A stretch of 64,000 nt of DNA from Cyanidioschyzon merolae (lineage: Eukaryota): assembly GCA_000091205.1 (NCBI GenBank), contig AP006500.2. One strand, written 5' to 3'. The translations under genes and the position numbers were made by a program. Below the pieces are notes generated by a model. It made no database searches and was not told where the DNA came from. It saw only the letters and a program-made list of their open reading frames with translations. The number at the start of each line of letters is the position of its first letter. Positions within the stretch are counted from its first letter, which is position 1. This document shows positions 1 through 64,000 of this stretch, piece by piece.

Positions 1-14
1 TTGGCGCCCTCGGC

Positions 15-719
15 ATGATCGTGTACCTGCTCCGTATCTACTTTGCGTTGAACAATTTGCGCATGTGCGCTAGCCTTGTCCGGACGGTGGAGTCACCGGG
101 ATTCCCGCCATTAGATGACGCGTTTCCTCTCGACCAACGGGTGACTTATCACTACTTTGTGGGACGCATCGCGCTGTACGAGGATCGGTACGTGGAAGCG
201 GAAACGCATCTCGCATTCGCGGCTCACCACTGCCCCGTGCGATACGAACGCAACCGTAAGCGGATATGGACGTATCTCGTACCGGTGCGACTGCTGCAGG
301 GTCGTTTGCCCAGCGTCCGGCTCCTTCGTAAGTACGGACTACGTGTGTATGAACGGCTGCGTGAAGCTGTTATCTATGGGGATATTCGACAATTCGATGA
401 TGTACTGCGTAGACATGGTGAATTCTTCATTCAAAGCGGCCTGCTTTTCACGGTTGAAAAACTTCGTCTGATTGTGTATCGGAATCGGTTTCGCGTTGCG
501 GTTCGTTTACTGAATTCGACTCGCATACCGTTGGCGGCCCTGCAGTGCGCCTTAACGGATCCGAAACCCGCACTTGATGAGCTGGAGTGCCTGGTCGCGA
601 ATCTGATCTATCGCGGCTTTATTCGCGGGTACGTCTCTCACCAGAAGAAATACCTTGTGACGAGTGCAAAAGACGCTTTTCCGGATATAGCACGAGTTTC
701 ACCTGGTGTGCTGCGCTGA
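15..719 (+). CDS. PCI domain protein, PCID2/CSN12 (Thp1)-like, C-terminal part; gene begins upstream of the window
   Basis: The translation aligns along its length with the PCID2/CSN12 PCI domain: YHYFVGRIALYED..AETHLAFAAHHCP, NRKRIWTYLVPVRLLQGRLPS, LRKYGL, IYGDIRQFDDVLRRHGEFFIQSGLLFTVEKLRLIVYRN, LVANLIYRGFIRGYVSHQKKYLV. The first Met of the ORF is internal to the domain, so this is a 5' partial. Confidence 0.8.
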   Translation: MIVYLLRIYFALNNLRMCASLVRTVESPGFPPLDDAFPLDQRVTYHYFVGRIALYEDRYVEAETHLAFAAHHCPVRYERNRKRIWTYLVPVRLLQGRLPSVRLLRKYGLRVYERLREAVIYGDIRQFDDVLRRHGEFFIQSGLLFTVEKLRLIVYRNRFRVAVRLLNSTRIPLAALQCALTDPKPALDELECLVANLIYRGFIRGYVSHQKKYLVTSAKDAFPDIARVSPGVLR

Positions 720-3700
720 TACGCGAGCCACCTTCCGAAGCTGCATCTTCGTCTCCCATGCCGATGACATGGAGATGGATCGGTGAATCGGCAGCGCATC
801 CGGGGGCCTTCAACCGCTCGCAGTGCGCTATCAAACAGAAACTGCGGATCACGCACGACGTGTTCGATTCATGTTTTCGTCGTGTATGCGATGTGGCGAC
901 GCTGCTATCGTGTCGTGACGCGTCTAACAGGAACGCGTGTCCAGTCGATGAAAGTTTCCGCATTGGGCAGAGCGCGCTGGCGGGCGATCTCCGTTGCATG
1001 ACCCTCGTTTGCACCGACTTGGTATACGGATCTGGATGCAACTGTTCGGCCATGCTTGATGCGGTGATTTCGATTCCCCATGCCCAGACTCGCGTTAATG
1101 AAGCGGGAAAGTGAGAACGCCTCTTTCCGGCAAATCGGCGGATGATTCCGGGAGAATGGAGTGAGACAGTTTTCCCTGGAGTGACCGTTGCGGGCAGTCG
1201 TTTGCAGGCCAACGTACGTGCTGTGCGAGTCCTCGTGGGCGTCGTTTTTTATCCTGATGAATCGAGGTGACGATATACTTCAGGTACTGGGGACAGCGAA
1301 TGTCAAGAGCACCTCGGCAGCAGCTGCTCTTGGACCATACTCGGTAGTTTCCAAAAACGGAACAATGATATCGTTCTCCAGTAGGCCTGGAAACCCGTTC
1401 GCGGTGTATGCGTACAGTGTACCAGCTCTGGTGGACTCCTGAATGGTACCATACGTGTGCCTCGTCCCAGGTGGGAACAAACGCCCGCCTGTACTAGGCA
1501 CAGATTTTTGCATCAAAAGTCTTCCTCGATTCAGCACAACGCACATTCGGGGTAGCAAACGATTCTCTCAAAGGTTCGCTCGATACAAAGCTTCTGGACG
1601 CTCCAATAGCGCGATTCATTTCCGCATGTTGATCGCGGCGCCCAAGTCTCGGTGCAGAAAGCGCCTGCGCGCATTGCGACTGGTATTAGAATCACGTCAT
1701 CGCAAACCTGTTACAAGCGATTGCCTCGCGAGCTGACGTTCGGTCAGCATACCGTATACCAACTCGGTCAACCGGCTCTGTTTCATTGTCTGCGTCTGGG
1801 CCTGCTTCAGCGAGAACCTGTGCTCGTGTTGCGTGTATGCCGTCCTCAGCGCATCGATGGGCATAGTACAGAATCGATTTCTCCATTCGTAATCGGCTCT
1901 CGTTGAAGATGCAAGCGTGCAGGCCCTGCGCGCTACAGCAAGTCTAGCGCGATGCACGGCCATAAAACTAGGCGGCTGGTCGGTCATAGCCCTTTCCAAC
2001 ACGTGGGAAAATGCTGGCGAATGAACGTATCATACCCCTGTACAACCGCAGCAGCTGGCGACCCCAGCGCGAACGCATGTACTCCTGCCAAAGATCGTCT
2101 GTGTGGGTCGTTCCGACGCTCGTGTACGATCTGAACGAACGGAATGTGGGATCCCTTCCTGTCCAATACGACGCTCAGTGCGTCAAGAATGGGGCCCCGG
2201 CGCTGTCACTCGGCGCGGTGGTGTGCCCGCTGACCACCATGACCATCATTATCACCACGCCCGATTCCCGATGATGCCGAACCCTGGAAAAATTAAGCAA
2301 CTTCATCTGCTTTTCGTAGAGGTATTTGGTGTCATCCTTTTGATAATGAGTCATTGCGATCACCATGATGTTTTCCAAAGCCCGGGTCGAAACTCATTCC
2401 CAAGTCTGGGACCTCATCCACCTCGCTGCGTGGAAAATGAGTATCGCTGCTGGACGCTGGCACGGAATTCACATGCTGCATGCAGATGATCACGCGGGAG
2501 GTCCCCGTGGTCGCTGTGAACTTCTATCCATATCCACGCTGTAAACGAGACGCCTCGGACGAGCTCCCGCGATGCACTTTGCAACCTTGTTCCAATAGTT
2601 CATACTCGCTTGCAGGGACGAGATGCTTCTTTGTCTTCTTTTTTCTTCACGAGTTGGAATGGGTTTGGTCGCTGTACTCTATTCTCGTTTCCTCCTTGGG
2701 ATTCAGACGGACTTGCTCCACGCTGAAACTGACACTAGCCTCTTCTATGTAAATATCCACTATTCCTCAAGAATCTTTTTGTCATGTTTTAAGCAGCGAG
2801 CGCGCTCACGGGCTGAAGCGCGCTTTCCGTCTCGTCCCAGCGTACAGGAAGAGGAGCAACAGAGCCGTTCAGGGCTGCTCAAGGCTGGGAGCCACTTGTC
2901 GATGAAGCTCAGTGGCACAGATGCGAGAGACTTGCCTATCGATCCGTGAGCATAGCCATAGCGGTTCACAACAATGAAGACGACTCCAACTGCATGGTGC
3001 CGGTGAGTATAGGCTTGTACGAAGACGAGCTCGACACGAATCACAACTGCCTTCTCATCGACTGCTATTAACCGCTGGAAAATGGGGTTTTCTAACAGAA
3101 GAGCAGAAGCGTATGGGATCGCAACACCTCGAGGAGTTCTTCAACGAAGGTTGCGATGTAGAGCGCTCCTGTCAGTTTGGCGACTTGTGGCCGACCATGC
3201 GACTGAATCGCACCCGGGGCTGACGATGACGTCACTGCCACTTGTCTCTATTTTACGACCTGCGATTTGTCGCTCTTTGAGAATCCAAATGCTGGTCTAC
3301 CATTGCTCCCGAATACAGTCTCAGCAGGCGAGACGAGCACCCGTTTCTCATGCGAGAGAGTTTTGCGGTTCCGTACGACATCGATCGTGCGCTGTTCAAC
3401 GCAAGACCATCGCTCAGAGAACCGCGCATTTCCCCCCAGTCCATCGGTGTCTCTTCATCACCGCTCGTATGACCAGGACGGAAATTTCACATCCTCTGGA
3501 TTGTTTCGTAGTATTTTATCTGAGAACATCTGGAACGGAATGGACTGTCGATGAGGAGGTCGTTTAATTAGAGTTTGATACGTTCGGTTTTGGGCACTCA
3601 TTGTTCAGGATACCGACCAATAGAGTGGTGATTCATTCACCTGCTGACCCTGGAATATCTGGCTCAGACCATTGCAACCCATTTTCCGAAAACGGCCTGT

Positions 3701-4031
3701 GACGGCATAATTCCTTTCCGCGACCTTTCTCCCATCTACAGAAAACATGTCGTCACTTGAATACCTGCGAGAAAAAATCAAACCAAAACAACAAGGCGTC
3801 CTAGTACAGGTATTCTGGAACTCACCGTCCTGAGTATATCGGCATTGCACAAGATCGGGGCGCTGTCGTTGGAAAAATGTCAATGTCCGTCTTGGCACTG
3901 GAATCAGCTCGACAGAAATCGAGCTTGGCTCGCCTGCTGCGTCGGAGCCAGCAGCGAATAAATATGAAAATGCCCGAAAAGGCATCCCAGGTTGCGGGTC
4001 GTTTGTTGCCACTTTCGCTTCGAGCTGATCT

Positions 4032-5339
4032 CTATCGGATTCGCGTGACGCTGCCAGAGACACGCAAGGTCGCAGCGAGTCTTGCGCGCGTAATCGCTCC
4101 AGCGCTCTCCTTACTCGCTCGCGAGGACCTGGTTTCAACTTCAGTGTTCGGCTGCTCGGGACGTAGATTCTCTGTACAGATGTCGAACGAGAGCAGGTTG
4201 CTGACGTCCTCCTTGATGAATATTTCAGTTTCGCTTGGTTCGACGCCGCCGAAACTCTGCGCAACCTCGCGTAGTCGCTCAGCTTTATCTTTCAGAGCGG
4301 GCAAACGATGGAGCAGTTCAGACATAAGTTTCCGTACCGTCTCAACGCGTTGGAGGACTTGCTCCTCAAGCGCTCGTTTTCTCCCGTCCGACAGTTCAGT
4401 ATCAGACTCATTGTCTGATACCAGGTCCTCGAACTGCGCGTTGGAGAATACTGCCTCGGCCTGTAACGCAGTCACCTGCTGGGCGAGTCGCTCGGCCTGT
4501 GCTCTGACCAACTGTTCGGCTGTGGCACAGCGTTCCGCTCGTAACCGCCGCAAGTATTTCTCCTTCTCAATAATAAGGGCCTCGAGCGTTTTCACTTTTC
4601 CACGAATCTCATTGTCTTCTTCTTCTTCCGGAAAGGACGCCTGAACTTGAGCGAAAACTACACAGTTCTTACGCAAGAGCTCTTCAAGGGCCGCAGCTGT
4701 CGCACGCAACTGTTCTCGTACCGCCTCGCGACGGCTTTCTGGAAGTAAGTAGCTTTCTCGAACGCTGGGTTGCAGTGCTTCATCAACAGCGTCATTAAAG
4801 CACTTTACTGCCTCGGTGATGACCGACTCGCTGGGCAGCACGACGTGAGGCTCTCGCAGGTAGGGCGCGGTCTCCATAAGCACCGGGTTCGTAGTCAGCG
4901 CCGGGAATTCAAATACGGCGTAGAGACCGCGCGCATCGCCTGCGCGTGCCGCACATCGCGATGCAGCGATGCAGCGATGCGAGGCGTCTGCACGAGCGCC
5001 ACGTACAGACGCGCCTAGCACCGCAAGCCTGGTGGACCTCTGTTCCCGCCACAACGACTTTTCTGGAGCCTGTTGAACGTCGTGAGCTTGGGAGAGGAGC
5101 GGAATTCTCTTCCCCGGGCTAGTGATCAGTATCGACGCTCCGGAGACTCTACTTGGATGGATCGGTCTCATACCAAAAGAATGCGCTGACGTTGCTTCGC
5201 GTGCAGTGCGCTGCAGTGGCGTGCCGCTGGACTGCTTCGATTGGCAGGCGCGTTCCGTGGATGCGCGTCCTGAAGAGGTCGCACGATCTGTCTTCTGGTT
5301 CTCGTGGAAATGCACATTTGGAACTGGTGGGACGCTCAC
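4032..5339 (-). CDS. hypothetical coiled-coil protein (no recognisable domain)
   Basis: 435-aa ORF with long heptad-like E/R/L/A-rich stretches (EEQVLQRVETVRKLMSELLHRLPALKDKAERLRE and similar) and an S/T-rich N-terminus. Supported by length only. The antisense ORFs 3605..4264 and 3877..4644 overlap it and are treated as spurious. Confidence 0.4.
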   Translation of the reverse strand: MSVPPVPNVHFHENQKTDRATSSGRASTERACQSKQSSGTPLQRTAREATSAHSFGMRPIHPSRVSGASILITSPGKRIPLLSQAHDVQQAPEKSLWREQRSTRLAVLGASVRGARADASHRCIAASRCAARAGDARGLYAVFEFPALTTNPVLMETAPYLREPHVVLPSESVITEAVKCFNDAVDEALQPSVRESYLLPESRREAVREQLRATAAALEELLRKNCVVFAQVQASFPEEEEDNEIRGKVKTLEALIIEKEKYLRRLRAERCATAEQLVRAQAERLAQQVTALQAEAVFSNAQFEDLVSDNESDTELSDGRKRALEEQVLQRVETVRKLMSELLHRLPALKDKAERLREVAQSFGGVEPSETEIFIKEDVSNLLSFDICTENLRPEQPNTEVETRSSRASKESAGAITRARLAATLRVSGSVTRIR

Positions 5340-6774
5340 TGTACTGTGGAGGAACTGAATCCACGTCTGTCGTGTTCAGCGGTGGTGCATCATCCAGAAG
5401 AGTCCGGTAAGGCTCACAGACTTTGCACCGAGAAAAATGGCGATGCGGGCTGCCAACGTGCCCTTGACGTTGTTTTCGGATGGATTTGTTTATCTGGAAT
5501 CACCGGAGTTCGCGAACGCCGCTGGCTGCGTTGATGTTTCATTCGCATACGGGTCCCGCAGACGTTGCTACGTTGTGCCAACTCCTGCGCTGTGCGCTCC
5601 TCACGAAATCGATATCCGATCGATCTAGTGACCCTGCGGGCACACCTGTATGAGGGAACCGATGCTTGATCGCCTCTTGAAGCATCACCCGCTTTAGATG
5701 TACAAAGGTAAACGTAACATGGGCCTCAAGTGTGCCACATGCGATGACCAGGTCTCCGTTGGGACATGATACATTGGCATTGTGACGCGCTTCTTGTCTT
5801 CTTACGATCTGCGGTTGTCTTCGAAATAAGAAGCAATGATCGTTGCTTTACATCTCCAGGTGGGTGCATAAAAGCTCGGGAGCATGACGTCTCATCGAAT
5901 CACAAAAGATCAGAGCCACCATCGTGGTTTCATCTCTCAAGAACTGAAGTCCGTGCATCCCGTTCTCGGTCCAAATACCATAAACACTCCGTTACTGAAA
6001 CGAGATCCTGATCTATCGCTAAAGAGAAGCTGAAGCGCCGTTTCAGATTCGGATGTTGGCGCGCTCGACTGCGTCTTCGCTCGCCCATACACTGCCCGGT
6101 AGAATGGGAGCTCGCAATGCAGCATGATATCGCATGAGGCGATTCGAGCTTTTTTGGAAAAAAGCAGCGTATCTCTTACGGGATCAAGACATGCGGCAGC
6201 GCATTCCTTCCGAGCTGACGGCGCTCGATCGCGTCAACCACGACTCTATTGACTTGTAGTAGCACCAACGCTCGGGCGGCTGATCGGGTTTAGCTGCTCC
6301 AAGGACGCCCGGGCGGTCGCTCGTGGCGTTCCAATAGTTCCCGTAGACAGAATTATCAAGCAGCGCTATCGTTTTAGAAGACGTTCTCCCAGCGTTCGAT
6401 CGTGAGTACATGTTCATGCGAAAAGCCGCCCAGCCGTCGGCCCGCTGCATCCCAAGAGCTCAATGCATGCGTGCGCCTGCGTTTCCGGGTAGGGTTCTTC
6501 CCTATATTTGTAGGTCTGTTCTGATTGATACATTAATGTGCAGATAACGGATTGCCCCAGTGACCCGTTCGCACTCGCGTCGTGTTCGCAACAAGGCTTG
6601 CGCGTAAAGCAGGTACTCGCTCCTCCTCAGTAAGCCGGATCGAGTCGGGCTCACCGAGTAGTAGACGCCAAAACGCCGTACTGCGACCGCTTTAGAGTTG
6701 GCTCTGGTATAGACTCCGCATTACCCGCAGAGATCCCGCTAGCACCTCTATCGGTAGGCACAGGCGCTTCAATT

Positions 6775-9390
6775 ATGAACCGAAAACGCTACCGCTTTGA
6801 AGCCGGCAAGACAACAGACCCGGACGAGACACCGACAGCGACTGGCGCAGAGCGGAGCGCGAAGACAGTCCTGCGCTCCCTCGTGAAGCAACTGCTGCCG
6901 CCTCAAGGCAAACCCCAAAGGAAGCATCGCCAGCGCGACGCCTCGAAAGCATCCGGTCTGGAGGGCAAGTACTCGCCTTCTCGCCGAAAGCGCGATGGAG
7001 ACGGGGACGCTGCCTCACGGGTAGAGCGCGCCTATGCGGCGATGCAGCGGCGCCTCCAGGCAGCACAAAAGTCATCAAAGCGAAAGGCAGGGCGCTTGCC
7101 AGTGCGAGATCCCATTTCCGGAACTTGGCTTGTTCCCGGAACGGATAGTGTCTCAGAACGAGGTGCTACCTCGAATGGTCACCCGCAGACAGTGCGTCTC
7201 GTGCGACCCGGTGCCCGCCTCCGCTCACCGATCCAAGAGGTCGCAGAAAGCCCGCAACACACCGCCCCCATGCATAATGTCATCCGCCGTGCTTCCGACT
7301 CGCCGCAGCGGGACACGCTACAAGCTGACCGAGACCACAAGGACGACATGCATACAACGGAAGCTGACGCGAGCGATGAGGCGATTGCTGTATGTCCGGA
7401 GACACGACGTGCTTTCGGACGAGATGCGGCATCCGCATTCGAAACGCTGGCACCCAAACAGCATAGCTTTATAGTTTTGATTGCAGGAACGTGCGCGGCA
7501 ATCGCCGAAAATCCCGAACAAGAGACGGGAAAGCTTCAGTCCCTGCCCTCATTGCTGCGTGAACTGGACCGTTTCCAACGTGCTGTGCGCACCAGTCCCA
7601 GTGGGACGGCCTGGAGCGCGCACGCGACCCTCCTATGCATACGATCCCTCACAGAACTCTTTTTGGATATTTGTCCCGGGTATCAGATTCGAATCCCGAG
7701 CGAACCTAAGGACGGTGTTCGGCTAAGTAAGACTGTAAGGAAGCTTCGCAAATATGAATCAGTGCTGCTGCAAGCCTATGCGAGTTTTATCCGATGGCTC
7801 AGGAAACATCTTGAGGGCGCAGGCAGATGCCCCGATACCGCCCACAGCGCAGTCGATGGAATGCTGCGGCAGACGTGCCTGCAATCTTGTCAGGAATTAC
7901 TGCTTCAGCTCTGCCATTTTAACCATGCAGAGGACTTGGTCGAGATGCTCGTGTCGCAGTTCGGCACCGACGCGGCAACTGATGAAGTACTCGTGGCGAC
8001 TGCCAGCGAACTTATGGAGCTCTTTGAAAGCTCTACGGGCTCGAGTTTGCGGACGGCGGTTCGACTGGTTCGAGCCCTTTGCCGGCGCCTTCGAGACGAA
8101 GGGATCCGTGCACCAGCGGCAATTGTGGAACCGCTGCTAAAGGTTCCCCTGGAAGCGCTTCATGCGGCCCCGAAAAAGAAGCGCCATCAGCAGCATGCGG
8201 ACGGCGGAAACACTGCACATCCGCTGAGCCGTCGGAAGAAAGCGCGCATGCAACACGGAGCGCTACGTCAGTGGATGGAGGAGAAGCAACGCTTGGACCG
8301 CCAAGTCGATGAACAGCTTTCCCGGGATATCCACGACCTAGAAGCGGAATCCACACCGGAGGAGATGAACTGGGCGAGACGCCAAGTCATGGCAGCGCTG
8401 TCGCAGGCGTATGCGCAGTGTTTACTGCAGCTGGAGCAGGCGTTGCAGTCACAGACGAATACAGGTGATACGGCAATCCCGCCGGGGAAAAATGAGAGGT
8501 CGCGGTCACCTGGGGACAAGGTGACGCCACAGACAAAACTTCGGGACAGGCGCGCGCGCTTGAAGCGGCTCAACAACTTGCTGCCACGAATCGCTGAAGG
8601 TCTTGGGCAGATTGCGCTCTACTTGAACGCCAAGCTCTTGAACGACCTGCTTTTGACCATGTATCGCATCATAGACGCCGCATTCGCCGCGGACACGGAG
8701 GCGCAATCATTGCTGGGCCTCCTGCGCTGCGTGCGTGCCGCGTACCAGATCATCATTGCACAGCAGATCGCAACACAGAACGCCGATCCAACGTACCTGG
8801 ACGGCATCCTCTTTCGATGCATGAATCCGACAGGCGTCGTAGTCAAGCTCCCGCCAGATTGCCGTGCCTCCTGGCACCGTGAACTCACTGCAGCGGTGGA
8901 TTTCGGATTGCTGGGCTCGCGGCGAACGCTCCCGATTCGCCGCGGAGCAGCGTTCTGGATGCGACTCTTAGAGTGCGCGCTTCATGCGACGGACACATCA
9001 TGGGCATGCTTGTACGTACGCAAGGCGGAATCCCTGGTGGAACGGTATCCGGTGCTGCGAACCTGGCTTGCATCAGCGATGACCGTGGAAGAAACCGACA
9101 CCAACACCGACACTGATCGAACGATCCTTGCAGCTCCAATAGGCCTGCTGCCCAGCACGCCCCGAGCGCTATCCGATCATCACTGGGACGCGCTCGCCGC
9201 CGATCCCGATATCGTAGGCGCTATGCTGCTCGCCGATCAAGCGGTGGTGGCGATCGATGCACACGGCACGCGCGTGCGTGTTCGGGATTTGTGTGCGGCG
9301 CCAGCGCTGGGGCCGCACACGCAGCGCGGTGCAGCGTCGATTGCCCAGGCGCTGCTGCAACGCCTGCGTGCACCGCTTCCCGCGATCTAG
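6775..9390 (+). CDS. NOC3-like nucleolar complex-associated protein (Noc3p N-terminal plus CBF/Mak21-type C-terminal region), tentative
   Basis: 871-aa uninterrupted ORF with a basic K/R-rich N-terminus typical of nucleolar proteins. The segment LRKYESVLLQAYASFIRWL resembles the conserved NOC3 'LRKYE..L...Y..F' region, and the C-terminal helical region (LLPRIAEGLGQIALYLN...LLLTMYRII) resembles CBF. The family assignment is from memory and not computed. Confidence 0.6.
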   Translation: MNRKRYRFEAGKTTDPDETPTATGAERSAKTVLRSLVKQLLPPQGKPQRKHRQRDASKASGLEGKYSPSRRKRDGDGDAASRVERAYAAMQRRLQAAQKSSKRKAGRLPVRDPISGTWLVPGTDSVSERGATSNGHPQTVRLVRPGARLRSPIQEVAESPQHTAPMHNVIRRASDSPQRDTLQADRDHKDDMHTTEADASDEAIAVCPETRRAFGRDAASAFETLAPKQHSFIVLIAGTCAAIAENPEQETGKLQSLPSLLRELDRFQRAVRTSPSGTAWSAHATLLCIRSLTELFLDICPGYQIRIPSEPKDGVRLSKTVRKLRKYESVLLQAYASFIRWLRKHLEGAGRCPDTAHSAVDGMLRQTCLQSCQELLLQLCHFNHAEDLVEMLVSQFGTDAATDEVLVATASELMELFESSTGSSLRTAVRLVRALCRRLRDEGIRAPAAIVEPLLKVPLEALHAAPKKKRHQQHADGGNTAHPLSRRKKARMQHGALRQWMEEKQRLDRQVDEQLSRDIHDLEAESTPEEMNWARRQVMAALSQAYAQCLLQLEQALQSQTNTGDTAIPPGKNERSRSPGDKVTPQTKLRDRRARLKRLNNLLPRIAEGLGQIALYLNAKLLNDLLLTMYRIIDAAFAADTEAQSLLGLLRCVRAAYQIIIAQQIATQNADPTYLDGILFRCMNPTGVVVKLPPDCRASWHRELTAAVDFGLLGSRRTLPIRRGAAFWMRLLECALHATDTSWACLYVRKAESLVERYPVLRTWLASAMTVEETDTNTDTDRTILAAPIGLLPSTPRALSDHHWDALAADPDIVGAMLLADQAVVAIDAHGTRVRVRDLCAAPALGPHTQRGAASIAQALLQRLRAPLPAI

Positions 9391-10284
9391 GAGCGCTCCT
9401 GGGGTACTACATCTTGGAACGCGCTGGCGTTCCGATGGGTGCCTTGTCTCGAACGGACGTCTGTCGTCGAGGTGCCGCTCATCCCGTCTGTGTGCGTTTG
9501 GCGAGTGCGCGCAACAGGCGTACCAGATAGGATCGGTACACCGGTGCGTGATCGTTTGGGTATATGGTGTTCTTTGGTGCGATTTTCGTGTCTGGGGTTG
9601 GTGGAATCCAGCGGCGGCGGGCGGGGGCCTCGGGCGGCTCCCTGTCGTGGCCGCTCTCCTAGATTTCGACAACTATTGCCTGGTCGGGCGATCCCGGACT
9701 GGATGGATCGACCGTATACCATGGAAATGGCGGTGTTTGCGCATTCGGGACCGTATTTGGAACCAGAGTATCGACCGAGTCACTGCAAATGGTGCGGCAA
9801 GTGCGAGTTTCGCATGTTTCCGCATGGAACGCAAGCCGTGCGAGTTGCTTACCCGCATTGCCGCACGGAACGGGCAGGCCGTGGATCCCCTGGGCAGCCT
9901 ACCAGTGGCACTGCCGCTGCAGCCGAACAGATGCGATGCACGCAACGCAGGTACGGGTGCCAATGGATGCGGGCAACGCATCCCAGCATGGAACCCTGCT
10001 GCTGAGCAGCGCGGACGAATTTTCCGCATGACAGCGACGTTTGCATCGTCCGGCGTTCGCAGTCTCGAAAATGGTCCCGCCAGCCGCTGTGAACAAGCGC
10101 TTGTGTCGCTGACTAGGCCGCGCACTGATCGCGACTTGCCGCGATCGAACAGCAGCAACACGCAACGTCTTTTGACGTCTGGCGGCACGCAGTGGAAACG
10201 CCAGCGCATTGCCCCCGCTGGTGATAGAGGCGCTACGAGAGTAGCACTTCAACGACCGACCATACCTGGAAGAAATCGGGTGCG

Positions 10285-11718
10285 TCAGCGGCGATGCATC
10301 CGTGTCGTAGTTTCCGTTGCAGCAGACAACATATCTGCGCGCATTTTCGCTAAAAACGGCAGAAAGCGCTTCACGTATTGCGATTCCCACTGCCACGTGG
10401 GATCCGTCGCGCAAATGCGCATGACATTCTCTCGATAGCGTTCTTGGTGACGCTTTACCTGTATGATGGACGACACCAAACTGGACAAGTCGGTGAATGC
10501 GGTACCCATCATCGCACTTGAAGGTGCTCCAGAGGCATCCAACTCGCCATCGAGCCGCTGAAGCGGCAGATCCTTTTCCAAGCACGGATACGCATAGGCG
10601 ATGACCGGCAGACCGCAGCCCCACATATCGAACACCTTCATCGGCAGATCCATTCCAGACGAGGATTGATGCATTGAAATACCGGCATCAGCACAAGAAA
10701 GCAGCTGTGCGTAGTCGTCTCTGCTCGGTAGCCAGAGTGCGTGCAGGCTCCAGCGCGTCAGGCCAAGCTGGGGCCAAAATCGCTCCACGTAAAACGAGCG
10801 CAACGGACCGCGTCCCGTAATGAAAAGACGCCCAGACCAGCCGTACTTTTTCTCTAAAAGCACCACTGCTTGAAAGAGAAGCTCCATGGGTTCATCTGGT
10901 GACCAGCTCGTCGCGCTGCAGAGCCAAACCTGGGCTATCGCGCTTTCGATCGCTTCATCCGTCCAATGGAAAACGCGACGACACAGGTCCCGGCGCCGGT
11001 GGTATCGCTGTTCGGTATCGAGCGCGCTCGACAAGAAGCGCTGCGTCCAGTCGCGTAACGGGCGGTCGGGAAGCACCAGCAACTTGCTCCGCTCAAGCGC
11101 CATCTCTGCGAGTATGTGCTCCCCGAGCGTACCAGTGACGGCGAGGTGTGCGTCCGCTACGCGCGCGCCAAGCAGGTACTCCAGACGCGCTGCAAGGGCG
11201 ACAGCGGAGCCTGGTGCCCGGTTGATGGCCATAATCGAGTGCGTCGTGTTGTGCCAGTCGAGTACGGCGATTGCACCCGGTCGCGCGCGGTGCCATCGCA
11301 GCCACGGTACCAACATCAAGGTCGGAAACGCGGGAGGGTTCTGCGCCACCAGGAGGTCCCACGGCGGTATATCATCGAACGCGCGACGCACGAGCCACAG
11401 TCGCGTCACGAGTGCACAGAACGCCCGCCAGGGGTAACTCAGACGGCGCCGCCAGCGTCGCGTTTGTTCGCCCGCGTGGACGGAAGTTGGCGTCGCGCGA
11501 GATAAAGACACAACACGAACTTGCGCGTTGTTCAGGTCGTCCACGTTGCCGTAGCCCAGCAGGGTCACCCGAAAGCCCTCCGCCGCTAAAGCTGAGGCGT
11601 GTGCAAGCATGCGCGGCGACTGCTCGAGCCGCCCCAGCACAAGCACCACCGCGTGCGGTGCCACCAGCTCCGAGTCGTCATGCTTTGCCTCTGGCAACCG
11701 CGCTGTCGACAGCGCCAT
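10285..11718 (-). CDS. ALG1: chitobiosyldiphosphodolichol beta-1,4-mannosyltransferase (ALG1, GT33)
   Basis: N-terminal motif VVLVLGRLEQSPRMLAHASALA matches the ALG1 G(D)xGRSPRMQYHA box. C-terminal motif GISMHQSSSGMDLPMKVFDMWGCGLPV matches ALG1 [23 protein letters not shown]. The ORF track extends to 11970, but the likely start is the Met of MALSTARL (complement ATG at 11716..11718), giving 478 aa. Confidence 0.8.
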   Translation of the reverse strand: MALSTARLPEAKHDDSELVAPHAVVLVLGRLEQSPRMLAHASALAAEGFRVTLLGYGNVDDLNNAQVRVVSLSRATPTSVHAGEQTRRWRRRLSYPWRAFCALVTRLWLVRRAFDDIPPWDLLVAQNPPAFPTLMLVPWLRWHRARPGAIAVLDWHNTTHSIMAINRAPGSAVALAARLEYLLGARVADAHLAVTGTLGEHILAEMALERSKLLVLPDRPLRDWTQRFLSSALDTEQRYHRRRDLCRRVFHWTDEAIESAIAQVWLCSATSWSPDEPMELLFQAVVLLEKKYGWSGRLFITGRGPLRSFYVERFWPQLGLTRWSLHALWLPSRDDYAQLLSCADAGISMHQSSSGMDLPMKVFDMWGCGLPVIAYAYPCLEKDLPLQRLDGELDASGAPSSAMMGTAFTDLSSLVSSIIQVKRHQERYRENVMRICATDPTWQWESQYVKRFLPFLAKMRADMLSAATETTTRMHRR

Positions 11719-12130
11719 ACCCGCGGTACCGATGCGCAAAAATGCACCGTTCCTGGCGGGACTCGAACCCGCAGTCTTTCGATCGACTCTGTGGTATAGA
11801 AGTCGAATACGTTGTGGACCGAGATACGGGGGCGCGAATCGCCTCCGGGCGTCCCCTGTGGCTCGGTTATCCACGGCGCGCGCGCAGCAACGCCCAGCCT
11901 TCGATGCTGCAAACTGCTCAGCGATACATCGGACGTCACGCTTTACGCCACAGGAACGGGGTGTCACCAACTAACATTTGATCAAAATTACTATATAAAG
12001 AGAAGCCATTCCGGGGATCGCTCAGATTGATTGGCGATGGTGCGTGCTCGGCCTCGCGGAGCGATCGGCGGCGGTGCCTGGCATGTGCGATCCGCAGCCG
12101 CGATTCGCGATCGCAGCGCGCCTCTTGAGC

Positions 12131-12151
12131 TGCTTGCTTGCTTGCTTGCTT
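12131..12151. repeat. (GCTT)n microsatellite just upstream of the FNR start
   Basis: tgcttgcttgcttgcttgcttt read directly. It is translated as LLACLLAF in the extended ORF. Confidence 0.8.
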
Positions 12152-12183
12152 TCGCGTCGCTGCCAGGTAACGCAACTGCTAAC

Positions 12184-13212
12184 ATGTTCGCTTTTCTACC
12201 GAGTATCACTTCTCATCGTCTGTACGTTTCTGGAAAAGATGGGCTTCGTACGAGTACGCTCAAGACTGAGTCGGCTCGGTTGCAGACTCGGGTTGGGTGC
12301 CGCTCGCGCCCGGCGACGTTGCGCATGGTCGCTGCCGAGAAGAAGGTACCGGTGAATCTCTATAAACCGAACGATCCTCTTATCGGGACCTGCATTTATA
12401 ACAAGAAGATTGTTGGGGACGACGCACCGGGCGATACATGTCACGTCATCATTCACCACGACGGCAAGCTGCCGTACCTCGAGGGGCAGTCTGTGGGCAT
12501 CATCCCCGAGGGCACCGACGAGAAGGGTCGCCCGCATAAACTTCGTCTCTATTCGATAGCCTCCACTGCCGCTGGTGACTTTGGAGACTACAAGACGCTG
12601 TCACTCGTGGTGAAGCGCTTAGTCTATACGAATGAGAAAGGAGAGGAGGTTCGTGGCGTTTGCAGCAACTACCTGAACGATATCAAGCCGGGCACTCCAG
12701 TGAAGATGACCGGCCCCGTGGGTAAGGAGATGCTTATGCCGGACGACCCGAATGCGACGATCATTATGCTGGCCACGGGAACGGGCATTGCGCCTTTCCG
12801 TGCCTTTATGCGAAAGGCCTTCGTCGAGAAACACGCAGACTATCAGTTCAAGGGGAAAATGATCCTTTACCTGGGTGTGCCAACGTCGTCATCGCTGCTC
12901 TACCGAGATGAGCTCGAAGAGATGAAAGCGAATGCGCCGGACCAGGTCGAACTCCACTACGCCATCAGCAGGGAAATGAAAAACAAACAAGGCGGAAAGT
13001 ATTACCTGCAAGACGCAATGGCCGAGCGTGGTGAGGAAATCTGGCAACTGCTGCAGAAGGATAACACCTACGTCTACATGTGTGGCTTGAAAGGAATGGA
13101 CTCGGGCATCGATGCTTTCATGAAAGATCTCGCGGCAAAGGATGGCGTAGACTGGGCGACTTTTAAGAAGCAGCTGAAGCAACAGCATCGCTACAATGTG
13201 GAGGTATACTGA
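12184..13212 (+). CDS. FNR: ferredoxin-NADP+ reductase, plant/plastid type, with S/T/R-rich transit-peptide-like leader (ORF opens at 12031)
   Basis: Very high similarity to plant leaf FNR across the FAD and NADP domains: [65 protein letters not shown], and a C-terminal NVEVY. Start is placed at MFAFLPS (12184). The upstream in-frame part 12031..12183 includes a (GCTT)n microsatellite and is more likely 5' UTR. Confidence 0.9.
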
Positions 13213-14849
13213 AAGGACGCACTGGTGATGCTCTCTGCCGAGGCAGCGAGCGCCTCGAGCAACCATCGCCCCGGTACGATTGTCGTAGACGGGATACTGG
13301 AGACGAATTCGAGTCGTTGCGGTGTCGTGCTGGGCGAAACGCTCCGCGTTGTGACCGTTTGCGACACTCAAGAGCGCTTCCACAGCTTTTGAGAGCGTGC
13401 GAAGCGATTCACCGTAAAGCGAGGTTTATCGGATACTTGCAAGCGTCTTCCAGGCAGCTGGGTGCAGTGATTTGAGCTCGCACGTAACTCGGCGACTCGA
13501 TCACGGTACCTGGTCGGTGTACGGCTCGCGAATGATGTCGCTGACAGAAATGACACCTCTGCGGTTCCGAGGAAGGATACGTGAACGGCGATATGCGTGC
13601 CGCATCGTGCACGGGCGACCGACTGCAGCACTGGAGAAGCGCTTCGAGGCGCTGCAACCGTCACGTGCTTCCATTCGCTTGACGGGCAAGAGGGTGCAGC
13701 ATGCAAGTCGCCAGCGCGGAGAGGCATCGCTCGTGGACGTGGAATGCAGCGCACCAGTTGCCGTGATGTCTTGGTAGCACCGGGATTCAAGCGTATCTGC
13801 ACCGGAGACGAGCTGATGAAGCGCAACGCACCATTCGTTTGTTTCGTTGTTTTCCATTGGAAACACTGCAGAGTTACAGGGGCCACTACTCGATGTATTT
13901 TTCGATGAAGCGATGACACCGTTTCTCGGTCTGAATCATATCCCAGGCCGAGTCCCGTCGAGAAAGTACGTTTTGGGTGGTTTCGCTCTGGCGCCAGCAG
14001 GAGCTAAACTACCGCCAAAAACGCGCAGGCACAAGAGCCCAGTGGTAGCATGTTTCCCCGTACAAACGGATACTGAGGAAAACTCGATAGAACGCTGGAT
14101 GTATACCAAAGAGCTGGCACCCGAGAAGCCGCCTCCACGCACGACCAACTGCAAACGTCCGCAATCGACAGCGTAGACTGCTAGGCTTTCAGCATGCTCG
14201 CCATGACATCCATGTCAGAGTGAAATGGCACGGGTCACCTACGTTGGCCATACAATCTGGAATTCAGGTCTCTGGGGTACATCATCAGCTTCAGCCTTTT
14301 GCAATCTGTTTTTCTACCAGCGTCCTTTTTTCTATCTTATCTCCGACAAGAAATACTCACAACTCTCGTTTCTCTTTAGCTTCGTTACAGCAGTCGGAAC
14401 ATGGATATTGCAGTACCAGAGTCCTAATTTCACTGCACTCGGCTACCGTTCACGCATGCCGTGCAAAGACGGCAGTTGCGATGTACGCTTCGCTTGTCAC
14501 TTTCATCTCCTCCGTCCAAAATTTCGTCGAGATTTGGCAGCGGTAGCGGTTGGCTAGGATCAGGTCGCCCCATTCGTCCGCTAGAGCTCCTCCGCCAAAC
14601 GCCGACCTGTGGCGCTTGACTGCTTGCCTCATCACTCGATACGTGAACGTGACGAATGCTGAACCCTCAACTCGATGCTTTGCTCCGTTTCCTCCACCGA
14701 TGCTGTACGCTACGACCGCGGGTCTCTTCTGGGCGATTCCACAGACATGTCTGCTGTTCACTGTCCAGGCAAACACATGACGCTCCATTCGAGAAAGTAT
14801 GTATGGAACGCACAGGGTATCCATGATGAACCAAATCCCCGAAGAAGAC

Positions 14850-15165
14850 TCTAAGTTAGAGACCAAGTCGAGAGATTTCGATCCGTCTACGCTCCGTTCA
14901 TGGGAAACAGGGACGCACTCTTCACCGCAAGCGATCGCCGCGGTGACTCAAGTCCGAGTCCAAGACCCGTTTCCATGCAAGCGCACAAAACAGGAGCCTC
15001 GGGGGCCATATCCCTGGAGAGGTATCATGCAGCTGCTGCCGGTGCTGGTGCTGGTGCAGAGTACCGTTTCACATGTGGCCACATAGAGAGGAGGACATTT
15101 CCTTCGATCAGAATCTACGCTCTGACCGGACAAATTCAGTGACCTTTTCACATGAGATTGTCAGC
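14850..15165 (+). repeat. dispersed intergenic repeat family, copy A (~320 bp)
   Basis: Hand alignment with 23500..23800 and 35347..35690 shows shared blocks: gatccgtctacgctcc, gtgactcaagtccgagtccaag, ggggccatatccctggagaggtatca, agagaggaggacatttccttcga, catgagattgtcagcgagtcg. All three copies are in the same orientation. Confidence 0.6.
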
Positions 15166-15791
15166 GAGTCGTCCGAAAACGAGGTCGAGTTTCTGTCCGC
15201 GTTATGCCAGCAGCGCGAACGACAGCACCCACGAGATGCCTTGAAAAAGCAGAATCGAATACTTGTAGACTGCTTGATTTGGGCATGCTACACGTAAGCA
15301 AAGGTAAAACGCGGTGCATTGTATATCGGAGCTGGATAATGAAATCGGCTATTTTATGAACCCTACTTCGAGGGCGTCGTATACCGTCCTGATTCCCGCG
15401 ATGCAACGATTTTCAGTGGCCAGGCGTCGAAGGAACTACACAGAAAACGCGACCGAGAATCTTAAACATACGAACGCATCGGCAAGCCCTAATGACTGCA
15501 CTTGACATAGCAAGCCTGTACATGTAAAATATTCGGAAAAAAACATTACACAGGAACAGGGCACTGTGATCAGTGCTTCGTTTTAATCTGAAACTGATGT
15601 AGGGCACAAATCATGCACTTCGTCATGCCGCTGCCGACCAGCACGCTGGCCCAAGGGCGTCATCGATCCAATCGTCGTCGTTTGATATATGCATGGACAT
15701 TCTAGGTTGGCGTTCCGGCAACAAAGTGTGTTATGAATGGCGCAAGTGGCCCTTCATTTCGCGCGCTACGCCTGCATCCTAGTCAGAGAAA

Positions 15792-16834
15792 CTAGTCCAC
15801 TGGATCGGCAACACCTCCCTCGGTGATAGCAAAGCTCGCTTCGGCCTCAGGGAGCGATGGAGAATCGTAGATCTTGCAGATACGGTTCTCACCGCGACCC
15901 TTGCGAAAATACAGACGAGTTTGGCACGCATGAGCAATGATATTGCCACCAATCGGAACGCGCGGATCAGCAAACATCATGGCGTCGGGTTTCGCGACCA
16001 CCTGGTTTGTTATGACGACCGCTACGCCGAATTCATCAGCGAGGCGCTGGAGGGCGCGCAGGAATCGAGCCATGTGTTGCTGACGGGCGGCAAGCTCGCC
16101 ACGCCCAGAGTAGTCCGTGCGGTAGAGCGCAGTGGCCGAGTCAACAACGACGAGGGCGTAACGGCTTTCGCTCATCAGGCCCGCTGCCTGCATGAGTAAT
16201 TCCATCTGGTGGTCGGTATTATACGCTCTGGCAAATGCAACGTTATCCAGAACATCTTGCGGATCCAGCTGGAAACGCTCCGCAATCTGTACGATGCGCT
16301 CGGGGCGGAAGGTGCCCTCGGTATCGATGTAGAGGGCCTTGCCTTCGGCGCCACCCTCGGCGACAGGCATCTGGCAGGTGACGCACAAGGTGTGACACAG
16401 CTGTGACTTGCCGGTGCGAAACTCCCCGAACAGCTCCGTAATACTCCCTGTTTCAATACCGCCTTGGAGCAACGCGTCGAGCTCCTTACTGCCGGTCGTC
16501 AGAAAAACCAGATCTTTTCGTATTCGATGCACTTCCGTGGCGGTGGTGAAACCAGCCATCACCAACTGGGCTGCGGCAGATTTCAGCTTCTCCGCTTTCG
16601 CTTCGCTAACGCCTTTGATAGAGGTGAGTTGCTTCATGGTCAGGTAGACGACAGCCTCGACACTGTGCACACCGCCCTCCTCTCGTAGCTTTTTCAAGTC
16701 AGAGGCGGTGATACCCTGCACGCCTTCCAGCGCCGCGAGGGGTGTCGGACCCGCAGCAACCGTTTGTTCATTCTTCTCCACTAGATCTTCCTCCAAGGCC
16801 TCAACTGTTGCAGTAGCTTCCACACGACGAGGCA
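15792..16834 (-). CDS. RAD51: DNA repair and recombination protein RAD51
   Basis: About 70% identical to human RAD51 by eye, including [48 protein letters not shown] (Walker A), [26 protein letters not shown] and [19 protein letters not shown]. The start is placed at MPRRVEA (complement ATG at 16832..16834). The ORF-track extension to 17309 translates a (CA)n repeat and is 5' UTR. Confidence 0.9.
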
Positions 16835-16861
16835 TGGGTTCTCCGAGTAACGTTCCCGCTG

Positions 16862-16900
16862 ACACGCACACGCAGACGCACACGCACACGCACACGCGCG
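16862..16900. repeat. imperfect (CA/CG)n microsatellite in the RAD51 5' region
   Basis: cacgcacacgcagacgcacacgcacacgcacacgcgcg. It is translated as (CV)n in the extended ORF. Confidence 0.8.
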
Positions 16901-19110
16901 GTAGACGCTCCAGTGCCGCGAGGTCGTACGGCGCGTGCGCGCGCTGCTTCCCAGCCCGATGCCAGTTCGAATTCCCGCGGCACCGCGCGATCTCTGACGC
17001 TGCGACGGCGCCTGTGGCGGCGGCGCTCGTACGTACACGAGCGGAATCCGAGGATCGCACGCGATCCATAGGGTGCCATCGCTCGTGGAGCGCCCCCGGA
17101 ATGATGCGGGATGACGCGTTCGCTCCTAGATCATGATAGCTGGCGTGTGATCCGGTATCTCCAGGTCGTCCAGATGATCTGCGGGTAAAAACCCGTCCCT
17201 GCGGCACGTTACCTGCAGCTGCGCGTCGACGACGCCAGCACCTCAACGCGAAACACAGACGCGCACGGGCACGCTGCGCCCTGCGGTGCCGTGCCCCCCA
17301 ACATTCCATCTGCGAGTTTCGGAGGATGCGCAGCGAATACGGATGGTATTCATGTTCAGGTTGGGTCTGTGCGGTCCCGGATATTATTTCGACACTTCCC
17401 TATCAACGGTATGGATACAGAAGCGGCATTCGGGTGCGTTTTGACGGACTCATCGAGGTCATGAAAGCGCCGCTGTCTTCAGCCTGGTTCCAAAGATTCC
17501 GAGTCGCGATCCATGGCGCGTCGAAACGACACGTGATCTCGATGCCTAGGCGAGCCGCATAGGTGGTGTCGTAATCGAGACCCGCCGTGTGTATCAAGCT
17601 TGGTTTCGGTTCAGGACGCCCTCAAGCGGAGGTCGCAAAACGCAACGTGCGTGTTGCAGATGGAAACCCGACTCGAGAAGCACTCGCGGCACTTGCGCTG
17701 CCAAACTCGGAGTCGCCGGCCGAATCGCGTCATCGGACAGGAACCGTTGACTTGATTCTTGCGAAACATATCGTGGCAAAGGCCGACGTTCAGTTTTCAG
17801 ATTCCAGAAGCACAGTTCGATGCGGCTGCTTTTGTGCCACCGCGTCTTGAAGGTAATCTCTAGCACGGCCCCAGGTGGTGGTGTCGGCGGCCGAAGGCGT
17901 ACGCGTCGCTACGTGATGCTGCCCTCGTTGCAGTTGATGACGTTACATCGTGTCGCACTCATATAACAAAGTCCCCGACAAGTGTGACAGGCGTTTACGT
18001 ACACAAACAATAACCGGCGCGATCCTACCATGAGCCTAGTCACATCTGGAAGTATCGGGACGGCAGAACGTGCGTGGCGCTTCAGCGGTGCACTCGCAGT
18101 CGCTGATGCGATGATGGATCGCAGGTAGCACGGATCGTGTGCTGAACCGAAACAGATGCAGCGCTGTTGGAGATGTGTCAAGTGCCGGGTACACTGCACG
18201 AAGCGAACGCTGTGCAATCCTAATCGGCCTGCTCCGTTCCAAGATAGGAAATGCCGCGAAAAGATCAGCCAAAGCAGGTTGCTCCTGTTTCAGTCAGCGC
18301 GGAGCCGAATGGTGCAATGACTGCTGGATCTTGACTGGCATGCGAAATGCATCAGCCGCAGCGGTAGACACAGAAGCGAAAGTTGAGTAAGTCAGGCCAG
18401 GTCGCCTACGGTAGTCCGCCTTCCCAGATGCCCTTGTTCCGGGGACAGATTTGTTTCGTCGCTGCGTATCGCATCATGAACCCGAACGCGTCTACCTGAG
18501 CGAGCGTAGGTTACGTGCAAGCGTTGCGCCATAACCGAGCGTCAATGATCCAGTTTCGTACGACGAACCCGCGGTATTCACGTATCCAACAAGGATCGCA
18601 GCAGCTTGATCGAGCTCCCGAAATAGCGTCATGCGGTGGTGCCTGCGTGACAGGATAACCTGCACGAAGGTCAAGAGAGGCAGCGTCCAAAACATGAACA
18701 GCGAAAGCGGGAACCACCGCGCTCATAAACGATGCTTCGCAAAAATAATTCTTGGTCGCTGGACGCTTTTTTGCATCCTGGAAAACATCGTTTGCTTCAT
18801 CGATGGTACACCATGAGTGAACACCGGTGCGAGCATGCTCGAACAGCGATGCGCAGTGCGTGCCTACGTGTCCGCAGAGCGGAACTGTTTGCAGTTTACA
18901 GACTTCACTGGAGCGCACTGCACAAGTTATCCGCTCAGCGCTGGCACAAACTGAACTTGGTATAAACGGACGGGAGTCTGACTGGCTCGGGGGCTCCTCA
19001 GTGACCGCCAGCGTGCAGGTTGTCTCTGTGAAGCTCACCAGCACTGGTGCAATCGAGTTTGACGAACGAGCACTCGCCTGCCGTGAACGCTCTGCGCACC
19101 TAGCACCAAT

Positions 19111-19995
19111 ATGGAACGGGAACCAGGTGCACCTTATGCTGTCGGCAGTGAACCTGTAGGCAGTTTTCCGCGGCGGCAAGTGCTCTTCCAGGACCTGACC
19201 TCAACTCTCTGCACTTTTGCGTTGTCGTTGGCAGCACTGGCTGTCAGTATAGGCCTCGGGTTCGCGCGACCAACTGTGAGGCCTTTTTTCGTCAACGACG
19301 CGAATCATTGGTACCCGTTCAGAAACGAGACGCTGCCATACTTTGTACTGCTTTTGGTTGGACTCGTTGTCCTGACGCCCGTCATCGCACTGTACGAGTT
19401 TTTTGTGTACCTGGAGCGAGAGTCGTTCTTCGCGGCTCTGAATCACGTGCTTGGTTTCATCTCTGCGTTCGCATGGAGCTCCATGACGACTCAGTGCATC
19501 AAACTGTACGCGGGGAGCTTGCGGCCGGACTTTGGCTCCCGATGTTTCGGTAACGGCAAGTTCCCGCCGGCTGCCTACAGCCCCGGCGTCGTGCTCAGTA
19601 ACATGGAGTGCACTGTCGCCGATGCGCGCTTCTTGAACAGCGGTCGCATGTCGTTTGTCAGTGGTCATACGTCCACCGCGATGGTATTCGCGACCTACTT
19701 TGCCCTCTTCCTCAGTCGTCGTGCCCGAATGCTTCCAGAGACGCGCTTCAGGTGGCTGAAGACCAACCTCATGTATCTGGGTGCACTCATCACGCTGCTC
19801 ATGGCGATATTCGTCGGGGTTTCGCGCATTGTGGATAATCGGCACTTTCCGGCTGACGTGGTTGGCGGTGCCTTGGTCGGCATAGGCTTTGCTTTGGGCA
19901 TTTTCATGCTCATTGAAAGCAATGTGCGCATTTTACATGATAAGAAGTATCATCCGTTATCGTTTAATGGATTTGAGCGTCCGCCAGTTGTCTAA
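19111..19995 (+). CDS. PAP2-family lipid phosphate phosphatase
   Basis: Three PAP2 signature motifs: KLYAGSLRPDF (KxxxxxxRP), SFVSGHTSTA (PSGH) and SRIVDNRHFPADVVGGALVG (SRxxxxxHxxxD). Several predicted TM helices. Confidence 0.8.
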   Translation: MEREPGAPYAVGSEPVGSFPRRQVLFQDLTSTLCTFALSLAALAVSIGLGFARPTVRPFFVNDANHWYPFRNETLPYFVLLLVGLVVLTPVIALYEFFVYLERESFFAALNHVLGFISAFAWSSMTTQCIKLYAGSLRPDFGSRCFGNGKFPPAAYSPGVVLSNMECTVADARFLNSGRMSFVSGHTSTAMVFATYFALFLSRRARMLPETRFRWLKTNLMYLGALITLLMAIFVGVSRIVDNRHFPADVVGGALVGIGFALGIFMLIESNVRILHDKKYHPLSFNGFERPPVV

Positions 19996-20087
19996 ACGAC
20001 GAGCAGTGCTTGCGTTGACGGATGTCGTTGAGCCGGACATGCGTTTGTGCGGCTTTCGATCATAGCGGCGGCCGCCCGTCGTTGTCA

Positions 20088-20103
20088 TCGTCGTCGTCGT
20101 CGT
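20088..20103. repeat. (GTC)n trinucleotide repeat
   Basis: tcgtcgtcgtcgtcgt read directly, between the PAP2 and transporter genes. Confidence 0.7.
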
Positions 20104-20472
20104 TGCTGCTGGGAGAAATTCCTTGCGGAGAAGCAGCAGCTTCTCAGTTGTCTTGCGACGGGGTGCTTAACGCTCGCTCTCGAGGTCCGGCGAGAATCTG
20201 GTTATTCTGGTTCCGTCGAGAGGAGCATGTTTGGGTGGTAGTCGGTTCCAGTCGCTGCCTCCAAACAGCTTCCCCACTGTTTCATATGGATTCTTAGGGA
20301 TCAACAACTGCTGGATCCATCGCTTTCTGGATAGCATAGACGCATTCACAAAACATTCATGGATGGCGCTGTTCGAGAAACTCTGGCTAATGGTTGACCC
20401 GTACAGCACTTGACAGGCACCGGCAGCAACCTACACGTGCAGCAGCTGCACCCGAAACTTCCGTTCTATGCG

Positions 20473-22095
20473 TCATGCAGGTGCCTCTTCGATTGTCCAA
20501 GGCGATGCTGAGTTCCTCGTCGCAGGCGCCCGCTGAAAGCGACGGCTGAACCGAAGCATGCCGTACAGAATGAGTCCAGTCGCCACCGTTATCGCTGCAG
20601 AGATCGCCGACCAGAGCCCACTGAGCACCGCCATCGCCATACAGCAGAAGAGGCCGCAACCAGTGACATAGAAGAGACCCCAGAAGCCGCCTCCTATCCG
20701 AAAGGGCCGGTCTCGGTCGGGCCACTTTCTTCGCAGCACCGCCAGCGCAATGAATTCCAAAGCAACCTTAAGGCAGTACAGGGTAGAGTCGATTTGGATG
20801 AGCACATTGAACGGTAGTGCGGTGAAACAGCCCGTTCCGAGTCCAATGATGAGCACACAGACCCATGGTGTGCGAAAGCGTGGATGCAGCACACCAAGCC
20901 CCCCCGGCAGCATCTCCATGCGCGTCATTCCATATAGCGCCCTCGAGGATGTCGCTACGAGGCTGCTGAGCATGCCTGCCGCGCTGCACATGCCACCGAT
21001 ACTCACGAGGATGCCAAGCCAGTGACCACCAGCGAGACGGTTCGCTGCAGTCGGCCAGAAAGCGTCCCGCCACTCACTCCACACGTGATTCGTGGATACC
21101 GCTGCAGCGATCGGCAGCGTGAAGATCATCATGGTCAGCAACAGCACAATGACCATCGCTCGCGGAAAGGTTCGGTGGACGTCAACGATCTCACCAGCAA
21201 TGGTGGAACAAGAATCAAAGCCACACCAGTTCCACAAGAGCGCTGCGAGGAAGAGTCGCCAGTTGACCTCCGTTAGCGGTCGTGTGCTCAACCATGCCTC
21301 CGGACGGGTTTGACGGAAACCAAAGACGCAGATCAGGAGAAAGGGAGAGATGACCACCACGGTAAAGAGCACTGCGACCCAGCCGACGATGCTCACTCCG
21401 AGAATATTGACTATTGTACACAGTGCTAAAACGAGTAAACCGCAAAACCAACTACCATAGACGCCGAGCACGGGTGCTACGCGCACGATGTAATCGCTGA
21501 AAAGTCGCGGGAAGAGGGCGTTATCCACCAAGGAGTCGACGAAACTCCACCATCCTTGCTGGAAGCCTGTGAACGGGCCCATTGCGGCCTCGACCCAGAG
21601 CACGTAGCCACCGTCTTCGGGAATCAGTGTAGCTAGCTCGGACGCCATCAGGGCCTGGGGTAAAGCCCAGAGCCAGGGCACCACGAGCATTGCAAGCAGT
21701 GCCCATCGGGGACCGGCGGCACCTACGATAGGCTCCAGGCCGTAACCGCCACCCGAGGTCAGTAGGAAGAGCATTCCAACCACCTGGAGGAGACTCAGCG
21801 CGCGGGGCGGATTCGTTTTCGCTGCGGACATACTGGACGCTACTCGGGCGTCGAGTTGGTCGACGGGTTCCAGGTGAACATTGCCCGGTGACTTGCCCTC
21901 GCCAACAGCGTCGTCAGCTGAGGGCGTGCGACCCATCGTCGCCAGTACGGTGACAAGGTCCTTGTTCTGTACGACTCGAGACTCTATCCGCGTGGTGGTA
22001 GCGGGCACCTCGGTCGTCCAGCGAACGAACGACGCATACACGGAGCAGCGACGGGCTCGCGGGTGCTCGCACGAGCCAGACGACGCGACGTTCAC
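20473..22095 (-). CDS. APC-superfamily amino acid/polyamine transporter (LAT/PUT-like)
   Basis: 540-aa ORF with about 12 predicted TM segments and APC-type motifs (GGGYGLEPIVGAAGP, ELATLIPEDGGYVLWVEAAMGPF, FPRAM). The true start may be the internal Met at about 21936 (MGRTPSAD). Confidence 0.75.
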   Translation of the reverse strand: MNVASSGSCEHPRARRCSVYASFVRWTTEVPATTTRIESRVVQNKDLVTVLATMGRTPSADDAVGEGKSPGNVHLEPVDQLDARVASSMSAAKTNPPRALSLLQVVGMLFLLTSGGGYGLEPIVGAAGPRWALLAMLVVPWLWALPQALMASELATLIPEDGGYVLWVEAAMGPFTGFQQGWWSFVDSLVDNALFPRLFSDYIVRVAPVLGVYGSWFCGLLVLALCTIVNILGVSIVGWVAVLFTVVVISPFLLICVFGFRQTRPEAWLSTRPLTEVNWRLFLAALLWNWCGFDSCSTIAGEIVDVHRTFPRAMVIVLLLTMMIFTLPIAAAVSTNHVWSEWRDAFWPTAANRLAGGHWLGILVSIGGMCSAAGMLSSLVATSSRALYGMTRMEMLPGGLGVLHPRFRTPWVCVLIIGLGTGCFTALPFNVLIQIDSTLYCLKVALEFIALAVLRRKWPDRDRPFRIGGGFWGLFYVTGCGLFCCMAMAVLSGLWSAISAAITVATGLILYGMLRFSRRFQRAPATRNSASPWTIEEAPA

Positions 22096-23499
22096 CAGAA
22101 GCTAGCTTTCAAGACCAGCGTCGGTGCCCGGAGCGACTTGCTTCAGCCTACGTTCGTCGCTGGAGTCGCAATGAGTTCGTGGTGGCGGGCTAGCAGGTGC
22201 GTACTGAACGCCCTGGCACACACCAGGACAGCGGCTCAGCTACTACGTGGTTACGTTGCAGCGCAGCGGCCGCAACGGAAACCCGGATGTGCCTGAATGC
22301 CTGCGGCATTGCAAAACATTCGTTTTCGATACGAACTCGAGTAAGGAGTGTTTCGAAGACGTTACTTTTTTCGTCTGCAAGTTTTCAGAAGACGTTCAAG
22401 CTTGTCGAAAGCGGTCAATCATTGATTCATGCATTCGAGTCTCCGAGCGCATTCGCTTCGTTCGGTACAGCGTTGCTGGACCTTGGCATAGCAACGCGCT
22501 ACTCAGCACGATCGAGGAACGTCGCTTAGCGAGTTCGAGCCTCGTCGATGTGTTTGTGTGCGTATATGTATATTCAGAGAGAGGCTGGACGAAGAAGAAC
22601 TCGAGTACCGTAGCGTTCTTCAACTTTGAGCGAGCACTGCCGCCATTCGCCTGGCCATATCCCTAAACTGGACAGTAGACGAGGTACCGTCTCAAACAAT
22701 GCATACCACAGGCATCTATGCTTTTGCTAAGAATCAAGTTTTTCCAGGCATGACGCTGGAGATCGCCGTTGGACCAGAGCTGGTGCTGGTGAGTGTTTAC
22801 CTCGCTGTCCGCAGCAAGCTCGGAAACTGCCTCGAGTCTGGCTCCGCACCGATATGTTCTCAGAGATTTTAGGCAAGAATGGAAGGGGTCCTCTTGCCTA
22901 ACTCGGGCGTAGACACGAAATCTTGGGTTAAGTACCAGTGTCTTTAACACTGGCTCTTTGCAAGCGTTCTCTGCAGCCGCCTACTTTTCCACCCGGCTGT
23001 ATCCGGCTTTAGATACGCCGGTCTCTGTTTTCCCTCCAGTTTCGTTGTCCGTAGTCGAAGGATGTTGGTGGTAGTGTTCAAGTTCCGACTGTGCTGTTTG
23101 TAGCTCCTGTCGACGACTTTCATCAATAGGTGGTCGTCGTAGTACCGCTCAGCGCATCGCTTGCCATTTGCACCTTCGCTGTATACGGCCTCGGTGTACC
23201 ATCCGCAGCGATGACACTAGCCTGGCGTCAGACGTTCGTCAAGGTGTGTCCACGAAGCAGCCTCGAAAAGCTGCCCGGTCACGTCTGAAGGCGTGCTGCA
23301 TCGCTCGATACATGTGTTTGACGGGTCCAGAGGGCTCGCGTTGATACCCATGTTCGTTATGGCGCCCGGTGACGTACGCGATGACCAGAGACCTCCTCTG
23401 GGTGTTCCTCTCTCGACGAGTACGCTGCCTGATGCACGCGCTAGCGCACGCTGCCCCATTCAAAAGACGATTGGGGGAACGCGCTCATGTACATGACGG

Positions 23500-23800
23500 A
23501 CAAAGTACGGAAGTGCTGTCTGAAGCGGGCGAGAATGCTCGATTCTTTACGCTCCCTCTATACACAACAGTGGCGTACGCTTCACCGGAGGCGATCGTCG
23601 AGGTGACTCGAATCCGAGTCCAAGCTCCCTTGTCATGCAAACAGAACAGACTGGATCCTCTGGGAGCGTTTCCCACGTGAGGTATCGAGCATCGTTGGAA
23701 TCCCGGTTCGTCGATGACCATACAGGTAGACGTATTTGTCTTTCGAAAGGAATCGATTACGATTTAATGTGAGGATTCCAGTAACTTTTCGTCATGAGCT
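23500..23800 (+). repeat. dispersed intergenic repeat family, copy B
   Basis: Aligns with copies A and C: ttacgctccc, ttcaccggaggcgatcgtcgaggtgactcgaatccgagtccaag, ctgggagcgtttcccacgtgaggtatcgagc, cttttcgtcatgagcttctgaaacagtcgacc. Confidence 0.55.
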
Positions 23801-24428
23801 TCTGAAACAGTCGACCAAGGATGGCATTGAGTAATTCTTATCGTCGATCTGGTGGCGCCAATGGCTGCACCCACAAGTTGCCTTGAAACAGAAAAATCGA
23901 ACACTTGAAATCTGCGTGGCGTAAGCATGCGACGCATGAGGAAAAGAGAAGAACGCAGGTTTGCGCGTTTGCAGTAGATCTTGGTAGGGATTGTTTCACG
24001 AACGGGTATTTGAGGGCGCTGCGAATCTTCTTGACTCTGGTGACGTAAAGAACTCCAGTCGTGTAGCGTCGAAAGAGCCATTCCGAAAAGACGATCGAGA
24101 ATCGTAAATACACGCACGAAACTCAAGCCCTCACAGCTGCATTCCGAATATCGGTATGGAGCATACGAGAGAGACTTTGGAAATTATCCCAAGGCAGGAA
24201 CAGCGGAACCCGTACCGTTCTGCATTTTAATCGGAGACGCTTCTCGCGTATGAGAGATGCATGGCCAAGTTCCAGCACCGGCCGCCGTCACGAGTAGCGT
24301 AGACGTTTATGAACACACTGTGCAGATTTTAGACCAGGACAAGCGTACGTTGCCCCGCGACGTTGCCTGTACAGCCTATTCTGCACGCAGTACGCGCATG
24401 CTCGCGTGCATGCGTACGCATTGCCACG

Positions 24429-24464
24429 CGCACACACACGTACACACACACACACACACACACT
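24429..24464. repeat. (CA)n microsatellite
   Basis: cgcacacacacgtacacacacacacacacacacacac read directly. Confidence 0.9.
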
Positions 24465-24839
24465 GGTAAAGACCTCATCATCTGCATGCGTCTGAAGGTA
24501 CACAGAACGTCGACGAGCTCCCGCTGCCGTCCGCAGTACCAACGATCCCCGCAACCGTGGATTGTCTTGGGTATTTTGTCGCTGGAAGCGCGAGTCACGC
24601 TTGTTGCGTCCCGATTCCCGACCCGATGTCGGGAATGTGAAAGCACTCGAATGCGATCCAGAGGAGCCGACGGTGAACCTGTCGTGTGCAGAATCGTTCA
24701 ACTTGGGAAATGAACCCGCCTCGGATGATTGCGAAACTCTGCAGTCCATGCGATAGCCACAAGTTGGAATGGCACCATAACTGGCAACGGAGATGCATAC
24801 CGGTGCGCAGCAGACCTGATCGCCATGCGTCCATGACGG

Positions 24840-26843
24840 TTACGGCTTCTCGGGTACAGCAGCGGGCAAGTTGTTCTCCTCCGATTCGGACACGCGGAAA
24901 TAAAACAGGAGGTAGGCTTGCGCCTGGAGGACCTCATCTAATGTACAGCTACGGATATGTCGATCACTGCAGTAGAACCACTGCTGGTTGCTTGTGGCAA
25001 CTCTCCTGGCTCGCACATAGGCTACGTAGTGACCAAAGTGCAGTGTACCGTTGTGCTCAACAACACCACATAGTTCGTATCGAACACGCGCAAGATCCGC
25101 CGCAACCATCGGAGCCAGCGCCTCTGTTTCAGAGAGCTCACCCAAAGATAGCGTCTCCGGGAAACTGATATGATCGTCTATTTTGGTAACGTATCCGACG
25201 TCCAGCTGCGTAAAGCGTTTCATGTGCAGTACAAGACAGCGCGGGGCGTTCTCCAGACGCATCCACTTGCGAGCTTTCAGCGGAGCCGCTTCCCAGTCAG
25301 AGACCGTCTCGCTGGCGTGGCCCGCTGCCGCCGAGTCTCCAGAATGGAAACCGTTGGATGTGCTCACAGCGCCTGCACCCGTCTGCGAACCGGGAGGTAT
25401 GCTCTCGCATCGCACCCCGTTCGCCGTGTTGATGTCGGGTAACGCTGACGAAGTACACGACGTGGACTGTTCCTTGTTGGACGCTAATTTCTCCGAACTG
25501 TTTTTTTCTGCATCATGTCCTGTGGTGGCACACTCTTTGGATGTCTGCGTGCTCTGCACCAGTTCAATGACTTCTGTGCGTGCCCATTCTGCAATACATT
25601 CGCCAAGTCGGGTGCATACCTCAGACATTTGCGATGAGCCATGCACGCTGTTCTTCGAATGCATCGGTTCGCAGGTGAGGGCTAGGAGTCCTCCGTGTAC
25701 ACCTATGCCCGTGGATGATGCTCGTGTCGCGGAGCAAGCTCTCGACGCCGAATCTCTGCACGCAGGCTCGTCATCCAGCTCAACGTCGTCAAACAGAGAA
25801 GAGACGCAAGCGAGGCGACAATCTGATTCGTCGTAGTCTTCATCCTCGGAATAGCTTCTGTTGTTAGCCTGCATCAGGCTTCGACTTTGATTCCACTCCG
25901 TTTCAGATAGATCCGTGCCGTCTAGGTTTTGTCTACGCGCGTCTGCACCCGCTTTGGGCGCATCCTTGCCGTCAACGGAACAACCACTTGCGCACATGTC
26001 TCTGGTTCCCGCTCGCTGCTCTTCGTTTCGACCGCCTCGTACACGAGCATCTCCACTTTGTCTAAGGCGAAGTATTGGCAACGACAACGCAAGGCACTCC
26101 TCGTGTCGCACTTGTGGTTTCCCGCCTGAGCTCGGCATCTCCAGTCGGTCTTCTACGCGGCATTCGAAGATATCTCGCACGAAACTGCGTGCCTGCTCGA
26201 CCGTTTTCGCCGAGTCCGGTGTCTTCGACATACTCTTCCCTGCCCGCAGTCGTTCTTGCTCCTCATCGTCTATGGTCCAGAGAAGTGCCAACAGCAGCTC
26301 ATGGGCGTCCTGCTGTGCCCAGCCTTTGAAACGTGGACATTTCTCGCCGATCTCCTCGAAAAGTCGGCGGGTGGCACGCTCCAGGGCAGCACTGTCGTTC
26401 GTATGGTTTGGAGCGCTGCTACCAGCAGCTATGTCACTTTCCGTTCCAGTTGAAGAGTCGGCAAATATACGCTTCTGCGCGCGTTGTCGCTCATGCCGCC
26501 AAAGGGTCATGAGAAACAACCGCAGTGCAAGCGTCACCGCTCCCTCGAATCGAACGATTGCGTTACTCTTAGTGCTCTGGAAGTATGACTGCAAGGAAGG
26601 TAATCGCGCAAGACACTGGAGAACAGAGTTGAAAAAGCATGTGTTGCCAAGGTTCTCAAGTCCCGCTGGTATGCATAGCTCCTGTTCGGAGTCCGACGGG
26701 GGCTCTGCCGCCGGTGAAGGAGGCGTTTCACAAACCGTGCCCCTACCGTGCCGGTTTTCAGCGCGTGCTTTCTTCCGCGCGTGCCCCTTTTTTCCACCAC
26801 GCCGAGGCCTGCCCCGCGACATGGATCCTCGCAACGAGCGCAC
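24840..26843 (-). CDS. ubiquitin carboxyl-terminal hydrolase (USP, peptidase C19)
   Basis: Cys box GLENLGNTCFFNSVLQCL and His box YELCGVVEHNGTLHFGHYVAYVR are present. There are long low-complexity insertions between the boxes. Confidence 0.85.
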   Translation of the reverse strand: MRSLRGSMSRGRPRRGGKKGHARKKARAENRHGRGTVCETPPSPAAEPPSDSEQELCIPAGLENLGNTCFFNSVLQCLARLPSLQSYFQSTKSNAIVRFEGAVTLALRLFLMTLWRHERQRAQKRIFADSSTGTESDIAAGSSAPNHTNDSAALERATRRLFEEIGEKCPRFKGWAQQDAHELLLALLWTIDDEEQERLRAGKSMSKTPDSAKTVEQARSFVRDIFECRVEDRLEMPSSGGKPQVRHEECLALSLPILRLRQSGDARVRGGRNEEQRAGTRDMCASGCSVDGKDAPKAGADARRQNLDGTDLSETEWNQSRSLMQANNRSYSEDEDYDESDCRLACVSSLFDDVELDDEPACRDSASRACSATRASSTGIGVHGGLLALTCEPMHSKNSVHGSSQMSEVCTRLGECIAEWARTEVIELVQSTQTSKECATTGHDAEKNSSEKLASNKEQSTSCTSSALPDINTANGVRCESIPPGSQTGAGAVSTSNGFHSGDSAAAGHASETVSDWEAAPLKARKWMRLENAPRCLVLHMKRFTQLDVGYVTKIDDHISFPETLSLGELSETEALAPMVAADLARVRYELCGVVEHNGTLHFGHYVAYVRARRVATSNQQWFYCSDRHIRSCTLDEVLQAQAYLLFYFRVSESEENNLPAAVPEKP

Positions 26844-27132
26844 CAGGTGCGCCCCTTGGGACTAGAGACGTCCGGACACAACACGTTTCCAGACCCGCAA
26901 GCGAGGCCTGTCGAGGTGCTTCAACCAGCTCCGTCCGGTATGCCTTGTGATGGGTGAAAAACCAACGTACAAGCAGACCGTAAGCTTAAGCTCAAACGAG
27001 TCCACCGGAGCGCGGCTCTCGACTCTCGGCTCTCTATACGCTAGTTTCAGAATGCTTAGAAACGCGACGTTTTCCGGCCGTCGATGCAGGGCGCCCGGCC
27101 GCACAACGCTGTGGCGATCATATTCTGCGATA

Positions 27133-27173
27133 CGTGTGCGTGCATACGTGCGTGCATACGTGCGTGCGTGCGT
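27133..27173. repeat. tandem 12-mer (gtgcgtgcatac)n minisatellite
   Basis: cgtgtgcgtgcatacgtgcgtgcatacgtgcgtgcgtgcg read directly. Confidence 0.8.
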
Positions 27174-29720
27174 CGCCGCAGAGGCAAGCGACGGCGTCGG
27201 GGCGAGCGCATCGCGCATCGCTCAGCTTCGGCGGCTTCTGTCTCTATTTTCATATAATGAACAAACAAATACAGTTTTGAACAGGTGACGCTTCCCATGG
27301 GTATGCTGTGGCGGCGGAGGCGCTGCCCTGCTGCTCCAGTGTCGCCTCGCAGACGCCTTGCGCAACGATGATGGACCACGAAGATGGCTGAATAATGCGC
27401 TGCGAACCCTTTACAGGTGAATTCGATAGATGGTATCGCAACGCGGTGCTTGTTCGAGCAGCTGAGCGATGAGTACTTCACTGGTCTCTATGCCGGCTAC
27501 GTGATGAGCATTGAAGCTACCCTCAAGTATCCGATACGTCAACACATGTGGTCGGAGGTGCAGTCAGCGCTCTGCGTAAACCATTCGAAACCATTCGAGA
27601 TTCAAGTATCGGGCTGGTGCATGGCTTTGACAGGGCACCTCTGGCGCCATGGGATCGAGGTGCTCGCCTGCGCGCGGGACGACTCGAGAAGCCACTATTT
27701 CCGCAAGCGAGGTCACTCCGGAAAAGAAATCGCGCAGCCAGAACGACCGAGTGGAAGCTCACGGATCACGAGGAGCACCCAAGTGGTCTTTGATCTATCG
27801 ATCGAAGGACTTGAGTATCCTAAACCCTGCCTCGCTATGGATTGATGTTCGCGTTCGGGAGGTCCGGCTCTTCGAAGCTAGGCTGTGATGCCATAGAATC
27901 TCTTGCCTTTTCATGTATATGAGATCACATGAAGCAGGTTCAATAACGCAATGCATCGCTGTACGCGTATAAAGTACCCTGCTGTTTTCACGTGACCATA
28001 TATGGCGACAGCTTTTGGAAATGTGGATGAAGTGCGACGAAAACGCACGTCTTCTGGGAAGCTGCCGCGTTGCCTGCTCGTTTCTCGCAGACGGACTTGA
28101 GGGCGGACTCGCTCAGGCGGTATCGCGTTGCTCCAGCAACGCTGATGCCTGACGCTGTATTCGAGGTGCTTGTGCTGTTTGCTTTTACACTGTCGTGGAC
28201 TGTCGTACGATATCGCAAGAGACTTCAACGTGCACTCGAGTCGGAGATACGTGTACGCGTAGATCGTACCGAACGAGACACTGCAAGCGAAACAGCTCTT
28301 GTGTGATCGCAATCAGTCAGCTGGGTTGTCCCTTTATTGATCAGCTCGTCTCGTGAAGTGCGCCATATTTCAGTGAGCTGCAGTAGACTTAGAGTGTGAT
28401 CAGGCGCTCAGACTTTGAACGCAAAGCTGGCGCGGTGCGGTCTTTACGTCACCGGCGTACAAGTCGCCGAGAAGCGGCCAGTGCAACACGCAGCCAGTGC
28501 CGCCGCACCGAACATCATTATGAACGGCACCGACGACAATCAAAAAGAGACGGAGGTCTGCGCTTAGCGACACTGTTTCTGGACGGGGCAGCTTGACGCC
28601 CAGCTACCCTGGAAACCGAAAAAACACTCTTGTCGAACGGAATAGGCTGCTTCGTTTCGGGCTCACCCATGGAACGGTTTGCGAACGCCAGCGCGGCTAG
28701 TTTTCCTGTTCTGCAATCGCTGCCTACCAGAAACCCTAGTATGTTGATTTGTGCAATCAATCACCGGATCACATGCTTTTGAAACTTTACCAGTGAAACA
28801 ATGATTCCAGTAACACGTTCTCTTCGCAATTTATCCGCAGTATGGAGAGAGAACCCGGTACGAATCCACCTGAGGTCTGGAGGCACCGCAGCTGCAACAT
28901 TCGCGTCTGCGTTGCTGCAACACCATCACCGATCCGTGTACGAAAGAGGCGGGCGCTACCCAAAGCATCACGTGCAACCACGATACAATTCAATAGAGTA
29001 GGCAGCGCTTTTCTTGAAAATCTGCCTATCATGCGTGCCCTGAGGTTATTCATCATTTCGAAAGCGCAGCATCGCAGACAGCATGCAGACAACGAATGCA
29101 AGCACAGTTTGGCTGCCTAGCACGCTTTCGTTCCATCCAGCGTAACTTGGGTTTAAGGTCGAATCACCCATCCAATGTCGTTACGAGCACCACACGGAAT
29201 ACCAGTTCGCAAGAAGAACAAGCCTTAATCGTTGTCACCAGTCGCGAGACGCGAAGGTCCACGACTCGAACCCGTTGTGCGCATACCGCATTTGGCAAAG
29301 GACGCCTCTGGGTGGGAAGTCTGCCCCTCTCATCATGCAGGCTGCTTCGGATGATCCGCTGTGTCCACGGTATCTAAAGCAGGGTCCATGACCTTTCACT
29401 GCTCCAGAATCATCCATGTAATTTCGTGCGCTGGCCATCCCGACGCTCCACTGAACGCTTCTGCACCGCAACGCCTCGACACTTTGTCATGCCGTCGACG
29501 ACCAGTACCGCAACGAGCGCACAACTACAGGAGCCACGAACACAGGGCCGCTCGGGCGCAGGTGCACCTGCACTGAGCGCACTCGAGAGCCGTTTCCCGC
29601 TTCCACTGTAGCCAGGTAGCACCACTGGTATAGGTACATGATCGATCGCGTATCCGTCTCGATCTAGGTACACAGGCGATGAGCGCAGTTCAGGGAAAAA
29701 GTCCATAGTCGAGTCGCTTC

Positions 29721-30905
29721 TCAGTCGCGCTTATCTTCCTCCGTCTGAGCACGTCCACGAGGCGTGTCCAAACGAGCGTACTCATATTGTTGACGCCACA
29801 TACGATCCCGGTCTCGAGCGTGTACAGCACGTGCAATAGCTGCATGCGTCGCCAAACGTCTATGCGGGGCGTAACGGTTCAAATAGTGAAAGGCCAGATG
29901 CGCCCCAATGGAGATCAAGCCGATCAAGAGCGCTGGACCGAGTTTGCTCATACGTGAATTGGGCAAGATGGTATCACCACGAAGGCCGGATAAATACACC
30001 AACTCGTCGTGGAGTTCATCGGTATATATGAGCAGGAAGTGGTTGCGATCCAGAATGTAGATGAGCCCAGAGCTCGCCGGTTGTGAGCCTCGTGTGTCCT
30101 GAGCGGTCTCGGCGCTTCTGGAAAGCGTCTCGTTGCCGACTGAAGCGTACTTCGGGCCCCAGATACCACTCTGCGGCAGTCGTTCCAGATCAAAGCGGAA
30201 CCACTCCACAAAGTCGGACTCTCTGGTGGGCATCGCGCCCCCGTCTGCCTCATCCGTATCCTTCAGGTCGTAGAACGTAAAGCGACCACGCCACGGGGCG
30301 TCCGTTTCCAGACGTATGAGACGAAACGGTGCGCTGGGAACGCGTTTTCCCCGTTCATCCTTAAACTCCATAGAGCCGCTCTCGATCCCGTCGGGAATGA
30401 GCCACTTTTCCAGCGCACCACGTGGCGGTGGCGGCTTATACGAGGCAACTTCGCGGACAGAGAGACGCGCTCGCCTCGCCGGCCAACGGCGGCTAGGGGG
30501 CAGTTTTCTGCCGCTCTGTCGCGAGAGAACACCGATGTCCACCGTCCATACGCCTGAGAGTGCTTCGCCGATGTCTTGGGGGTCAGGCTTCACGAAAATG
30601 TGGCCGAAGAAGTACGCGCTTCCGCCGACAGGCACGCGACTAGGCGCAGGTTGGGTTTCAGGCTCTGCTCGTTGTTCGTTTACAGCAGGCGCCTGCTGCA
30701 ATCCAGCGTCATTGGAGGGAGCGTCGGCTCTCACCGAACTGAACCACATCGAAACTGTCCACAACGAGAGCCACAAACAGAGTAGTGCGGCCAACGTTCG
30801 TAGCCGCAGCGTCGAAACCCGCCCAGACGCCAGTTGTCGAGGCATCTTGCGGGCGTTTTCCAGTGAGACTTTCGAGTTTAAAGAATAACCATCGTTGAGA
30901 AGCAT
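29721..30905 (-). CDS. hypothetical type-I-like membrane protein (N-terminal hydrophobic anchor/signal, C-terminal TM)
   Basis: 394-aa ORF. N-terminal LAALLCLWLSLWTVSMWF, C-terminal LGPALLIGLISIGAHLAFHYL followed by a basic tail. No recognisable domain. Confidence 0.45.
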   Translation of the reverse strand: MLLNDGYSLNSKVSLENARKMPRQLASGRVSTLRLRTLAALLCLWLSLWTVSMWFSSVRADAPSNDAGLQQAPAVNEQRAEPETQPAPSRVPVGGSAYFFGHIFVKPDPQDIGEALSGVWTVDIGVLSRQSGRKLPPSRRWPARRARLSVREVASYKPPPPRGALEKWLIPDGIESGSMEFKDERGKRVPSAPFRLIRLETDAPWRGRFTFYDLKDTDEADGGAMPTRESDFVEWFRFDLERLPQSGIWGPKYASVGNETLSRSAETAQDTRGSQPASSGLIYILDRNHFLLIYTDELHDELVYLSGLRGDTILPNSRMSKLGPALLIGLISIGAHLAFHYLNRYAPHRRLATHAAIARAVHARDRDRMWRQQYEYARLDTPRGRAQTEEDKRD

Positions 30906-31600
30906 AACACACAGCTGAAGATACCAAACAAGTATTCAAGAGCGAACGCTCCTAAGCGAAATGTCGGGTAAACGCAACGGACGATAGCGACGCTGGACAT
31001 GCGCCGTTTCAAACGCTTCGACGCTGGTACTGGGGATGCGGCGTGATGGTAGGCGGCATCAGAGCACATGCTTCTTAACTTGGTGTCATTTAGGAGATGG
31101 GACGGCAACGTATCTTTAGGAAAACTGGTGTCTATAGCGTGCCAGGCGGCAACTTGTGAGATCCCGACTGCACCTGATCCAATAACGGCTAGCAAGACGT
31201 CAAAAGTCGCAAGTCGAGCTGCACCGCGGTCAGTTGTGACGCGGGGCAGCTGCTGAGGTCCAACTCGTTGCGCACCATTTGTCACGATACCTTCAGCAGC
31301 TCAACGTGCTCGTGTCGAGGGTGAATAGGTCGATAACGAGAGCCATCGAAAGAGCTGCGAGACGCACGCGTCAGCACAGAAGCGCACAGAACCCAGATCT
31401 TTGATAGAACTTTGACGCGCTGGGCACGCGGGATGCGCTAGGTTCACGCTGCGTCTGCAACCGCATCTCCATATGGGGCTTGTTCGTTCATGAATCAGGC
31501 ACGTGAGACAAGCGGGCAGGCGCTTTCGTTTTTCGGATTCAGAGTGGACTCGCTTTGCGCTGCATATGTATCTGCATTTGCATGTCCCATGCCAATAACG

Positions 31601-34546
31601 TTATAGTTGCTGCTGACAACTGTGGCTTGGACTCGACCCCGGATAAAGAACGGCTTGCGAACTTGGATGAGTGCCTTGCGCTCGCTGAGGTTTGCACCGG
31701 GAGCCGTACAGCGTTCTTGCTGCACCTGCGGCTGCGGACTTGGGATCAGTTATAGCGCCCGGATCGTCGTTGCCGCTTCGTCGTTCCCGTTGCCAACAAG
31801 GAGAGACGGAGGTATTCATCCCAAAGTGATGCCGATGTTGCCGTGCATGTTCATCCGAGGATGCTAATGAAGGAAATCGCCTTTCTTCAGTTGCACTGTT
31901 TGGTCGCACGGCGTTGGTCCTCTGATCACGCTGGACGTCGGTGGCTGTGGCGTCAGCGACGCTCTGCTTCCCTCGAGGTGGTTGACACAAGGAGGCGACA
32001 GCGGCGTCGAGACAATGCGGTGTCGCGTTTGGGCCTTGAGATGTAGCGAATGGCTGTTCCCGGATGTCGCTGGGCGATAGCGGTGCTCGCTTTTGCTGGC
32101 TCCGCAAGGCATCCAGCTGCACTGCCATCCGCGAGAGATGTTCGCGGAGGACCTCGTTTTCCTGATGGGCGGCATCTAACTCCGCAAGAATGCGGGTAGC
32201 ACCTGCTGGACTGCCCAAGGCCTCTGAAAGATCCGAAATCTGTGATTCCGATGCAGGCTCGGTTGGGGTATCCCTTGGTTTTGCTGGACGCCTCCTGCGG
32301 ATGCCCCGCAGACGGCTGCCAGCGGCGAAGCGGTGATGTGGCGGCATGCGCGGCCTCCGACGCTGCTCCACTGGGGCAGAACCCGGAAGGCCCCCGCTGA
32401 TGGACTCCACTGCACGATGCAAGAGACCCCAAATGGGGCTCGAGGCATCTCTACCGATGAACGCTTGTGATGATATACTGAACGGCGATCTCGATAACTG
32501 TTCTGAGCGGTCGTGTGGTACGAATCCAACACGACGCAGTCGTGACGCTATAATGCCATCATCTTTCGCGCGTCGGCGCCACACGGGCGCAGCAGCCGGA
32601 CTTGTGAGTGGTATAAAAGAGGGTCCCAGCTGCTTAACAGGCGAGTGCGATGGGGAAGCGCTTCTCCTGGGCGTTTCATCAATCTGCATTCCGATTGTTG
32701 ATGTACCAGGGATGCTACCGTCCGCTGGGATTGGTTCGTGCTCCAGATTCGGGTGCATCTGGGGGTTTCTGCTGAGCTTCTCGTGGGAGGCGTCAGTGCA
32801 TCGCGTGTGCGGATGCAATAGAGGTCGTGTAGGCGCGGTAGACGTTTCGTCTGTGAACGCGCTGGGGTCCTCAAGCAGCCCACCGGCAAGCAAATTCACT
32901 GTGGCATCATCGTTCGAGCGGTATTTCGACCGTTGGCCGGATGGACTCGGGCGTGAACTGAGCACCCCATGCTGGGTGAGGTCCTGTTCGAAGGCCCGTC
33001 TTTGAGACGTCGTTTGTCGATTGGGTTGCGGTGACGCTGCAGCGTTACAGGGTGAAGTTCGGTGCTTTGCTCGCTCCGTCTGCGACAAGCCTTGGCTGCC
33101 ACCAGTTAGGATTCGAGGCGCCTGACAAGGCACTGTGGTGGCCGCGAAACCTTCTCGGGAGGCGCTTTCAGCTTGGTCACATCCGCGTTCATCGCCACAG
33201 CGCTTTGGCACCCCGCCCAAGTGTTGCGACGCCAAGACTGTGGCCCGCCGATCTCGGTACGTTGGTGCTTGCAGCGGTGTCATGGCCGAAAGAGCCGGCG
33301 ACGCCTGGCTCCGCACACTGCCATTGTTCTGAGATATTCCTACGTCTGCTGTGGGCAGACGCTCTGCATCCCGTCGCGGTGTTCTGTCTGAAACGAACAC
33401 ATCGTCTTCTTTGGGAATTCGCTCTGCTTGTTCAACCGCCCGTTGCCAAGATGCTGCCCTTGGAGCGCTAAGGCGCTCAGCAAGCCCTGCACCAGCACTG
33501 CGTTGCGTAGCTTGGTTTCCAAGATGCTGTATAGATGGGGCTTGCTTCTTTGGGCTCAAGGCGGTGCTTCCTTTGGGAACCCCGCCATCCTTCAACTTTT
33601 TGAAGCTCCAGAAATAGTTGAAATCACTTAGTCCGGAACGATGGGGGGCTCGTGCATTTCGAGAGGGCGTACCCGGAGAGATGTTCGTGCAGGGCGACTG
33701 CACCTGAATCGCAGCAGGTGCCGCTGTTCCTGGGGAGCTCGTGTGCCGCAGCATCTGCACAGACTCCTCATCGGTCGTAGAATATGTTCTGATTCGTCTC
33801 TCGGTGACTAGCTTTTGCAGGACACGGTGTCGGGGGGACTGTCTTCCACTGAAAGCGTCTTCAGAGGAAGCAGCTTCGGGTAAAGGCGCGATAGGTATGG
33901 CGTCGTCACGGAGTTCGCCCTGTAGCACGGCACGAGGAACAAATTTTCTTTTCTTACGGGTCATTTGATCACCTCGAGGTGTTGCAGAACCGATAACGCC
34001 ACTATGGGTTTTGGATAGGGATGGCGTCAGCGGCTTGGCGTCAAAGCTCTCTGTGTGACGTCCATAGCGCTCCGCGTCGCTTTCCTGGGTGGGCAGCAGC
34101 CCCGTCTGCATTGCTGGTTCGCGAGCCTTTGCATACAGTTCGTGCTCGGCGTCAACTGCACTATCAGTTGAACCGTTAAACTGGGTGTCAACACGCCCTT
34201 TTTGAATCGCACTGTTTCTGCGCATGTATTCGCCAGGAGCCAGTTGGGGTTCGGTGTTAGATCGCACGCTCCGGAGTCGCGCAGGTTGTGAGCAGTTCCA
34301 CGCTTCGTTCTGAACAGACTGCGTAGCTTCTCGAGGACGTACGCCCGGGTCCGCTTCTTTCAAGTTAAAAGGATTCGCATCTTCGCTACTGTTCTCCCAC
34401 GGGGCGACACCCGCCTCCCGCCGTGGCAGACCCGGCGACCAGAGGCTCGCGAGCCAGACAACACCGCACCAACCTAACCATGTTCCCAACATAGAGAACG
34501 TGCCTCGAACCAGATTCTCCTTGAGTTGTCCTTCGCAGCAGGTCAC
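31601..34546 (-). CDS. hypothetical S/P/R-rich low-complexity protein with N-terminal TM and a short coiled coil
   Basis: 981-aa uninterrupted ORF. Long open frames can arise by chance in GC-rich DNA, but this one is unusually long. Contains a coiled-coil segment LAELDAAHQENEVLREHLSRMAVQLDALRSQQ. No domain recognised. Confidence 0.4.
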   Translation of the reverse strand: MTCCEGQLKENLVRGTFSMLGTWLGWCGVVWLASLWSPGLPRREAGVAPWENSSEDANPFNLKEADPGVRPREATQSVQNEAWNCSQPARLRSVRSNTEPQLAPGEYMRRNSAIQKGRVDTQFNGSTDSAVDAEHELYAKAREPAMQTGLLPTQESDAERYGRHTESFDAKPLTPSLSKTHSGVIGSATPRGDQMTRKKRKFVPRAVLQGELRDDAIPIAPLPEAASSEDAFSGRQSPRHRVLQKLVTERRIRTYSTTDEESVQMLRHTSSPGTAAPAAIQVQSPCTNISPGTPSRNARAPHRSGLSDFNYFWSFKKLKDGGVPKGSTALSPKKQAPSIQHLGNQATQRSAGAGLAERLSAPRAASWQRAVEQAERIPKEDDVFVSDRTPRRDAERLPTADVGISQNNGSVRSQASPALSAMTPLQAPTYRDRRATVLASQHLGGVPKRCGDERGCDQAESASREGFAATTVPCQAPRILTGGSQGLSQTERAKHRTSPCNAAASPQPNRQTTSQRRAFEQDLTQHGVLSSRPSPSGQRSKYRSNDDATVNLLAGGLLEDPSAFTDETSTAPTRPLLHPHTRCTDASHEKLSRNPQMHPNLEHEPIPADGSIPGTSTIGMQIDETPRRSASPSHSPVKQLGPSFIPLTSPAAAPVWRRRAKDDGIIASRLRRVGFVPHDRSEQLSRSPFSISSQAFIGRDASSPIWGLLHRAVESISGGLPGSAPVEQRRRPRMPPHHRFAAGSRLRGIRRRRPAKPRDTPTEPASESQISDLSEALGSPAGATRILAELDAAHQENEVLREHLSRMAVQLDALRSQQKRAPLSPSDIREQPFATSQGPNATPHCLDAAVASLCQPPRGKQSVADATATDVQRDQRTNAVRPNSATEERRFPSLASSDEHARQHRHHFGMNTSVSPCWQRERRSGNDDPGAITDPKSAAAGAARTLYGSRCKPQRAQGTHPSSQAVLYPGSSPSHSCQQQL

Positions 34547-35346
34547 TTGCGCTGCTTATCCCGACACGAAGTGCAGTATCGCGTAGCAACGGCTGGGAAG
34601 CACTCGCTATCGTGCTGGGGTTTCGCGCGTGGCGGGAACGCAGCATCGCAGCATTGCGGGAAATCTGACAGCTTAGTTTCGATTTCTAGAGAGCCATGTT
34701 AGAAAAAATGGGTCAGGTTTGCGCAGCGAACAGGAGCGTCCGCCTTACAGCTCGAGCGTCTCCTGAAGATCCTCAATGCCAGCCTTTTGCAGGCTTTTTC
34801 TGTCAACAGCTTCCTTTTTGTCTCTCTTATCTGGAGTCTGAAATACGCCGGTCTCTGTTTTCCCTTCTGCGGCGTTGCCAGCCTTTAAAGGACACGGATG
34901 GCAGCGGTACACCACCGATTTCGCTGCTTCCGGTCGTTGTCGACGAATTTCAAGTATAAGCGGTAGTTATGGTCTACATTTCGCATGTCATATTCATCTT
35001 CATTGTGTACAACCTTGTTGTGGCCTTGCCAGCCGTGACGCATGACAGTGTTCAGATCTTGCCATATGTCTACAATTAGTCCTCCTTCGCCTCCCTGAGG
35101 CGCCATGTGCCGCATGAAGGAAGGCTTTATCGCCCCGCACATGTCCTTGACGGGCACAGGAGGCTCGCGTTGGTGTCATGTTTCCTTGCAATCGCCGGTG
35201 AGGTACCCTGGGAGCACAAGTTTCTTCTGAGCAATCCACTCGGTAAGTACGCTGTCCGTTGCAAAAACAAGCGCATGTTGCTCCATTTAGTAGAGGATTT
35301 GTAGAACGCGATGCCGTAGATGATGAGTCATGATCTGTACGGGATA

Positions 35347-35690
35347 CCAAGTCTGGAGATCAAGTGAAAAAATATGGATCCATCTACGCTGCCTTCGTGC
35401 GAATTCGTAACGTGCACTCCATTCGAAGCGAATACCGTGACGCCGCATGTCCGAGCCCATTGCTCTGTTCCATCGAAACAGAAGAGACGGGAATATCTGG
35501 GAGCATATCCCGTGAAAGATATCACGTTGGCATTGAACAAAGTCTCGTCGGTGGTCGGAAAGAGAGGAGGAATTTTCTTTCGAGCGTGATCGATCATTTG
35601 ATCTCAGAAGCTAAGTAGACTTTCGGCATGAGACTGTCAACAAGTAGCGAACGGTAGACGCCGGATTGGCGTCCTCGTCAATCCAGCGGT
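35347..35690 (+). repeat. dispersed intergenic repeat family, copy C
   Basis: Aligns with A and B: gatccatctacgctgcc, gtgacgccgcatgtccgagccc, gggagcatatcccgtgaaagatatcacg, agagaggaggaattttctttcgag, catgagactgtcaacaagtagcg. Confidence 0.6.
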
Positions 35691-37174
35691 GCATATTGCT
35701 GCTCCTAAGATTTTCGTTGAAACAGCAAGATCGAGAACTTTAGGCTTACGTGATCCAAACAAGATACACGTCAACAAAGAAGAATCATGGAAGCTACTAG
35801 ATATGACTTGAATGACGATATCGGTCATTTTACGAACCGTTGTTCGAGGGCATTGCGAATCATTTCGACGCCCGCGACGTGACTAATCCTAGCGGCAAAG
35901 AGTCGAACGACACGATCTGGAAAGAGGACAGAAAATCCTCAAACTACGTAGCAACCCGTCGTCCGTTATTGCTATACTTCGAATGTAGAGGCTGTGCATC
36001 TAAAAAAATTTGGAACAAATCGCAGGGCAGTTCCAGTTTGAACGCTAAAGTGTTCCATTCTAATCTGACAAGGACGTAGAGCGCAGTCGGAGCATGGGAC
36101 ACTCGCGAATCGATCCAGTGCCGGCACCCGGTGCTGTGACAAAACGCGGCCATCAATGGTTGCGGCGCCCTTCATATATCCACGGCAGGTGGAAAATGCA
36201 TCGCAGAGCTAGGCGCAGATCGGCGCATATTTCGGAATGTACTCGACGACCTGCGAGTAAATCGCCTCGCGAAAGCTCCGGCAATGACAAGTCGCGATGG
36301 ATTCGCCAATAGACAGACGTCTCTGAATGAAGCCGCATGCGCGCTCAGCGCGGCAGGGTCCTGCGAATCAAGCGCAGATGCTTGCGGAGAGCTCGCTGCA
36401 CACCTATAATCGCGGATTGCCGGCTCCAGTACGTGCTCTTTCTGTATTCGAGGGCGGACGCCATCACCGCACCTCACCAGCGCCTGGAACCGACCCGATA
36501 CACTGGCACCGGTCCCGTGTCCGGCATCGGCTACCTCGAGCCGCTATCCGCGACGCAGTCTTTCGAAACTGATCAGGCTGCGAACGAGATGAGCGCGTCT
36601 TTGTAGCCTGAACCCGCTGCGTACGTGTTCCATGGATTCCGCACTGCTGGAGGATTGCATCCGAGCTGTTGGCAAAGTCGATAGCGAGTCGGGACTGTCC
36701 AAAAGAAACAAAAGAGGTCAGAGCTGGTATTGAAAAGCTGGCAGAGCAGACAGCCGGCCCCGTGCGACCGACGCCTTGGCCTCTACCTACTAGAAGATTG
36801 TCCTGATATTGCCTCCCGGGGCGACGTTGTGCACGGATACGTCTATTCTGCACGATCCCGAGAGCGCTTTGGTGCACTGCCCGATTCCCGCTCGTACATG
36901 CAACAGGGCAGGTCCAAAGCTTGACATTTTTGGATCAGAACAACAGACGCATCGGTGGCGCTCTGTGCATGCGCCACGTGACACCGAAACCTGGACGTCC
37001 AGATGCACTGCTGCACGAAATCGACGTGCGATCGAACGACCTGGGTATCGTTCGAACAATCGAAGCTGGTAACGTAGTTGCACTCAACGGTATGCTGGAC
37101 GTGGTGCAGTAGAGAACATGTTGACGAGAGTTTTATGTAACGAGCGGAATTGCCTTTAAAAGAAAAGGTTTCGT

Positions 37175-39643
37175 TTGCCGCTGACAGCGGAGTTTCTTCG
37201 CATCCTTTTCTACGCTACCCCAGCAAACGACAACTGCACTTCCACGTCGCGCCGTGAGGACGACTCCGCCGAACCGAGTACGTGCACGGGCGCGCACACT
37301 GAATCAGTCGCGATGGGCACTGATACCAATAGCGAGGATTCGGCGAAGCGGTTCCGGAGAGTACGGAGAGGTTCGGCTACTTTTGTCGAGCTGAACCTCG
37401 AGGATCTTCTAGAAGATCCCGGAGAACTTGTCTGCGATGAAGCCGGTTGTCCAGAAGAAGTCCTGTCAGAGCTTCAGACAGGATCTGAGGAGAATCTGGC
37501 TGATGACGTTGGCGAAACGCAAGAAAGCCCACAAGTTGGAGCTGAAGAGGAAAAGCGAAAGAGCACTGGTAGCCAGGGGTCTCGCACTTCGACGGATTCG
37601 GCTGCACTCCGCACAAGCAAGTCTGGCGAGATATCCTCAATGTCCACACAGGATGACTTGAGTACCAAACAGAGTGCCACATCGGCCCGCGGCTTGCGCG
37701 GATTGCCTCCTGCTAGTGGCAGATCAACTCCTTCACCACGGAATCAGAATGGAGTTCGCATCAGTCAGAGTCACGACGATCTCGCAACGAATAGCAGTCG
37801 TGGCGGATCGGGATGGCTTCTCAATGTCAACCGTGCGTCGCGCAACTCTGCGGACAGAGAACGCAGCTCGCATCCGATTACGGAGGCAGTTCGAAGCAAG
37901 TCAGGAGATAACCGTTTCGCGGATATTTTCCAACTGCCGCATACCCAGCGACTGGTTGATCACTTTAGCTGCGGTCTTCAGAAAGCAATCATTCTGCAGG
38001 GAACGCTTTATCTTTTCAAGGACTATGTATGTTTTCGAAGTATTGTCTTAGCGGGAACAAAAATTGTAATGCCTATTCGCGACATTGTTCGAATTCAGCG
38101 CGAACGCAATCTTCTTATAGACAATGCGATTCGTTTCACGTTGCAAGACGGGAGCAGTTATTTGTTCGTCTCTTTCTTGTTTCCGGCTCGCGTGTATCGC
38201 GAATTCAAAGAGAGCGGTTTGTTTGCTCCGGAGGTCTTTGAAGATCGTCCCGAGGCAGAGCGCAAGCCCATGACACGCTCTCCACGGGACCAACGCAGCA
38301 AGGATTCTGCGACCTCTGGATCCGCCTCTCCAGGAGATCAGCAGTCGGAATCCAAGTCTGGAAACAGCATCACAGATGAGGAGGATGAAGGCAGCGAAGA
38401 CGACGAGGAATACGCGCATTCCGTGGAACAGAGCATGGTGATTCGTCTGTTCGCGATCGGTAACTTGCCATACTACCCACACGGAAAGAAGCACCTGCTC
38501 CAGAGTGACCAGTCAGAAATGACCAAGGTTTGTTCCGTAACCTTGCCTTGCAACAATGCGCGTCTTTTCAGAGCCTTTTTCTTGGATTTGAAAGAAGAAG
38601 AGGCGCTGCATCAAAGTATCGGCTTGAACCAGATTAATGGCACCAATAGTGAATCAAAAGCAAACGGCACCAACAGCAAGTCTGAAATCCCAACCAAAGC
38701 CAAGGCCTCGGATTCTGGCCCCGGTAATGCTGCTTCCAGTGAAAGCCGTAGCTCAGAGTCAGACGCACTGGTCTTTAGTGCGAGGAATAATTTTTTGGCG
38801 TTTCAGGCGAAACTTGGGCATCAAGACATGCAGCTCGGCGAATGGCATTTGGATCCTGATCTAGGTTTCGTGCGCGAATTCCGATACCGGAAGCCGCTGG
38901 AGCCTGCGCCAATGAGCCCGAAAGAAACCTGGATGACGGAGCATATGCTATTCTATGTTTCCAAGCAGGAACGTGAGAAACTGCAAACCATTTATCTGGA
39001 AATCAAGGGCACTAGCCACGACGTGCCATTCGGTGACTCTTTTGTAGCCGAGCAGCTCTATGTGTTCCGGCCGGCATCCGAGAATGGACGATTTGAGTGT
39101 GAGTTAGAGATTTACGGTGGAGTTCATTTTTCGCGTTGGAATATGGTTGCCGGTACCATACGGAAACGCACCATTGCTGGTGTCGAACATACTGCCAACG
39201 TGTTCGTTCAAATGGCTCGCGAACTCTGCACAACTTCATTATGTCGCCGCGTGCGAGACCTAGATGCAGCGCGCTACCGGAAGGAAATTGGTGCGTCCGC
39301 CAAGGTGCTGGAAAAAGCAGATACGGCTCGCGAAGAAACCACGGAAGATACCTCGCCAACGGCTTCGGCGGAAATCAAGCCCGAATCTATTTCATTGGAA
39401 TCGCTGCCGCTGCCGACGCGCTACATGCTTCTGCCGTTTTACCGCATCGCACTGGTGGCGACGTCGGCAACTTGCTGGGATGCAACGCTTCTGTCTGCAT
39501 TTTTGATTCTCTGCATAACGCTGCTAACCTTGGTTGTTTTCCGTCTGTACTTGAATAACCAACAGATGACTGTAGAGCTTCGCCATGCCGAAGAACAGGT
39601 CCAGTTTTTACGGAGTCTTCTTAAGAATCATCTTGGCCCATAG
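37175..39643 (+). CDS. GRAM domain and VASt domain sterol-transfer protein (GRAMD1/Aster/LAM/Ysp2-like) with C-terminal TM
   Basis: GRAM-like segment FADIFQLPHTQRLVDHFSCGLQKAIILQGTLYLFKDYVCFRS...RFTLQDGSSYLF. VASt-like segment FVREFRYRKPL...YLEIKGTSHDVPFGDSFVAEQLYVF...HTANVFVQMA. C-terminal hydrophobic helix LSAFLILCITLLTLVVF. An acidic/serine-rich linker lies between the two domains. Confidence 0.8.
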   Translation: MPLTAEFLRILFYATPANDNCTSTSRREDDSAEPSTCTGAHTESVAMGTDTNSEDSAKRFRRVRRGSATFVELNLEDLLEDPGELVCDEAGCPEEVLSELQTGSEENLADDVGETQESPQVGAEEEKRKSTGSQGSRTSTDSAALRTSKSGEISSMSTQDDLSTKQSATSARGLRGLPPASGRSTPSPRNQNGVRISQSHDDLATNSSRGGSGWLLNVNRASRNSADRERSSHPITEAVRSKSGDNRFADIFQLPHTQRLVDHFSCGLQKAIILQGTLYLFKDYVCFRSIVLAGTKIVMPIRDIVRIQRERNLLIDNAIRFTLQDGSSYLFVSFLFPARVYREFKESGLFAPEVFEDRPEAERKPMTRSPRDQRSKDSATSGSASPGDQQSESKSGNSITDEEDEGSEDDEEYAHSVEQSMVIRLFAIGNLPYYPHGKKHLLQSDQSEMTKVCSVTLPCNNARLFRAFFLDLKEEEALHQSIGLNQINGTNSESKANGTNSKSEIPTKAKASDSGPGNAASSESRSSESDALVFSARNNFLAFQAKLGHQDMQLGEWHLDPDLGFVREFRYRKPLEPAPMSPKETWMTEHMLFYVSKQEREKLQTIYLEIKGTSHDVPFGDSFVAEQLYVFRPASENGRFECELEIYGGVHFSRWNMVAGTIRKRTIAGVEHTANVFVQMARELCTTSLCRRVRDLDAARYRKEIGASAKVLEKADTAREETTEDTSPTASAEIKPESISLESLPLPTRYMLLPFYRIALVATSATCWDATLLSAFLILCITLLTLVVFRLYLNNQQMTVELRHAEEQVQFLRSLLKNHLGP

Positions 39644-40117
39644 TCTGACGTCGGCAGAATCCGGAACGTCTCCAGAACGCGCCACTGGTACCCGTGGCGA
39701 CAACAGCGGCAGAGCAGGTGCGCTCTTGTGCAGACTGTTCAGTACCGCGGTCGCGATGCTACCGCTGGCGCTAGCCACAGGGTACCCATGTTCATTGAAT
39801 GGAATGAGGGCTTGCGGGCAGTCCTGGCGCCAACTGCCTGCAATCCGCAATGTCGGCTTCGTGCGCACGTATGTCACTTCATGTGCACGGCACGCATGCG
39901 GCCTATCGGCAGACGCGCGTTCTCTGTAGCGGCTCGCTGCCTCCGAAATCTAAAGCCCATGTTTTAGTTTACCTCAAATGATACATAGCTGTCGAGAATG
40001 CTGCGTACCGGAAACATCCAAGTACCTGGAGCGAAAGTCACGGAGCACGTCTTGCATCCCAGTGGCAACCTGGAAGCGTCAACTCCCAGGGGAAAAACCA
40101 CCACACGGGGCACACAC

Positions 40118-40400
40118 CATCACCGCCTTTCGAAAGTCGAACGGCAGCAGTGTACAGTAGTGGCGGCAACCGCGCCCTAGACGAAACGTCTCCAACCGAC
40201 GTGCAGACGCCTCCCGGTTTTTCTCGACCGAGCACCCACTACTGCTTCCAACTTCTTTTCATATAGTTCCACTTTGAAAGGTTATCCAATAAAGTTCTCT
40301 CTTGTCGACTCTGGAGGTCTCTTCTCCAGCACCGCACATTTCCTTATATTGATAGCGGCATTAAAGTCTCGGTTCACGAATTCCATCCGTTTCTTGCTAT
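40118..40400 (-). ncRNA. candidate omegaRNA / right-end region of the Fanzor-like element (prediction only)
   Basis: The ~164 nt non-coding stretch 3' of the stop (40118..40281) is about 85% identical to 54601..54786. Both copies end at the same point with catcacc, where similarity to flank ends. A subterminal hairpin ttcga-aag-tcgaa lies at 40124..40142; in the second copy it is cgttcga-aag-tcgaacg. In TnpB/Fanzor systems the guide RNA overlaps the ORF 3' end and reads through this terminus. Confidence 0.3.
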
Positions 40401-42540
40401 CACTTGTTGTACTAACCAATGCAAGTAGCCCTCGCACTTTTGCCCTCCTCTCCATTTGCTCCTCCGTCAGCGGTCCGTACTTTGCTATTTCCTCAGGATT
40501 CCGCTGGCACTTTTCCATCCCGACCCTTCGAAGTGTACACCCCAGCTCGTGGTGTGTATAGGACGTTCGGAACTCATCCACAGGTATCGTAAAGAGACGC
40601 CTTGCGCACTCTTTGTACGCTCTCGTCGTTGGAGCTGGCGTAGTTCCTTTTAGGGTCTTCCATCGCCCTGCACCGTACGCTACTACGAGCCTCTGATTTT
40701 CATTCTCCTTGAGCGCGCTCAACTGATTGAAAAAGTTGGCGAACGCCCGCTGCCTCCCACCGTATAGATGCATACACAGACGAGCCCACCGGGGCTTGGT
40801 ATACTCCTCCCACAGCGCATCCCAATGGGCAACACGAACTCCCATGGATTTCCGGAAAGCTTCAAAGTCGGCTCCTCGGCTCGTCACCTCGCTCAACGCT
40901 TCCAGGTGATCCTTCATTCCTGAATTCCAAGTCTCGATTTCCTTCCTCGCATTCATGATTGCCGATTCTCGATAGTATCTCGCTCTCGAGAATCTCAACA
41001 GACGCATATCTTTCTGACGTAAGTTGCCGTCAGTACCATCTTCCGCACGCTTCGGTGCTGCGACGGCTATAATATTCGTATTTCCAGGGTCCGCGCCAAC
41101 GATAAAGTCGTTATCCTGCACTTTCTGCTTCTCAGAGCCCGCCTTGTTGTTTTCTTCATGCTTCGTCGCGTCTACGACAAGGTCGTTATCCTGCACTTTC
41201 TGTGTGGCAGGATCCGCATCCTTCTCATCTCCATGCTTCGTCACGTCAACGATAAAGTCGTTATCCTCCACCTCCTGCGTCGCAGGACCCGCCCCTTTGT
41301 TTTCTTCATGCTTCGCCGCGTCAACGATAAGGTCGTTGTCCTGCACCTCCTGCATCACAGGATCCGCCTCCTTGTTTTCTTCATGCTTCGTCACGAGCGC
41401 AGCCAAGGGCGGAACTGGACGATCTTTCTTCAACCGCCAATAGCGTATACACAAGGCTACTCCATCGGTTTCGATCAACCCAATGAATACCTTCTTCTTG
41501 CTCACTTTGAGACGTTTGAAATCGAAGATGCTCATCCAGTACGTCTCCCGGTTTTCGCCGGTGAAGTCCTCCCTGCTAAAATCGAACTCGGGACTGATCT
41601 CCCTCATGACGCCATGAAGGATTCTGGAGTCGATAGTCACAAAATGTGACTTGATGTTGCCCAACGGAACCACGTTGAAGCGCTTCCCCATTAGGAAAGC
41701 CTTCCGTCTCTCCCACTCTTCATTTGTCTCTTCACTCAGCATCACCTCTGCCTTGCGTTCGATGTCACGATCCAGAAACACGAAATACCGCAGGACGAGG
41801 CGATAGTATCTTTCCTTCTCTTTTTTCAACGCTAATATCTTGTCTGTTGGATTCACCAGCCCCAGTCCCGCACGATCCTCTTGTATAACCGCACGGATCG
41901 TAGAGGCTTCATTGGTGCTCACCTTTGACGTCGTCTTGTCGACAAATTCGACCTCATCTTCACGCTTGCGATCTTTCATGATGCCATTGATAATCGCCCA
42001 TTTCCCATTGCGAGAGATGCCCGAGTAGAGTGCAATCACAGCGCGTCTCATGAAACGTTCGAGGTTCACTGTCAAATGGTTCTTCAGATTCGTGATGTAC
42101 TTCATGGGCCTATATGTGTAAATATCCCGGTCACCCTTGTATCGAGTACCATTGAGGCTGTAAAAGGGATGTTTTTCGTGGAAGACATCCACCCGCTCAT
42201 TTTCCTCCCGCGCTTCCTCTGTACCAAGCGTCAGCTGACGAATAAAAATCTTGTCGAAAAACACGTGTGGAATCTCGACCGTTTCGATGGGCGTCACGTC
42301 GCGATACATCTCCCTCTCCAAATGCATCAGTCCTGACGACGCCTTGAAAATACTCTTGGAGTACGAGTCCACACGTTTTTTGATAGCGTCTCGCAACTTT
42401 TCCTTGTAGGGATCCTTGATATGTCCAAGAAGAAAGGTTTTCACAACCATCTCGTCGTACAGTTGTCTTTCTTGCCGCCTTCGACGTAGGGTATCCCCCT
42501 TTCGGTTCTTCTTCTCTTCCTTTTCTTCTGGACTAGACAC
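40282..42540 (-). CDS. Fanzor-like protein (eukaryotic TnpB/OrfB homolog; putative RNA-guided RuvC endonuclease), intact 752-aa ORF
   Basis: RuvC-I-like [19 protein letters not shown] (Asp codon at about 41089..41091). C-terminal Zn-ribbon-like segment [20 protein letters not shown]. RuvC-III-like [10 protein letters not shown] (RDxNAAxNI-type; Asp at about 40366..40368). Basic NLS-like N-terminus [17 protein letters not shown]. The RuvC-II Glu is not at the canonical position ([10 protein letters not shown]), a rearrangement also reported for Fanzor1. Two further fragments of the same family occur in this window. Confidence 0.8.
41085..41385 (-). repeat. 4x tandem 75-bp in-frame repeat inside the Fanzor-like ORF
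   Basis: Protein repeats: [102 protein letters not shown]. The repeat is also obvious at nucleotide level (gtcaacgataaagtcgttatcctgcac...ttcttcatgcttcg). The last unit carries the real RuvC-I motif. Confidence 0.85.
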
Positions 42541-42739
42541 TGTTTTTTGTTTTTTCTGGCAGCCAGCGACACTGGGCCTCCAGGATCGTCGATTTGCTTT
42601 TTCATAACTTTCCTTTTTTTAGTTTTTTTGGAAAAGAACGCTCCCTCAACGCCTCTGATATAAACAGCGAAAGAAAACTTGAAAAAACTAAACTGAGGGT
42701 TGAAATATAACTGAACTGAAAAGTATACTCTGCTGTGAC

Positions 42740-44137
42740 TTTAACGCAAATACAACGTGCACTTGAGAGCAACACGCTCAAGATCGCGATCCCGTTTCCC
42801 TTCAACAACGACATGCGCGTCGTATTTCATGCCTCCCAGATATGGAGGTGCGCGTATCGACCGCGATGCCCCCTGGCACTCGGACGTGAACTCCAAATAC
42901 CCTCAATAGAAGCATTAGCAGCAGGCTGCCGGGCACGCATATGGGCCAAAGGGCCCGCCATGCGCACCTGGTTCAGTCGGATTTTCATGCAGACCCCAAC
43001 GCACCGCAAGAACTCTTGGACGAAATCGACGCAGATTTGGCTGAAGCGCCTCTTAGGCGAAAACATTCTCCCCAATCGTTCCCCAGAAATATAGAAGGCT
43101 CCCGCCGCCTGAAGCGAACGGTCCAAACAACAGTACGGGAATGTAGACATGCAGTCAGTCGCGCGAGTAACGCCGGCTTGACTCTATACCGGAACTACAG
43201 CCTAGCCTGTTCATGCACGTACTGGTGGGAGGCGCTGGAGTTCACGGGACTTGCTCGAGGTACACAGTGGCTCGCCAAAATCCGCGTTGGTGGCTTCTGG
43301 CTACCAGCACCGGCTCTAAGCCGTATAGGAACACTGGAATCGCACTGGGAATCACACTGTCCCTGCTATCGAGACGAAATCCCCGAGACCCTGACATATG
43401 TAGGCGTACAGTGCCCGCGCTGGAAGCAGGAGCGCAGCGAGCTCCTTGAAGGACAGCAGCAGCTGGGCATCACCGTGATAGTCGAAGGCCGGACACTCAC
43501 TCTGAGTGTAGCACTGGCAACTGATGGTCCGCTAACCGAGCATCAGCGCTCATCAATGGCGAACAAACGCATATGCTACCTTCTAGGTGGAAGATCCAGC
43601 GGATCGGATGCGCACACGGGCTCAGTGCGCTCTCTGCGCCTACCTTCTGTGGTAGGTTTCAAGCACAAACCCGCATTGCCAACCGACAACAACGCATTCC
43701 ATGCATGATCACGAAGGAGAGAGGCGGCTCCCAGGATATATCCTAACAGCCAAGTTTCTCCAGCGTGTCGTGCAGCGAAGGCAAGCCTGCATCCGCAGAC
43801 TGTCCAAGCACAAACTGACGACGAGGCCCGATTCTACTTCAGGTGAAGTACGCCTCGAGCCGATGCCCTCTGGGGTATAGAAAAGCAGTTCTAGCTCTAT
43901 GAACTATCTGATCCAGCGGTACAGGTCCAAAGGTGGATACGGAAAGGCAGGTACTAGGCACACTCGATAGGACGTATGAAACGACCAGAACATCCGAGAT
44001 GAAGTATATGTACTGTAACTTGGAGGTAGGGTGTTTGATAGATACCTCACCGCGCTCTGAAAAAATATAAAGTAAGAAAAGAAAAATGCGCATAATCGGA
44101 GAACGCTGGCCCAAGTAAACGTCTTGTCAATGAAAAA
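42740..44137 (+). mobile_element. 5'-truncated LINE-like element; 3' UTR ends in a short A-run at about 44125..44131
   Basis: The ORF2 C-terminal fragment is followed by a ~430-bp 3' region. Its last ~250 bp (43880..44137) are found again, inverted, at 54845..55045 (catcaaacgccctacctccaag and tttttcttttcttac blocks), as expected for independent 5'-truncated copies. Confidence 0.5.
42941..43708 (+). pseudogene. non-LTR retrotransposon (LINE) ORF2 C-terminal fragment
   Basis: Contains the cysteine-rich C-terminal motif typical of LINE ORF2: HCPCYRDEIPETLTYVGVQCPRWKQERSEL (C-x-C...E-T...C-P...R). There is no RT core upstream in frame, so it is 5' truncated or frameshifted. Confidence 0.5.
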
Positions 44138-44181
44138 AACCCGCGCCGCCTGGCCGAGATTCATTGATTTTAGTCAGGGCG

Positions 44182-45612
44182 CTACTCGTATCGATAGGTT
44201 CGCTGTAGACGCTCGTGGAGCACCTGCGCTGCGGTGCGCGCGTTCAGTTCATCAACTATGGTTTCATCTAGCGGATGCACGAAGAGCGCTACGGAGAAGC
44301 GTTCTGCCGAATAACGAGCACCGCCTGGGCGGCCTGACAGTTTGGTTGCGTCGTTGCGTGCCGTCTGCTCCGGGCGAGCCACAACGCGGTGCTTTGTTGA
44401 TGAGATCCTGCCTCTGGTCCAGATGGAGAGTACGTCACCTGCATTAAACACGAGTCCCGGGGCACGCGTTGGATCGTGCTCAATGTCCACCCAGTGATCT
44501 CCGATCTTGAGCTGGAGACCACCAACTTCATCCTGGTAAAGCAGGGTGAACGTGCCATAGTCACTATGTGCTCCGGCGAGTACGATTTCGGAGGTTCTCT
44601 CGTTTGAGGTACCGCATGTTGCATGTGGCACCTGTGTTAGCGGAACTGGTGGGTAATGCAGCAGCCTCAGCGTCGTGGCGAGCACGGAGGGTGCTTTGTT
44701 TTCTTCGGGAGGGCCGCGCTCTCCCCGAGCGATGCCTGGTGGTAGCATAGCGCAGTCCAAGGCCAGATTCCGGGAGTCGCTATCCGAAATCTCTCGTATT
44801 TCGCAACCCCGATCAATGGTAGTATGTCCAGCTAGAGCAGGTTGTTTCATGCAGACTCGCAGGTCCGGCGAGACGGTGCCTTTGCTCGTTTGCGTCCGCG
44901 TCTCACGATCGCCTCCTGGCGCTGCCGGAATTTGTTCTTGACACGTCGAAAGCCGCATCATTTCCCCACGCTCCAGCGAACAGCGGGCACCAGCGTCAGG
45001 TGAGTGCTCATGCACCTTCATCAAGGGTGCTGCACTCCGAGCGCCTGTGTCCTCGGAACGCGTGCATCGCGACAAGTCGGGACAGGCGCAACGGTGCTCG
45101 GGTGTATGTCCAGCAGCAAGGTCTACGAATGCATGCGCCCTGCAAAACACCGTAGCAATGGGACCGCAGCCATGTCGCTCAAGCGCTGTGCCCAATCGTT
45201 GCACGAGAAGTGGTACTAACCTACGCAGAACAACACGATCGAAAGCGCGTTTCGCTGAAAGCAGACTGTGCGACAGCGATGCCTCCAACGGCTCGACTCG
45301 TGCCCCGTAGACGAAGTTCAGCGCTTCCTTTGGATCCGAGAGACCCGACTCGGGTGCCAGTGCTTCCACACCAACAGCTACGTATCCCGCGTTAGGAGCC
45401 AACCAGTTGCCGCGAGCGAGTTTGCTCCTGTCCGCTGCTGTTAGTTGACGAAAAAATTCTCGTGCCGCGTCAAGCACACTTTGAAACGCTTCGGTATATA
45501 CGGTCTCATCAGCGACAATATATGCAAAGCCCACTCCCTGTAACGCCTCGTACAAAGATGCACCACTCACGTCTCGCTCTACGTTGACTAGCGGAAGCCG
45601 GAGCTGCATCAA
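44182..45612 (-). CDS. 2-oxoglutarate/Fe(II)-dependent oxygenase (isopenicillin-N-synthase-like superfamily) with a long internal low-complexity insertion
   Basis: DIOX_N-like N-terminus (GFAYIVADETVY...REFFRQLTAADRSKLARG). 2OG-FeII_Oxy core GAHSDYGTFTLLYQDEVGGLQLKIGDHWVDIEHDPTRAPGLVFNAGDVLSIWTRGRISSTKHRVV with the HxD...H...RxS pattern. Confidence 0.8.
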   Translation of the reverse strand: MMQLRLPLVNVERDVSGASLYEALQGVGFAYIVADETVYTEAFQSVLDAAREFFRQLTAADRSKLARGNWLAPNAGYVAVGVEALAPESGLSDPKEALNFVYGARVEPLEASLSHSLLSAKRAFDRVVLRRLVPLLVQRLGTALERHGCGPIATVFCRAHAFVDLAAGHTPEHRCACPDLSRCTRSEDTGARSAAPLMKVHEHSPDAGARCSLERGEMMRLSTCQEQIPAAPGGDRETRTQTSKGTVSPDLRVCMKQPALAGHTTIDRGCEIREISDSDSRNLALDCAMLPPGIARGERGPPEENKAPSVLATTLRLLHYPPVPLTQVPHATCGTSNERTSEIVLAGAHSDYGTFTLLYQDEVGGLQLKIGDHWVDIEHDPTRAPGLVFNAGDVLSIWTRGRISSTKHRVVARPEQTARNDATKLSGRPGGARYSAERFSVALFVHPLDETIVDELNARTAAQVLHERLQRTYRYE

Positions 45613-48504
45613 CAGCCGACCCGTAAACTCGTACCTGTCGTTGTCTTGCTGGGTATTGCGTAGAGCAGCGCGTGCCTCTCAGTCGCAACCTCTACACCTC
45701 TATACCTGTGGCCAGATCGGCGACACCAAAAACTCTCTCTGAAGCAGCTTTCAGGTGCTGCTTAAGCCTCCGTCCAGCGAATCGCGGCTGTGGAGCCTTT
45801 CGAGCACCAATTCTCATTGACGGAATCTCTGAATGAGATATATCGCTACAGTGCCAACGTTTGCGCACTCGCGTAGCGCTGTGTGCAGCTTGGCTTGCAG
45901 GTGAGGGTGCAGGTTTGTGTGCGTTTCCTTCGCTACGTCAAGGTAGTTGGTGTGTTGTATTTTGGAGAATACAAAAGCCATTGTGCTCTGCAGCTGGTGA
46001 GGATCGAAGCACTTCACCAGCTGGCACTCGTACAACGACTTTTTCCCACAGCATTTGTCGTGTTCCAAGAAAAGCTCTCGTGTACTTATAGACTACAGCA
46101 GCTGCGACTTTGGCGTGCTACAAGTTCGCAGTGCTGTGAGCACTCTTCGTGCTAACCCCGACTGGTGCGATTTCCGTAGAAAGCAGCGCTCGCACTCGCG
46201 TCTTGCGTGGCCGGGAAACGCATTCGTATGTCTTTGGACTGGCCGCCTGATATCCAGTTGTACCGCCACTTAGCCGCTCAGTCTGGTGTTCTTCTAGGGG
46301 ACTACATCTTGCTGCGGTTGCAAATTCAGGAAAGCAGCGGCTTTCTGGGTCGTGATCCGCACGCCGAACAAACTGTTGAAGAGGCGGTGCATCTGTGGGA
46401 GCGCTTGGAGAAATCCGTCGTGCTCTTGGGCCAGATAGTCGACAACGTTCATGGGGAAAGCACTCTGAAAGAGTCCCTGGTATTGGATCTTCGCAGCAAA
46501 CACAGTATTCTTGTCAACCTGAACCGTCTCTGGGACGATCCGCACCCTCAAGAGTGTGCACGGGTTCTACTGGAAGCGTGGAGCGGCTCCCTGTGGCTCG
46601 ATCCCGTCGCGAGCATTCTCTCTTCGTATCGTAGTTTGGTTGAGTCTGCCGACCGCGTATCTACGCCGCAGCGTTCAAAACGCCTAACCGCACCAACAAC
46701 ACCTTCTGCGAGAGCATCGGCATCCGACCTGAATGATTCGTCGAAACAGGCACCGCTGTGGAGTTACCTCCTGGACGACCATGGAACACGTCGTCGATCT
46801 GGCTCTCGAGCGCACCGGCCTTAAAACATCGTCGGCGTGAGAGAAGCAAAAGGTTGAGCGGCTCAAAAGCATCGAATCTGGTGGACACTTGCGCATTCAC
46901 TTCCCACAGTATGCGTTTGCATGCCGCAGGCGCCGCTGCAACAGTCAGAACTCGCATTTTTGCAGCCGCGTAATCGCTTCCATTTGGCGAATCCAACTTG
47001 ATTGTACCGGAAACCGGCACAGACCTGATTAGACCAGTGAACCTTGAAGATATCGTTCGTCGGAAGCCAGCATTTGCATCGCGATTCGTGTGGGAATGTG
47101 TTTGCTCATTCGCTGGCTCGATCATTCCAGTTAGAACAACGGCAACGACAACAACAGAAGTAGCCCCTGGCTTCTCATGGTATTGGTGATGGCAACGCAG
47201 ACACCGGATGCCGAGCTGCTTTCGCGCACAGTGTTCGTCGAAACGTGTTCCCTCGGCAACGGGACGACAAACGTCGTATCCCCAGGATGGTTGGAGCGTG
47301 ATGTCAGACTTACACGTTTCGTGCACAACTATGGTTTCCACAAAACAGCCCCCAGAACGAAGCAGAAGCCCTCGTCGATTCCGACTGCTCGCGCCTCTCC
47401 AATCGTCTGGTCGATGTGAACCCCACGTGTCACATCAAGATCCATGATATCGCAGGAGGCTCGTCTGCACTGTACGAGACGGCCTCCTCTGTGAGCTACC
47501 GCTGATCTCTGGGAACGAGTAGAACGCGTTCGAACAACATCGCGATAACGAGTAGCGGAGCTCGTTCCAAGCTGCTCGTATATAACGAAGAAATGCAAAG
47601 CAGTTTACGCGGACGAGAGAGTCCCGCGGAGTATCGGTCTGGATGCACTGTGTGTAAACGAGGACACATATCCAAGAGTCGTGCAGCGATGCTCATTTCC
47701 AACCGTTCAACGTAGGTCATGAGAGAGGCTTCGTGAGGCGCGTGAATCTCGCTTTGCAAGGCGTCATCGCTGTCGAAGCACTTCCACATCAGGAAGATGG
47801 AGCCAAATACCTAAACGGAAACCAGATGAAGCTGTTCGACTCTCACAGGCTCTGCTTCATCGAGAGTCGAACGTGATGATCGCCAGGATCGTTACGAAAA
47901 TGGAATAAAAGCGTTAGTGCCCGTCTTATCGTTCCAAGCGTCCTGTCGAGCAGCAAGGAAACGCGCTGCGCGCAACATTCAAAGCAAACATGAGCGTCCT
48001 AATGACTCAGACCGACGATTCCTGGGAAGCGTACATGAGGCTGCGCTGCTGTCGCCAACATATTCGGTCTCACGGAGGCAAGAGGCATGCATTCGCTAAC
48101 ATGCTCAATGATGCGGTTCACGACTTGTTCGGCAACCTATAACAGGGCGAAGTTCTCGCGACCGATGGGATGGCAAGCTGTGCGTCGCGCCAGTGGGGCA
48201 TGGCGTCCAAGCAACTGGGACCCATAGAATGTGCTTCGAATCTTGCACAGTATCAATGGAAAAACAGAAGCGCTTCATGAATCAGTCAGCAAAGGAGTAC
48301 CGCATTCGGATCTCCTCGCATCAGAATCGACTCCTTTCACCCCGCACACCAGTGAAACCCTGCGGTGCAGTGCTCGGGACTTAGCCGAGCCAGAAACCCC
48401 AACTCTTTGCTGTAAGACCTCACTGGCAATGTGCATATGCTGCATCTTGCGGGTCTCTGCATGATGCCGTCCCCGATACATGGAACAGATTGGTTAGCTT
48501 CTCT

Positions 48505-50130
48505 TCAGGTGGAGCGTTCGCCATAACCCATCAAAATGTACTTGAGGTTCGTGTAAGCATCGATACCATATTTGCTGCCTTCACGCCCGTATCCACTCTG
48601 TTTGACACCACCAAAAGGCATAGCCGCATTGCTGATCACGCCTTCGTTGACACCAACCATACCGCTCTCTAACTGCTTCGCACAACGAAAGGCACGACCT
48701 AAATCCCGGGTGTAGACGTAACTCGCAAGGCCGAACTCTGTAGCATTGGCGGCGCGAATGACCTCCTCCTCATCATCAAATACGAGCAGCGGAAGCACCG
48801 GACCGAATGTCTCCTCTCGACAGAGGAGCGCATCGGGAGGCACATCCCGCACCACGGTTGGTTCATAAAACAGTGGACCCAGTTCGGAGAGCACGCGGTT
48901 ACCGACGAGGACCTTGGCGCCTTTCTGAACGGCGTCCTGGACGTGTCGCTGGACTTTGTCAATAGCTGCCTGATTGATGAGTGGACCCACTTCGACTCCG
49001 GAATCGACTCCGGGCCCGACCTTGGCTCTCGACACACGTTTCGCCAGACGCTCCGCGAATGCGTCATAGATCGCTCGCTGGACGTAGATTCGGTTCGGAC
49101 AGACACAGGTCTGGCCGCTGTTTCGCATTTTCGCTGCCCAGAGCCCGGCTACTGCTGCGTCTAGATCAGTATCATCGAAAACAATGAAAGGCGCCAGACC
49201 TCCAAGTTCCATTTCTGTGCGCTTCACGGTGCTTGCACATTGACCCATCAGCAACCGGCCAACACGCGTGCTACCGGTAAACGAAAGCATACGCACATCC
49301 GGGTGTTGTGCTAGACCTTCGCCGAAAAGGCTCGGACGGCTTCCAGATATAACATTGAAGACACCAGCCGGTATACCTGCTTCCCGAGCGAGCTCTGCCA
49401 AAGCAATGGCGGACACCGGGGTCAGTTCACTGGGCCGAGCAACCACCGTGTTCCCGGTTGCGAGCGCTGGAGCAACCTTGCGCGTTAACATCGCTGACGG
49501 GAAGTTCCACGGTGTGATTGCAGCACAAACACCCAAGGGTTCACGAACGACCAGAGCTTGTCGTGGTCCACTGGTCGCTGGGATGACGTCTCCGTAGACG
49601 CGAGGCGCCTCACTCGCAAACCACTCTACGAAAGAGGCTGCGTAGCGCACTTCGCCGATAGCCTCTGAAAGTGGTTTACCGTTCTCGCGCGTGATGACGC
49701 GTCCGAGTGCCTCGCGTTTCTCGATGATGAGATCGTACCACCTGCGAAGAAGTCCAGCACGGGTTTGCGGCGATGTTTCCCGCCACGAAGCAAACGCACT
49801 TTTTGCGGCTTGCACCGCAGCCCCTATGGTTTGTTCGTCACCGTCGGCTACGAAAGCGACGGTCTGCCCATTTGCCGGATCCGTAACTTTGTAGTAAGAG
49901 TCCGAAGAAACCTGCTGTCCATTGATATAGTGTCCAAGGTACAGGTCTTCACCTGAAGGCTGTTCAACGCCAACCGCGAGCGCACTGCTCAGCTTCCCGC
50001 TCTGCAACGCGTGACTCACCGTGCTGCTCATGAGAAACCCGTTTCCCCTGTGCTCCCACACGTTTCCCCAGCGCTGCAATCGTTTCGTTTTCTGGTGTAT
50101 GGTGCGTTGCAGCAACCCGCACCAGTGCAT
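48505..50130 (-). CDS. succinate-semialdehyde dehydrogenase (ALDH family, GabD/ALDH5A1-like), probably mitochondrial
   Basis: Collinear with ALDH5A1: ITPWNFPSAMLTRKVAPALATGNTVV, MELGGLAPFIVFDD, GQTCVCPNRIYVQ, EETFGPV, GMVGVNEGVISNAAMPFGGVKQSGYGREGSKYGIDAYTNLKYI. The start may be the internal Met at about 50031. Confidence 0.9.
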   Translation of the reverse strand: MHWCGLLQRTIHQKTKRLQRWGNVWEHRGNGFLMSSTVSHALQSGKLSSALAVGVEQPSGEDLYLGHYINGQQVSSDSYYKVTDPANGQTVAFVADGDEQTIGAAVQAAKSAFASWRETSPQTRAGLLRRWYDLIIEKREALGRVITRENGKPLSEAIGEVRYAASFVEWFASEAPRVYGDVIPATSGPRQALVVREPLGVCAAITPWNFPSAMLTRKVAPALATGNTVVARPSELTPVSAIALAELAREAGIPAGVFNVISGSRPSLFGEGLAQHPDVRMLSFTGSTRVGRLLMGQCASTVKRTEMELGGLAPFIVFDDTDLDAAVAGLWAAKMRNSGQTCVCPNRIYVQRAIYDAFAERLAKRVSRAKVGPGVDSGVEVGPLINQAAIDKVQRHVQDAVQKGAKVLVGNRVLSELGPLFYEPTVVRDVPPDALLCREETFGPVLPLLVFDDEEEVIRAANATEFGLASYVYTRDLGRAFRCAKQLESGMVGVNEGVISNAAMPFGGVKQSGYGREGSKYGIDAYTNLKYILMGYGERST

Positions 50131-52515
50131 AGCGTCCGGAAGCGCTGGCGTTGAGGCACCGGCTACGACGAAAGCGCTGGTCGTCTAAGCACAGCTCCTG
50201 TGCGAGATGCGCTTCTGTCTCGAGATATTTCCGAACTTTTTTCGATGCACAGTTTCGTCATGAGATTTGCAGCGATTACGGATTACACTTTCTAGATACA
50301 TATAGGATGCTCGGTCGTCTCTTCAGGATGGCGGTATCGACTCTTTGACGCTGGGATTCGGACGGTCCCTCGAAAAAAGAGATGATTTCAGGGGTCCTGG
50401 AACATGAGTTCGTAAAGCCTTCGATAGCATTATCCTGTGCTTGCGCACATGACTCCATTCTTTTCATATCGTTTCGTGTAGCATGCGAAAATCGCTTATG
50501 CTTCAACTGTTAGATCTTTCCGTTTCAGGGAAGCTCGAGGGCGAAGCGATTGACGCTGCCATGGTGCCGAGGAAAAAGTCTGAACGATACCTCTCGACGT
50601 ATTTTTCAGACGCTCGTGTCAAAAGTTATCTGAACTGGTTGCGTTCAATGATCGATACCGCTAGATAGACAAGTTCAGATCTATTTGTGGTCGTGGCAGA
50701 AAGAGTACACTACCGCAGCATGATATTTCGCATAGGGTATGGTTGCGGAGTCTCTCATTTCATCTGTTGCATAGAAAAAGGTGTTAAAGGCGGTCTTGAT
50801 TCATCGCAGCCATCGATCGCAGTGGAGAAAGTGTCACTGCTTTACGTGATGGTAGCGCAAACGGATCCAACTTGGCCGACTTGCTCCTCTACCTCGATTT
50901 TCCTTTCGGTACACGTGTTTATCATGGCATACATCGCGTTCCATAAATCGTCTATCGAATGGAACAGCAAGCCCTTGCGCGTACAGCAGACAGCGTATTC
51001 GATGCGAAGATTGCCTAGAGGAAACGCATGATCGTAAGGTACGGTGCAGGGCGCGGAAACAGATGAGAGTTCCCAAGGAAGACTTCTGTACCCGTCATGC
51101 GCGTAGATCATGCGATGAAGCTAACGTTCTCGCTCATCAGGGCGGTTCTCGGAAAAGGACGTGTGGTGGACGTACGGAAACCTGACCACAATCAAGTGCC
51201 ATCGCTACAAAGTACAACCGAGCGCCGTATATACAGAACGTGAAAATGGAACGCGAAGCCGAAATCGCAAAATCATTCTGTGCTGGAAATGCCTCGGCGA
51301 GAGCTGGAACCTACAAAATCGGGACTTTATGATTGCCTGCTGCATTCTTCGACCACTAAGAACACGGATTTAGACAAGTGAGAAAATGACGTGTTTAAAT
51401 CCGGAGATCAAACAGAAAAAAAAGCAGGCTTCGAAAAAGTCCGCAAAAACTGTTTATGAGAACAGAAAAACGGATCCAACTCTAGCGTACACGCACGAGT
51501 GAAAGAAATGGACAGATTTCATTTCTTTCTGACAGGAACACAGCTGAGCTTCCGCTGACGCGAAGCTTAATCATTTTCATGGGATTTGTCGGCTTTGCTG
51601 CAACCAAGGCATCCGCAGACAACAACAAGTGGTACGGATATAACTGGGTGCTTCGAGAACGGCAGCATCTCATAGAATATTTCGTACAACGCATTTGATG
51701 AGCGTTGCCCGGCAGCTAGGCGTGCTCTACGCCAAGGCGACGATGCACTGCCGCAACAGCATCGTCCAGGAAATGTTACCGCTTTTGCGAAGCACAGCAC
51801 CGACGTTGGATGCAGTTGCATGCTCATCCGATAGCATCATCGCTTCGCAATGTAGTTTAGATCTCAATGCTTCGTGTGACGTGCATAGATTGAGTTTCAA
51901 AGAGAGAATCGAGTGTGATTTGGTTTCGAGGCAATTATTAGAGAACGGGGTGTTCACGAGTTTCATAGCCGTACGCACGTAGTGCTGCGCCGCCCCCTTC
52001 ATGAACCATGCATGTCAAGCTTCTACTACAAAAGTGCGCCTTTTTGAGAAGTACAGACGTACCGCCGGTAAACCGCAGGAAGCATCGTGCTTCTCGCAGC
52101 GCGCCGCACGCAGCGCGCCAGTTTTTGCAGTACAAACAAAAGGTTTCAGTTCTGCACTCTTGCGCGCTGAATCGATCAGCACATCATTTCCAGCGTGCCC
52201 TGATGAATGCTCGACAACTGCAGGTCTGGAATCGTGTTTCCAGGGCAGGTCGGCTCGAGCCTCCTCAAGCTTCAAAGTGCTGCTCCTTCGACGTCGCGGA
52301 GCAGGTTTGCGTTGTTAACCGCGTAGCATGGCGGATGCATCATGGCGATGTCTCCGTGGAACGAACTCAAGTCCAGGGCTGCTGCAGATGCATTGTTCAC
52401 GTAGTGGGGCAGGCTCGTCTACGACATGGCCGGCGCTGGAGAACCCAACTCGCCTACTTAAACGGTTTTCCCTCGTAGAAGCTACACGAGTCTAGATTTG
52501 CTTCGGATGCATCCT

Positions 52516-53697
52516 TCACGTAATGGGGCAGGTTTGTCTACGAGATTGCCGTCGCTGGGGAACCGAGGATGCTTCCTGAACATGGGAACTCTTACTTGTG
52601 TGGTTGTGAAAGCGTCGATTCGCCATACAGGGAGGTTCATCCCGGGACACGTTGTCAGGGAAGTCCTTCAGTGGCTCTGGGGGGATTTTCGCGGTCCAAA
52701 CGCTATAGATATAGCCGTAAAAGTTGCCCAAGTGATATGTTCGGCGACTAGGTGCACATGACACACAACGGAAAGGGCCAAACCCTAGCAGCTGGCTCTC
52801 CGGCTTCAGGAGTCTAATATCCCAAAAGATGGCTCGCCCACGTACTGAGGTGGTCACAGCCCGTCGACCATCGGTGGCTAGGCCCCAGATAGAGTCCCGA
52901 TGCAAGCGAAACTCATACGCGGGTTTGTTGCCCACTCGGGCATCCCAGAGCCGAAGGACATGGTCTTCGCCTCCCGATAGGAACTCATTTCCGCTCTGGT
53001 TTGCGAGCACCTTGACGCAGCGCACTTCACCCTCAACGTCCTTGGAGAAGACGCTCACCGGTTCAGTAGAACCGTGACCCAGATCCCAGAGCTCCACGGA
53101 ACCCCGCTGTGTCGCTGCGATACCAAAGTGCAAACCCGAGCTAGTATATTGCATGAACTCTACATCGTAAACTTCGTTATGCAGGAGATCGCCATCTGGA
53201 GGGACCCTTTTCACGGTGTGTGTGCAACAACACGCCGCACATGACCAAACACGAAGTGTGCCGTCGCTGGATGCACTCAGGAGGCGCTCCTCTGCACGAT
53301 CCGCTGACAGCGCATAGACCGCACCTCGATGACCACGAAGTGTTTCCATGCGGACGCACGTCGTTGGGTCAAACAGCTGAATGGTGCGATCAATGCTACA
53401 AGAGGCAGCTAAACCTGGTCGCACTTCAACAACATCGTTTACGGCAGCTTTGTGACCCGAGAAAGACTGCTTTACTTCACCGGAAGTGAGATGTAGTACC
53501 TCAACATCCGCAAGAGAGCTGGCAAGAAGCGCCAAGCTTTCGTCCGCCTCGAGAATAGCAATGCTGTACGTCGTGGTTTCCCTGTCAAGGCGCACCACCG
53601 ATGAGGGGAACTCCACGGAATTGTCCCCCAGAACTGCCGGAATCGGAGTCTCTAACCGCGAGAGCGGTACGTGCTTCCCACTGATGCAGCATTGCAT
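52516..53697 (-). CDS. WD40-repeat protein
   Basis: Several WD repeats with GH...WD spacing (SGHKAAVNDV..., RGHRGAVYALS...SDGTLRVWS, VLRLWD, AIFWDI). Function unknown. Confidence 0.65.
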   Translation of the reverse strand: MQCCISGKHVPLSRLETPIPAVLGDNSVEFPSSVVRLDRETTTYSIAILEADESLALLASSLADVEVLHLTSGEVKQSFSGHKAAVNDVVEVRPGLAASCSIDRTIQLFDPTTCVRMETLRGHRGAVYALSADRAEERLLSASSDGTLRVWSCAACCCTHTVKRVPPDGDLLHNEVYDVEFMQYTSSGLHFGIAATQRGSVELWDLGHGSTEPVSVFSKDVEGEVRCVKVLANQSGNEFLSGGEDHVLRLWDARVGNKPAYEFRLHRDSIWGLATDGRRAVTTSVRGRAIFWDIRLLKPESQLLGFGPFRCVSCAPSRRTYHLGNFYGYIYSVWTAKIPPEPLKDFPDNVSRDEPPCMANRRFHNHTSKSSHVQEASSVPQRRQSRRQTCPIT

Positions 53698-54600
53698 TCT
53701 CTTAGTAGTTTGGGCTGCCGCCCGATATCGAACTAGAGCAGAAAGTAGAAAAGCTGCAAGCTTTCGAAACTGTTCGTCCGACTAGGGACCACAGATGTGC
53801 TATCAAGGCAGGCGGCCGCGGAATCTACGCTAGCCAGCGCAGCGGAGCGTTGGCGCACGAGTTCCAACTGCTGGGCAGCAAGTCGAAGGTTATGGCGTTG
53901 ACGGCAACGCAATAGTGACCCAACCGCTTTGTGAATGGAGTGCATCGAAAAGCGTTCATGTCAGTATTCGCGCTGAGCGTGAATTGATTTCGGCTCGGTG
54001 CTGTGCTCTGGATCGAGAGCTGGTCGGTTGCTACGCGGCGAGGCAGCGCCTTGACGGATCTGGAGCGGGAGGTCCTGGTTTGAGTACCAAAGCAAGTTGG
54101 CGAAAGAAATAGGTAAAGTGGCCAAGGTTGTCGGACAGGATTGTGTGACGCGAAGAACAAGGTTGACTGAGCGGGTAGAGGTTGCGCTGCGATGAAGACG
54201 TTAACTTCGAATACAGAGAGTTCCTTGAACCTGTATGGTGCAAAGGCAGGCAGCTATTAGAGCGATCTTGCACGCGCTTGCGACCAGCTCGAGCGTGCGG
54301 TGCGCGTCTATCCGCGAATCGCTGGCTCAATCAGTCTCAATCTTTTGATGTGATGATCCGTGGATACAAATTGAATAGGTGACAGACCGTTATATCGTTT
54401 GCTGCGTGCAGTAGCTCCCGGGCATTGTACACGCAAGCCTGCACTAGGTGCTACAGTGATAAACAGATTCATCTTAGACGAGCATCATCCTCCAGATCAA
54501 TGCACATGCAGGCCTATCATAAAAGAAAAAAGGTGAACGCGCAGGGATTCCCCAGAAACTCCACCTACTGACAAGAAAATTCTGGACTGAAAAGGGTTCG

Positions 54601-54845
54601 CATCACCACCGCCGTTCGAAAGTCGAACGACAGCAGTGTGCAGTCGTGGCGACCGGCGCCCTAGACGAAACGTCTCCAACTGACGTGCAGACGCCTCCCC
54701 GTCTTTTTGGACCGGCCACCTTCTACTGCTTCCAACTTCTTCTCATATAGTTCGACTTTGAGAGGTTGTCCAACAAAGTTCTCTCTTGTCAGCTCTGGAG
54801 GTCTTCTCTCCAGCACCGCACATCTCCTGATACTGATTTTTTTCC
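54601..54845 (-). mobile_element. solo 3' end of a Fanzor-like element (copy 2): last ~28 codons plus non-coding right end
   Basis: About 85% nucleotide identity with 40118..40362 in the same orientation. The stop codon of copy 1 (TAA) is CAA here. Similarity stops abruptly at about 54845, where a LINE 3' end begins. Confidence 0.65.
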
Positions 54846-55045
54846 ATTGACAAAATGTTTACTTAGGCCAGCGTCCTCCGATTCTGCGCATTTTTCTTTT
54901 CTTACTTTTTTTTCAGTGCGCGGTAAGGTATCCATCAAACGCCCTACCTCCAAGTCATATTCCCTATACTTCGTCTCGGATATTCTGGACGTTTCATACG
55001 TCCTACCGTGTGTGCCTAGTGCCTGCCGAGAGCGATAGCAATGGC
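54845..55045 (-). mobile_element. 5'-truncated LINE 3' end fragment, minus orientation, A-run at 54848..54854 abutting the Fanzor fragment
   Basis: The plus strand matches the reverse complement of 43880..44137: gtttacttaggccagcgtcctccgattctgcgcatttttcttttcttac...catcaaacgccctacctccaag...gtgtgcctagtgcctgcc. Confidence 0.55.
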
Positions 55046-56275
55046 GCCTGTAGCCCCGGTGCGGTCGCTGCACGGAGACAGAACGGCGTTGCCGTACCAC
55101 ACAGAGGGCGTCTGCCCGAGGAAATTGCGGTGAGGACGAGATTCCAACTCGCGCGCTCAAAGAGCATATCCTTGGCAGGCACACCCGTTAACCATGGCGG
55201 TACTTCTGGTGCAGAGGTATCTCCGGCACCTCACCGGTAATCCCCTAGGAAATCCGATAGTTTGGCGATTCTCCTTCCTAAATTTTCGGTAATTTGTATT
55301 GTGTGCCAAGTGCACGAGCCTATCTCAAACCAAATGGATTCGGCTCTGGCTCGAATCCATGACGGTCGAGGGTTCCATCAGTTAGCAGTTCGGATGTTCT
55401 TCTTATTTGTTAGCATTCGTGATGCTAAAGTGGAAAGGCGTCGTGTTCTACGATGATGTGGAAAATGCTTTGCTTGTTCCGATGCCTATTTGCGCGGATC
55501 GTATCCAGCGGAATTTGGCAGGGATGCATAGAGTCTATATCGAGTGAACAAGTCTGCCGCTCGCCCGGTGAACGCCCGCCATCGAGTGATTGCCTTTGTG
55601 CGGAAACCATGGGCCGGCATTTTTCAGCCCATGGGATACGGGCACTCCGCAGAGTTTCAAGTCAGCTGCTGGCTACGCGCGCACGCAGTTCACCCTGGAC
55701 ACAGTCGAGACGACGACGCCCCATGCGGTGACGGACGGGGCGCTCGACAAGGTTTAAAAACGGTGCAGACCGCATGAGGTTTCATACGGACAAACTTTGG
55801 AGAATACAGCACGAAAAAGTCCCCAGAGCAGTGTCGTTCAAACAAGCCGAGCCTTTCCTGGGTGTACTCGTTCAGAAACGGTGCGTCCCAGCGCGTGCTC
55901 ACTCCCTACCCGCTTCCTCGCACGATCAGCCAGCTGTTGCTCCAGAGGCGGCACTGCGCAGATTTTTCCATCATTTTCAGAACTTTGATTGCCACTGTTT
56001 CACAAATGCGCAGAAACCAGCACTCGTAAAGCGCCACTTCGTTGCCATCGCTTCTGCACTTGAGCCCCTACTGCGCTGCAGAGTGGATGCCGGACGGCGC
56101 GGTGAGACGCGGAGCGCGCGTAAAGTACATAGTTCGATGATCAACTACGTTCTTTCATCAAGGCCAACAGTCAACTTCGCTGGTTTCCGGTCTAACTGTT
56201 TCTGAGTGCTGTTCAGAGCGATCATCCCTTGGGTAGCAGGAACTCGAGCAGTTCCCGAAATACAAGCCCTGGACG

Positions 56276-58492
56276 ATGCCAGGTGTCGGGTTTGTTCAAA
56301 TGGCCCCTGGGCGGGCGGCCGCTGCACCAACCCCGCAGCGACACAGTGTGTGCCCGCGTGCACCCTCGAAACGGGAACACGCGAAACTGTGTAGCTATGC
56401 TCTGTGGAACTCTCGTAAGTCAGAGGCAGCGAAAGGTGGGCGACCACGCTCTCGTGCGGCGCAGACGCTGGAGGCGCTCCAACTAGCCCGCCGCCAGTGG
56501 GAACATCAGACCTGGTCCGTTTCCTCACAATCGAATCGCGGACGACAGCGCCGACGAGAATCTTTGGTACTCGTTTTGTTGGCCCCTGGTGTGAACTTCC
56601 GGTTGGATGACAACACTGCCCTGATTGACGGCATCACTCGGGCTAGTCGGTACGGTTCACAGCTGGGCGTCGTGGTGCCGACGGCGGCCGTCGAGCGCTA
56701 CCCGGCGATGGTTCAGGACCTTTACGATCAAGTGCAAAAACGTGGCAGCCAGCTAGGAGTGATCGATAAAGAGCGACTCGCAAAACTTCGCGCAGGGCTA
56801 GGCGAAGGCTTTCCGATCGTCATTCAGGCATGCGTTGGCGCCGAACCCTTTCTTCAGGGACTGGCGCCCTGCCCGGTTTTTTGGAGCACGCCCACAAAAG
56901 CGGGTCAAGAGCCAGTGGATGCGCCCCGATGGATGCCTCCCGCACTTGTATCTCTTGAACCTTTAAAACTGCCGCTGACCCTAGCTAATGGAACCGAGCC
57001 GACGGAACCTGACTTTCGAGAACGCTCCGTATTGCGAGCATTGCGGGAAGCGGCACCCTCGCAGACCCTGCCTGCACTCGAGCAGTGTTTCAAATTGCCG
57101 TTAGAGCTCGCAGTACTTTCGAGGGTGCGGCTACGATTCGAGTGGGAGAAGATGCATCGCCCGCGAGAGCCTGGGCATCTGCAGGCCTGGCTCTGGGGTG
57201 GCGCGATCTGTGCGCGTCTACTCGCCAGGAGTCCCCCAGCGTGCCACGCGATCACCGTATACGATATCCATGGCAATCATATGCGCGAGTTGCGCTGGGA
57301 TAGCCAACATAACCGCTTCAGTTTCCGTGGACACAATGGAGATCATGACTACGAAGCGGCTTTTTGGAGTTTTGCGCGCCGCAAGTGGCTCTGGTTGAAG
57401 CAGTCTTTCATACCCGAGGATGTCACTGCTGACTACTACGAATTCGCCAAATGGCGAGTTTTTCAACGACTCATGTCGAGTACGGTTGGTGTCTTTGGGA
57501 CGCAGGCCCTGCTGCTGGCCCTGGGTATCAAAAGCGGCAACAAAATCAGTCAGGCTGCAACGATCAGTTGGGTCCTCAAAGACGGTCTCAGCCGAGTGGG
57601 TAAAATGCTCTGGGCGAGCCAGCTCGGGCGGGACATGGATGCAGATCCCAAACGCTTTCGATTCGGTAGTGCGTTGCTCTACTCACTGGGAAACGGTCTA
57701 GAAATTGCGACAAGAATCGTTCCGCAGTCTTTTCTCCTCGTGGCCACCTTGGCGAATACCGCAAAACTGTGTTCGATGTTAACGGCTTCTGCTACGCGGA
57801 ACGCCATGTATCGTTCGTTTGCGGACCGCAATGAGAACATCGCTGACATCACGGCCAAGGGAGAGGCACAAATAACAATCGCGGATCTCGGCGGGATGGC
57901 GCTTGGGATTCAGTTATCCAAGATCATTGGAACCTCGCGCCCCAAAGTTGTAGCAACGTACCTGATTCTGAGCACCATTGATCTGTATGCAATCTGGAAG
58001 GAACTTCGAGTGATCGAGTTCCGTACGCTGAACTTGCAACGGTCGTCACTGGTCATCGAGCATTACCTCAAAACGGGATGCGTCCCGACTCCGAAGCAGG
58101 TGAGCGCTGCGGAGCGGGTGGTGCTGCCCGAACCCATTCCCCGCCACGCTTTCGTTGCATTCTCGAAGCTAGTTCGCGACGAGCAGGAGGCCGAGCAGAT
58201 GATCAAACGCTATGGTTCAGCCAGGTTCCTGATGCGCTACGGCGAGGTCCACTGGCCGTGGACGTGCCTCCATTCGAGTCGTGGTGGCATCGTTCTTCAT
58301 CGAGATGCAGACCAACAAGATATCTTCCGGGCGATTCTTTGTTGGAATCTGCGCCGCTTAGGCATCGTCCAAGAAGAAGATGAGGTACTTGCTAGAGCGG
58401 ATGTGGTGATGGAGCCACTACTGAAAGCTGCTCGCGAAGCAGGCTGGCGAACCTTTGTGTACCCAAAGTTCAAGCATCGCGCGTTGTGGTAG
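56276..58492 (+). CDS. RUS-family (DUF647, root-UV-B-sensitive-like) protein
   Basis: The central region matches the DUF647 pattern: TQALLLALGIKSGNKISQAATISWVLKDGLSRVGKMLWASQLG, RFRFGSALLYSLGNGLEIATRIVPQSFLLVATLANTAKL, FADRNENIADITAKGEAQITIADLGGMALG. The N-terminal ~150 aa are uncertain, so the true start may be further downstream. Confidence 0.65.
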   Translation: MPGVGFVQMAPGRAAAAPTPQRHSVCPRAPSKREHAKLCSYALWNSRKSEAAKGGRPRSRAAQTLEALQLARRQWEHQTWSVSSQSNRGRQRRRESLVLVLLAPGVNFRLDDNTALIDGITRASRYGSQLGVVVPTAAVERYPAMVQDLYDQVQKRGSQLGVIDKERLAKLRAGLGEGFPIVIQACVGAEPFLQGLAPCPVFWSTPTKAGQEPVDAPRWMPPALVSLEPLKLPLTLANGTEPTEPDFRERSVLRALREAAPSQTLPALEQCFKLPLELAVLSRVRLRFEWEKMHRPREPGHLQAWLWGGAICARLLARSPPACHAITVYDIHGNHMRELRWDSQHNRFSFRGHNGDHDYEAAFWSFARRKWLWLKQSFIPEDVTADYYEFAKWRVFQRLMSSTVGVFGTQALLLALGIKSGNKISQAATISWVLKDGLSRVGKMLWASQLGRDMDADPKRFRFGSALLYSLGNGLEIATRIVPQSFLLVATLANTAKLCSMLTASATRNAMYRSFADRNENIADITAKGEAQITIADLGGMALGIQLSKIIGTSRPKVVATYLILSTIDLYAIWKELRVIEFRTLNLQRSSLVIEHYLKTGCVPTPKQVSAAERVVLPEPIPRHAFVAFSKLVRDEQEAEQMIKRYGSARFLMRYGEVHWPWTCLHSSRGGIVLHRDADQQDIFRAILCWNLRRLGIVQEEDEVLARADVVMEPLLKAAREAGWRTFVYPKFKHRALW

Positions 58493-60292
58493 TGTCAGCG
58501 CACGAGGAGCATTCACTTGGCAGCCACATGCTATGCTCTGTCTGGGATCACCGCCGATTCTTCAGAGTGTCTCATGTTCTGTAAATCTCGCTTTTCTAGG
58601 GTAAAGGTCGCCAGGGACGCCCACGAGGAGGCACAGGTTGCATCTGAGCTGACAGACGACCCGGATAGCGGCACGCTCGCTCGAGAGGGTGATACCGCTG
58701 ACAGGCGTCATGGTCGCAGAGTTGTCAGGTTTAAGCGCTGTTTCAATCTCGTGCAACTATAAAAGCGAACCGGAACGAGGGCTGGTGCATATCTGCAGCT
58801 CGGAACTGAAATATTTCATGTACAGAAATTTCGAGCTAAGCACACACACACAAAACGCACTGCATACTGCTCTGCCGAACAGTCATCTTGTTTTTCATCG
58901 AGCGGGGTCAACTAATGCACAAGCCATGGCGCCGTTCTGAGGCAGCGTCGTCGCTGCAGCGCCTGAATCGCTCTGGAGAACACCGGCAGACCAGACATCA
59001 TTGGAGAGCACTGGTGCATAGATCACACACGCATTCCTGCAAGACTCCAGCCAGATGAATGTTCCCGTGAGTACCTCGCACAATCATGTGACACTTTATG
59101 CGACTTTCGTTGCATCAGCCTGGTCCAACTAGCAGCATCGCGACCTGGCTTACAACACGCCCGCTATCATAAGTGTGGACGCTAACACCTGTGTCCAGCA
59201 GCCCAGTACAGATCAAACAAAGCCGAAACCGTATTGTCTCAAATCAGTTTTTGGCGCCAAATTGCCTGCGGAGCGCATGCGTGCCAGGCCGTTGTCAGCT
59301 CACGGTATTTCAGCTTAATTACGTTGCACCCGCGCTGCGGTGCATCGCAGAAGATCGAAAACCTTACGAAACGTATCGTATCCATCGTAGACGAATTGCC
59401 TGTAGGATTCATATTCTTTACTGAACAGTGCATGGAGGACTGCATTCCTCCTCCAGGTCATTCGTAGCTCAGTACTCAGATGCTTGAGGAACACTGAAAG
59501 AAAGAACTATATGCACTTTGCGCCGAAAGCTGGTATTTTTGAAGATTACTCGTTGTAAATTGTAGAAAACGGCCCGCTGATCTTCTTGGGAAAAGCGAAA
59601 TCGACGATATTAGCCGGCACAGATGACTCTGTATCTGACTGGCTTGTTCGTGTGGTCCAGAAATCACGGATATACAGTCGCCAAAAAAGATTCCTAGTTC
59701 AAGCACCGCCGTATTGCGCCGAAATCGAAACTACAACAAAGTTTCTTGAAAGTCACTATCGGTTTGAAGCAGAGGGACGTCGGTTTGTGCTGTCAGTCGA
59801 TGTGACTTGCTCCGGATGAAACGGTCGAAGCGTGTTTGGGTATTCGTATAGAGGGAGCCCGTTGTACGTACAATCGATCTCGTAGAGAACGATGACTTCA
59901 TATGTTACAGATGCAGTGGATTCATTTGGCGGCGTCAGTTTCGCTCGTAGAGGAGGCCCATGAAACAGCACCAACCTCTTTGTCGAATTATTAAAGACTT
60001 TCCCATGATTTCCGGCGATGTCCTTCAACTGGACAGCTTCCCAATTCACCATTCCACTTGCGCTCGAGCTTCTCCCGATTTTGTTGGAGTAGAGCCACTT
60101 CTCATTCCGCCGTACACTCCGTGGGTGAACCGCATCTAAGAGAGAGTTTTCTATTGTGGAGCGCAATGGTCGCTGCACTCGGAGAATCCCTGTGCCATTC
60201 AGCAGTCAGCGACACCGAGACACTTGCCGTCTTTTTCCTGCAAGTCCTTCTTGCTCCGGGAAGGTTCTTACGTGGGGGCATAAGCATGTGCA

Positions 60293-60640
60293 TTGATTTT
60301 CAAAATTAAAGACCCTAAGGCATGCGCCGAGTGTACAGTTCAGAACATCGTTATGGAGAGCAGGCAGCGGAGTGCTGAGGACATAGAAAAGCACGGAGAG
60401 CTGCCGGAGCACCAAACGGCACAGAGGGCGCGAGTTCTTGGACTCCTCGCACTGACCAGTTCAACCAATCGCAAGAAACACATTGAGTTCATGAACTGAG
60501 ACTTTACCGCCGCCATCAATATCAGGAGATGTGCGGCACTGAAGAAGAGACCCGCGGAGCTGATGCGAGCCAGCCTTGTCGGACAACCTCTCAGTGTCGA
60601 GGTGTATAGGAAAAAGCTGAGGCTGATAACAGACAGCCGG
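60293..60640 (+). pseudogene. diverged, frameshifted C-terminal fragment of a second Fanzor-like gene (copy 3)
   Basis: CAECTVQNIVMESRQRSAEDIEKHGELPEHQTAQRARVLGLLALTSSTNRKKHIEFMN is about 50% identical to the copy-1 segment [57 protein letters not shown]. After a stop and frameshift the RuvC-III box reappears as DFTAAINIRRCAAL. The downstream block gggaggcgtctgcaagtcgg matches the copy-1 non-coding block gggaggcgtctgcacgtcgg. Confidence 0.55.
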
Positions 60641-60741
60641 TCGAAAAAAAGCTGGGAGGCGTCTGCAAGTCGGTGTATGTATGTGCTCTATGATCGCGAA
60701 ACGTTTTATGCCCACCGAGAGGAGTAACGCAGCGTGACTGC

Positions 60742-63312
60742 ATGCGTGCAATGCGTAAAGCAACCGCTTCGCCGCAATCCTTCCATGCCCCACTTTCAAA
60801 ACAGATTCTTGTTGTTCTTATTCGAGGAAGCACTTTGGATCAAACATGCATGGGTGAAAGAGAGTCATATGCTTCGTCTGTACGACGTTGCTTTCACGGG
60901 GAGCCTGCAACTCGGCGACAAGTCTTGAAGCCTGGTTCGAATACGGGTCGCTTCTTTTGGGCCTGTGCTCGCACACTCCGCTCCGGACAGCGTTGCGCGT
61001 ACTTCGTCTGGGACAGCCACTCGGGTGTGTACGAAACAGTTCAGGCTGCGGATGGTGCACGTACGAGCCTTGGAGACCAGGTCCAAGCGGACCCGACAAG
61101 TAAGAAACTGGAGAGCACACGAGGGCGTGTGCCAGGAGCGGCGTCATCACGCACCTGCGGAAGCGGGCCGTTCTGGGAGGCCCTGCGAAACACCAAGCGC
61201 AGTGGAACGTCCCAAGATCAGTTGCCGCAGTTTTCATTGAGCAGTGATCCGCAAGCAGGCAGCGCAGCAATACGCGCTGGCAGTGGGCTGGAGAAGAGGC
61301 CGAGCAAGGAACGCGCCGGCACGCAGTGGCTAGTCGAGATCGGGGACGGAGAACATTTTCACCTCTGGCCTCAGAAGAATAGCGAGGCAAACGCATATAT
61401 GCTTTTTCAGCTTGCGCAGCGAGTTCCGGGTGCAGTGCTGGAACCCTCGAAGGAACGCCTTCGGATACCATTGTCTTCCTGGACTGCAACCTCTGCAGCT
61501 GTCGCAGCGCTTGAGGGAAGCATCCGTGGCCATCCACCGCAGCGGTTGATGCAAAACCTGGTGAATCTTCGCCGTCGGTTGGAGGACCGAAATGGGGAAA
61601 AACAATGCTTCGCGGAGGTCTTGGCCCATGCTCGCGCGTCCTTGGCGTCGATTCAGCTCTGGGAGCAGTTGCTACCTTTTCAACGGACTGGCGTTGAGCG
61701 CGCGATTGTCCAAGGCGGGCGCGTCCTTCTAGCCGATGAAATGGGCCTCGGAAAAACCATCCAAGCAATTGCCATCGCGTGGGTTTTGCGAAAGGACTGG
61801 CCGGTGCTCATTGTTTGTCCAAGTTCACTGCGAGGCGCCTGGTGTCGCGAGTGGAGAGACCGGTTAGCGGGCGCCTCGCTGACACCCTCCGATATTCATG
61901 TTCTGGAGACGGCCACCGACGCGGGAAAACCTCTTCGTGCGGTCAACATCGTGTCGTACGATTTGGTGGGCCGACTTGCCGACGCGCAGCTCCAGCGCGT
62001 CGGTGTCCTGATCCTCGACGAGAGCCATTATATCAAATCAGTGGATGCCAAACGGACACAATTCCTCTTGCCTTGGCTGAAACGGATACCGCGTGTGCTG
62101 CTGCTCACCGGCACCCCGGCGCTATCGCGACCGGCAGAGCTGTTCACGCAGCTACATGGTCTGGCGCCGTCCATATTTAGTGACTGGAAAGAGTTCGCGT
62201 ATCGGTATTGCGGTGCCCGAAGTACTCCGTGGAAAGCCTTGGACACGTCTGGCGCTACCAACCTGTCCGAACTTCATCGCATCTTGACGCAAACCGTTAT
62301 GATTCGCCGTCTCAAGGCGGAGATCCTGGATCAGCTGCCTCGGAAGGAACGCGGGGTCGCGTACGTGGAGCCTGCAGCGTCCACTCCAGAGCAGTTGCAT
62401 GCCGTGCTAGACGAACTCGCGGCGACTGAGCAGAAAGCTAGCACCGGCGATCAACAAGCAGCGAGCAAGGTGAAGGCGCTCATGAGCAAGGCATTCCACC
62501 TGACCGCTGTAGCCAAAGTGCCAGCCGTGCTGGCCCAGTGTGCAGACATTTGGCGAACTGGACACAAATTTTTGCTTTTTGCCTATCACGAACTCATGCT
62601 CGACGCTGTGGAAGGATGGCTACGCGAACAACAAGGTACCTGGATACGGATCGATGGCAAGACACAAGTTACAGAGCGCCAGGCGCTAGTGGATCGGTTC
62701 CAAGATGATCCTCAATGCCGTGTAGCGCTCTTGGCGTTGACAGCAGCCGGAGCTGGTCTCACGCTCACTGCAGCCCACGTGGTACTCTTTGCCGAGCTCT
62801 ACTGGAATCCAGGCACGCTGCGGCAAGCAGAGGATCGCGTTCACCGTATCGGCCAAAAGGAGTCGGTCTCTATCCGTTACCTGATCCTGCCTCGAAGCCT
62901 TGATGATCGCATGTGGCGATCCGTCCAGAACAAGCTCGATATCTTGCATTCATCCCTGGACGGTAAAATCGATCGCGAACGAGTCAATGTGGTGGCTGGA
63001 TCAGCCTGGAATGCCCCAGAGCCAGGCCCATTGGATCGTTTCTTCAAGCGTCGTAGCCAAGGAGTGGTGTCGTCCCCGGAACCAGGTGCAGATGAGCCCA
63101 CAAGCGTACGGAGCTCTTCCGTACCAGATGCATTCGAACAAGATCACGTCCCAGTGATCGAGTCGTTCGAACCAGAGGAACCACCGGAAATTCCGTCGTC
63201 TTTCTTGAATAGTGAGCTGGGCTCGGGATCAAACCGAACGCAATTTCAGCGAGAGGCACGGAAAAGGACCTTTCAGGAAATTGAGCCGAATAACGCTCTA
63301 CCTAGTTCTTAA
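60742..63312 (+). CDS. SNF2-family ATPase, SMARCAL1/HARP-like annealing helicase, with N-terminal GRF-type zinc finger
   Basis: GRF zinc-finger segment CFHGEPATRRQVLKPGSNTGRFFWACARTLRSGQRCAYFVWD. HARP-like segment WLVEIGDGEHFHLWPQ. Helicase motifs LLPFQRTGVERAIVQGGRVLLADEMGLGKTIQAIAI, LILDESHYIKS, LLLTGTPALSRP, FAELYWNPGTLRQAEDRVHRIGQ. Acidic/S-rich C-terminal tail. Confidence 0.85.
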   Translation: MRAMRKATASPQSFHAPLSKQILVVLIRGSTLDQTCMGERESYASSVRRCFHGEPATRRQVLKPGSNTGRFFWACARTLRSGQRCAYFVWDSHSGVYETVQAADGARTSLGDQVQADPTSKKLESTRGRVPGAASSRTCGSGPFWEALRNTKRSGTSQDQLPQFSLSSDPQAGSAAIRAGSGLEKRPSKERAGTQWLVEIGDGEHFHLWPQKNSEANAYMLFQLAQRVPGAVLEPSKERLRIPLSSWTATSAAVAALEGSIRGHPPQRLMQNLVNLRRRLEDRNGEKQCFAEVLAHARASLASIQLWEQLLPFQRTGVERAIVQGGRVLLADEMGLGKTIQAIAIAWVLRKDWPVLIVCPSSLRGAWCREWRDRLAGASLTPSDIHVLETATDAGKPLRAVNIVSYDLVGRLADAQLQRVGVLILDESHYIKSVDAKRTQFLLPWLKRIPRVLLLTGTPALSRPAELFTQLHGLAPSIFSDWKEFAYRYCGARSTPWKALDTSGATNLSELHRILTQTVMIRRLKAEILDQLPRKERGVAYVEPAASTPEQLHAVLDELAATEQKASTGDQQAASKVKALMSKAFHLTAVAKVPAVLAQCADIWRTGHKFLLFAYHELMLDAVEGWLREQQGTWIRIDGKTQVTERQALVDRFQDDPQCRVALLALTAAGAGLTLTAAHVVLFAELYWNPGTLRQAEDRVHRIGQKESVSIRYLILPRSLDDRMWRSVQNKLDILHSSLDGKIDRERVNVVAGSAWNAPEPGPLDRFFKRRSQGVVSSPEPGADEPTSVRSSSVPDAFEQDHVPVIESFEPEEPPEIPSSFLNSELGSGSNRTQFQREARKRTFQEIEPNNALPSS

Positions 63313-64000
63313 AGCGCAGTCAACTAGAGAGTAAAGTCGTCGGTTGCTGACACTCGTGTGGCACTCTGCAGAAAGATCCGCGAAGCACCTATCGCCTCGA
63401 TGACTCAAGTTGAGCTCGTATGGTGCCGCATGCGCTGCAGGAAGCTGACGCTGCATCAGCGTGGCCGGTGCTCTCCGCATCAACTCTCCGAAGCGAGCCG
63501 GATGCGTTGCGAACGAGGGTGCAAAGCAGCGCAGGGCACCACATGTGAGCGGGTGTTGCGATGCAAAGCTCGTAAAAGCCAAGACACCAGCGTCGAACCT
63601 AAAATGCCTCGGGCAGAACCTGCAGCCAAGTTCAGTCGTTGCGGGTCCAGAAACGCACATGGAAGCTGTGGCGTCAACACGTGGCCAACAAAGGGAAAAG
63701 TGGCATTTTCATTAGAGATGCGGTCAGCAACGACTGACAATGTCGGCTCGCTTGGGGCTTCGATTCCCTCCTCCAGTTGGATATTCTGCAAGAACTGGTG
63801 CGCCTCTGAACGCAGTCTCGCATACCTTTCTGGGCCTGCACGTCAGCGCTCAAGACCACCGCGAAAGTGTCCCAGGTTTCATATACTGCGTCCAGGGAGG
63901 CTCGGAGGTCGTCGTTGCCGCTGTCGGCCAGCATTCGTGCGCCTCTAGCCTGGCGCGCTGCTCCTCAAAGCGCGCGTCGCAGCGGAGTCCAGCAGGGCTC

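Follow-up and report, generated by a model that had tools for sequence, protein, structure and literature searches.

A CMe-1A transposable element in the 64,000-nucleotide stretch of Cyanidioschyzon merolae DNA that we analysed (the window) encodes a nuclease in which a 25-residue unit is repeated four times next to the first catalytic motif. We conclude that this array is very probably a tolerated, slippage-driven coding minisatellite, situated in the hypervariable, disordered linker between the WED and RuvC-I segments of the old CMe-1A Fanzor1 protein. What appears to be a striking mutation at a catalytic motif would then be a neutral spacer, old and variable in length, in a family of transposon proteins known since 2013.

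The element and its family

The element is 2.76 kb long, which corresponds to the DNA common to the window and about 50 other copies; 50 distinct copies were found in related metagenomes. It consists of the Fanzor ORF and short non-coding ends, without a transposase gene, and no TIRs were seen in the end alignments of the copies. The flanks of the element contain exact matches to C. merolae 10D proteins. The 5' boundary is located 264 bp upstream of the ancestral ATG and 329 bp upstream of the listed GTG. With a consensus derived from 24 full copies the window copy shares 89-90% identity, and typical copies are separated from this consensus by a dS of about 0.2-0.3. The main features of the element and its ORF are as follows.

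40109..42869, minus strand: one copy of the CMe-1A Fanzor1 element, delimited by sharp blastn pile-up edges against 71 metagenome loci
40282..42540, minus strand: Fanzor1-type RuvC nuclease ORF, 752 codons as listed from GTG (ORF list, profile, Foldseek)
41449..41472, minus strand: ETDGVALC, the conserved last WED strands and upstream anchor of the variable linker (alignments with homologues, GtFz1 and SpuFz1)
41077..41097, minus strand: RuvC-I motif GADPGNT with catalytic Asp484 (D484 invariant in the alignment with distant homologues)
40561..40581, minus strand: RuvC-II motif VDEFRTS with catalytic Glu656 (alignment with homologues)
40345..40374, minus strand: RuvC-III motif with catalytic Asp725 (alignment with homologues)

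CMe-1A was described in 2013 as a Fanzor1-encoding element family of C. merolae (Bao & Jurka, Mob DNA 4:12; PMC3627910), about 3 kb long, multi-copy and old, with copies about 80% identical to the consensus and with a Fanzor1 ORF only. The window element has the same host, is likewise multi-copy, old and about 3 kb long with a sole Fanzor1 ORF, and here, too, a few copies keep long ORFs although they are only about 80% identical to the consensus. It almost certainly belongs to CMe-1A, an assignment based on the published description. One difference is that the boundary of the shared DNA is found here at 2.76 kb and not at ~3 kb; in other subfamilies the element may therefore reach further in the 5' direction. 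The 5' 635 bp of the Repbase CMe-1A consensus are common with TE-N2_CMe (PMC3627910). The internal 25-aa tandem array and its variation in copy number are not mentioned in the text of the CMe-1A paper (PMC3627910).

The nuclease

The preliminary description of the region had called the protein TnpB-like; profile and fold matches now place it more precisely, since they indicate that the ORF is a eukaryotic Fanzor1, i.e. a TnpB-like nuclease that would be expected, by family membership, to carry out RNA-guided cleavage. As a single sequence the ORF had no match in Pfam, NCBIfam or PDB searches, and a profile and a fold search were therefore needed for its identification. A second, word-indexed homology search with alignment found close relatives only, diverse relatives were drawn from a representative sequence library, and the precomputed family for the ORF, PF26935, is merely a DUF (DUF8286). 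The profile, made of the window protein and four distant homologues, matched SpuFz1 (8gkh; E=1.5e-9, profile positions 274-631) and GtFz1 (9cer; E=3.7e-4), and the match spans the WED strand, the linker and the GxDPG junction. The AF2 model, of moderate quality (mean pLDDT 62.9, pTM 0.44), has only Fanzor1 proteins as its seven best Foldseek matches in the PDB (SpuFz, GtFz and PpFz; probability 1.0, TM by target 0.39-0.66), with Cas12 variants ranking after them.

The RuvC triad of the motifs GxDPG, DE[FY]RTS and NRDxNAAxNI is present as D484, E656 and D725, which are invariant in the homologue alignment. The AF2 model places the WED strands at residues 352-358 and 361-367. In Fanzor1 a C4 zinc-finger TNB domain is expected between RuvC-II and RuvC-III. 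The window protein contains THHELGC...EKC, and at the position of the second Cys pair it has RGLLALVST where distant homologues read RGLLWCxST; the Pfam TNB model gave a weak match (E=0.23) with the 99%-identical allele protein P0001 and none with the window ORF.

The repeat array

The four 75-bp in-frame repeats that the preliminary description had noticed are real, and they are arranged head-to-tail without indels. Tandem Repeats Finder (TRF) reports a period of 75 with 4.0 copies, 79% matches, 0% indels and a score of 378 at window positions 41092-41392. At a lag of 75 the best 225-nt stretch is 79.6% identical, as opposed to 39.4% +/- 1.1% (maximum 43.1%) in 300 codon-shuffled ORFs. In the protein register of ORF 40282-42540 the units are positioned as follows.

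41089..41388, minus strand: four tandem 75-bp (25-aa) in-frame units, residues 385-484 (TRF, unit coordinates, shuffle test)
41314-41388, minus strand: unit 1, residues 385-409
41239-41313, minus strand: unit 2, residues 410-434
41164-41238, minus strand: unit 3, residues 435-459
41089-41163, minus strand: unit 4, residues 460-484

The repeat adjoins the catalytic motif of RuvC-I, and the duplication covers the first half of this motif's beta-strand. The final six residues of unit 4, FIVGAD, are the RuvC-I strand, and it is the last unit that leads into GADPGNT with the catalytic Asp484; the upstream units keep DND(F/L)(I/V)VD without the DPG, which agrees with what had been seen earlier. Pairwise DNA identity among the four units is 72-87%. 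The period-150 row of TRF might suggest a duplicated or alternating block of two units, but the unit identity matrix does not support this because units 1 and 2 are the closest pair. An identical four-unit array was found at the same locus in two independent metagenome assemblies (L001 and L002; about 99.5% identity).

Unit number across the copies

Among the 50 distinct copies, nine have one unit, 14 have two, eight have three, 12 have four, four have five and three have six, i.e. 41 of the 50 contain 2-6 units. The array is ancestral, because the nearest neighbour of 140 of the 145 units is found in another copy and mostly belongs to the same position class. The same holds for the window copy, where the units are 87-93% identical to units in other copies but only 72-87% among themselves, and all three strain alleles of the window locus have four units. 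One unit is present in the deep branches and in relatives with 52-53% identity, and none in more distant Fanzors. The age of the array is evident from these comparisons, which suggest that it arose early in the C. merolae lineage and was inherited at different lengths via transposition.

The arrays were carried through transposition, because the same array of 2, 3 or 6 units recurs in sister copies that sit at different loci. Other sister copies differ by one or two units, and the unit number is scattered over the copy tree. At single loci the array length appears to be still changing at the DNA level in dead copies: the same-locus pseudogenes L014 and L015 (5 vs 3 units) and L023 and L024 (4 vs 3 units) differ by whole, nearly identical units, even though some length differences within a locus could come from near-identical units that collapsed in short-read assembly. 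Near-identical, recent duplications are also found elsewhere, in units 1-2 of L006 and of L023 (96%) and in L014, which has three near-identical units. Two further allelic differences in unit number were discarded, L018/L062 as a chimeric or different copy and L057/L065 as a truncation at a contig end.

Predicted disorder, charge and constraint of the linker

The repeat is predicted to be a disordered, near-neutral spacer, in line with the flexible linker that the preliminary description had listed among its options. Modelling the structure had been proposed as a check on disorder in the extra units, and in the AF2 model residues 343-471 are coil, with pLDDT values under 50, and strand 479-484 is still predicted with confidence; a confused alignment in the repeat may account for part of its low pLDDT, and the neighbouring WED strands (343-384) are low too. 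The charge-hydropathy value also puts the repeat on the disordered side (H 0.373 vs the boundary at 0.469). The position itself is hypervariable: the distance from TDG to the catalytic Asp has a median of 39 aa, an interquartile range of 35-46 and a maximum of 142 aa in 125 diverse Fanzor1 representatives, and the WED-to-RuvC linker of the window protein has 126 aa.

The repeat has a net charge of -16 over 103 aa, on a body of +31. Nearly all units are acidic, with a mean charge of -5.1 per unit, and most of the 145 units still show the motifs K-[HD]-E-E..K-E-A.P..Q.V.D-N-D. The net charge of the linker ranges from -16 to +11 in the 125 representatives. The dN/dS is 0.85-1.28 in the units, a noisy estimate as it comes from 75-nt units compared with the consensus, vs 0.26-0.54 (about 0.35) in the rest of the ORF. 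The kept acidity could reflect selection on composition that dN/dS misses. The body of the protein has the same dN/dS (about 0.3-0.4) in multi-unit and in single-unit copies, which argues for protein-level selection in the multi-unit lineages. From these comparisons we infer that multi-unit proteins were probably functional and that 2-6 units may be tolerated by a working nuclease.

State of the window copy

The window copy is the best-preserved of the copies and the closest to intact. Its lesions, an N-terminal frameshift and a C-terminal stop, lie outside the array.

42603..42605, minus strand: ancestral initiator ATG (MKKQIDDPGG...), now in a different frame from the body (consensus ORF, three-frame translations)
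42550..42555, minus strand: A-run, A6 where the family consensus has A7, a 1-nt frameshift (sequence vs consensus, three-frame translations)
40282..40284, minus strand: premature TAA, mostly CAA (Gln) in the other aligned copies (alignment column ~66, consensus C-terminus)
40109..40281, minus strand: element 3' end, with the remnant of the ancestral C-terminal coding sequence and ~65 nt of terminal non-coding DNA, conserved in 22 copies

The A6 frameshift cuts the ATG and the first ~18 codons from the main ORF and is common to the alleles L001 and L002; the first in-frame ATG of the listed ORF is codon 30. The premature TAA is also common to two strain alleles, and the ancestral frame beyond it has ~35 further codons (PFKVELYEKKLEAVVGARSRKTGRRLHVGWRRFV, then a stop). 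The three alleles of the locus show 10 non-synonymous vs 1 synonymous substitutions, and L002 contains a nonsense codon. We considered the window ORF as a single intact, possibly selected or domesticated copy; however, its dN/dS vs the consensus (0.36) equals that of the pseudogenes, and the frameshift after the ATG, the premature stop, the substitution ratio of the alleles and the nonsense codon also speak against it. A stop-codon reassignment or RIP-like mutation behind the in-frame stops seemed unlikely as well, since frameshifts accompany the stops and the host genes read normally.

A putative Fanzor omega-RNA would be expected at the 3' end of the element. The consensus has a short terminal palindrome here (CGTTCGA-CTT-TCGAACG), and the terminal 240 nt on the 3' side show conservation in 22 copies. 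The search for an omega-RNA in this 3' end gave no covariation (RNAalifold on the 22 copies, 0 compensatory pairs) and no Rfam match.

Possible explanations of the array

We infer that whole 25-residue units were gained and lost by slippage, i.e. that replication slippage or unequal recombination would act between the 75-bp units, with the reading frame kept because 75 is a multiple of three. By chance the register of the repeat extends into the RuvC-I strand and takes in its first half (DNDFVV-G/D-A), ending one residue before the catalytic Asp, so that the DPG follows the last unit only, and only this unit would become part of the RuvC fold. The upstream units would loop out as an acidic, unstructured spacer, and the array, present early in the algal lineage and then transposed at different lengths, would be selectively near neutral. 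A slippage that recently expanded one unit to four in the window copy only, as the preliminary description had also considered, is refuted for this array: tandem coding repeats do commonly originate so, and a few other copies (L006, L023 and L014) have very recent duplications, but the window units are closer to their counterparts in different copies than to each other, the strain alleles share the same four units, and the other copies, far from being single-unit, mostly have several, the opposite of the outcome that the preliminary description had named as the sign of a copy-specific slippage. It is very hard to believe that the units were mis-joined or mis-counted in the assembly. Tandem repeats are liable to collapse or expansion and some metagenome pairs differ by whole units; however, the window agrees with the finished C. 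merolae 10D chromosome context, the divergence between the units is large enough for unambiguous assembly, and the array is not an artefact because the L001 and L002 assemblies both carry the four units.

The preliminary description had also raised the possibility of a regulatory or inactivating change, which finds no support here. As an inactivating lesion, the pseudo-strands (DNDFIVD) would compete with the true RuvC-I strand or push the WED-RuvC junction out of place. The duplicated segment indeed takes in half of a strand of the catalytic core, almost all copies are pseudogenes and non-synonymous changes predominate among the alleles of the window locus, but we regard this as quite improbable, as stops and frameshifts pseudogenise copies everywhere, single-unit ones included, different multi-unit arrays (2, 3 and 6 units) spread to new loci with the rest of the protein under purifying selection, and the model keeps the RuvC-I strand with the upstream units as coil. 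The acidic array could, on the other hand, be a selected functional module, e.g. an intramolecular nucleic-acid mimic or a length-tunable tether that would control how DNA or omega-RNA reaches the neighbouring RuvC site, or a docking site for a host factor. Negative charge has been kept beside the active site of a strongly basic protein, the motifs have remained recognisable, the array has persisted long while the body was under purifying selection, and a precedent exists in the cyclophilin-binding FRI insertion, which is lineage-specific, in the Fanzor1 PpFz1 (PMC11423790). However, the unit dN/dS is about 1, the unit number is scattered over the tree and still changes in dead copies, the linkers of other Fanzor1s are mostly short and equally often basic and acidic, the region lacks predicted structure, and shared ancestry of about 80%-identical DNA would yield the same conservation of motifs, so a functional module seems unlikely to us. 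A more specific version, in which the units are a selected, length-tunable module, e.g. a tethered DNA/RNA mimic setting the threshold for loading of substrate or omega-RNA, is a speculation with only a slim chance of being right; if it were true, the activity of the transposon nuclease would be tuned in evolution through the unit number, as by a rheostat, in an extremophile alga.

Comparison with known systems

It is instructive to compare the window protein with the Fanzor1s of solved structure (SpuFz1 8gkh, GtFz1 9cer and PpFz1 9cf0; PMC10432273, PMC11423790). They have the same fold and the same domain order (REC/WED, RuvC D-E-D and TNB, the last putative in the window protein), and in them, too, a variable linker leads from the final WED strands to the strand with GxDPG. 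However, identity to the window protein is 12-14% only, and its length (752 aa as listed, about 809 aa in the ancestral form) exceeds the usual 600-700 aa of Fanzor1, the excess being the repeat. In the window protein the CxxC-type TNB cysteines appear to be partly replaced. The FRI (Fanzor RuvC insertion) of PpFz1 resembles the array in being a lineage-specific addition of ~100 aa near or in the RuvC of a Fanzor1, but it consists of folded helices and sheets inside RuvC and binds cyclophilin (PMC11423790), whereas the array is tandem, predicted disordered, length-variable and placed before RuvC-I.

The natural variation suggests that insertions of 25 to about 150 residues were tolerated at the WED-to-RuvC-I junction in lineages with continuing selection on the protein, which makes this junction a candidate site for adding tags or effector domains. 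For the engineering of Fanzors this is of modest practical value. In addition, the about 50 diverse CMe-1A copies could be a source for reconstructing an ancestral, probably active, thermo- and acid-adapted Fanzor1.

The array also bears similarities to the coding minisatellites or VNTRs of IDRs (yeast, Arabidopsis, Borg repeats; PMC9879509, PMC10032594), as both consist of in-frame units, differ in copy number among paralogues and among alleles, are disordered and compositionally biased, and show relaxed constraint on their sequence. The array is made of head-to-tail 75-bp units, 1-6 per copy, whose number varies between paralogues as well as at the same locus. Unlike in those minisatellites, the repeat lies in a gene for a putative RNA-guided nuclease carried by a transposon, and its register extends over the first strand of the catalytic domain.

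Repeat array and protein identity

The repeat and the ORF of the Fanzor1-type nuclease that contains it are located in the window as follows:

40282-42540, minus strand: Fanzor ORF of 752 codons, from the ORF listing
41089-41388, minus strand: four 25-residue units, residues 385-484, in the protein register of the ORF

Tandem Repeats Finder detected a period of 75 with 4.0 copies, 79% matches and no indels at 41092-41392, and the units are 72-87% identical to each other at the DNA level. The identity at a lag of 75 is 79.6% over 225 nt, as opposed to a mean of 39.4% and a maximum of 43.1% in 300 codon-shuffled ORFs. Unit 4 terminates in FIVGAD, where D484 is the first RuvC catalytic residue and lies within GADPGNT. 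The upstream three units retain DND(L/F)(I/V)VD and then run into the next unit (KH...), i.e. the catalytic Asp and the PG are found in unit 4 only, which confirms the preliminary description in the protein register. The same four units are present in L001 and L002, two independent metagenome assemblies of this locus (~99.5% identical over 7-10 kb), so the assembly artefact considered earlier is excluded; the four in-frame 75-bp units are real.

The ORF gave no matches in Pfam, in NCBIfam or, as a single sequence, in the PDB. A profile built from an alignment of the window protein with four distant homologues matched the Fanzor1 proteins of Spizellomyces punctatus (8gkh, E=1.5e-9) and Guillardia theta (9cer, E=3.7e-4), the latter alignment spanning the conserved TDG-strand, the long linker and GCDPG. 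D484, E656 (VDEFRTS) and D725 ([10 protein letters not shown]) are invariant across the alignment. The seven best PDB matches of the AlphaFold2 model (mean pLDDT 62.9) are the three solved Fanzor1 proteins, with probability 1.0, followed by Cas12 variants. The TNB zinc-finger region (40400-40560, minus strand, residues ~661-714) shows signs of partial degeneration throughout the Cyanidioschyzon clade, with RGLLALVST in place of the RGLLWCxST of the distant homologues; an H-H-C-C-like set remains (THHELGC...EKC).

Unit number across copies

Units were counted on the DNA of every locus, independently of gene calls, and near-identical alleles were merged. The resulting 50 distinct copies carry one (9 copies), two (14), three (8), four (12), five (4) or six units (3), so the expansion is not specific to the window copy. 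One unit is present in relatives at 52-53% protein identity, and no recognisable unit is found in those at 33-46% identity, which have a short charged linker only. The nearest relative belongs to another copy for 140 of the 145 units, and in most cases it has the same position class (last-last 43, mid-mid 37, first-first 28), which indicates that the multi-unit array is older than the burst that produced these copies. Each window unit has an 87-93% identical counterpart in another copy. A recent slippage confined to the window copy is refuted by these counterparts together with the unit counts.

The tree of the copies is star-like and unit number is scattered over it. Sister copies at different loci share arrays of 2, 3 or 6 units, meaning that arrays of different lengths transposed; between other close sisters, unit number varies by one or two. 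Two loci differ between samples by whole, nearly identical units. L014 has five units (5112-5483) and L015 three (5112-5336), a difference of exactly two near-identical 75-bp units between flanks that are 99.1-99.4% identical on both sides, and this is either a true VNTR polymorphism between strains or a short-read collapse. L023 has four units and L024 three; identity between them is 98.7% over the 3.3 kb downstream and drops to 91% over the 548 nt upstream. Since both are pairs of pseudogenes, array length is still changing in the DNA regardless of protein function, with the caveat that short reads can collapse identical units in such same-locus comparisons.

The repeat as a variable linker

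The AlphaFold2 model shows no secondary structure for residues 343-471, where pLDDT stays below 50, and the strand 479-484 (FIVGAD) is kept with moderate confidence. By charge and hydropathy, segment 376-478 falls clearly among disordered sequences (H 0.373, boundary 0.469), and it has a net charge of -16, as compared to +31 for the remainder of the protein; the mean per unit is -5.1. The dN/dS of the units against class consensuses is 0.85 (last), 0.89 (first) and 1.28 (middle), and 0.85 from nearest-neighbour pairs, while that of the ORF remainder is 0.26-0.54 in all 36 copies analysed. The Fanzor1-like family comprises 4147 representatives at E<=1e-3. In 125 diverse ones the distance from TDG to the catalytic Asp has a median of 39 aa (interquartile range 35-46, maximum 142) and linker net charge spans -16 to +11; the 126 aa of the window protein is the second longest, and long-period tandem units are confined to this lineage. 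The repeat thus enlarges a spacer that is variable family-wide.

The array is best explained as a minisatellite in a tolerant, disordered inter-domain linker, where slippage or unequal exchange would yield the units; the repeat register happens to cover the first half of the RuvC-I strand, leaving the catalytic DPG after the last unit only. Inactivation of the nuclease by the insertion is unlikely, because protein-level constraint does not differ between multi-unit and single-unit lineages, and the former have propagated. The conserved charge of the units might also suggest a functional acidic module, i.e. a nucleic-acid mimic, a tether or a partner-binding site, the last being comparable to the FRI insertion of PpFz1 (PMC11423790). 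As charge is conserved while sequence is not, we regard such a module as a minority possibility.

The element family and the protein class are already known, and disordered regions often contain coding VNTRs; our literature search found no report of this array, nor of tandem repeats at the Fanzor WED-RuvC junction. The practical interest is modest: judging from sequence, the array suggests that large insertions can be accommodated at this junction.

State of the window copy

Every other near-full-length locus is damaged by 1-10 in-frame stops, by frameshifts or by a combination of the two. The listed ORF of the window copy is free of such lesions internally, but the copy is not entirely intact. 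Relative to the consensus ORF (MKKQVDDPGG...[19 protein letters not shown]...), one base is missing from the A-run at 42550-42555, so that the ATG at 42603-42605 is no longer in frame. This run, ~18 codons past the Fanzor ATG, differs in length between copies (A6, A7, A8 and longer); together with the homologous positions it forms a second site prone to slippage, at which frameshifts arise repeatedly. The ORF stops at a TAA where other aligned copies mostly have CAA, and ~35 more codons are readable in frame past it. The C-terminal loss may be harmless to the protein, as the SpuFz1 alignment stops at the position equivalent to the last residues of the window protein. The frameshift and the premature TAA are both shared with L001 and L002. 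The three alleles differ by 11 substitutions, 10 non-synonymous and one synonymous; the former include Q472* within unit 4 of the hot-spring allele L002 (CAG to TAG at L002 2185-2187, ~41125-41127 in the window), which means that one strain has already lost the intact ORF. The dN/dS of the window copy against the consensus is 0.36, no lower than in pseudogenes. These uniformly low values mean that most divergence accumulated in functional lineages, whose copies became defective at a later stage, in agreement with the long-lasting coding capacity of CMe-1A remarked by Bao and Jurka (PMC3627910).

Host and element

Flanking ORFs exactly match the C. merolae 10D proteins BAM82328, BAM82335, BAM82340, BAM82341 and BAM82342 (CMR locus tags), so the window is nuclear DNA of Cyanidioschyzon merolae, an intron-poor red alga; the RAD51 ORF shares a 90% cluster with BAM82331. 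The DNA common to the window and 71 related metagenome loci breaks off sharply at ~40109 and ~42869 (2.76 kb) and contains the Fanzor ORF as its sole ORF. The window copy is 89-90% identical to a consensus built here from 24 full copies. CMe-1A was described in this genome as a Fanzor1 family of ~150 copies, each ~80% identical to its consensus, ~3 kb long and without TIRs, with intact ORFs in some copies (Bao and Jurka 2013, PMC3627910).

Further fragments are found in the window. The segment 54610-54837 (minus strand) corresponds to the final ~233 nt of the CMe-1A consensus (90% identity); it represents either a copy truncated at the 5' side or a 3' end on its own, where an omega-RNA would be encoded. 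Another 3'-part fragment (60331-60674, plus strand; 74% identical, 53% aa identity to residues 668-752) lies directly upstream of an SNF2/GRF-zinc-finger helicase ORF (60742-63312). Weak tblastn matches to the RuvC half at 1571-2372 (minus strand) and 47834-48109 (plus strand), with 30-38% aa identity, could be what is left in this genome of a second Fanzor lineage that is more divergent. A separate repeated segment at ~43800-44200, common to up to 15 metagenome loci, is situated between the 5' end of the element and a 2OG-Fe(II) oxygenase gene, and could represent a different C. merolae repeat, e.g. TE-N2_CMe, which was connected to the CMe-1A 5' end by Bao and Jurka (PMC3627910). The 5' end is adjoined by an ATG-initiated ORF of 255 aa (42941-43708, plus strand) without a Pfam match, which is also called as a gene on a metagenome contig (L001 8832-9599).

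Follow-up and report, generated by a model that had tools for sequence, protein, structure and literature searches.

A probable dead LINE retrocopy abutting the end of a CMe-1A-type Fanzor1 core in Cyanidioschyzon merolae

The 64,000-nucleotide stretch of Cyanidioschyzon merolae contig AP006500.2 analysed here (the window) carries, at positions 42869-44139 on the plus strand, a 5′-truncated, inactive copy of a LINE (non-LTR retrotransposon) that corresponds to positions 3010-4280 of the consensus of a ~4.27/5.0-kb family. This copy lies head-to-head with the end of a CMe-1A-type Fanzor1 core (40115-42868, minus strand; Fanzor ORF 40282-42540), whose end positions were compared across copies. 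It is most probably, at a rough probability of 0.8, a dead retrocopy whose cDNA was joined to the core end in a separate event. The host is a hot-spring alga with a very gene-dense, intron-poor genome, which is full of ~3-kb Fanzor-type repeats and also holds a few dozen copies of class I non-LTR elements that encode a reverse transcriptase (RT), measure ~4 kb and lack LTRs (PMC1955436).

The fragment is 1,271 bp long and retains the final ~30% of the LINE element. It is 92.5% identical to the family consensus over 1,276 columns by blastn and 93.2% identical to consensus 3010-4280 in a global alignment with 10 indel columns, with the divergence spread evenly along its length; its identity to positions 3102-4252 of locus L004 is 86%. 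An earlier, sequence-only reading of this DNA had placed a LINE fragment at 42740-44137. The LINE assignment holds, as does the claimed 5′ truncation, only consensus 3010-4280 having been kept, while the start moves to 42869, positions 42740-42868 belonging to the Fanzor element, and the end moves to 44139. The 3′ region that had been described as ending in an A-run consists of the LINE 3′ UTR (43709-44132, plus strand), which closes with ...TTGTCAATG, and an A7 tail (44133-44139, plus strand), where homology to all other copies stops exactly. The final ~190 bp of this UTR are common to a second, shorter 5′-truncated copy of the same LINE within the window (54838-55121, minus strand; consensus 3990-4280). 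That copy has the same 3′ end, ...TTGTCAATGG-A7, and its region is found at ≥99% identity in seven independent assemblies.

No clean target-site duplication (TSD) was seen in the window flanks of 42869-44139, which counts against a LINE retrocopy. The best candidate, an imperfect 11-12-nt repeat, pairs ACCGCGATGCC (42860-42870) with ACCCGCGCCGCC (44139-44150), agreeing at ~9/12 bases with a gap in a GC-rich setting, and is not convincing. Scans of the whole 64-kb window gave no Rfam match and no C. merolae telomere repeat.

The 255-residue ORF at 42941-43708 (plus strand) derives for the most part from the C-terminal region of LINE ORF2. The ancestral ORF2 frame enters at 42869 within a second ORF, 42735-43094, whose frame agrees with P0038, P0015, P0028 and the consensus, and its post-RT remnant (PLALGRELQIPSIEALAAGCRARIWAKGP...LLGEN) spans 42869-43066 on the plus strand. 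A +2 insertion at 43066-67 then shifts this frame, so that the ~43 initial codons of ORF 42941-43708 lie outside it; another +2 insertion, at 43627-28, gives the ORF a changed C-terminus. Apart from those first codons, the ORF and the zinc motif that had been noticed in it stand: the motif is a degenerate Cys/His zinc-knuckle at 43355-43435 (plus strand), HCPCYRDEIPETLTYVGVQCPRWKQER, with Tyr at the His position and the third Cys lost. Its family consensus, HCPCCGDETPETLT(Y/H)LGLQCPRWKQER, shows the C-x(1-2)-C...H-x4-C pattern that follows the RT in LINEs.

The profile search that had been proposed for this ORF returned no Pfam match. Its LINE identity is nonetheless settled, because its homologues include RT-bearing copies: among 39 database proteins with 68-100% identity, some extend upstream into RVT_1 with a FADD box. 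It might still be argued that the ORF is no transposon relic but a gene of the host that encodes a zinc-binding domain, given that its 255 codons are intact and that several database proteins are of equal length. However, all of the homologues are dispersed repeat copies, 68-92% identical and with differing flanks, many of them frameshifted or fused to RT fragments; the N-terminal part is an out-of-frame product of the +2 insertion, and the want of a Pfam family also weighs against a host gene, an origin whose probability is negligible. With the endonuclease missing, the RT lost through 5′ truncation and two +2 frameshifts in place, the window copy would appear, judging by its sequence, to be neither mobile nor protein-making.

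The family consensus was built from 80 related metagenome loci retrieved with a stitched ORF2. These comparison loci are mostly short-read metagenome contigs, at least one of which, L085, can be shown to combine different LINE copies, so that long LINE segments allow only weak conclusions about any single copy. The contigs with full-length copies may be chimeric as well. Exact matches to proteins of the window occur only in metagenome assemblies, at least one of them from Yellowstone. The stitched consensus ORF2 matches RVT_1 (Pfam, E=8.5e-29) and contains the motifs FADD, KAFD and SPLLF, which identifies a non-LTR RT in the family, although the window copy itself has none. RT-containing relatives, for which a search had been advised, were found in large numbers. 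Together with the second window copy, the 80 loci, the RT and the endonuclease described below bear out the claim that non-LTR retrotransposons are present.

An APE endonuclease N-terminal to the RT was seen in one locus, L048, as a 725-bp segment that matches PF03372 (Exo_endo_phos; 2.2e-8, 34.6 bits, cut-off 24.5) and PF14529 (2.2e-6, 28 bits, cut-off 27.4). The segment is located at the deletion point of the commoner form of the element: most "full-length" copies belong to a 4.27-kb variant from which the APE has been deleted, with only ...IGFASWNICGIAS of it left. The APE-less 4.27-kb consensus had suggested an endonuclease-less LINE that uses Fanzor-made breaks; this candidate was abandoned in view of the APE of L048 and of the 5′-truncated lineages L011 and L039, which derive from APE-bearing copies. 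Self-comparison of the LINE consensus revealed no terminal repeats, neither LTRs nor TIRs, and no ORF1 was found in its ~550-bp leader. The consensus ORF2 still carries two frameshifts, and the sampled copies may all have descended from defective masters. Overall, these data show past activity of an APE-type LINE family in this compact, intron-poor genome.

Copies of the family have 5′ ends scattered along the element, a common 3′ end and unrelated flanks. The 3′ end reads ...GTAAACGTTTTGTCAATG and is followed by a short A-run; 41 LINE 3′ junctions represent 23 distinct flanks, all of which follow ...GTCAATG-A(4-11), and the base triplet after the A-run is TCG in 10 of the 23 (p=3e-11) and either TCG or TGC in 14. 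A full element is ~5 kb in length and contains a single ORF with an APE-type endonuclease, the RT and the C-terminal Cys/His knuckle, followed by a 3′ UTR of ~470 bp. Its copies would be made by target-primed reverse transcription, in which the endonuclease would nick the target, favouring A|TCG or A|TGC to judge from the flanks. Reverse transcription would begin at the A-tail and often end early, which would yield 5′-truncated copies with one common 3′ end.

The Fanzor core that adjoins the fragment bears a hairpin (TTCGA-CTT-TCGAA) at its 3′ end, and its outer 5′ end, ...CATCGCGGTCGATACGCG, meets the LINE directly. Helitron-like or IS200/605-like ends were considered for the core and rejected: hairpins lie near both termini, but there is no TC...CTRR and no consistent flanking motif. 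Window positions 40142-42865 are 85-89% identical at the DNA level, over 2.5 kb, to positions 648-3145 of the CMe-1A consensus (71% at the protein level). That homology stops at consensus 648, which is window 42865, and LINE consensus 3010-4280 follows instead. In the published CMe-1A consensus, the arm at the same junction, within 3 nt, is TE-N2 (~647 bp) (PMC3627910). The window unit lacks the 635-647-bp TE-N2 arm of CMe-1A, and its LINE part matches TE-N2 only over the LINE-derived TE-N2 positions 84-270, at 78%. The suspicion that the left end of the Fanzor element is marked or hidden by the fragment was well founded, CMe-1A running 647 bp (TE-N2) beyond the switch to LINE. The failure to find a TIR that matches the right end likewise proved correct: the window Fanzor unit has none, in agreement with the published description of CMe-1A. 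That family numbers ~150 copies in C. merolae, lacks TIRs and a transposase, has no determinable TSDs and was left unclassified together with TE-N2_CMe (Bao & Jurka 2013, PMC3627910).

The TE-N2 arm is itself of LINE origin. In reverse complement it is collinear with LINE consensus ~3690-4275, with a 204-bp stretch that is 80% identical (E=3.5e-48), and the alignment identifies it as an older, inverted, 5′-truncated 3′ end from this LINE lineage. A TE-N2-like repeat that retains the LINE 5′ leader through an internal deletion was rejected on global alignment, which is collinear with the 3′ ~590 bp only. The outer ends of TE-N2-like copies are T-runs followed by unrelated flanks, and one old copy is bordered by a decayed ~13-nt repeat, GCATGCGTACACG / GCATGGATACGCAC, a candidate TSD. 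Since the TE-N2 arm is LINE-derived and occupies the same place, the unit at 40115-44139 has the standard architecture of its family, except that its LINE tail is younger and longer. Because TE-N2 and other copies put LINE sequence at the same junction, the window fragment replaces the canonical LINE-derived left arm of the CMe-1A element. The fragment is nearer to the LINE consensus (93%) than to TE-N2 (78%), from which we infer that the window junction formed when a LINE cDNA of its own became joined to the core end, and was not inherited with an older arm.

The Fanzor-side junction (42868/42869) recurs in two independent assemblies, L001 and L085, whereas the 3′ junction (44139/44140) is supported by the window assembly only. 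This last circumstance might suggest that LINE and Fanzor core were brought together only in assembly, by a contig misjoined through a repeat. The same might be read from L085, which near 43280 passes from the window copy into a different LINE copy, and from L010, L013 and L030, whose flanks are shared in mixed combinations. Such an artefact is very improbable. L085 is identical to the window across the Fanzor-LINE junction and for ~400 bp into the LINE, and L001 follows the window as far as 43785 at 99.7% identity. Within the fragment, the distance to the family consensus stays even, and the same architecture appears in the consensus published from a finished genome.

Similar junctions are found elsewhere in the family. 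In four sequence groups, the same Fanzor-side breakpoint also meets the 5′ end of a full LINE, and the full-LINE composites L029, L061, L067, L095 and L096 have five different far flanks. In at least three junction types, this breakpoint abuts LINE A-tails of opposite orientation. The LINE-side breakpoints at the core end are consensus 26, about 3640-3690 (TE-N2) and 3010 (window). Three LINE breakpoints at one Fanzor nucleotide would not be predicted by simple random insertion, and a more specific process is probably responsible for the shared breakpoint. A second meeting of the two elements lies within the window itself, where a 237-bp Fanzor 3′-terminal fragment (54601-54837, minus strand; equivalent to 40353-40115) is fused directly to the A-tail of the LINE copy at 54838-55121. 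This fragment is 87% identical to 40115-40353 and 90.6% identical to CMe-1A 2934-3145, and junctions of the 54837/54838 type also occur in L027 and L030/L035, with different outer flanks.

One account of this recurrence, to which we give somewhat less than an even chance, is that the Fanzor core end is a recurrent target or break site to which LINE cDNA has been joined repeatedly and independently, leaving an arm without function. Such joining might come about either because the terminal CA|TCGCG fits the preference of the LINE endonuclease or because an often-broken element end is repaired by capture of LINE cDNA in either orientation. Both Fanzor sites that bear A-tails, the core end ...CA|TCGCG and GCA|TGCCGCC 54 bp inside, fit A|TCG or A|TGC; the same breakpoint is used in both orientations, and the LINE-side breakpoints vary. 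Moreover, the LINE also meets Fanzor sequence at 40353, 40495, about 41987 and about 42428, and about 1/3 of the distinct LINE 3′ junctions touch the Fanzor element. The endonuclease motif would, however, account for the A-tail junctions and not for truncated 5′ ends on the same nucleotide, and retention of the arm in ~150 C. merolae copies is left unexplained. In addition, simple insertion predicts Fanzor sequence on both sides, whereas the LINE-Fanzor junctions are nearly always one-sided, with no Fanzor sequence beyond the far side of the LINE, as in the well-supported example at 54601-55121.

A more tentative proposal is that the LINE tail is the working part, and that CMe-1A-type elements are LINE-dependent retroposons with a Fanzor gene on the opposite strand. 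Among known retroposons, SINEs with LINE-derived tails are copied in trans by the LINE RT. Here, the mobile RNA would be antisense to Fanzor, running from ~40115 through the core into the LINE tail and A-run at 44139, and would be copied in trans by the LINE RT; TE-N2_CMe would be the LINE tail, and solo TE-N2 copies would be 5′-truncated products or the parental tail element. The composite at 40115-44139 does carry the LINE-derived 3′ tail and A-run expected of such a retroposon. Furthermore, the LINE-derived arm is part of the consensus drawn from ~150 copies in C. merolae, which implies that arm and core were amplified together; the arm terminates in the LINE tail and A-run next to unrelated flanks; and solo TE-N2-like copies have variable inner ends, at about 300-640 bp, that resemble a 5′-truncation series. 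The lack of TIRs, determinable TSDs and a transposase in CMe-1A is consistent with this proposal, as are the composites of core and full LINE, with an identical junction and different far flanks at several loci. L076, which resembles a composite truncated within the core, also speaks for it; L076 and L070 are the only candidates for units truncated from the Fanzor 3′ end.

Several observations weigh against mobilisation through the LINE tail. No TSD was seen around the whole Fanzor-LINE units in the window, L008 and L098, where there are only weak GC-rich similarities. At least three LINE-side breakpoints at one Fanzor-side breakpoint would demand repeated new fusions rather than inheritance of a single one, the core of L086 has an unrelated flank at the same breakpoint, and LINE A-tails also meet that breakpoint in the opposite orientation. 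The Fanzor parts of composites are also more diverged (82-85% identity) than the LINE parts (88-92%), a difference that is uninterpretable because the repeats may collapse in assembly. Finally, the antisense transcript on which this proposal depends has no known example.

Taken alone, the fragment is routine and agrees with the known LINE content of C. merolae. Its junction bears on a question that has stood since 2013, namely by what route CMe-1A and other orphan Fanzor1 elements spread. The identification of TE-N2 with an inverted LINE 3′ end, and the presence of longer or complete LINEs at the same junction, lead to two testable hypotheses: LINE-dependent mobilisation and LINE cDNA capture at the element end. 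Conceivably, though doubtfully on present evidence, CMe-1A-type Fanzor1 is mobilised by way of a LINE-derived 3′ tail or, in a weaker form of the idea, its core end is a specific site of LINE cDNA joining. In either form, an RNA-guided nuclease element would be physically and mechanistically tied to a retrotransposon, a link that the literature describes as unseen. The junction also counsels caution in annotating Fanzor boundaries and the position of the guide RNA, whose 5′ end may lie at the recurrent breakpoint 40353.

Comparisons can be made with several known systems. SINEs with LINE-derived 3′ tails and U6-L1 chimeric retrocopies likewise combine non-LINE sequence with a variably 5′-truncated LINE 3′ end; in these chimeras the breakpoint of the partner is fixed and those of the LINE vary, and the LINE supplies the tail and the A-run. 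The present case differs in its partner, a protein-coding Fanzor core of 2.75 kb that runs antisense, and no TSD was seen.

Among solved structures, the closest protein to the LINE consensus ORF2 is human L1 ORF2p (PDB 8sxt, 8c8j; E=3e-19, tower and RT), with an alignment that begins after the EN domain; the best PDB scores are 71.6 bits for L1 ORF2p and 65.9 bits for R2. The two proteins share the order of APE, linker/tower, RT and C-terminal Cys-rich segment, and the elements share an A-tail, 5′ truncation and a T/A-type nick preference. In contrast, the sequence similarity is weak, the nick is TT|AAAA in human L1 and A|TCG here, and no ORF1 was found here. The nearest database proteins combine PF14529 with PF00078 and are 24-29% identical; turtle and bird elements (24-25%) are among them, whereas a plant L1 reaches only 44 bits. 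The turtle and bird PF14529 neighbours, taken as CR1-like, offer a hint as to clade, for which database names are not decisive.

The class I elements of C. merolae, as described, resemble the window LINE (Nozaki et al. 2007, PMC1955436). The closest counterpart of the composite unit is CMe-1A, whose 647-bp TE-N2 arm takes the place held in the window by a younger, 1,271-bp LINE fragment; both units lack TIRs, and their arms agree in side and orientation (PMC3627910).

Abutting the outer 5′ end of the Fanzor core (40115-42868, minus strand) is a LINE copy at 42869-44139, which aligns with positions 3010-4280 of a 4.27-kb family consensus (93.2% identity, 10 indel columns) and diverges from it uniformly along its length. 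The segment is therefore a 1,271-bp, 5′-truncated and coding-dead copy. A sequence-only reading had placed a 5′-truncated fragment ending in a short A-run at 42740-44137; the truncation and the A-run are borne out, and the bounds require correction. The run itself is A7 at 44133-44139, the point at which similarity to all other copies ends. Farther 3′ lies a 2OG-Fe(II) oxygenase ORF (44182-45612, minus strand; Pfam, 5e-16), in which a long low-similarity insert separates the DIOX_N and 2OG-FeII_Oxy parts and whose stop codon is just 42 bp from the A-tail.

The ORF at 42941-43708 (plus strand), to which a LINE ORF2 zinc motif had been ascribed, is confirmed as encoding 255 aa, with HCPCYRDEIPETLTYVGVQCPRWKQER at 43355-43435. 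A Pfam profile search recognizes no family in this or neighboring ORFs. A protein search returns 39 relatives (68-100% identity), all metagenome-derived, of which P0036, P0039, P0028 and P0015 extend upstream into a reverse transcriptase (RT) with an LLFADDVVLLA box. By comparison with relatives, the ancestral frame enters the region as that of ORF 42735-43094 (...PLALGRELQIPSIEALAAGCRARIWAKGP...LLGEN) and is brought into register with the 255-aa ORF by a +2 insertion at 43066-67, so that the first ~43 codons of this ORF are out of frame. Assignment to the ORF2 C-terminus, established by homology to the RT-bearing relatives, excludes those codons. A second +2 insertion, at 43627-28, alters the C-terminus.

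RT-containing relatives were recovered at 80 loci in a single metagenome scan with an ORF2 query stitched from L004, a longer copy, and the stitched ORF2 matches RVT_1 in Pfam (E=8.5e-29). The consensus, made from 19 copies, comprises an A-rich 5′ leader (...ACAACAAAACAAACTAGTCACAAACTATTTATT), one long reading frame with two remaining frameshifts, and a 3′ UTR of ~470 bp terminating in ...GTAAACGTTTTGTCAATG plus 4-11 A; a terminal-repeat check of it reveals neither LTRs nor TIRs. The 5′ flanks of several full-length copies (L018, L010, L035 and L024) resemble the LINE 3′ terminus (for example, CAATGAAAAG, CTATGGAAAAAG and CTTGTCAAAAAAAAA), and may represent a tail-to-head arrangement or a terminal direct repeat.

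The best solved relative of the stitched ORF2 in the PDB is human L1 ORF2p (E=3e-19), with the alignment starting downstream of the L1 endonuclease domain and with L1 and R2 scoring close to each other; the nearest database proteins are APE+RT proteins (24-29% identity), turtle and bird elements among them. The 4.27-kb form keeps just the first few residues of the APE domain (IGFASWNICGIAS). Alone among the sampled loci, L048 retains a 725-bp segment exactly at the deletion point (L048 6713-7438; consensus position ~771), which matches Exo_endo_phos and Exo_endo_phos_2, both above Pfam cut-offs, and two 5′-truncated lineages (L011 and L039) likewise descend from an APE-bearing form. The autonomous element is therefore ~5.0 kb long, with an APE-RT-Cys/His organization, and most sampled copies are its APE-deletion derivative. 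This deletion and the two ORF2 frameshifts are common to all full-length copies except L048, and the amplified form looks non-autonomous.

Among 23 distinct LINE 3′ flanks across loci, T directly follows the A-run in 18; 10 have TCG as their first triplet (p=3e-11) and 14 have either TCG or TGC, a bias that points to a putative nick preference for A|TCG or A|TGC. No convincing target-site duplication (TSD) was found around the window copy, the best candidate pair being ACCGCGATGCC and ACCCGCGCCGCC. There is no doubt that the segment is a LINE relic, produced by target-primed reverse transcription, and what the sequence-only reading saw and how it interpreted it hold once boundaries and reading frame are corrected. 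The junction with Fanzor recurs in JGI contig L001 (99.7%) and in ENA contig L085 (a k141 contig; 1192-2466), which is identical to ~43280, where it leaves the window copy and continues as a different LINE copy with its flank, that of L012. This switch shows that metagenome contigs can be chimeric across repeats, a warning for copy-specific inference from the contigs used here.

The adjoining Fanzor ORF (752 aa; 40282-42540, minus strand) and its surroundings are those of a CMe-1A Fanzor1 element, a Cyanidioschyzon merolae family of ~150 copies with neither TIRs nor determinable TSDs, of unknown classification, whose 5′ 635 bp constitute a separate repeat, TE-N2_CMe (Bao and Jurka, 2013; PMC3627910). 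Taken from that study's supplement, the 3,169-bp consensus matches window 42865-40142 over positions 648-3145 (85-89% identity; proteins 71% identical). Proteins identical to those of the window come exclusively from metagenome assemblies, at least one of which is from Yellowstone; the host, which is not strain 10D, is probably a Cyanidioschyzon-like alga. The CMe-1 consensus protein begins MEKEVEDPGGPVSPAAGKK...; its window counterpart, MKKQIDDPGGPVSLAARKNKK (ATG at 42605; 42441-42605, minus strand), does not share the frame of the long ORF, and the window copy is therefore frameshifted near its start. Within the ORF are ~4 tandem 75-bp repeats (41092-41395; ...KHEENK.A.P..QEV.DND.IVD...; ~80-84% mutual identity), of which the consensus has one unit; several metagenome copies are expanded too. 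Past the published 3′ end (...TTTTGAAAGGCG), immediately inside which is a TTCGA-CTT-TCGAA hairpin, many copies share ~15-25 nt of semi-conserved, G/T-rich sequence (...GGTGGTGTGTGC), seen at window 40095-40125 and at the ends of L018, L029, L067, L073 and L098, so the element may extend past its published end, or a preferred flank or guide region may lie there. Elsewhere in the window are a diverged Fanzor C-terminal half (1571-2372, minus strand; 33-38% aa identity), a C-terminus with 3′ region (60331-60674, plus strand; 53% aa, and 76% DNA identity to CMe-1A 2747-3092) and a weakly matching fragment (47834-48109, plus strand).

Similarity to CMe-1A stops at consensus position 648, where the LINE begins, in keeping with the earlier suggestion that the LINE marks or obscures the left end of the Fanzor element. 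When reverse-complemented, CMe-1A 1-647 (TE-N2) aligns collinearly with the LINE consensus, starting at ~3690 and reaching its 3′ terminus, with a 204-bp stretch of 80% identity (E=3.5e-48) and a common terminal ...GTAAACGTTTTGTCA, and TE-N2-like copies in sampled loci have short T-runs at their ends, followed by unrelated flanks, and variable inner ends. Because of these features, TE-N2 is an old, inverted, 5′-truncated LINE 3′ end.

In other copies, the breakpoint on the Fanzor side is unchanged to within 3 nt, and the partners differ. One is the complete LINE 5′ end (...GCGATG|CAAACTAGTC), found in four groups of sequences; five of the loci (L029, L061, L067, L095 and L096) have far flanks that differ from one another, two cases coming from a Fanzor-seeded sample not selected by LINE similarity. 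Others are LINE A-tails in the opposite orientation, with at least three junction types at the core end and one more 54 bp inside the core; in L086, the flank is unrelated. Of the distinct LINE 3′ junctions, about one third adjoin a Fanzor element. Fanzor elements are abundant, making up ~5% of the C. merolae genome, which is also reported to have 26 non-LTR elements (PMC1955436); for the reverse statistic, Fanzor elements touching LINE, the LINE-seeded sample is biased. The 4,679-nt contigs L004/L003 carry terminal inverted repeats (1-247 and 4433-4679; 98.8% identical) that are two facing Fanzor-core ends with a single LINE between them, its 5′ side deleted across one junction and its A-tail abutting the other core.

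The window holds a second, 284-bp LINE copy (55121-54838, minus strand; consensus 3990-4280, sharing its 3′ end with the first copy), whose A-tail is joined directly to a 237-bp Fanzor 3′-terminal fragment (54837-54601, minus strand; equivalent to 40353-40115), with Fanzor sequence absent from its far side. The surrounding 1.1 kb is at least 99% identical in seven independent assemblies, and the 54837/54838 junction also occurs in L027 and L030/L035, with differing flanks past the Fanzor 3′ end. In size and position, the 237-bp piece is what would be expected of the Fanzor guide RNA region.

The A-tail junction sites CA|TCGCG and GCA|TGCCGCC fit the LINE endonuclease motif, which leaves unexplained both the meeting of variably truncated LINE 5′ ends with one Fanzor nucleotide and the joint amplification of arm and core in C. 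merolae. Conceivably, the LINE tail acts as a handle, the unit being read antisense to Fanzor and retrotransposed in trans. We regard this as the less likely model: no TSDs were found around whole Fanzor+LINE units, the comparison of Fanzor and LINE divergence within composites is confounded by assembly collapse of repeats, and a 2026 review, although it mentions LINEs in the vicinity of Fanzors, sees no evidence for Fanzor-encoding retrotransposons. We therefore retain as the main reading the conservative one, in which LINE cDNA would be joined repeatedly to the Fanzor-core end and the arm would have no function.

A LINE fragment alone is ordinary; the recurrent junction and the LINE origin of TE-N2 are noteworthy. 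In the CMe-1A lineage, the standard Fanzor unit consists of a core and an inverted LINE tail. The window unit is built in this way too, with a tail that is longer and younger than that of CMe-1A, being 93% identical to the LINE consensus but 78% identical to TE-N2.

Follow-up and report, generated by a model that had tools for sequence, protein, structure and literature searches.

A chimeric relic of a LINE tail and a Fanzor 3' end in Cyanidioschyzon merolae and the family-wide association of the two repeats

How does the 3' end of a Fanzor unit come to be joined, base to base, to the 3' tail of a LINE (a non-LTR retrotransposon) in an intergenic space of Cyanidioschyzon merolae 10D? The question is raised by a segment that we call copy 2, which lies in the 64,000-nucleotide stretch of contig AP006500.2 (GenBank assembly GCA_000091205.1) that we refer to as the window and whose coordinates we use throughout. 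Copy 2 has a WD40 gene on one side and a RUS-domain gene on the other, and the two host proteins that adjoin it are exact matches to BAM82341.1 and BAM82342.1 of strain 10D, from a chromosome of 1.25 Mb. Read on the minus strand, 54601..55122 is a non-functional chimeric relic in which a LINE tail is followed by a Fanzor 3' end. Taken on its own it is unremarkable, a relic of two repeat families that were already described, and probably has no present function; the pattern of the whole family, unlike copy 2 alone, is a moderately interesting lead.

The join between the two elements

BLASTN of the window against itself resolves copy 2 into two blocks. The first, 54601..54837, matches 40115..40353 on the same strand, at the end of the full Fanzor unit that we call copy 1, with 87.0% identity over 239 bp (E = 7e-80), and the second, 54838..55027, is the reverse complement of 43946..44139, in the LINE fragment adjoining copy 1, with 87.1% identity over 194 bp (E = 4e-64). 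The blocks abut at 54837/54838 with neither gap nor overlap, and base-level alignments concur, so that the direct contact between a Fanzor 3' end and a LINE 3' end reported in a preliminary description of this DNA is upheld, with strong similarity on both sides. The A-run that it placed at the junction is there as well: the seven T of 54837..54843 are, on the minus strand, the LINE poly-A, which stands exactly at the join, and since the first T is common to the Fanzor codon ATC, base 54837 can be assigned to either element. Several limits have to be moved. The Fanzor 3' end of copy 1 is indeed reproduced here, but the block stops at 54837 and not at 54845, and the coding part that it shares with copy 1 amounts to 23 sense codons and the stop position, not 28 codons; likewise the switch to the reverse-complemented LINE 3' region is correctly identified but begins at 54838 instead of 54845. 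The LINE piece, which had been taken to end at 55045, runs on to about 55122 (285 bp), as homology to locus L026 (3108..3405, 83%) and to locus L056 (95%) shows, and a profile of the LINE tail matches 54838..55124 (nhmmer, E = 2e-82). The BLAST match within the window ended at 194 bp because the LINE tail of copy 1 has diverged in its middle.

On the minus strand, where the Fanzor genes of copies 1 and 2 both lie, the two parts of copy 2 share one orientation. The 5'-truncated LINE tail of about 285 bp (54838..55122) runs through its poly-A and, without filler, into position 2513 of the Fanzor unit, and Fanzor sequence then continues to its normal 3' terminus at 54601, so that copy 2 keeps the last 237 bp (reference 2513-2751) of a CMe-1A-type Fanzor1 unit, with a 3' boundary that is sharply defined in about 56 flank-independent copies. 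Within it, a remnant of the Fanzor frame (54661..54837, minus strand) spans 58 codons (ISIRRCAVLERRPPE...WRRFV), ends in TAG and has CAA at 54766..54768 where copy 1 has TAA. The earlier reading, that TAA had changed to CAA in copy 2, was right that the codons differ and had the direction reversed: in a codon census the position holds CAA in 47 of 56 copies and TAA in two, so CAA is ancestral and the TAA of copy 1 is a derived premature stop. The commonest stop in these 56 copies lies 35 codons downstream of the position of that TAA.

The copy 2 junction was found at its own locus only, and it is common to Yellowstone populations at 99.3% identity; it therefore records a single, not very recent event. 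Contig L086 aligns to the window at 99.3% identity over 13.7 kb, copies 2 and 3 included, and both L086 and L087 keep equal gene spacing around copy 2; no empty or intact orthologous site was found. A near-identical hot-spring metagenome contig, L001, matches at 99.4%. No target-site duplication (TSD) was found around the LINE piece, where the preliminary description had suggested looking for one, and a TSD search with inspection found none flanking the whole of 54601..55122; window self-BLASTN and a protein-level search found no Fanzor sequence on the far side of the LINE piece. With neither a TSD nor a Fanzor remainder, and with no empty or intact orthologous site, the simple insertion of a LINE inside a Fanzor copy that had been proposed is not demonstrated. 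The supposed greater age of the Fanzor copy is not borne out: by closeness to a leave-one-out family consensus, the Fanzor end of copy 2 ranks first of 56 (91.5%, against a median of 86.3% and 88.1% for copy 1). Its LINE tail is average against the consensus of its own family (87.4%), and a Fanzor end nearer to consensus than the LINE tail beside it is at odds with the arrival of a LINE in an older Fanzor copy.

The Fanzor family and the resident LINE

Copy 1 (40115..42865, minus strand) is a full Fanzor unit of 2751 bp, as judged by its homology limits against independent loci, and carries an ORF at 40282..42540 (752 aa) that closes at the derived premature stop. An AlphaFold model of its protein, built on 22 homologs (pLDDT 63, pTM 0.53), was compared with the PDB by Foldseek, and ranks 1-7 were all Fanzor1 structures (SpuFz, PpFz and GtFz; E = 1e-13 to 3e-10, TM 0.42-0.64), with matches beyond rank 7 at E > 0.02. 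A look for RuvC catalytic motifs in the protein showed GADPGNTN, whose aspartate D484 is invariant in the 22 homologs, and a second motif. Pfam returned only a fragmentary Cas12f1-like_TNB match (E = 0.25), short of a sequence-profile assignment to TnpB/Fanzor; neither phmmer nor a 22-sequence profile of the ORF matched any PDB sequence, and homologs carry a weak precomputed PF26935 (DUF8286) assignment. Because sequence-profile searches found nothing significant, it was the fold search alone that settled membership, and on predicted fold and motifs the copy 1 family fits Fanzor1.

A repeat of this host has been described under the name CMe-1A, with about 150 copies in C. merolae that are about 80% identical to a consensus of about 3 kb, some with intact ORFs, without terminal inverted repeats (TIRs), with TSDs that could not be determined and with no class assigned; its 5' 635 bp correspond to a separate element, TE-N2_CMe, likewise unclassified (Bao and Jurka, 2013, Mob DNA 4:12, PMC3627910). 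Our family matches that published description in host, in identity among copies (75-86%), in a length of about 3 kb and in the lack of TIRs, none of which was detected between the ends of copy 1 at 40115 and 42865. It resembles TnpB and the IS200/IS605 elements in that the 3' end of a RuvC nuclease gene overlaps a non-coding end, predicted to be structured, that reaches the terminus, and in having neither TIRs nor TSDs; it differs in that no TnpA-like transposase was seen, truncation is confined to the 5' side and 5' ends are capped by LINE sequence. More generally, the gene tables of the loci that we viewed listed no transposase ORF, though they do not amount to a systematic search. Some Fanzor copies extend upstream of what we number as position 1, with cut points of their own at -43, -60, -125 and at least -450.

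The LINE fragment adjoining copy 1 occupies 42873..44139 on the plus strand (LINE reference 3025-4287), with poly-A at 44133..44139 and an ORF remnant of 255 aa at 42941..43708, homologs of which carry PF00078. A longer copy at locus L005 has an RVT_1 domain (E = 5.6e-25) and the usual non-LTR motifs, and C. merolae 10D has proteins of this family under the annotation 'retroelement, alive'. Free-standing LINE tails end in CAATG, CCATG or CAACG followed by six to nine A, stand amid unrelated flanks and are cut at their 5' ends at about 75, 139, 172 and 298 bp and beyond, and a TSD of about 15 bp is present at L056, while L015 and L026a each have a plausible one. The family thus shows the poly-A ends, variable 5' truncation and TSDs expected of a LINE, and the identification of the copy 2 piece as a 5'-truncated LINE 3' end largely stands: it is a non-LTR tail with poly-A, from a family with RVT_1 and variable 5' cuts, that itself has no TSD. 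We considered whether the tail of about 290 bp is a discrete SINE-like unit and rejected this, as most copies are homologous further upstream and their 5' ends vary.

An endonuclease is less easily found in this LINE. Its N-terminal 480 aa gave no Pfam match at E <= 1, and neither PF03372 nor PF14529 occurs in any same-family homolog, whereas more distant relatives (about 28% identity), which are typical APE+RT LINEs, do carry them. Only a short APE-like start (FVSWNICG) is left, and five LINE copies are collinear over the N-terminal region. Since no domain was found in those 480 aa or in same-family homologs, the sampled LINE family appears to be without APE; its gene calls are fragmentary, and intact copies may exist elsewhere.

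LINE-derived sequence on the 5' side of Fanzor units

The preliminary description had pointed out LINE material next to both Fanzor copies as a hint of a shared insertion preference or of hotspots for nested insertion. To place copies 1 and 2 in their family, we scanned metagenomes with the C-terminal 100 aa, took 79 loci from at least 356 confirmed stretches, and mapped the Fanzor and LINE references, together with the tail profile, onto all 79. Flank independence was judged by BLAST of 400-bp flanks, and all 19 key sites proved mutually unrelated. (Loci L038, L037 and L014 are a single locus in strains about 85% identical.) LINE-derived sequence stands on the 5' side of Fanzor at no fewer than 18 flank-independent sites, so the co-occurrence recurs well beyond this window; the LINE of copy 1, on the other hand, is no nested insertion of the kind envisaged for copy 2. 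It lies antisense to the Fanzor gene, the two elements being joined through their 5' ends, that of the LINE truncated, and this arrangement is a standard composite of the family.

The composites take a few recurrent forms. In a short form, a T-run and the reverse-complemented tail of about 290 bp are followed by a spacer of about 380 bp and then by Fanzor from position 1 (L002, L061, L011, L026/41, L030, L068/70, L069/83 and L039, and on the minus strand L010 and L080), so that at least nine independent copies have a tail-plus-spacer module of about 670 bp ahead of the Fanzor unit. We compare this module with TE-N2_CMe, the 5' element of about 635 bp; as its end shows a T-run and then the LINE 3' tail in reverse complement, the TE-N2-like module looks, from its sequence, like an antisense, internally deleted derivative of the LINE. 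In a long form, the 5' end of the LINE is joined to the same Fanzor base, position 1 (L004, L005, L033, L066 and L084), and copy 1 joins LINE reference 3025 to the base used by both forms, differing from published CMe-1A in carrying another LINE piece (reference 3025-4287) at the same junction. Sense arrangements occur too, in which a LINE tail with poly-A is separated by 19-161 bp from a Fanzor unit (L080, L034, L010 and L022), and L065 joins internal LINE sequence (2924-3308) in sense to Fanzor position 1394. Besides these, Fanzor 3' halves stand head to head with their 3' ends outward at L025 and L027/28/60/76, and internal deletions have removed Fanzor sequence at L074 (FZ 1-33 joined to 1822) and L008/L061 (383 joined to 1090).

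Beyond the retroelement poly-A of the composites we never found Fanzor upstream sequence, even by a profile search at E <= 10, which argues that the retroelement replaces the Fanzor 5' region rather than interrupting it; the reading of the LINE or TE-N2 as inserted into a longer Fanzor, with the remainder beyond the poly-A, was rejected on the same empty upstream-region profile. In a count restricted to fragments that had not themselves caused the retrieval of their locus and were not cut by contig ends, seven keep the Fanzor 3' end without the 5' end and one the opposite, the latter being half of an internally deleted copy. Several other seeming truncations turned out to reflect internal deletions, to belong to older subfamilies or to form part of larger repeats. 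Seven whole composites gave no TSD signal (matched 5.1 against mismatched 5.0, p = 0.33), in a test that is weak for copies so old and diverged, and a likeness, noticed on visual inspection, between composite left flanks and the terminal 12-15 nt of the Fanzor end failed a permutation test.

The family pattern is therefore one of a constant 3' end, 5' loss at many points and, often, a LINE-derived cap in place of the lost part, and the association of LINE and Fanzor is real and family-wide, no coincidence. A survey has associated Fanzor1c with LINEs, counting transposons that lay no more than 10 kb away (Jiang et al., 2023, Sci Adv, PMC10530073); our data share with it the presence of LINEs near Fanzor genes and differ in that junctions are resolved to the base and recur at independent sites. 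In the published accounts that we consulted we found neither base-resolved junctions, nor the TE-N2-like module as an antisense LINE derivative, nor LINE sequence standing in for the 5' regions of Fanzor units.

Origin of the copy 2 junction and reach of the family pattern

We favour, at a probability of roughly 0.45, a reading in which the reverse-transcription machinery of the LINE made the copy 2 junction. A 5'-truncated LINE copy would have entered a resident Fanzor unit by target-primed reverse transcription, between the codons GCT and ATC of its RuvC-III motif, and 2.5 kb of Fanzor sequence upstream, together with any target-site duplication, would have been lost in the event. Lacking a TSD and a Fanzor remainder, copy 2 fits such an insertion with target deletion, and we infer the deletion from what is absent, not from direct observation. 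In L1, 5'-truncated insertions with target-site deletion are known, and large target deletions are a minority outcome of insertion. Copy 2 resembles these deletion-type insertions in its poly-A joined to target, heavy 5' truncation, missing TSD and lost adjacent target; it differs in that its deletion is not directly seen and in that the sampled LINE copies have no recognisable APE domain. The divergence of the two parts suits this reading poorly, the Fanzor end being nearer to its family consensus than the LINE tail is to its own. Behind this reading we rank, in descending order, a one-step chimera, a later deletion and a selected guide-RNA gene.

Reverse transcriptases that switch templates yield chimeric retrocopies, the U6-L1 chimeras among them, and copy 2 could be one, an origin that we consider unlikely yet the nearest competitor to insertion with deletion. 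Reverse transcription would have begun on the 3' end of a Fanzor-sense RNA, either an mRNA or a processed guide RNA with its 5' end near 2513, jumped to the poly-A of a LINE RNA, copied 285 nt of it and stopped, a full Fanzor copy never having been present at the site. The missing Fanzor remainder would then call for no extra deletion, and the common orientation, the filler-free join exactly at the LINE poly-A and the least diverged Fanzor part of 56 would follow naturally; so would, across the family, the constant 3' end with its continuum of 5' cut points, the further sense joins of LINE to truncated Fanzor (L065, L080, L034 and L010/L022), the head-to-head 3' halves of L025 and L027/28/60/76, which resemble twin priming, and the lack of TIRs and, in the gene tables viewed, of a transposase ORF. 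In U6-L1 chimeras, too, both parts derive from RNA, share one orientation and meet precisely where an RNA ends, but the order in copy 2 is reversed, with the LINE upstream and the other RNA 3', and of the marks of template switching it shows the orientation and the poly-A join and has neither a TSD nor poly-A after the Fanzor end. A chimera predicts a TSD around 54601..55122, where none was found, and priming at a Fanzor 3' end devoid of poly-A would need specific recognition. Because other 3'-end-only fragments begin elsewhere (at 2085, 2195, 2244, 2318 and 2326), a defined RNA 5' end at 2513 is unsupported, and the continuum of cut points is itself thinned by those seeming truncations that proved to be something else; the absence of a TSD signal in the composites counts against the chimera too, as far as so weak a test allows. 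An ordinary deletion of 2.5 kb that later fused neighbours, clearing a sense arrangement of all sequence after the poly-A end as far as Fanzor position 2512, strikes us as improbable. Its precursor exists at four independent sites, L080 (19 bp, FZ 13), L034 (137 bp, FZ 73), and L010 and L022 (161 bp, FZ 248), and internal deletions are documented in the family (L074; L008/L061), but its breakpoint would have had to coincide to the base with the final A of the LINE tail, and there is no microhomology on the Fanzor side (GCCGCT|ATCAGT).

The retained 3' end invites a different account, in which it was kept by selection as a stand-alone guide-RNA gene whose product loads in trans onto Fanzor protein from intact copies such as copy 1; we regard this as very unlikely. 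In Fanzor and TnpB systems a structured 3' end encodes the guide-RNA scaffold, and the Fanzor 3' end here resembles such a scaffold in position and shape, which makes it an unproven candidate for a guide RNA or omega-RNA. In copy 2 a segment of 168 nt that opens with the CAA codon and closes at the terminus (54601..54768, minus strand) is predicted to form a long-range stem together with inner hairpins and a terminal hairpin that is perfect over 16 bp (MFE -76.2 kcal/mol, z = -5.8, 0 of 200 shuffles), against an unremarkable z = -1.4 for the equivalent 3' end of copy 1. Selection would also agree with the best conserved 3' end of 56, with the preferential retention of 3' ends in the family and with the 99.3% identity between Italian and Yellowstone populations. 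That identity, however, is that of the whole region and no higher than in neighbouring sequence, and the retention is open to detection bias toward the most conserved part of the element. A RIBOSUM-scored consensus fold of the non-coding part is 86% paired, but its covariation is not above that of shuffles (98/500); RNAalifold found no structure in the full-width 3'-end alignment, and Rfam gave no match for the Fanzor 3' end.

Other routes were tried and set aside. A 3' transduction would leave a second poly-A after the Fanzor end, which is absent, the homology ending at the normal terminus; Helitron-like ends are excluded, since there is no TC...CTRR and the wrong end is constant; and a cut-and-paste DNA transposon is not indicated, copy 1 having no TIR at its ends and the seven composites no TSD signal.

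We also offer as a doubtful proposal that the CMe-1A Fanzor family spreads partly as RNA, through the reverse transcriptase of the resident LINE, with copy 2 as a one-step template-switch chimera. Spread as RNA would explain the constant 3' end with its continuum of 5' cut points, the replacement of missing 5' parts by LINE sequence in both orientations, composites bounded by the LINE poly-A and the Fanzor 3' end, the head-to-head 3' halves, and the missing TIRs, TSD pattern and transposase. A bolder extension would have the LINE, apparently without an endonuclease of its own, depend on breaks made by the Fanzor nuclease. If the retrotransposition route were true, the family would be the first among Fanzor/TnpB lineages for which such travel is demonstrated, and it would bear on what Fanzors do for host elements. 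Because the C. merolae genome is small and complete and the organism genetically tractable, the idea of such mobilisation is directly testable, and the value of copy 2 lies in being a clean, base-resolved example of the C. merolae Fanzor1 family tied physically to a LINE.

Further traces of the family lie elsewhere in the window. Copy 3 (60331..60674, plus strand) is an older, diverged Fanzor fragment of the 3' end only, covering aa 668-752 and part of the 3' end at 70% identity to copy 1, and the sequence upstream of it is common to L016 and L019. More distant relics, recognisable at the protein level, occupy 1571..2372 on the minus strand and 47834..48109 on the plus strand.

Fanzor relics and an older subfamily in the window

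In addition to the three Fanzor copies, the window holds two diverged Fanzor-like relics, one at 1571..2372 (-) that is similar to amino acids 489-750 of copy 1, the full unit, and one at 47834..48109 (+) that is similar to its amino acids 515-605. Both are far more diverged, with 30-38% amino acid identity to copy 1, and they bring the Fanzor-related pieces to five within 64 kb of a gene-dense genome. Copy 3 (60331..60674, +; compare L016, 3875..4006, and L019, 6562..6971), a diverged 3'-end fragment, belongs to an older subfamily. Because approximately 570 bp upstream of it is matched at 68% identity by the metagenome locus L016 and in part by L019, copy 3 is not a simple random truncation.

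The copy 1 reading frame

A C-to-T change, CAA to TAA, truncates the copy 1 ORF 35 codons before the usual family stop (40282..40284 in copy 1 versus 54766..54768 in copy 2, the Fanzor 3' end joined to a LINE tail). The usual family ORF reaches far into the structured 3' end. Within the copy 1 ORF lie four 75-bp tandem repeat units (41091..41395), the number of which differs between family members, and the repeat region (amino acids 373-472) is predicted to be disordered (pLDDT about 22).

Pairs, tandems and shared insertions at metagenome loci

Fanzor 3' halves are paired head-to-head, with both 3' termini outward, at L025 (7944..10462) and L027 (20..1717), as well as in L028, L060, L076 and L021; in one example, reference positions 1337-2714, reversed, adjoin 1379-2742, and such pairs are palindrome-like. 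Same-orientation tandems also recur (L013, 9963..14404; L023; L038; L032; L025), in which a Fanzor 3' end or fragment is followed, after a gap of 0.8-2.9 kb, by the next unit. Since L013 and L039 have in common 716 bp upstream of the fragment at reference position 2244, this fragment is a portion of a larger repeat. The same Fanzor insertion lies by the same short-chain dehydrogenase gene in the metagenome contigs L038 (4571..6640), L037 (3..2085) and L014, whose source strains or species share about 85% identity, and some insertions are thus older than the lineage split.

The LINE N-terminus and an unrelated repeat

The LINE N-terminal 480 amino acids (L005, 714..3423; LINE reference 696..2135) retain no more than a brief APE-like start (FVSWNICG), after which comes a low-complexity stretch rich in lysine. 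All sampled members of the LINE family lacked a detectable endonuclease domain. An unrelated 149-bp direct repeat pair (72% identity) occupies window positions 14878..15026 and 23539..23686.
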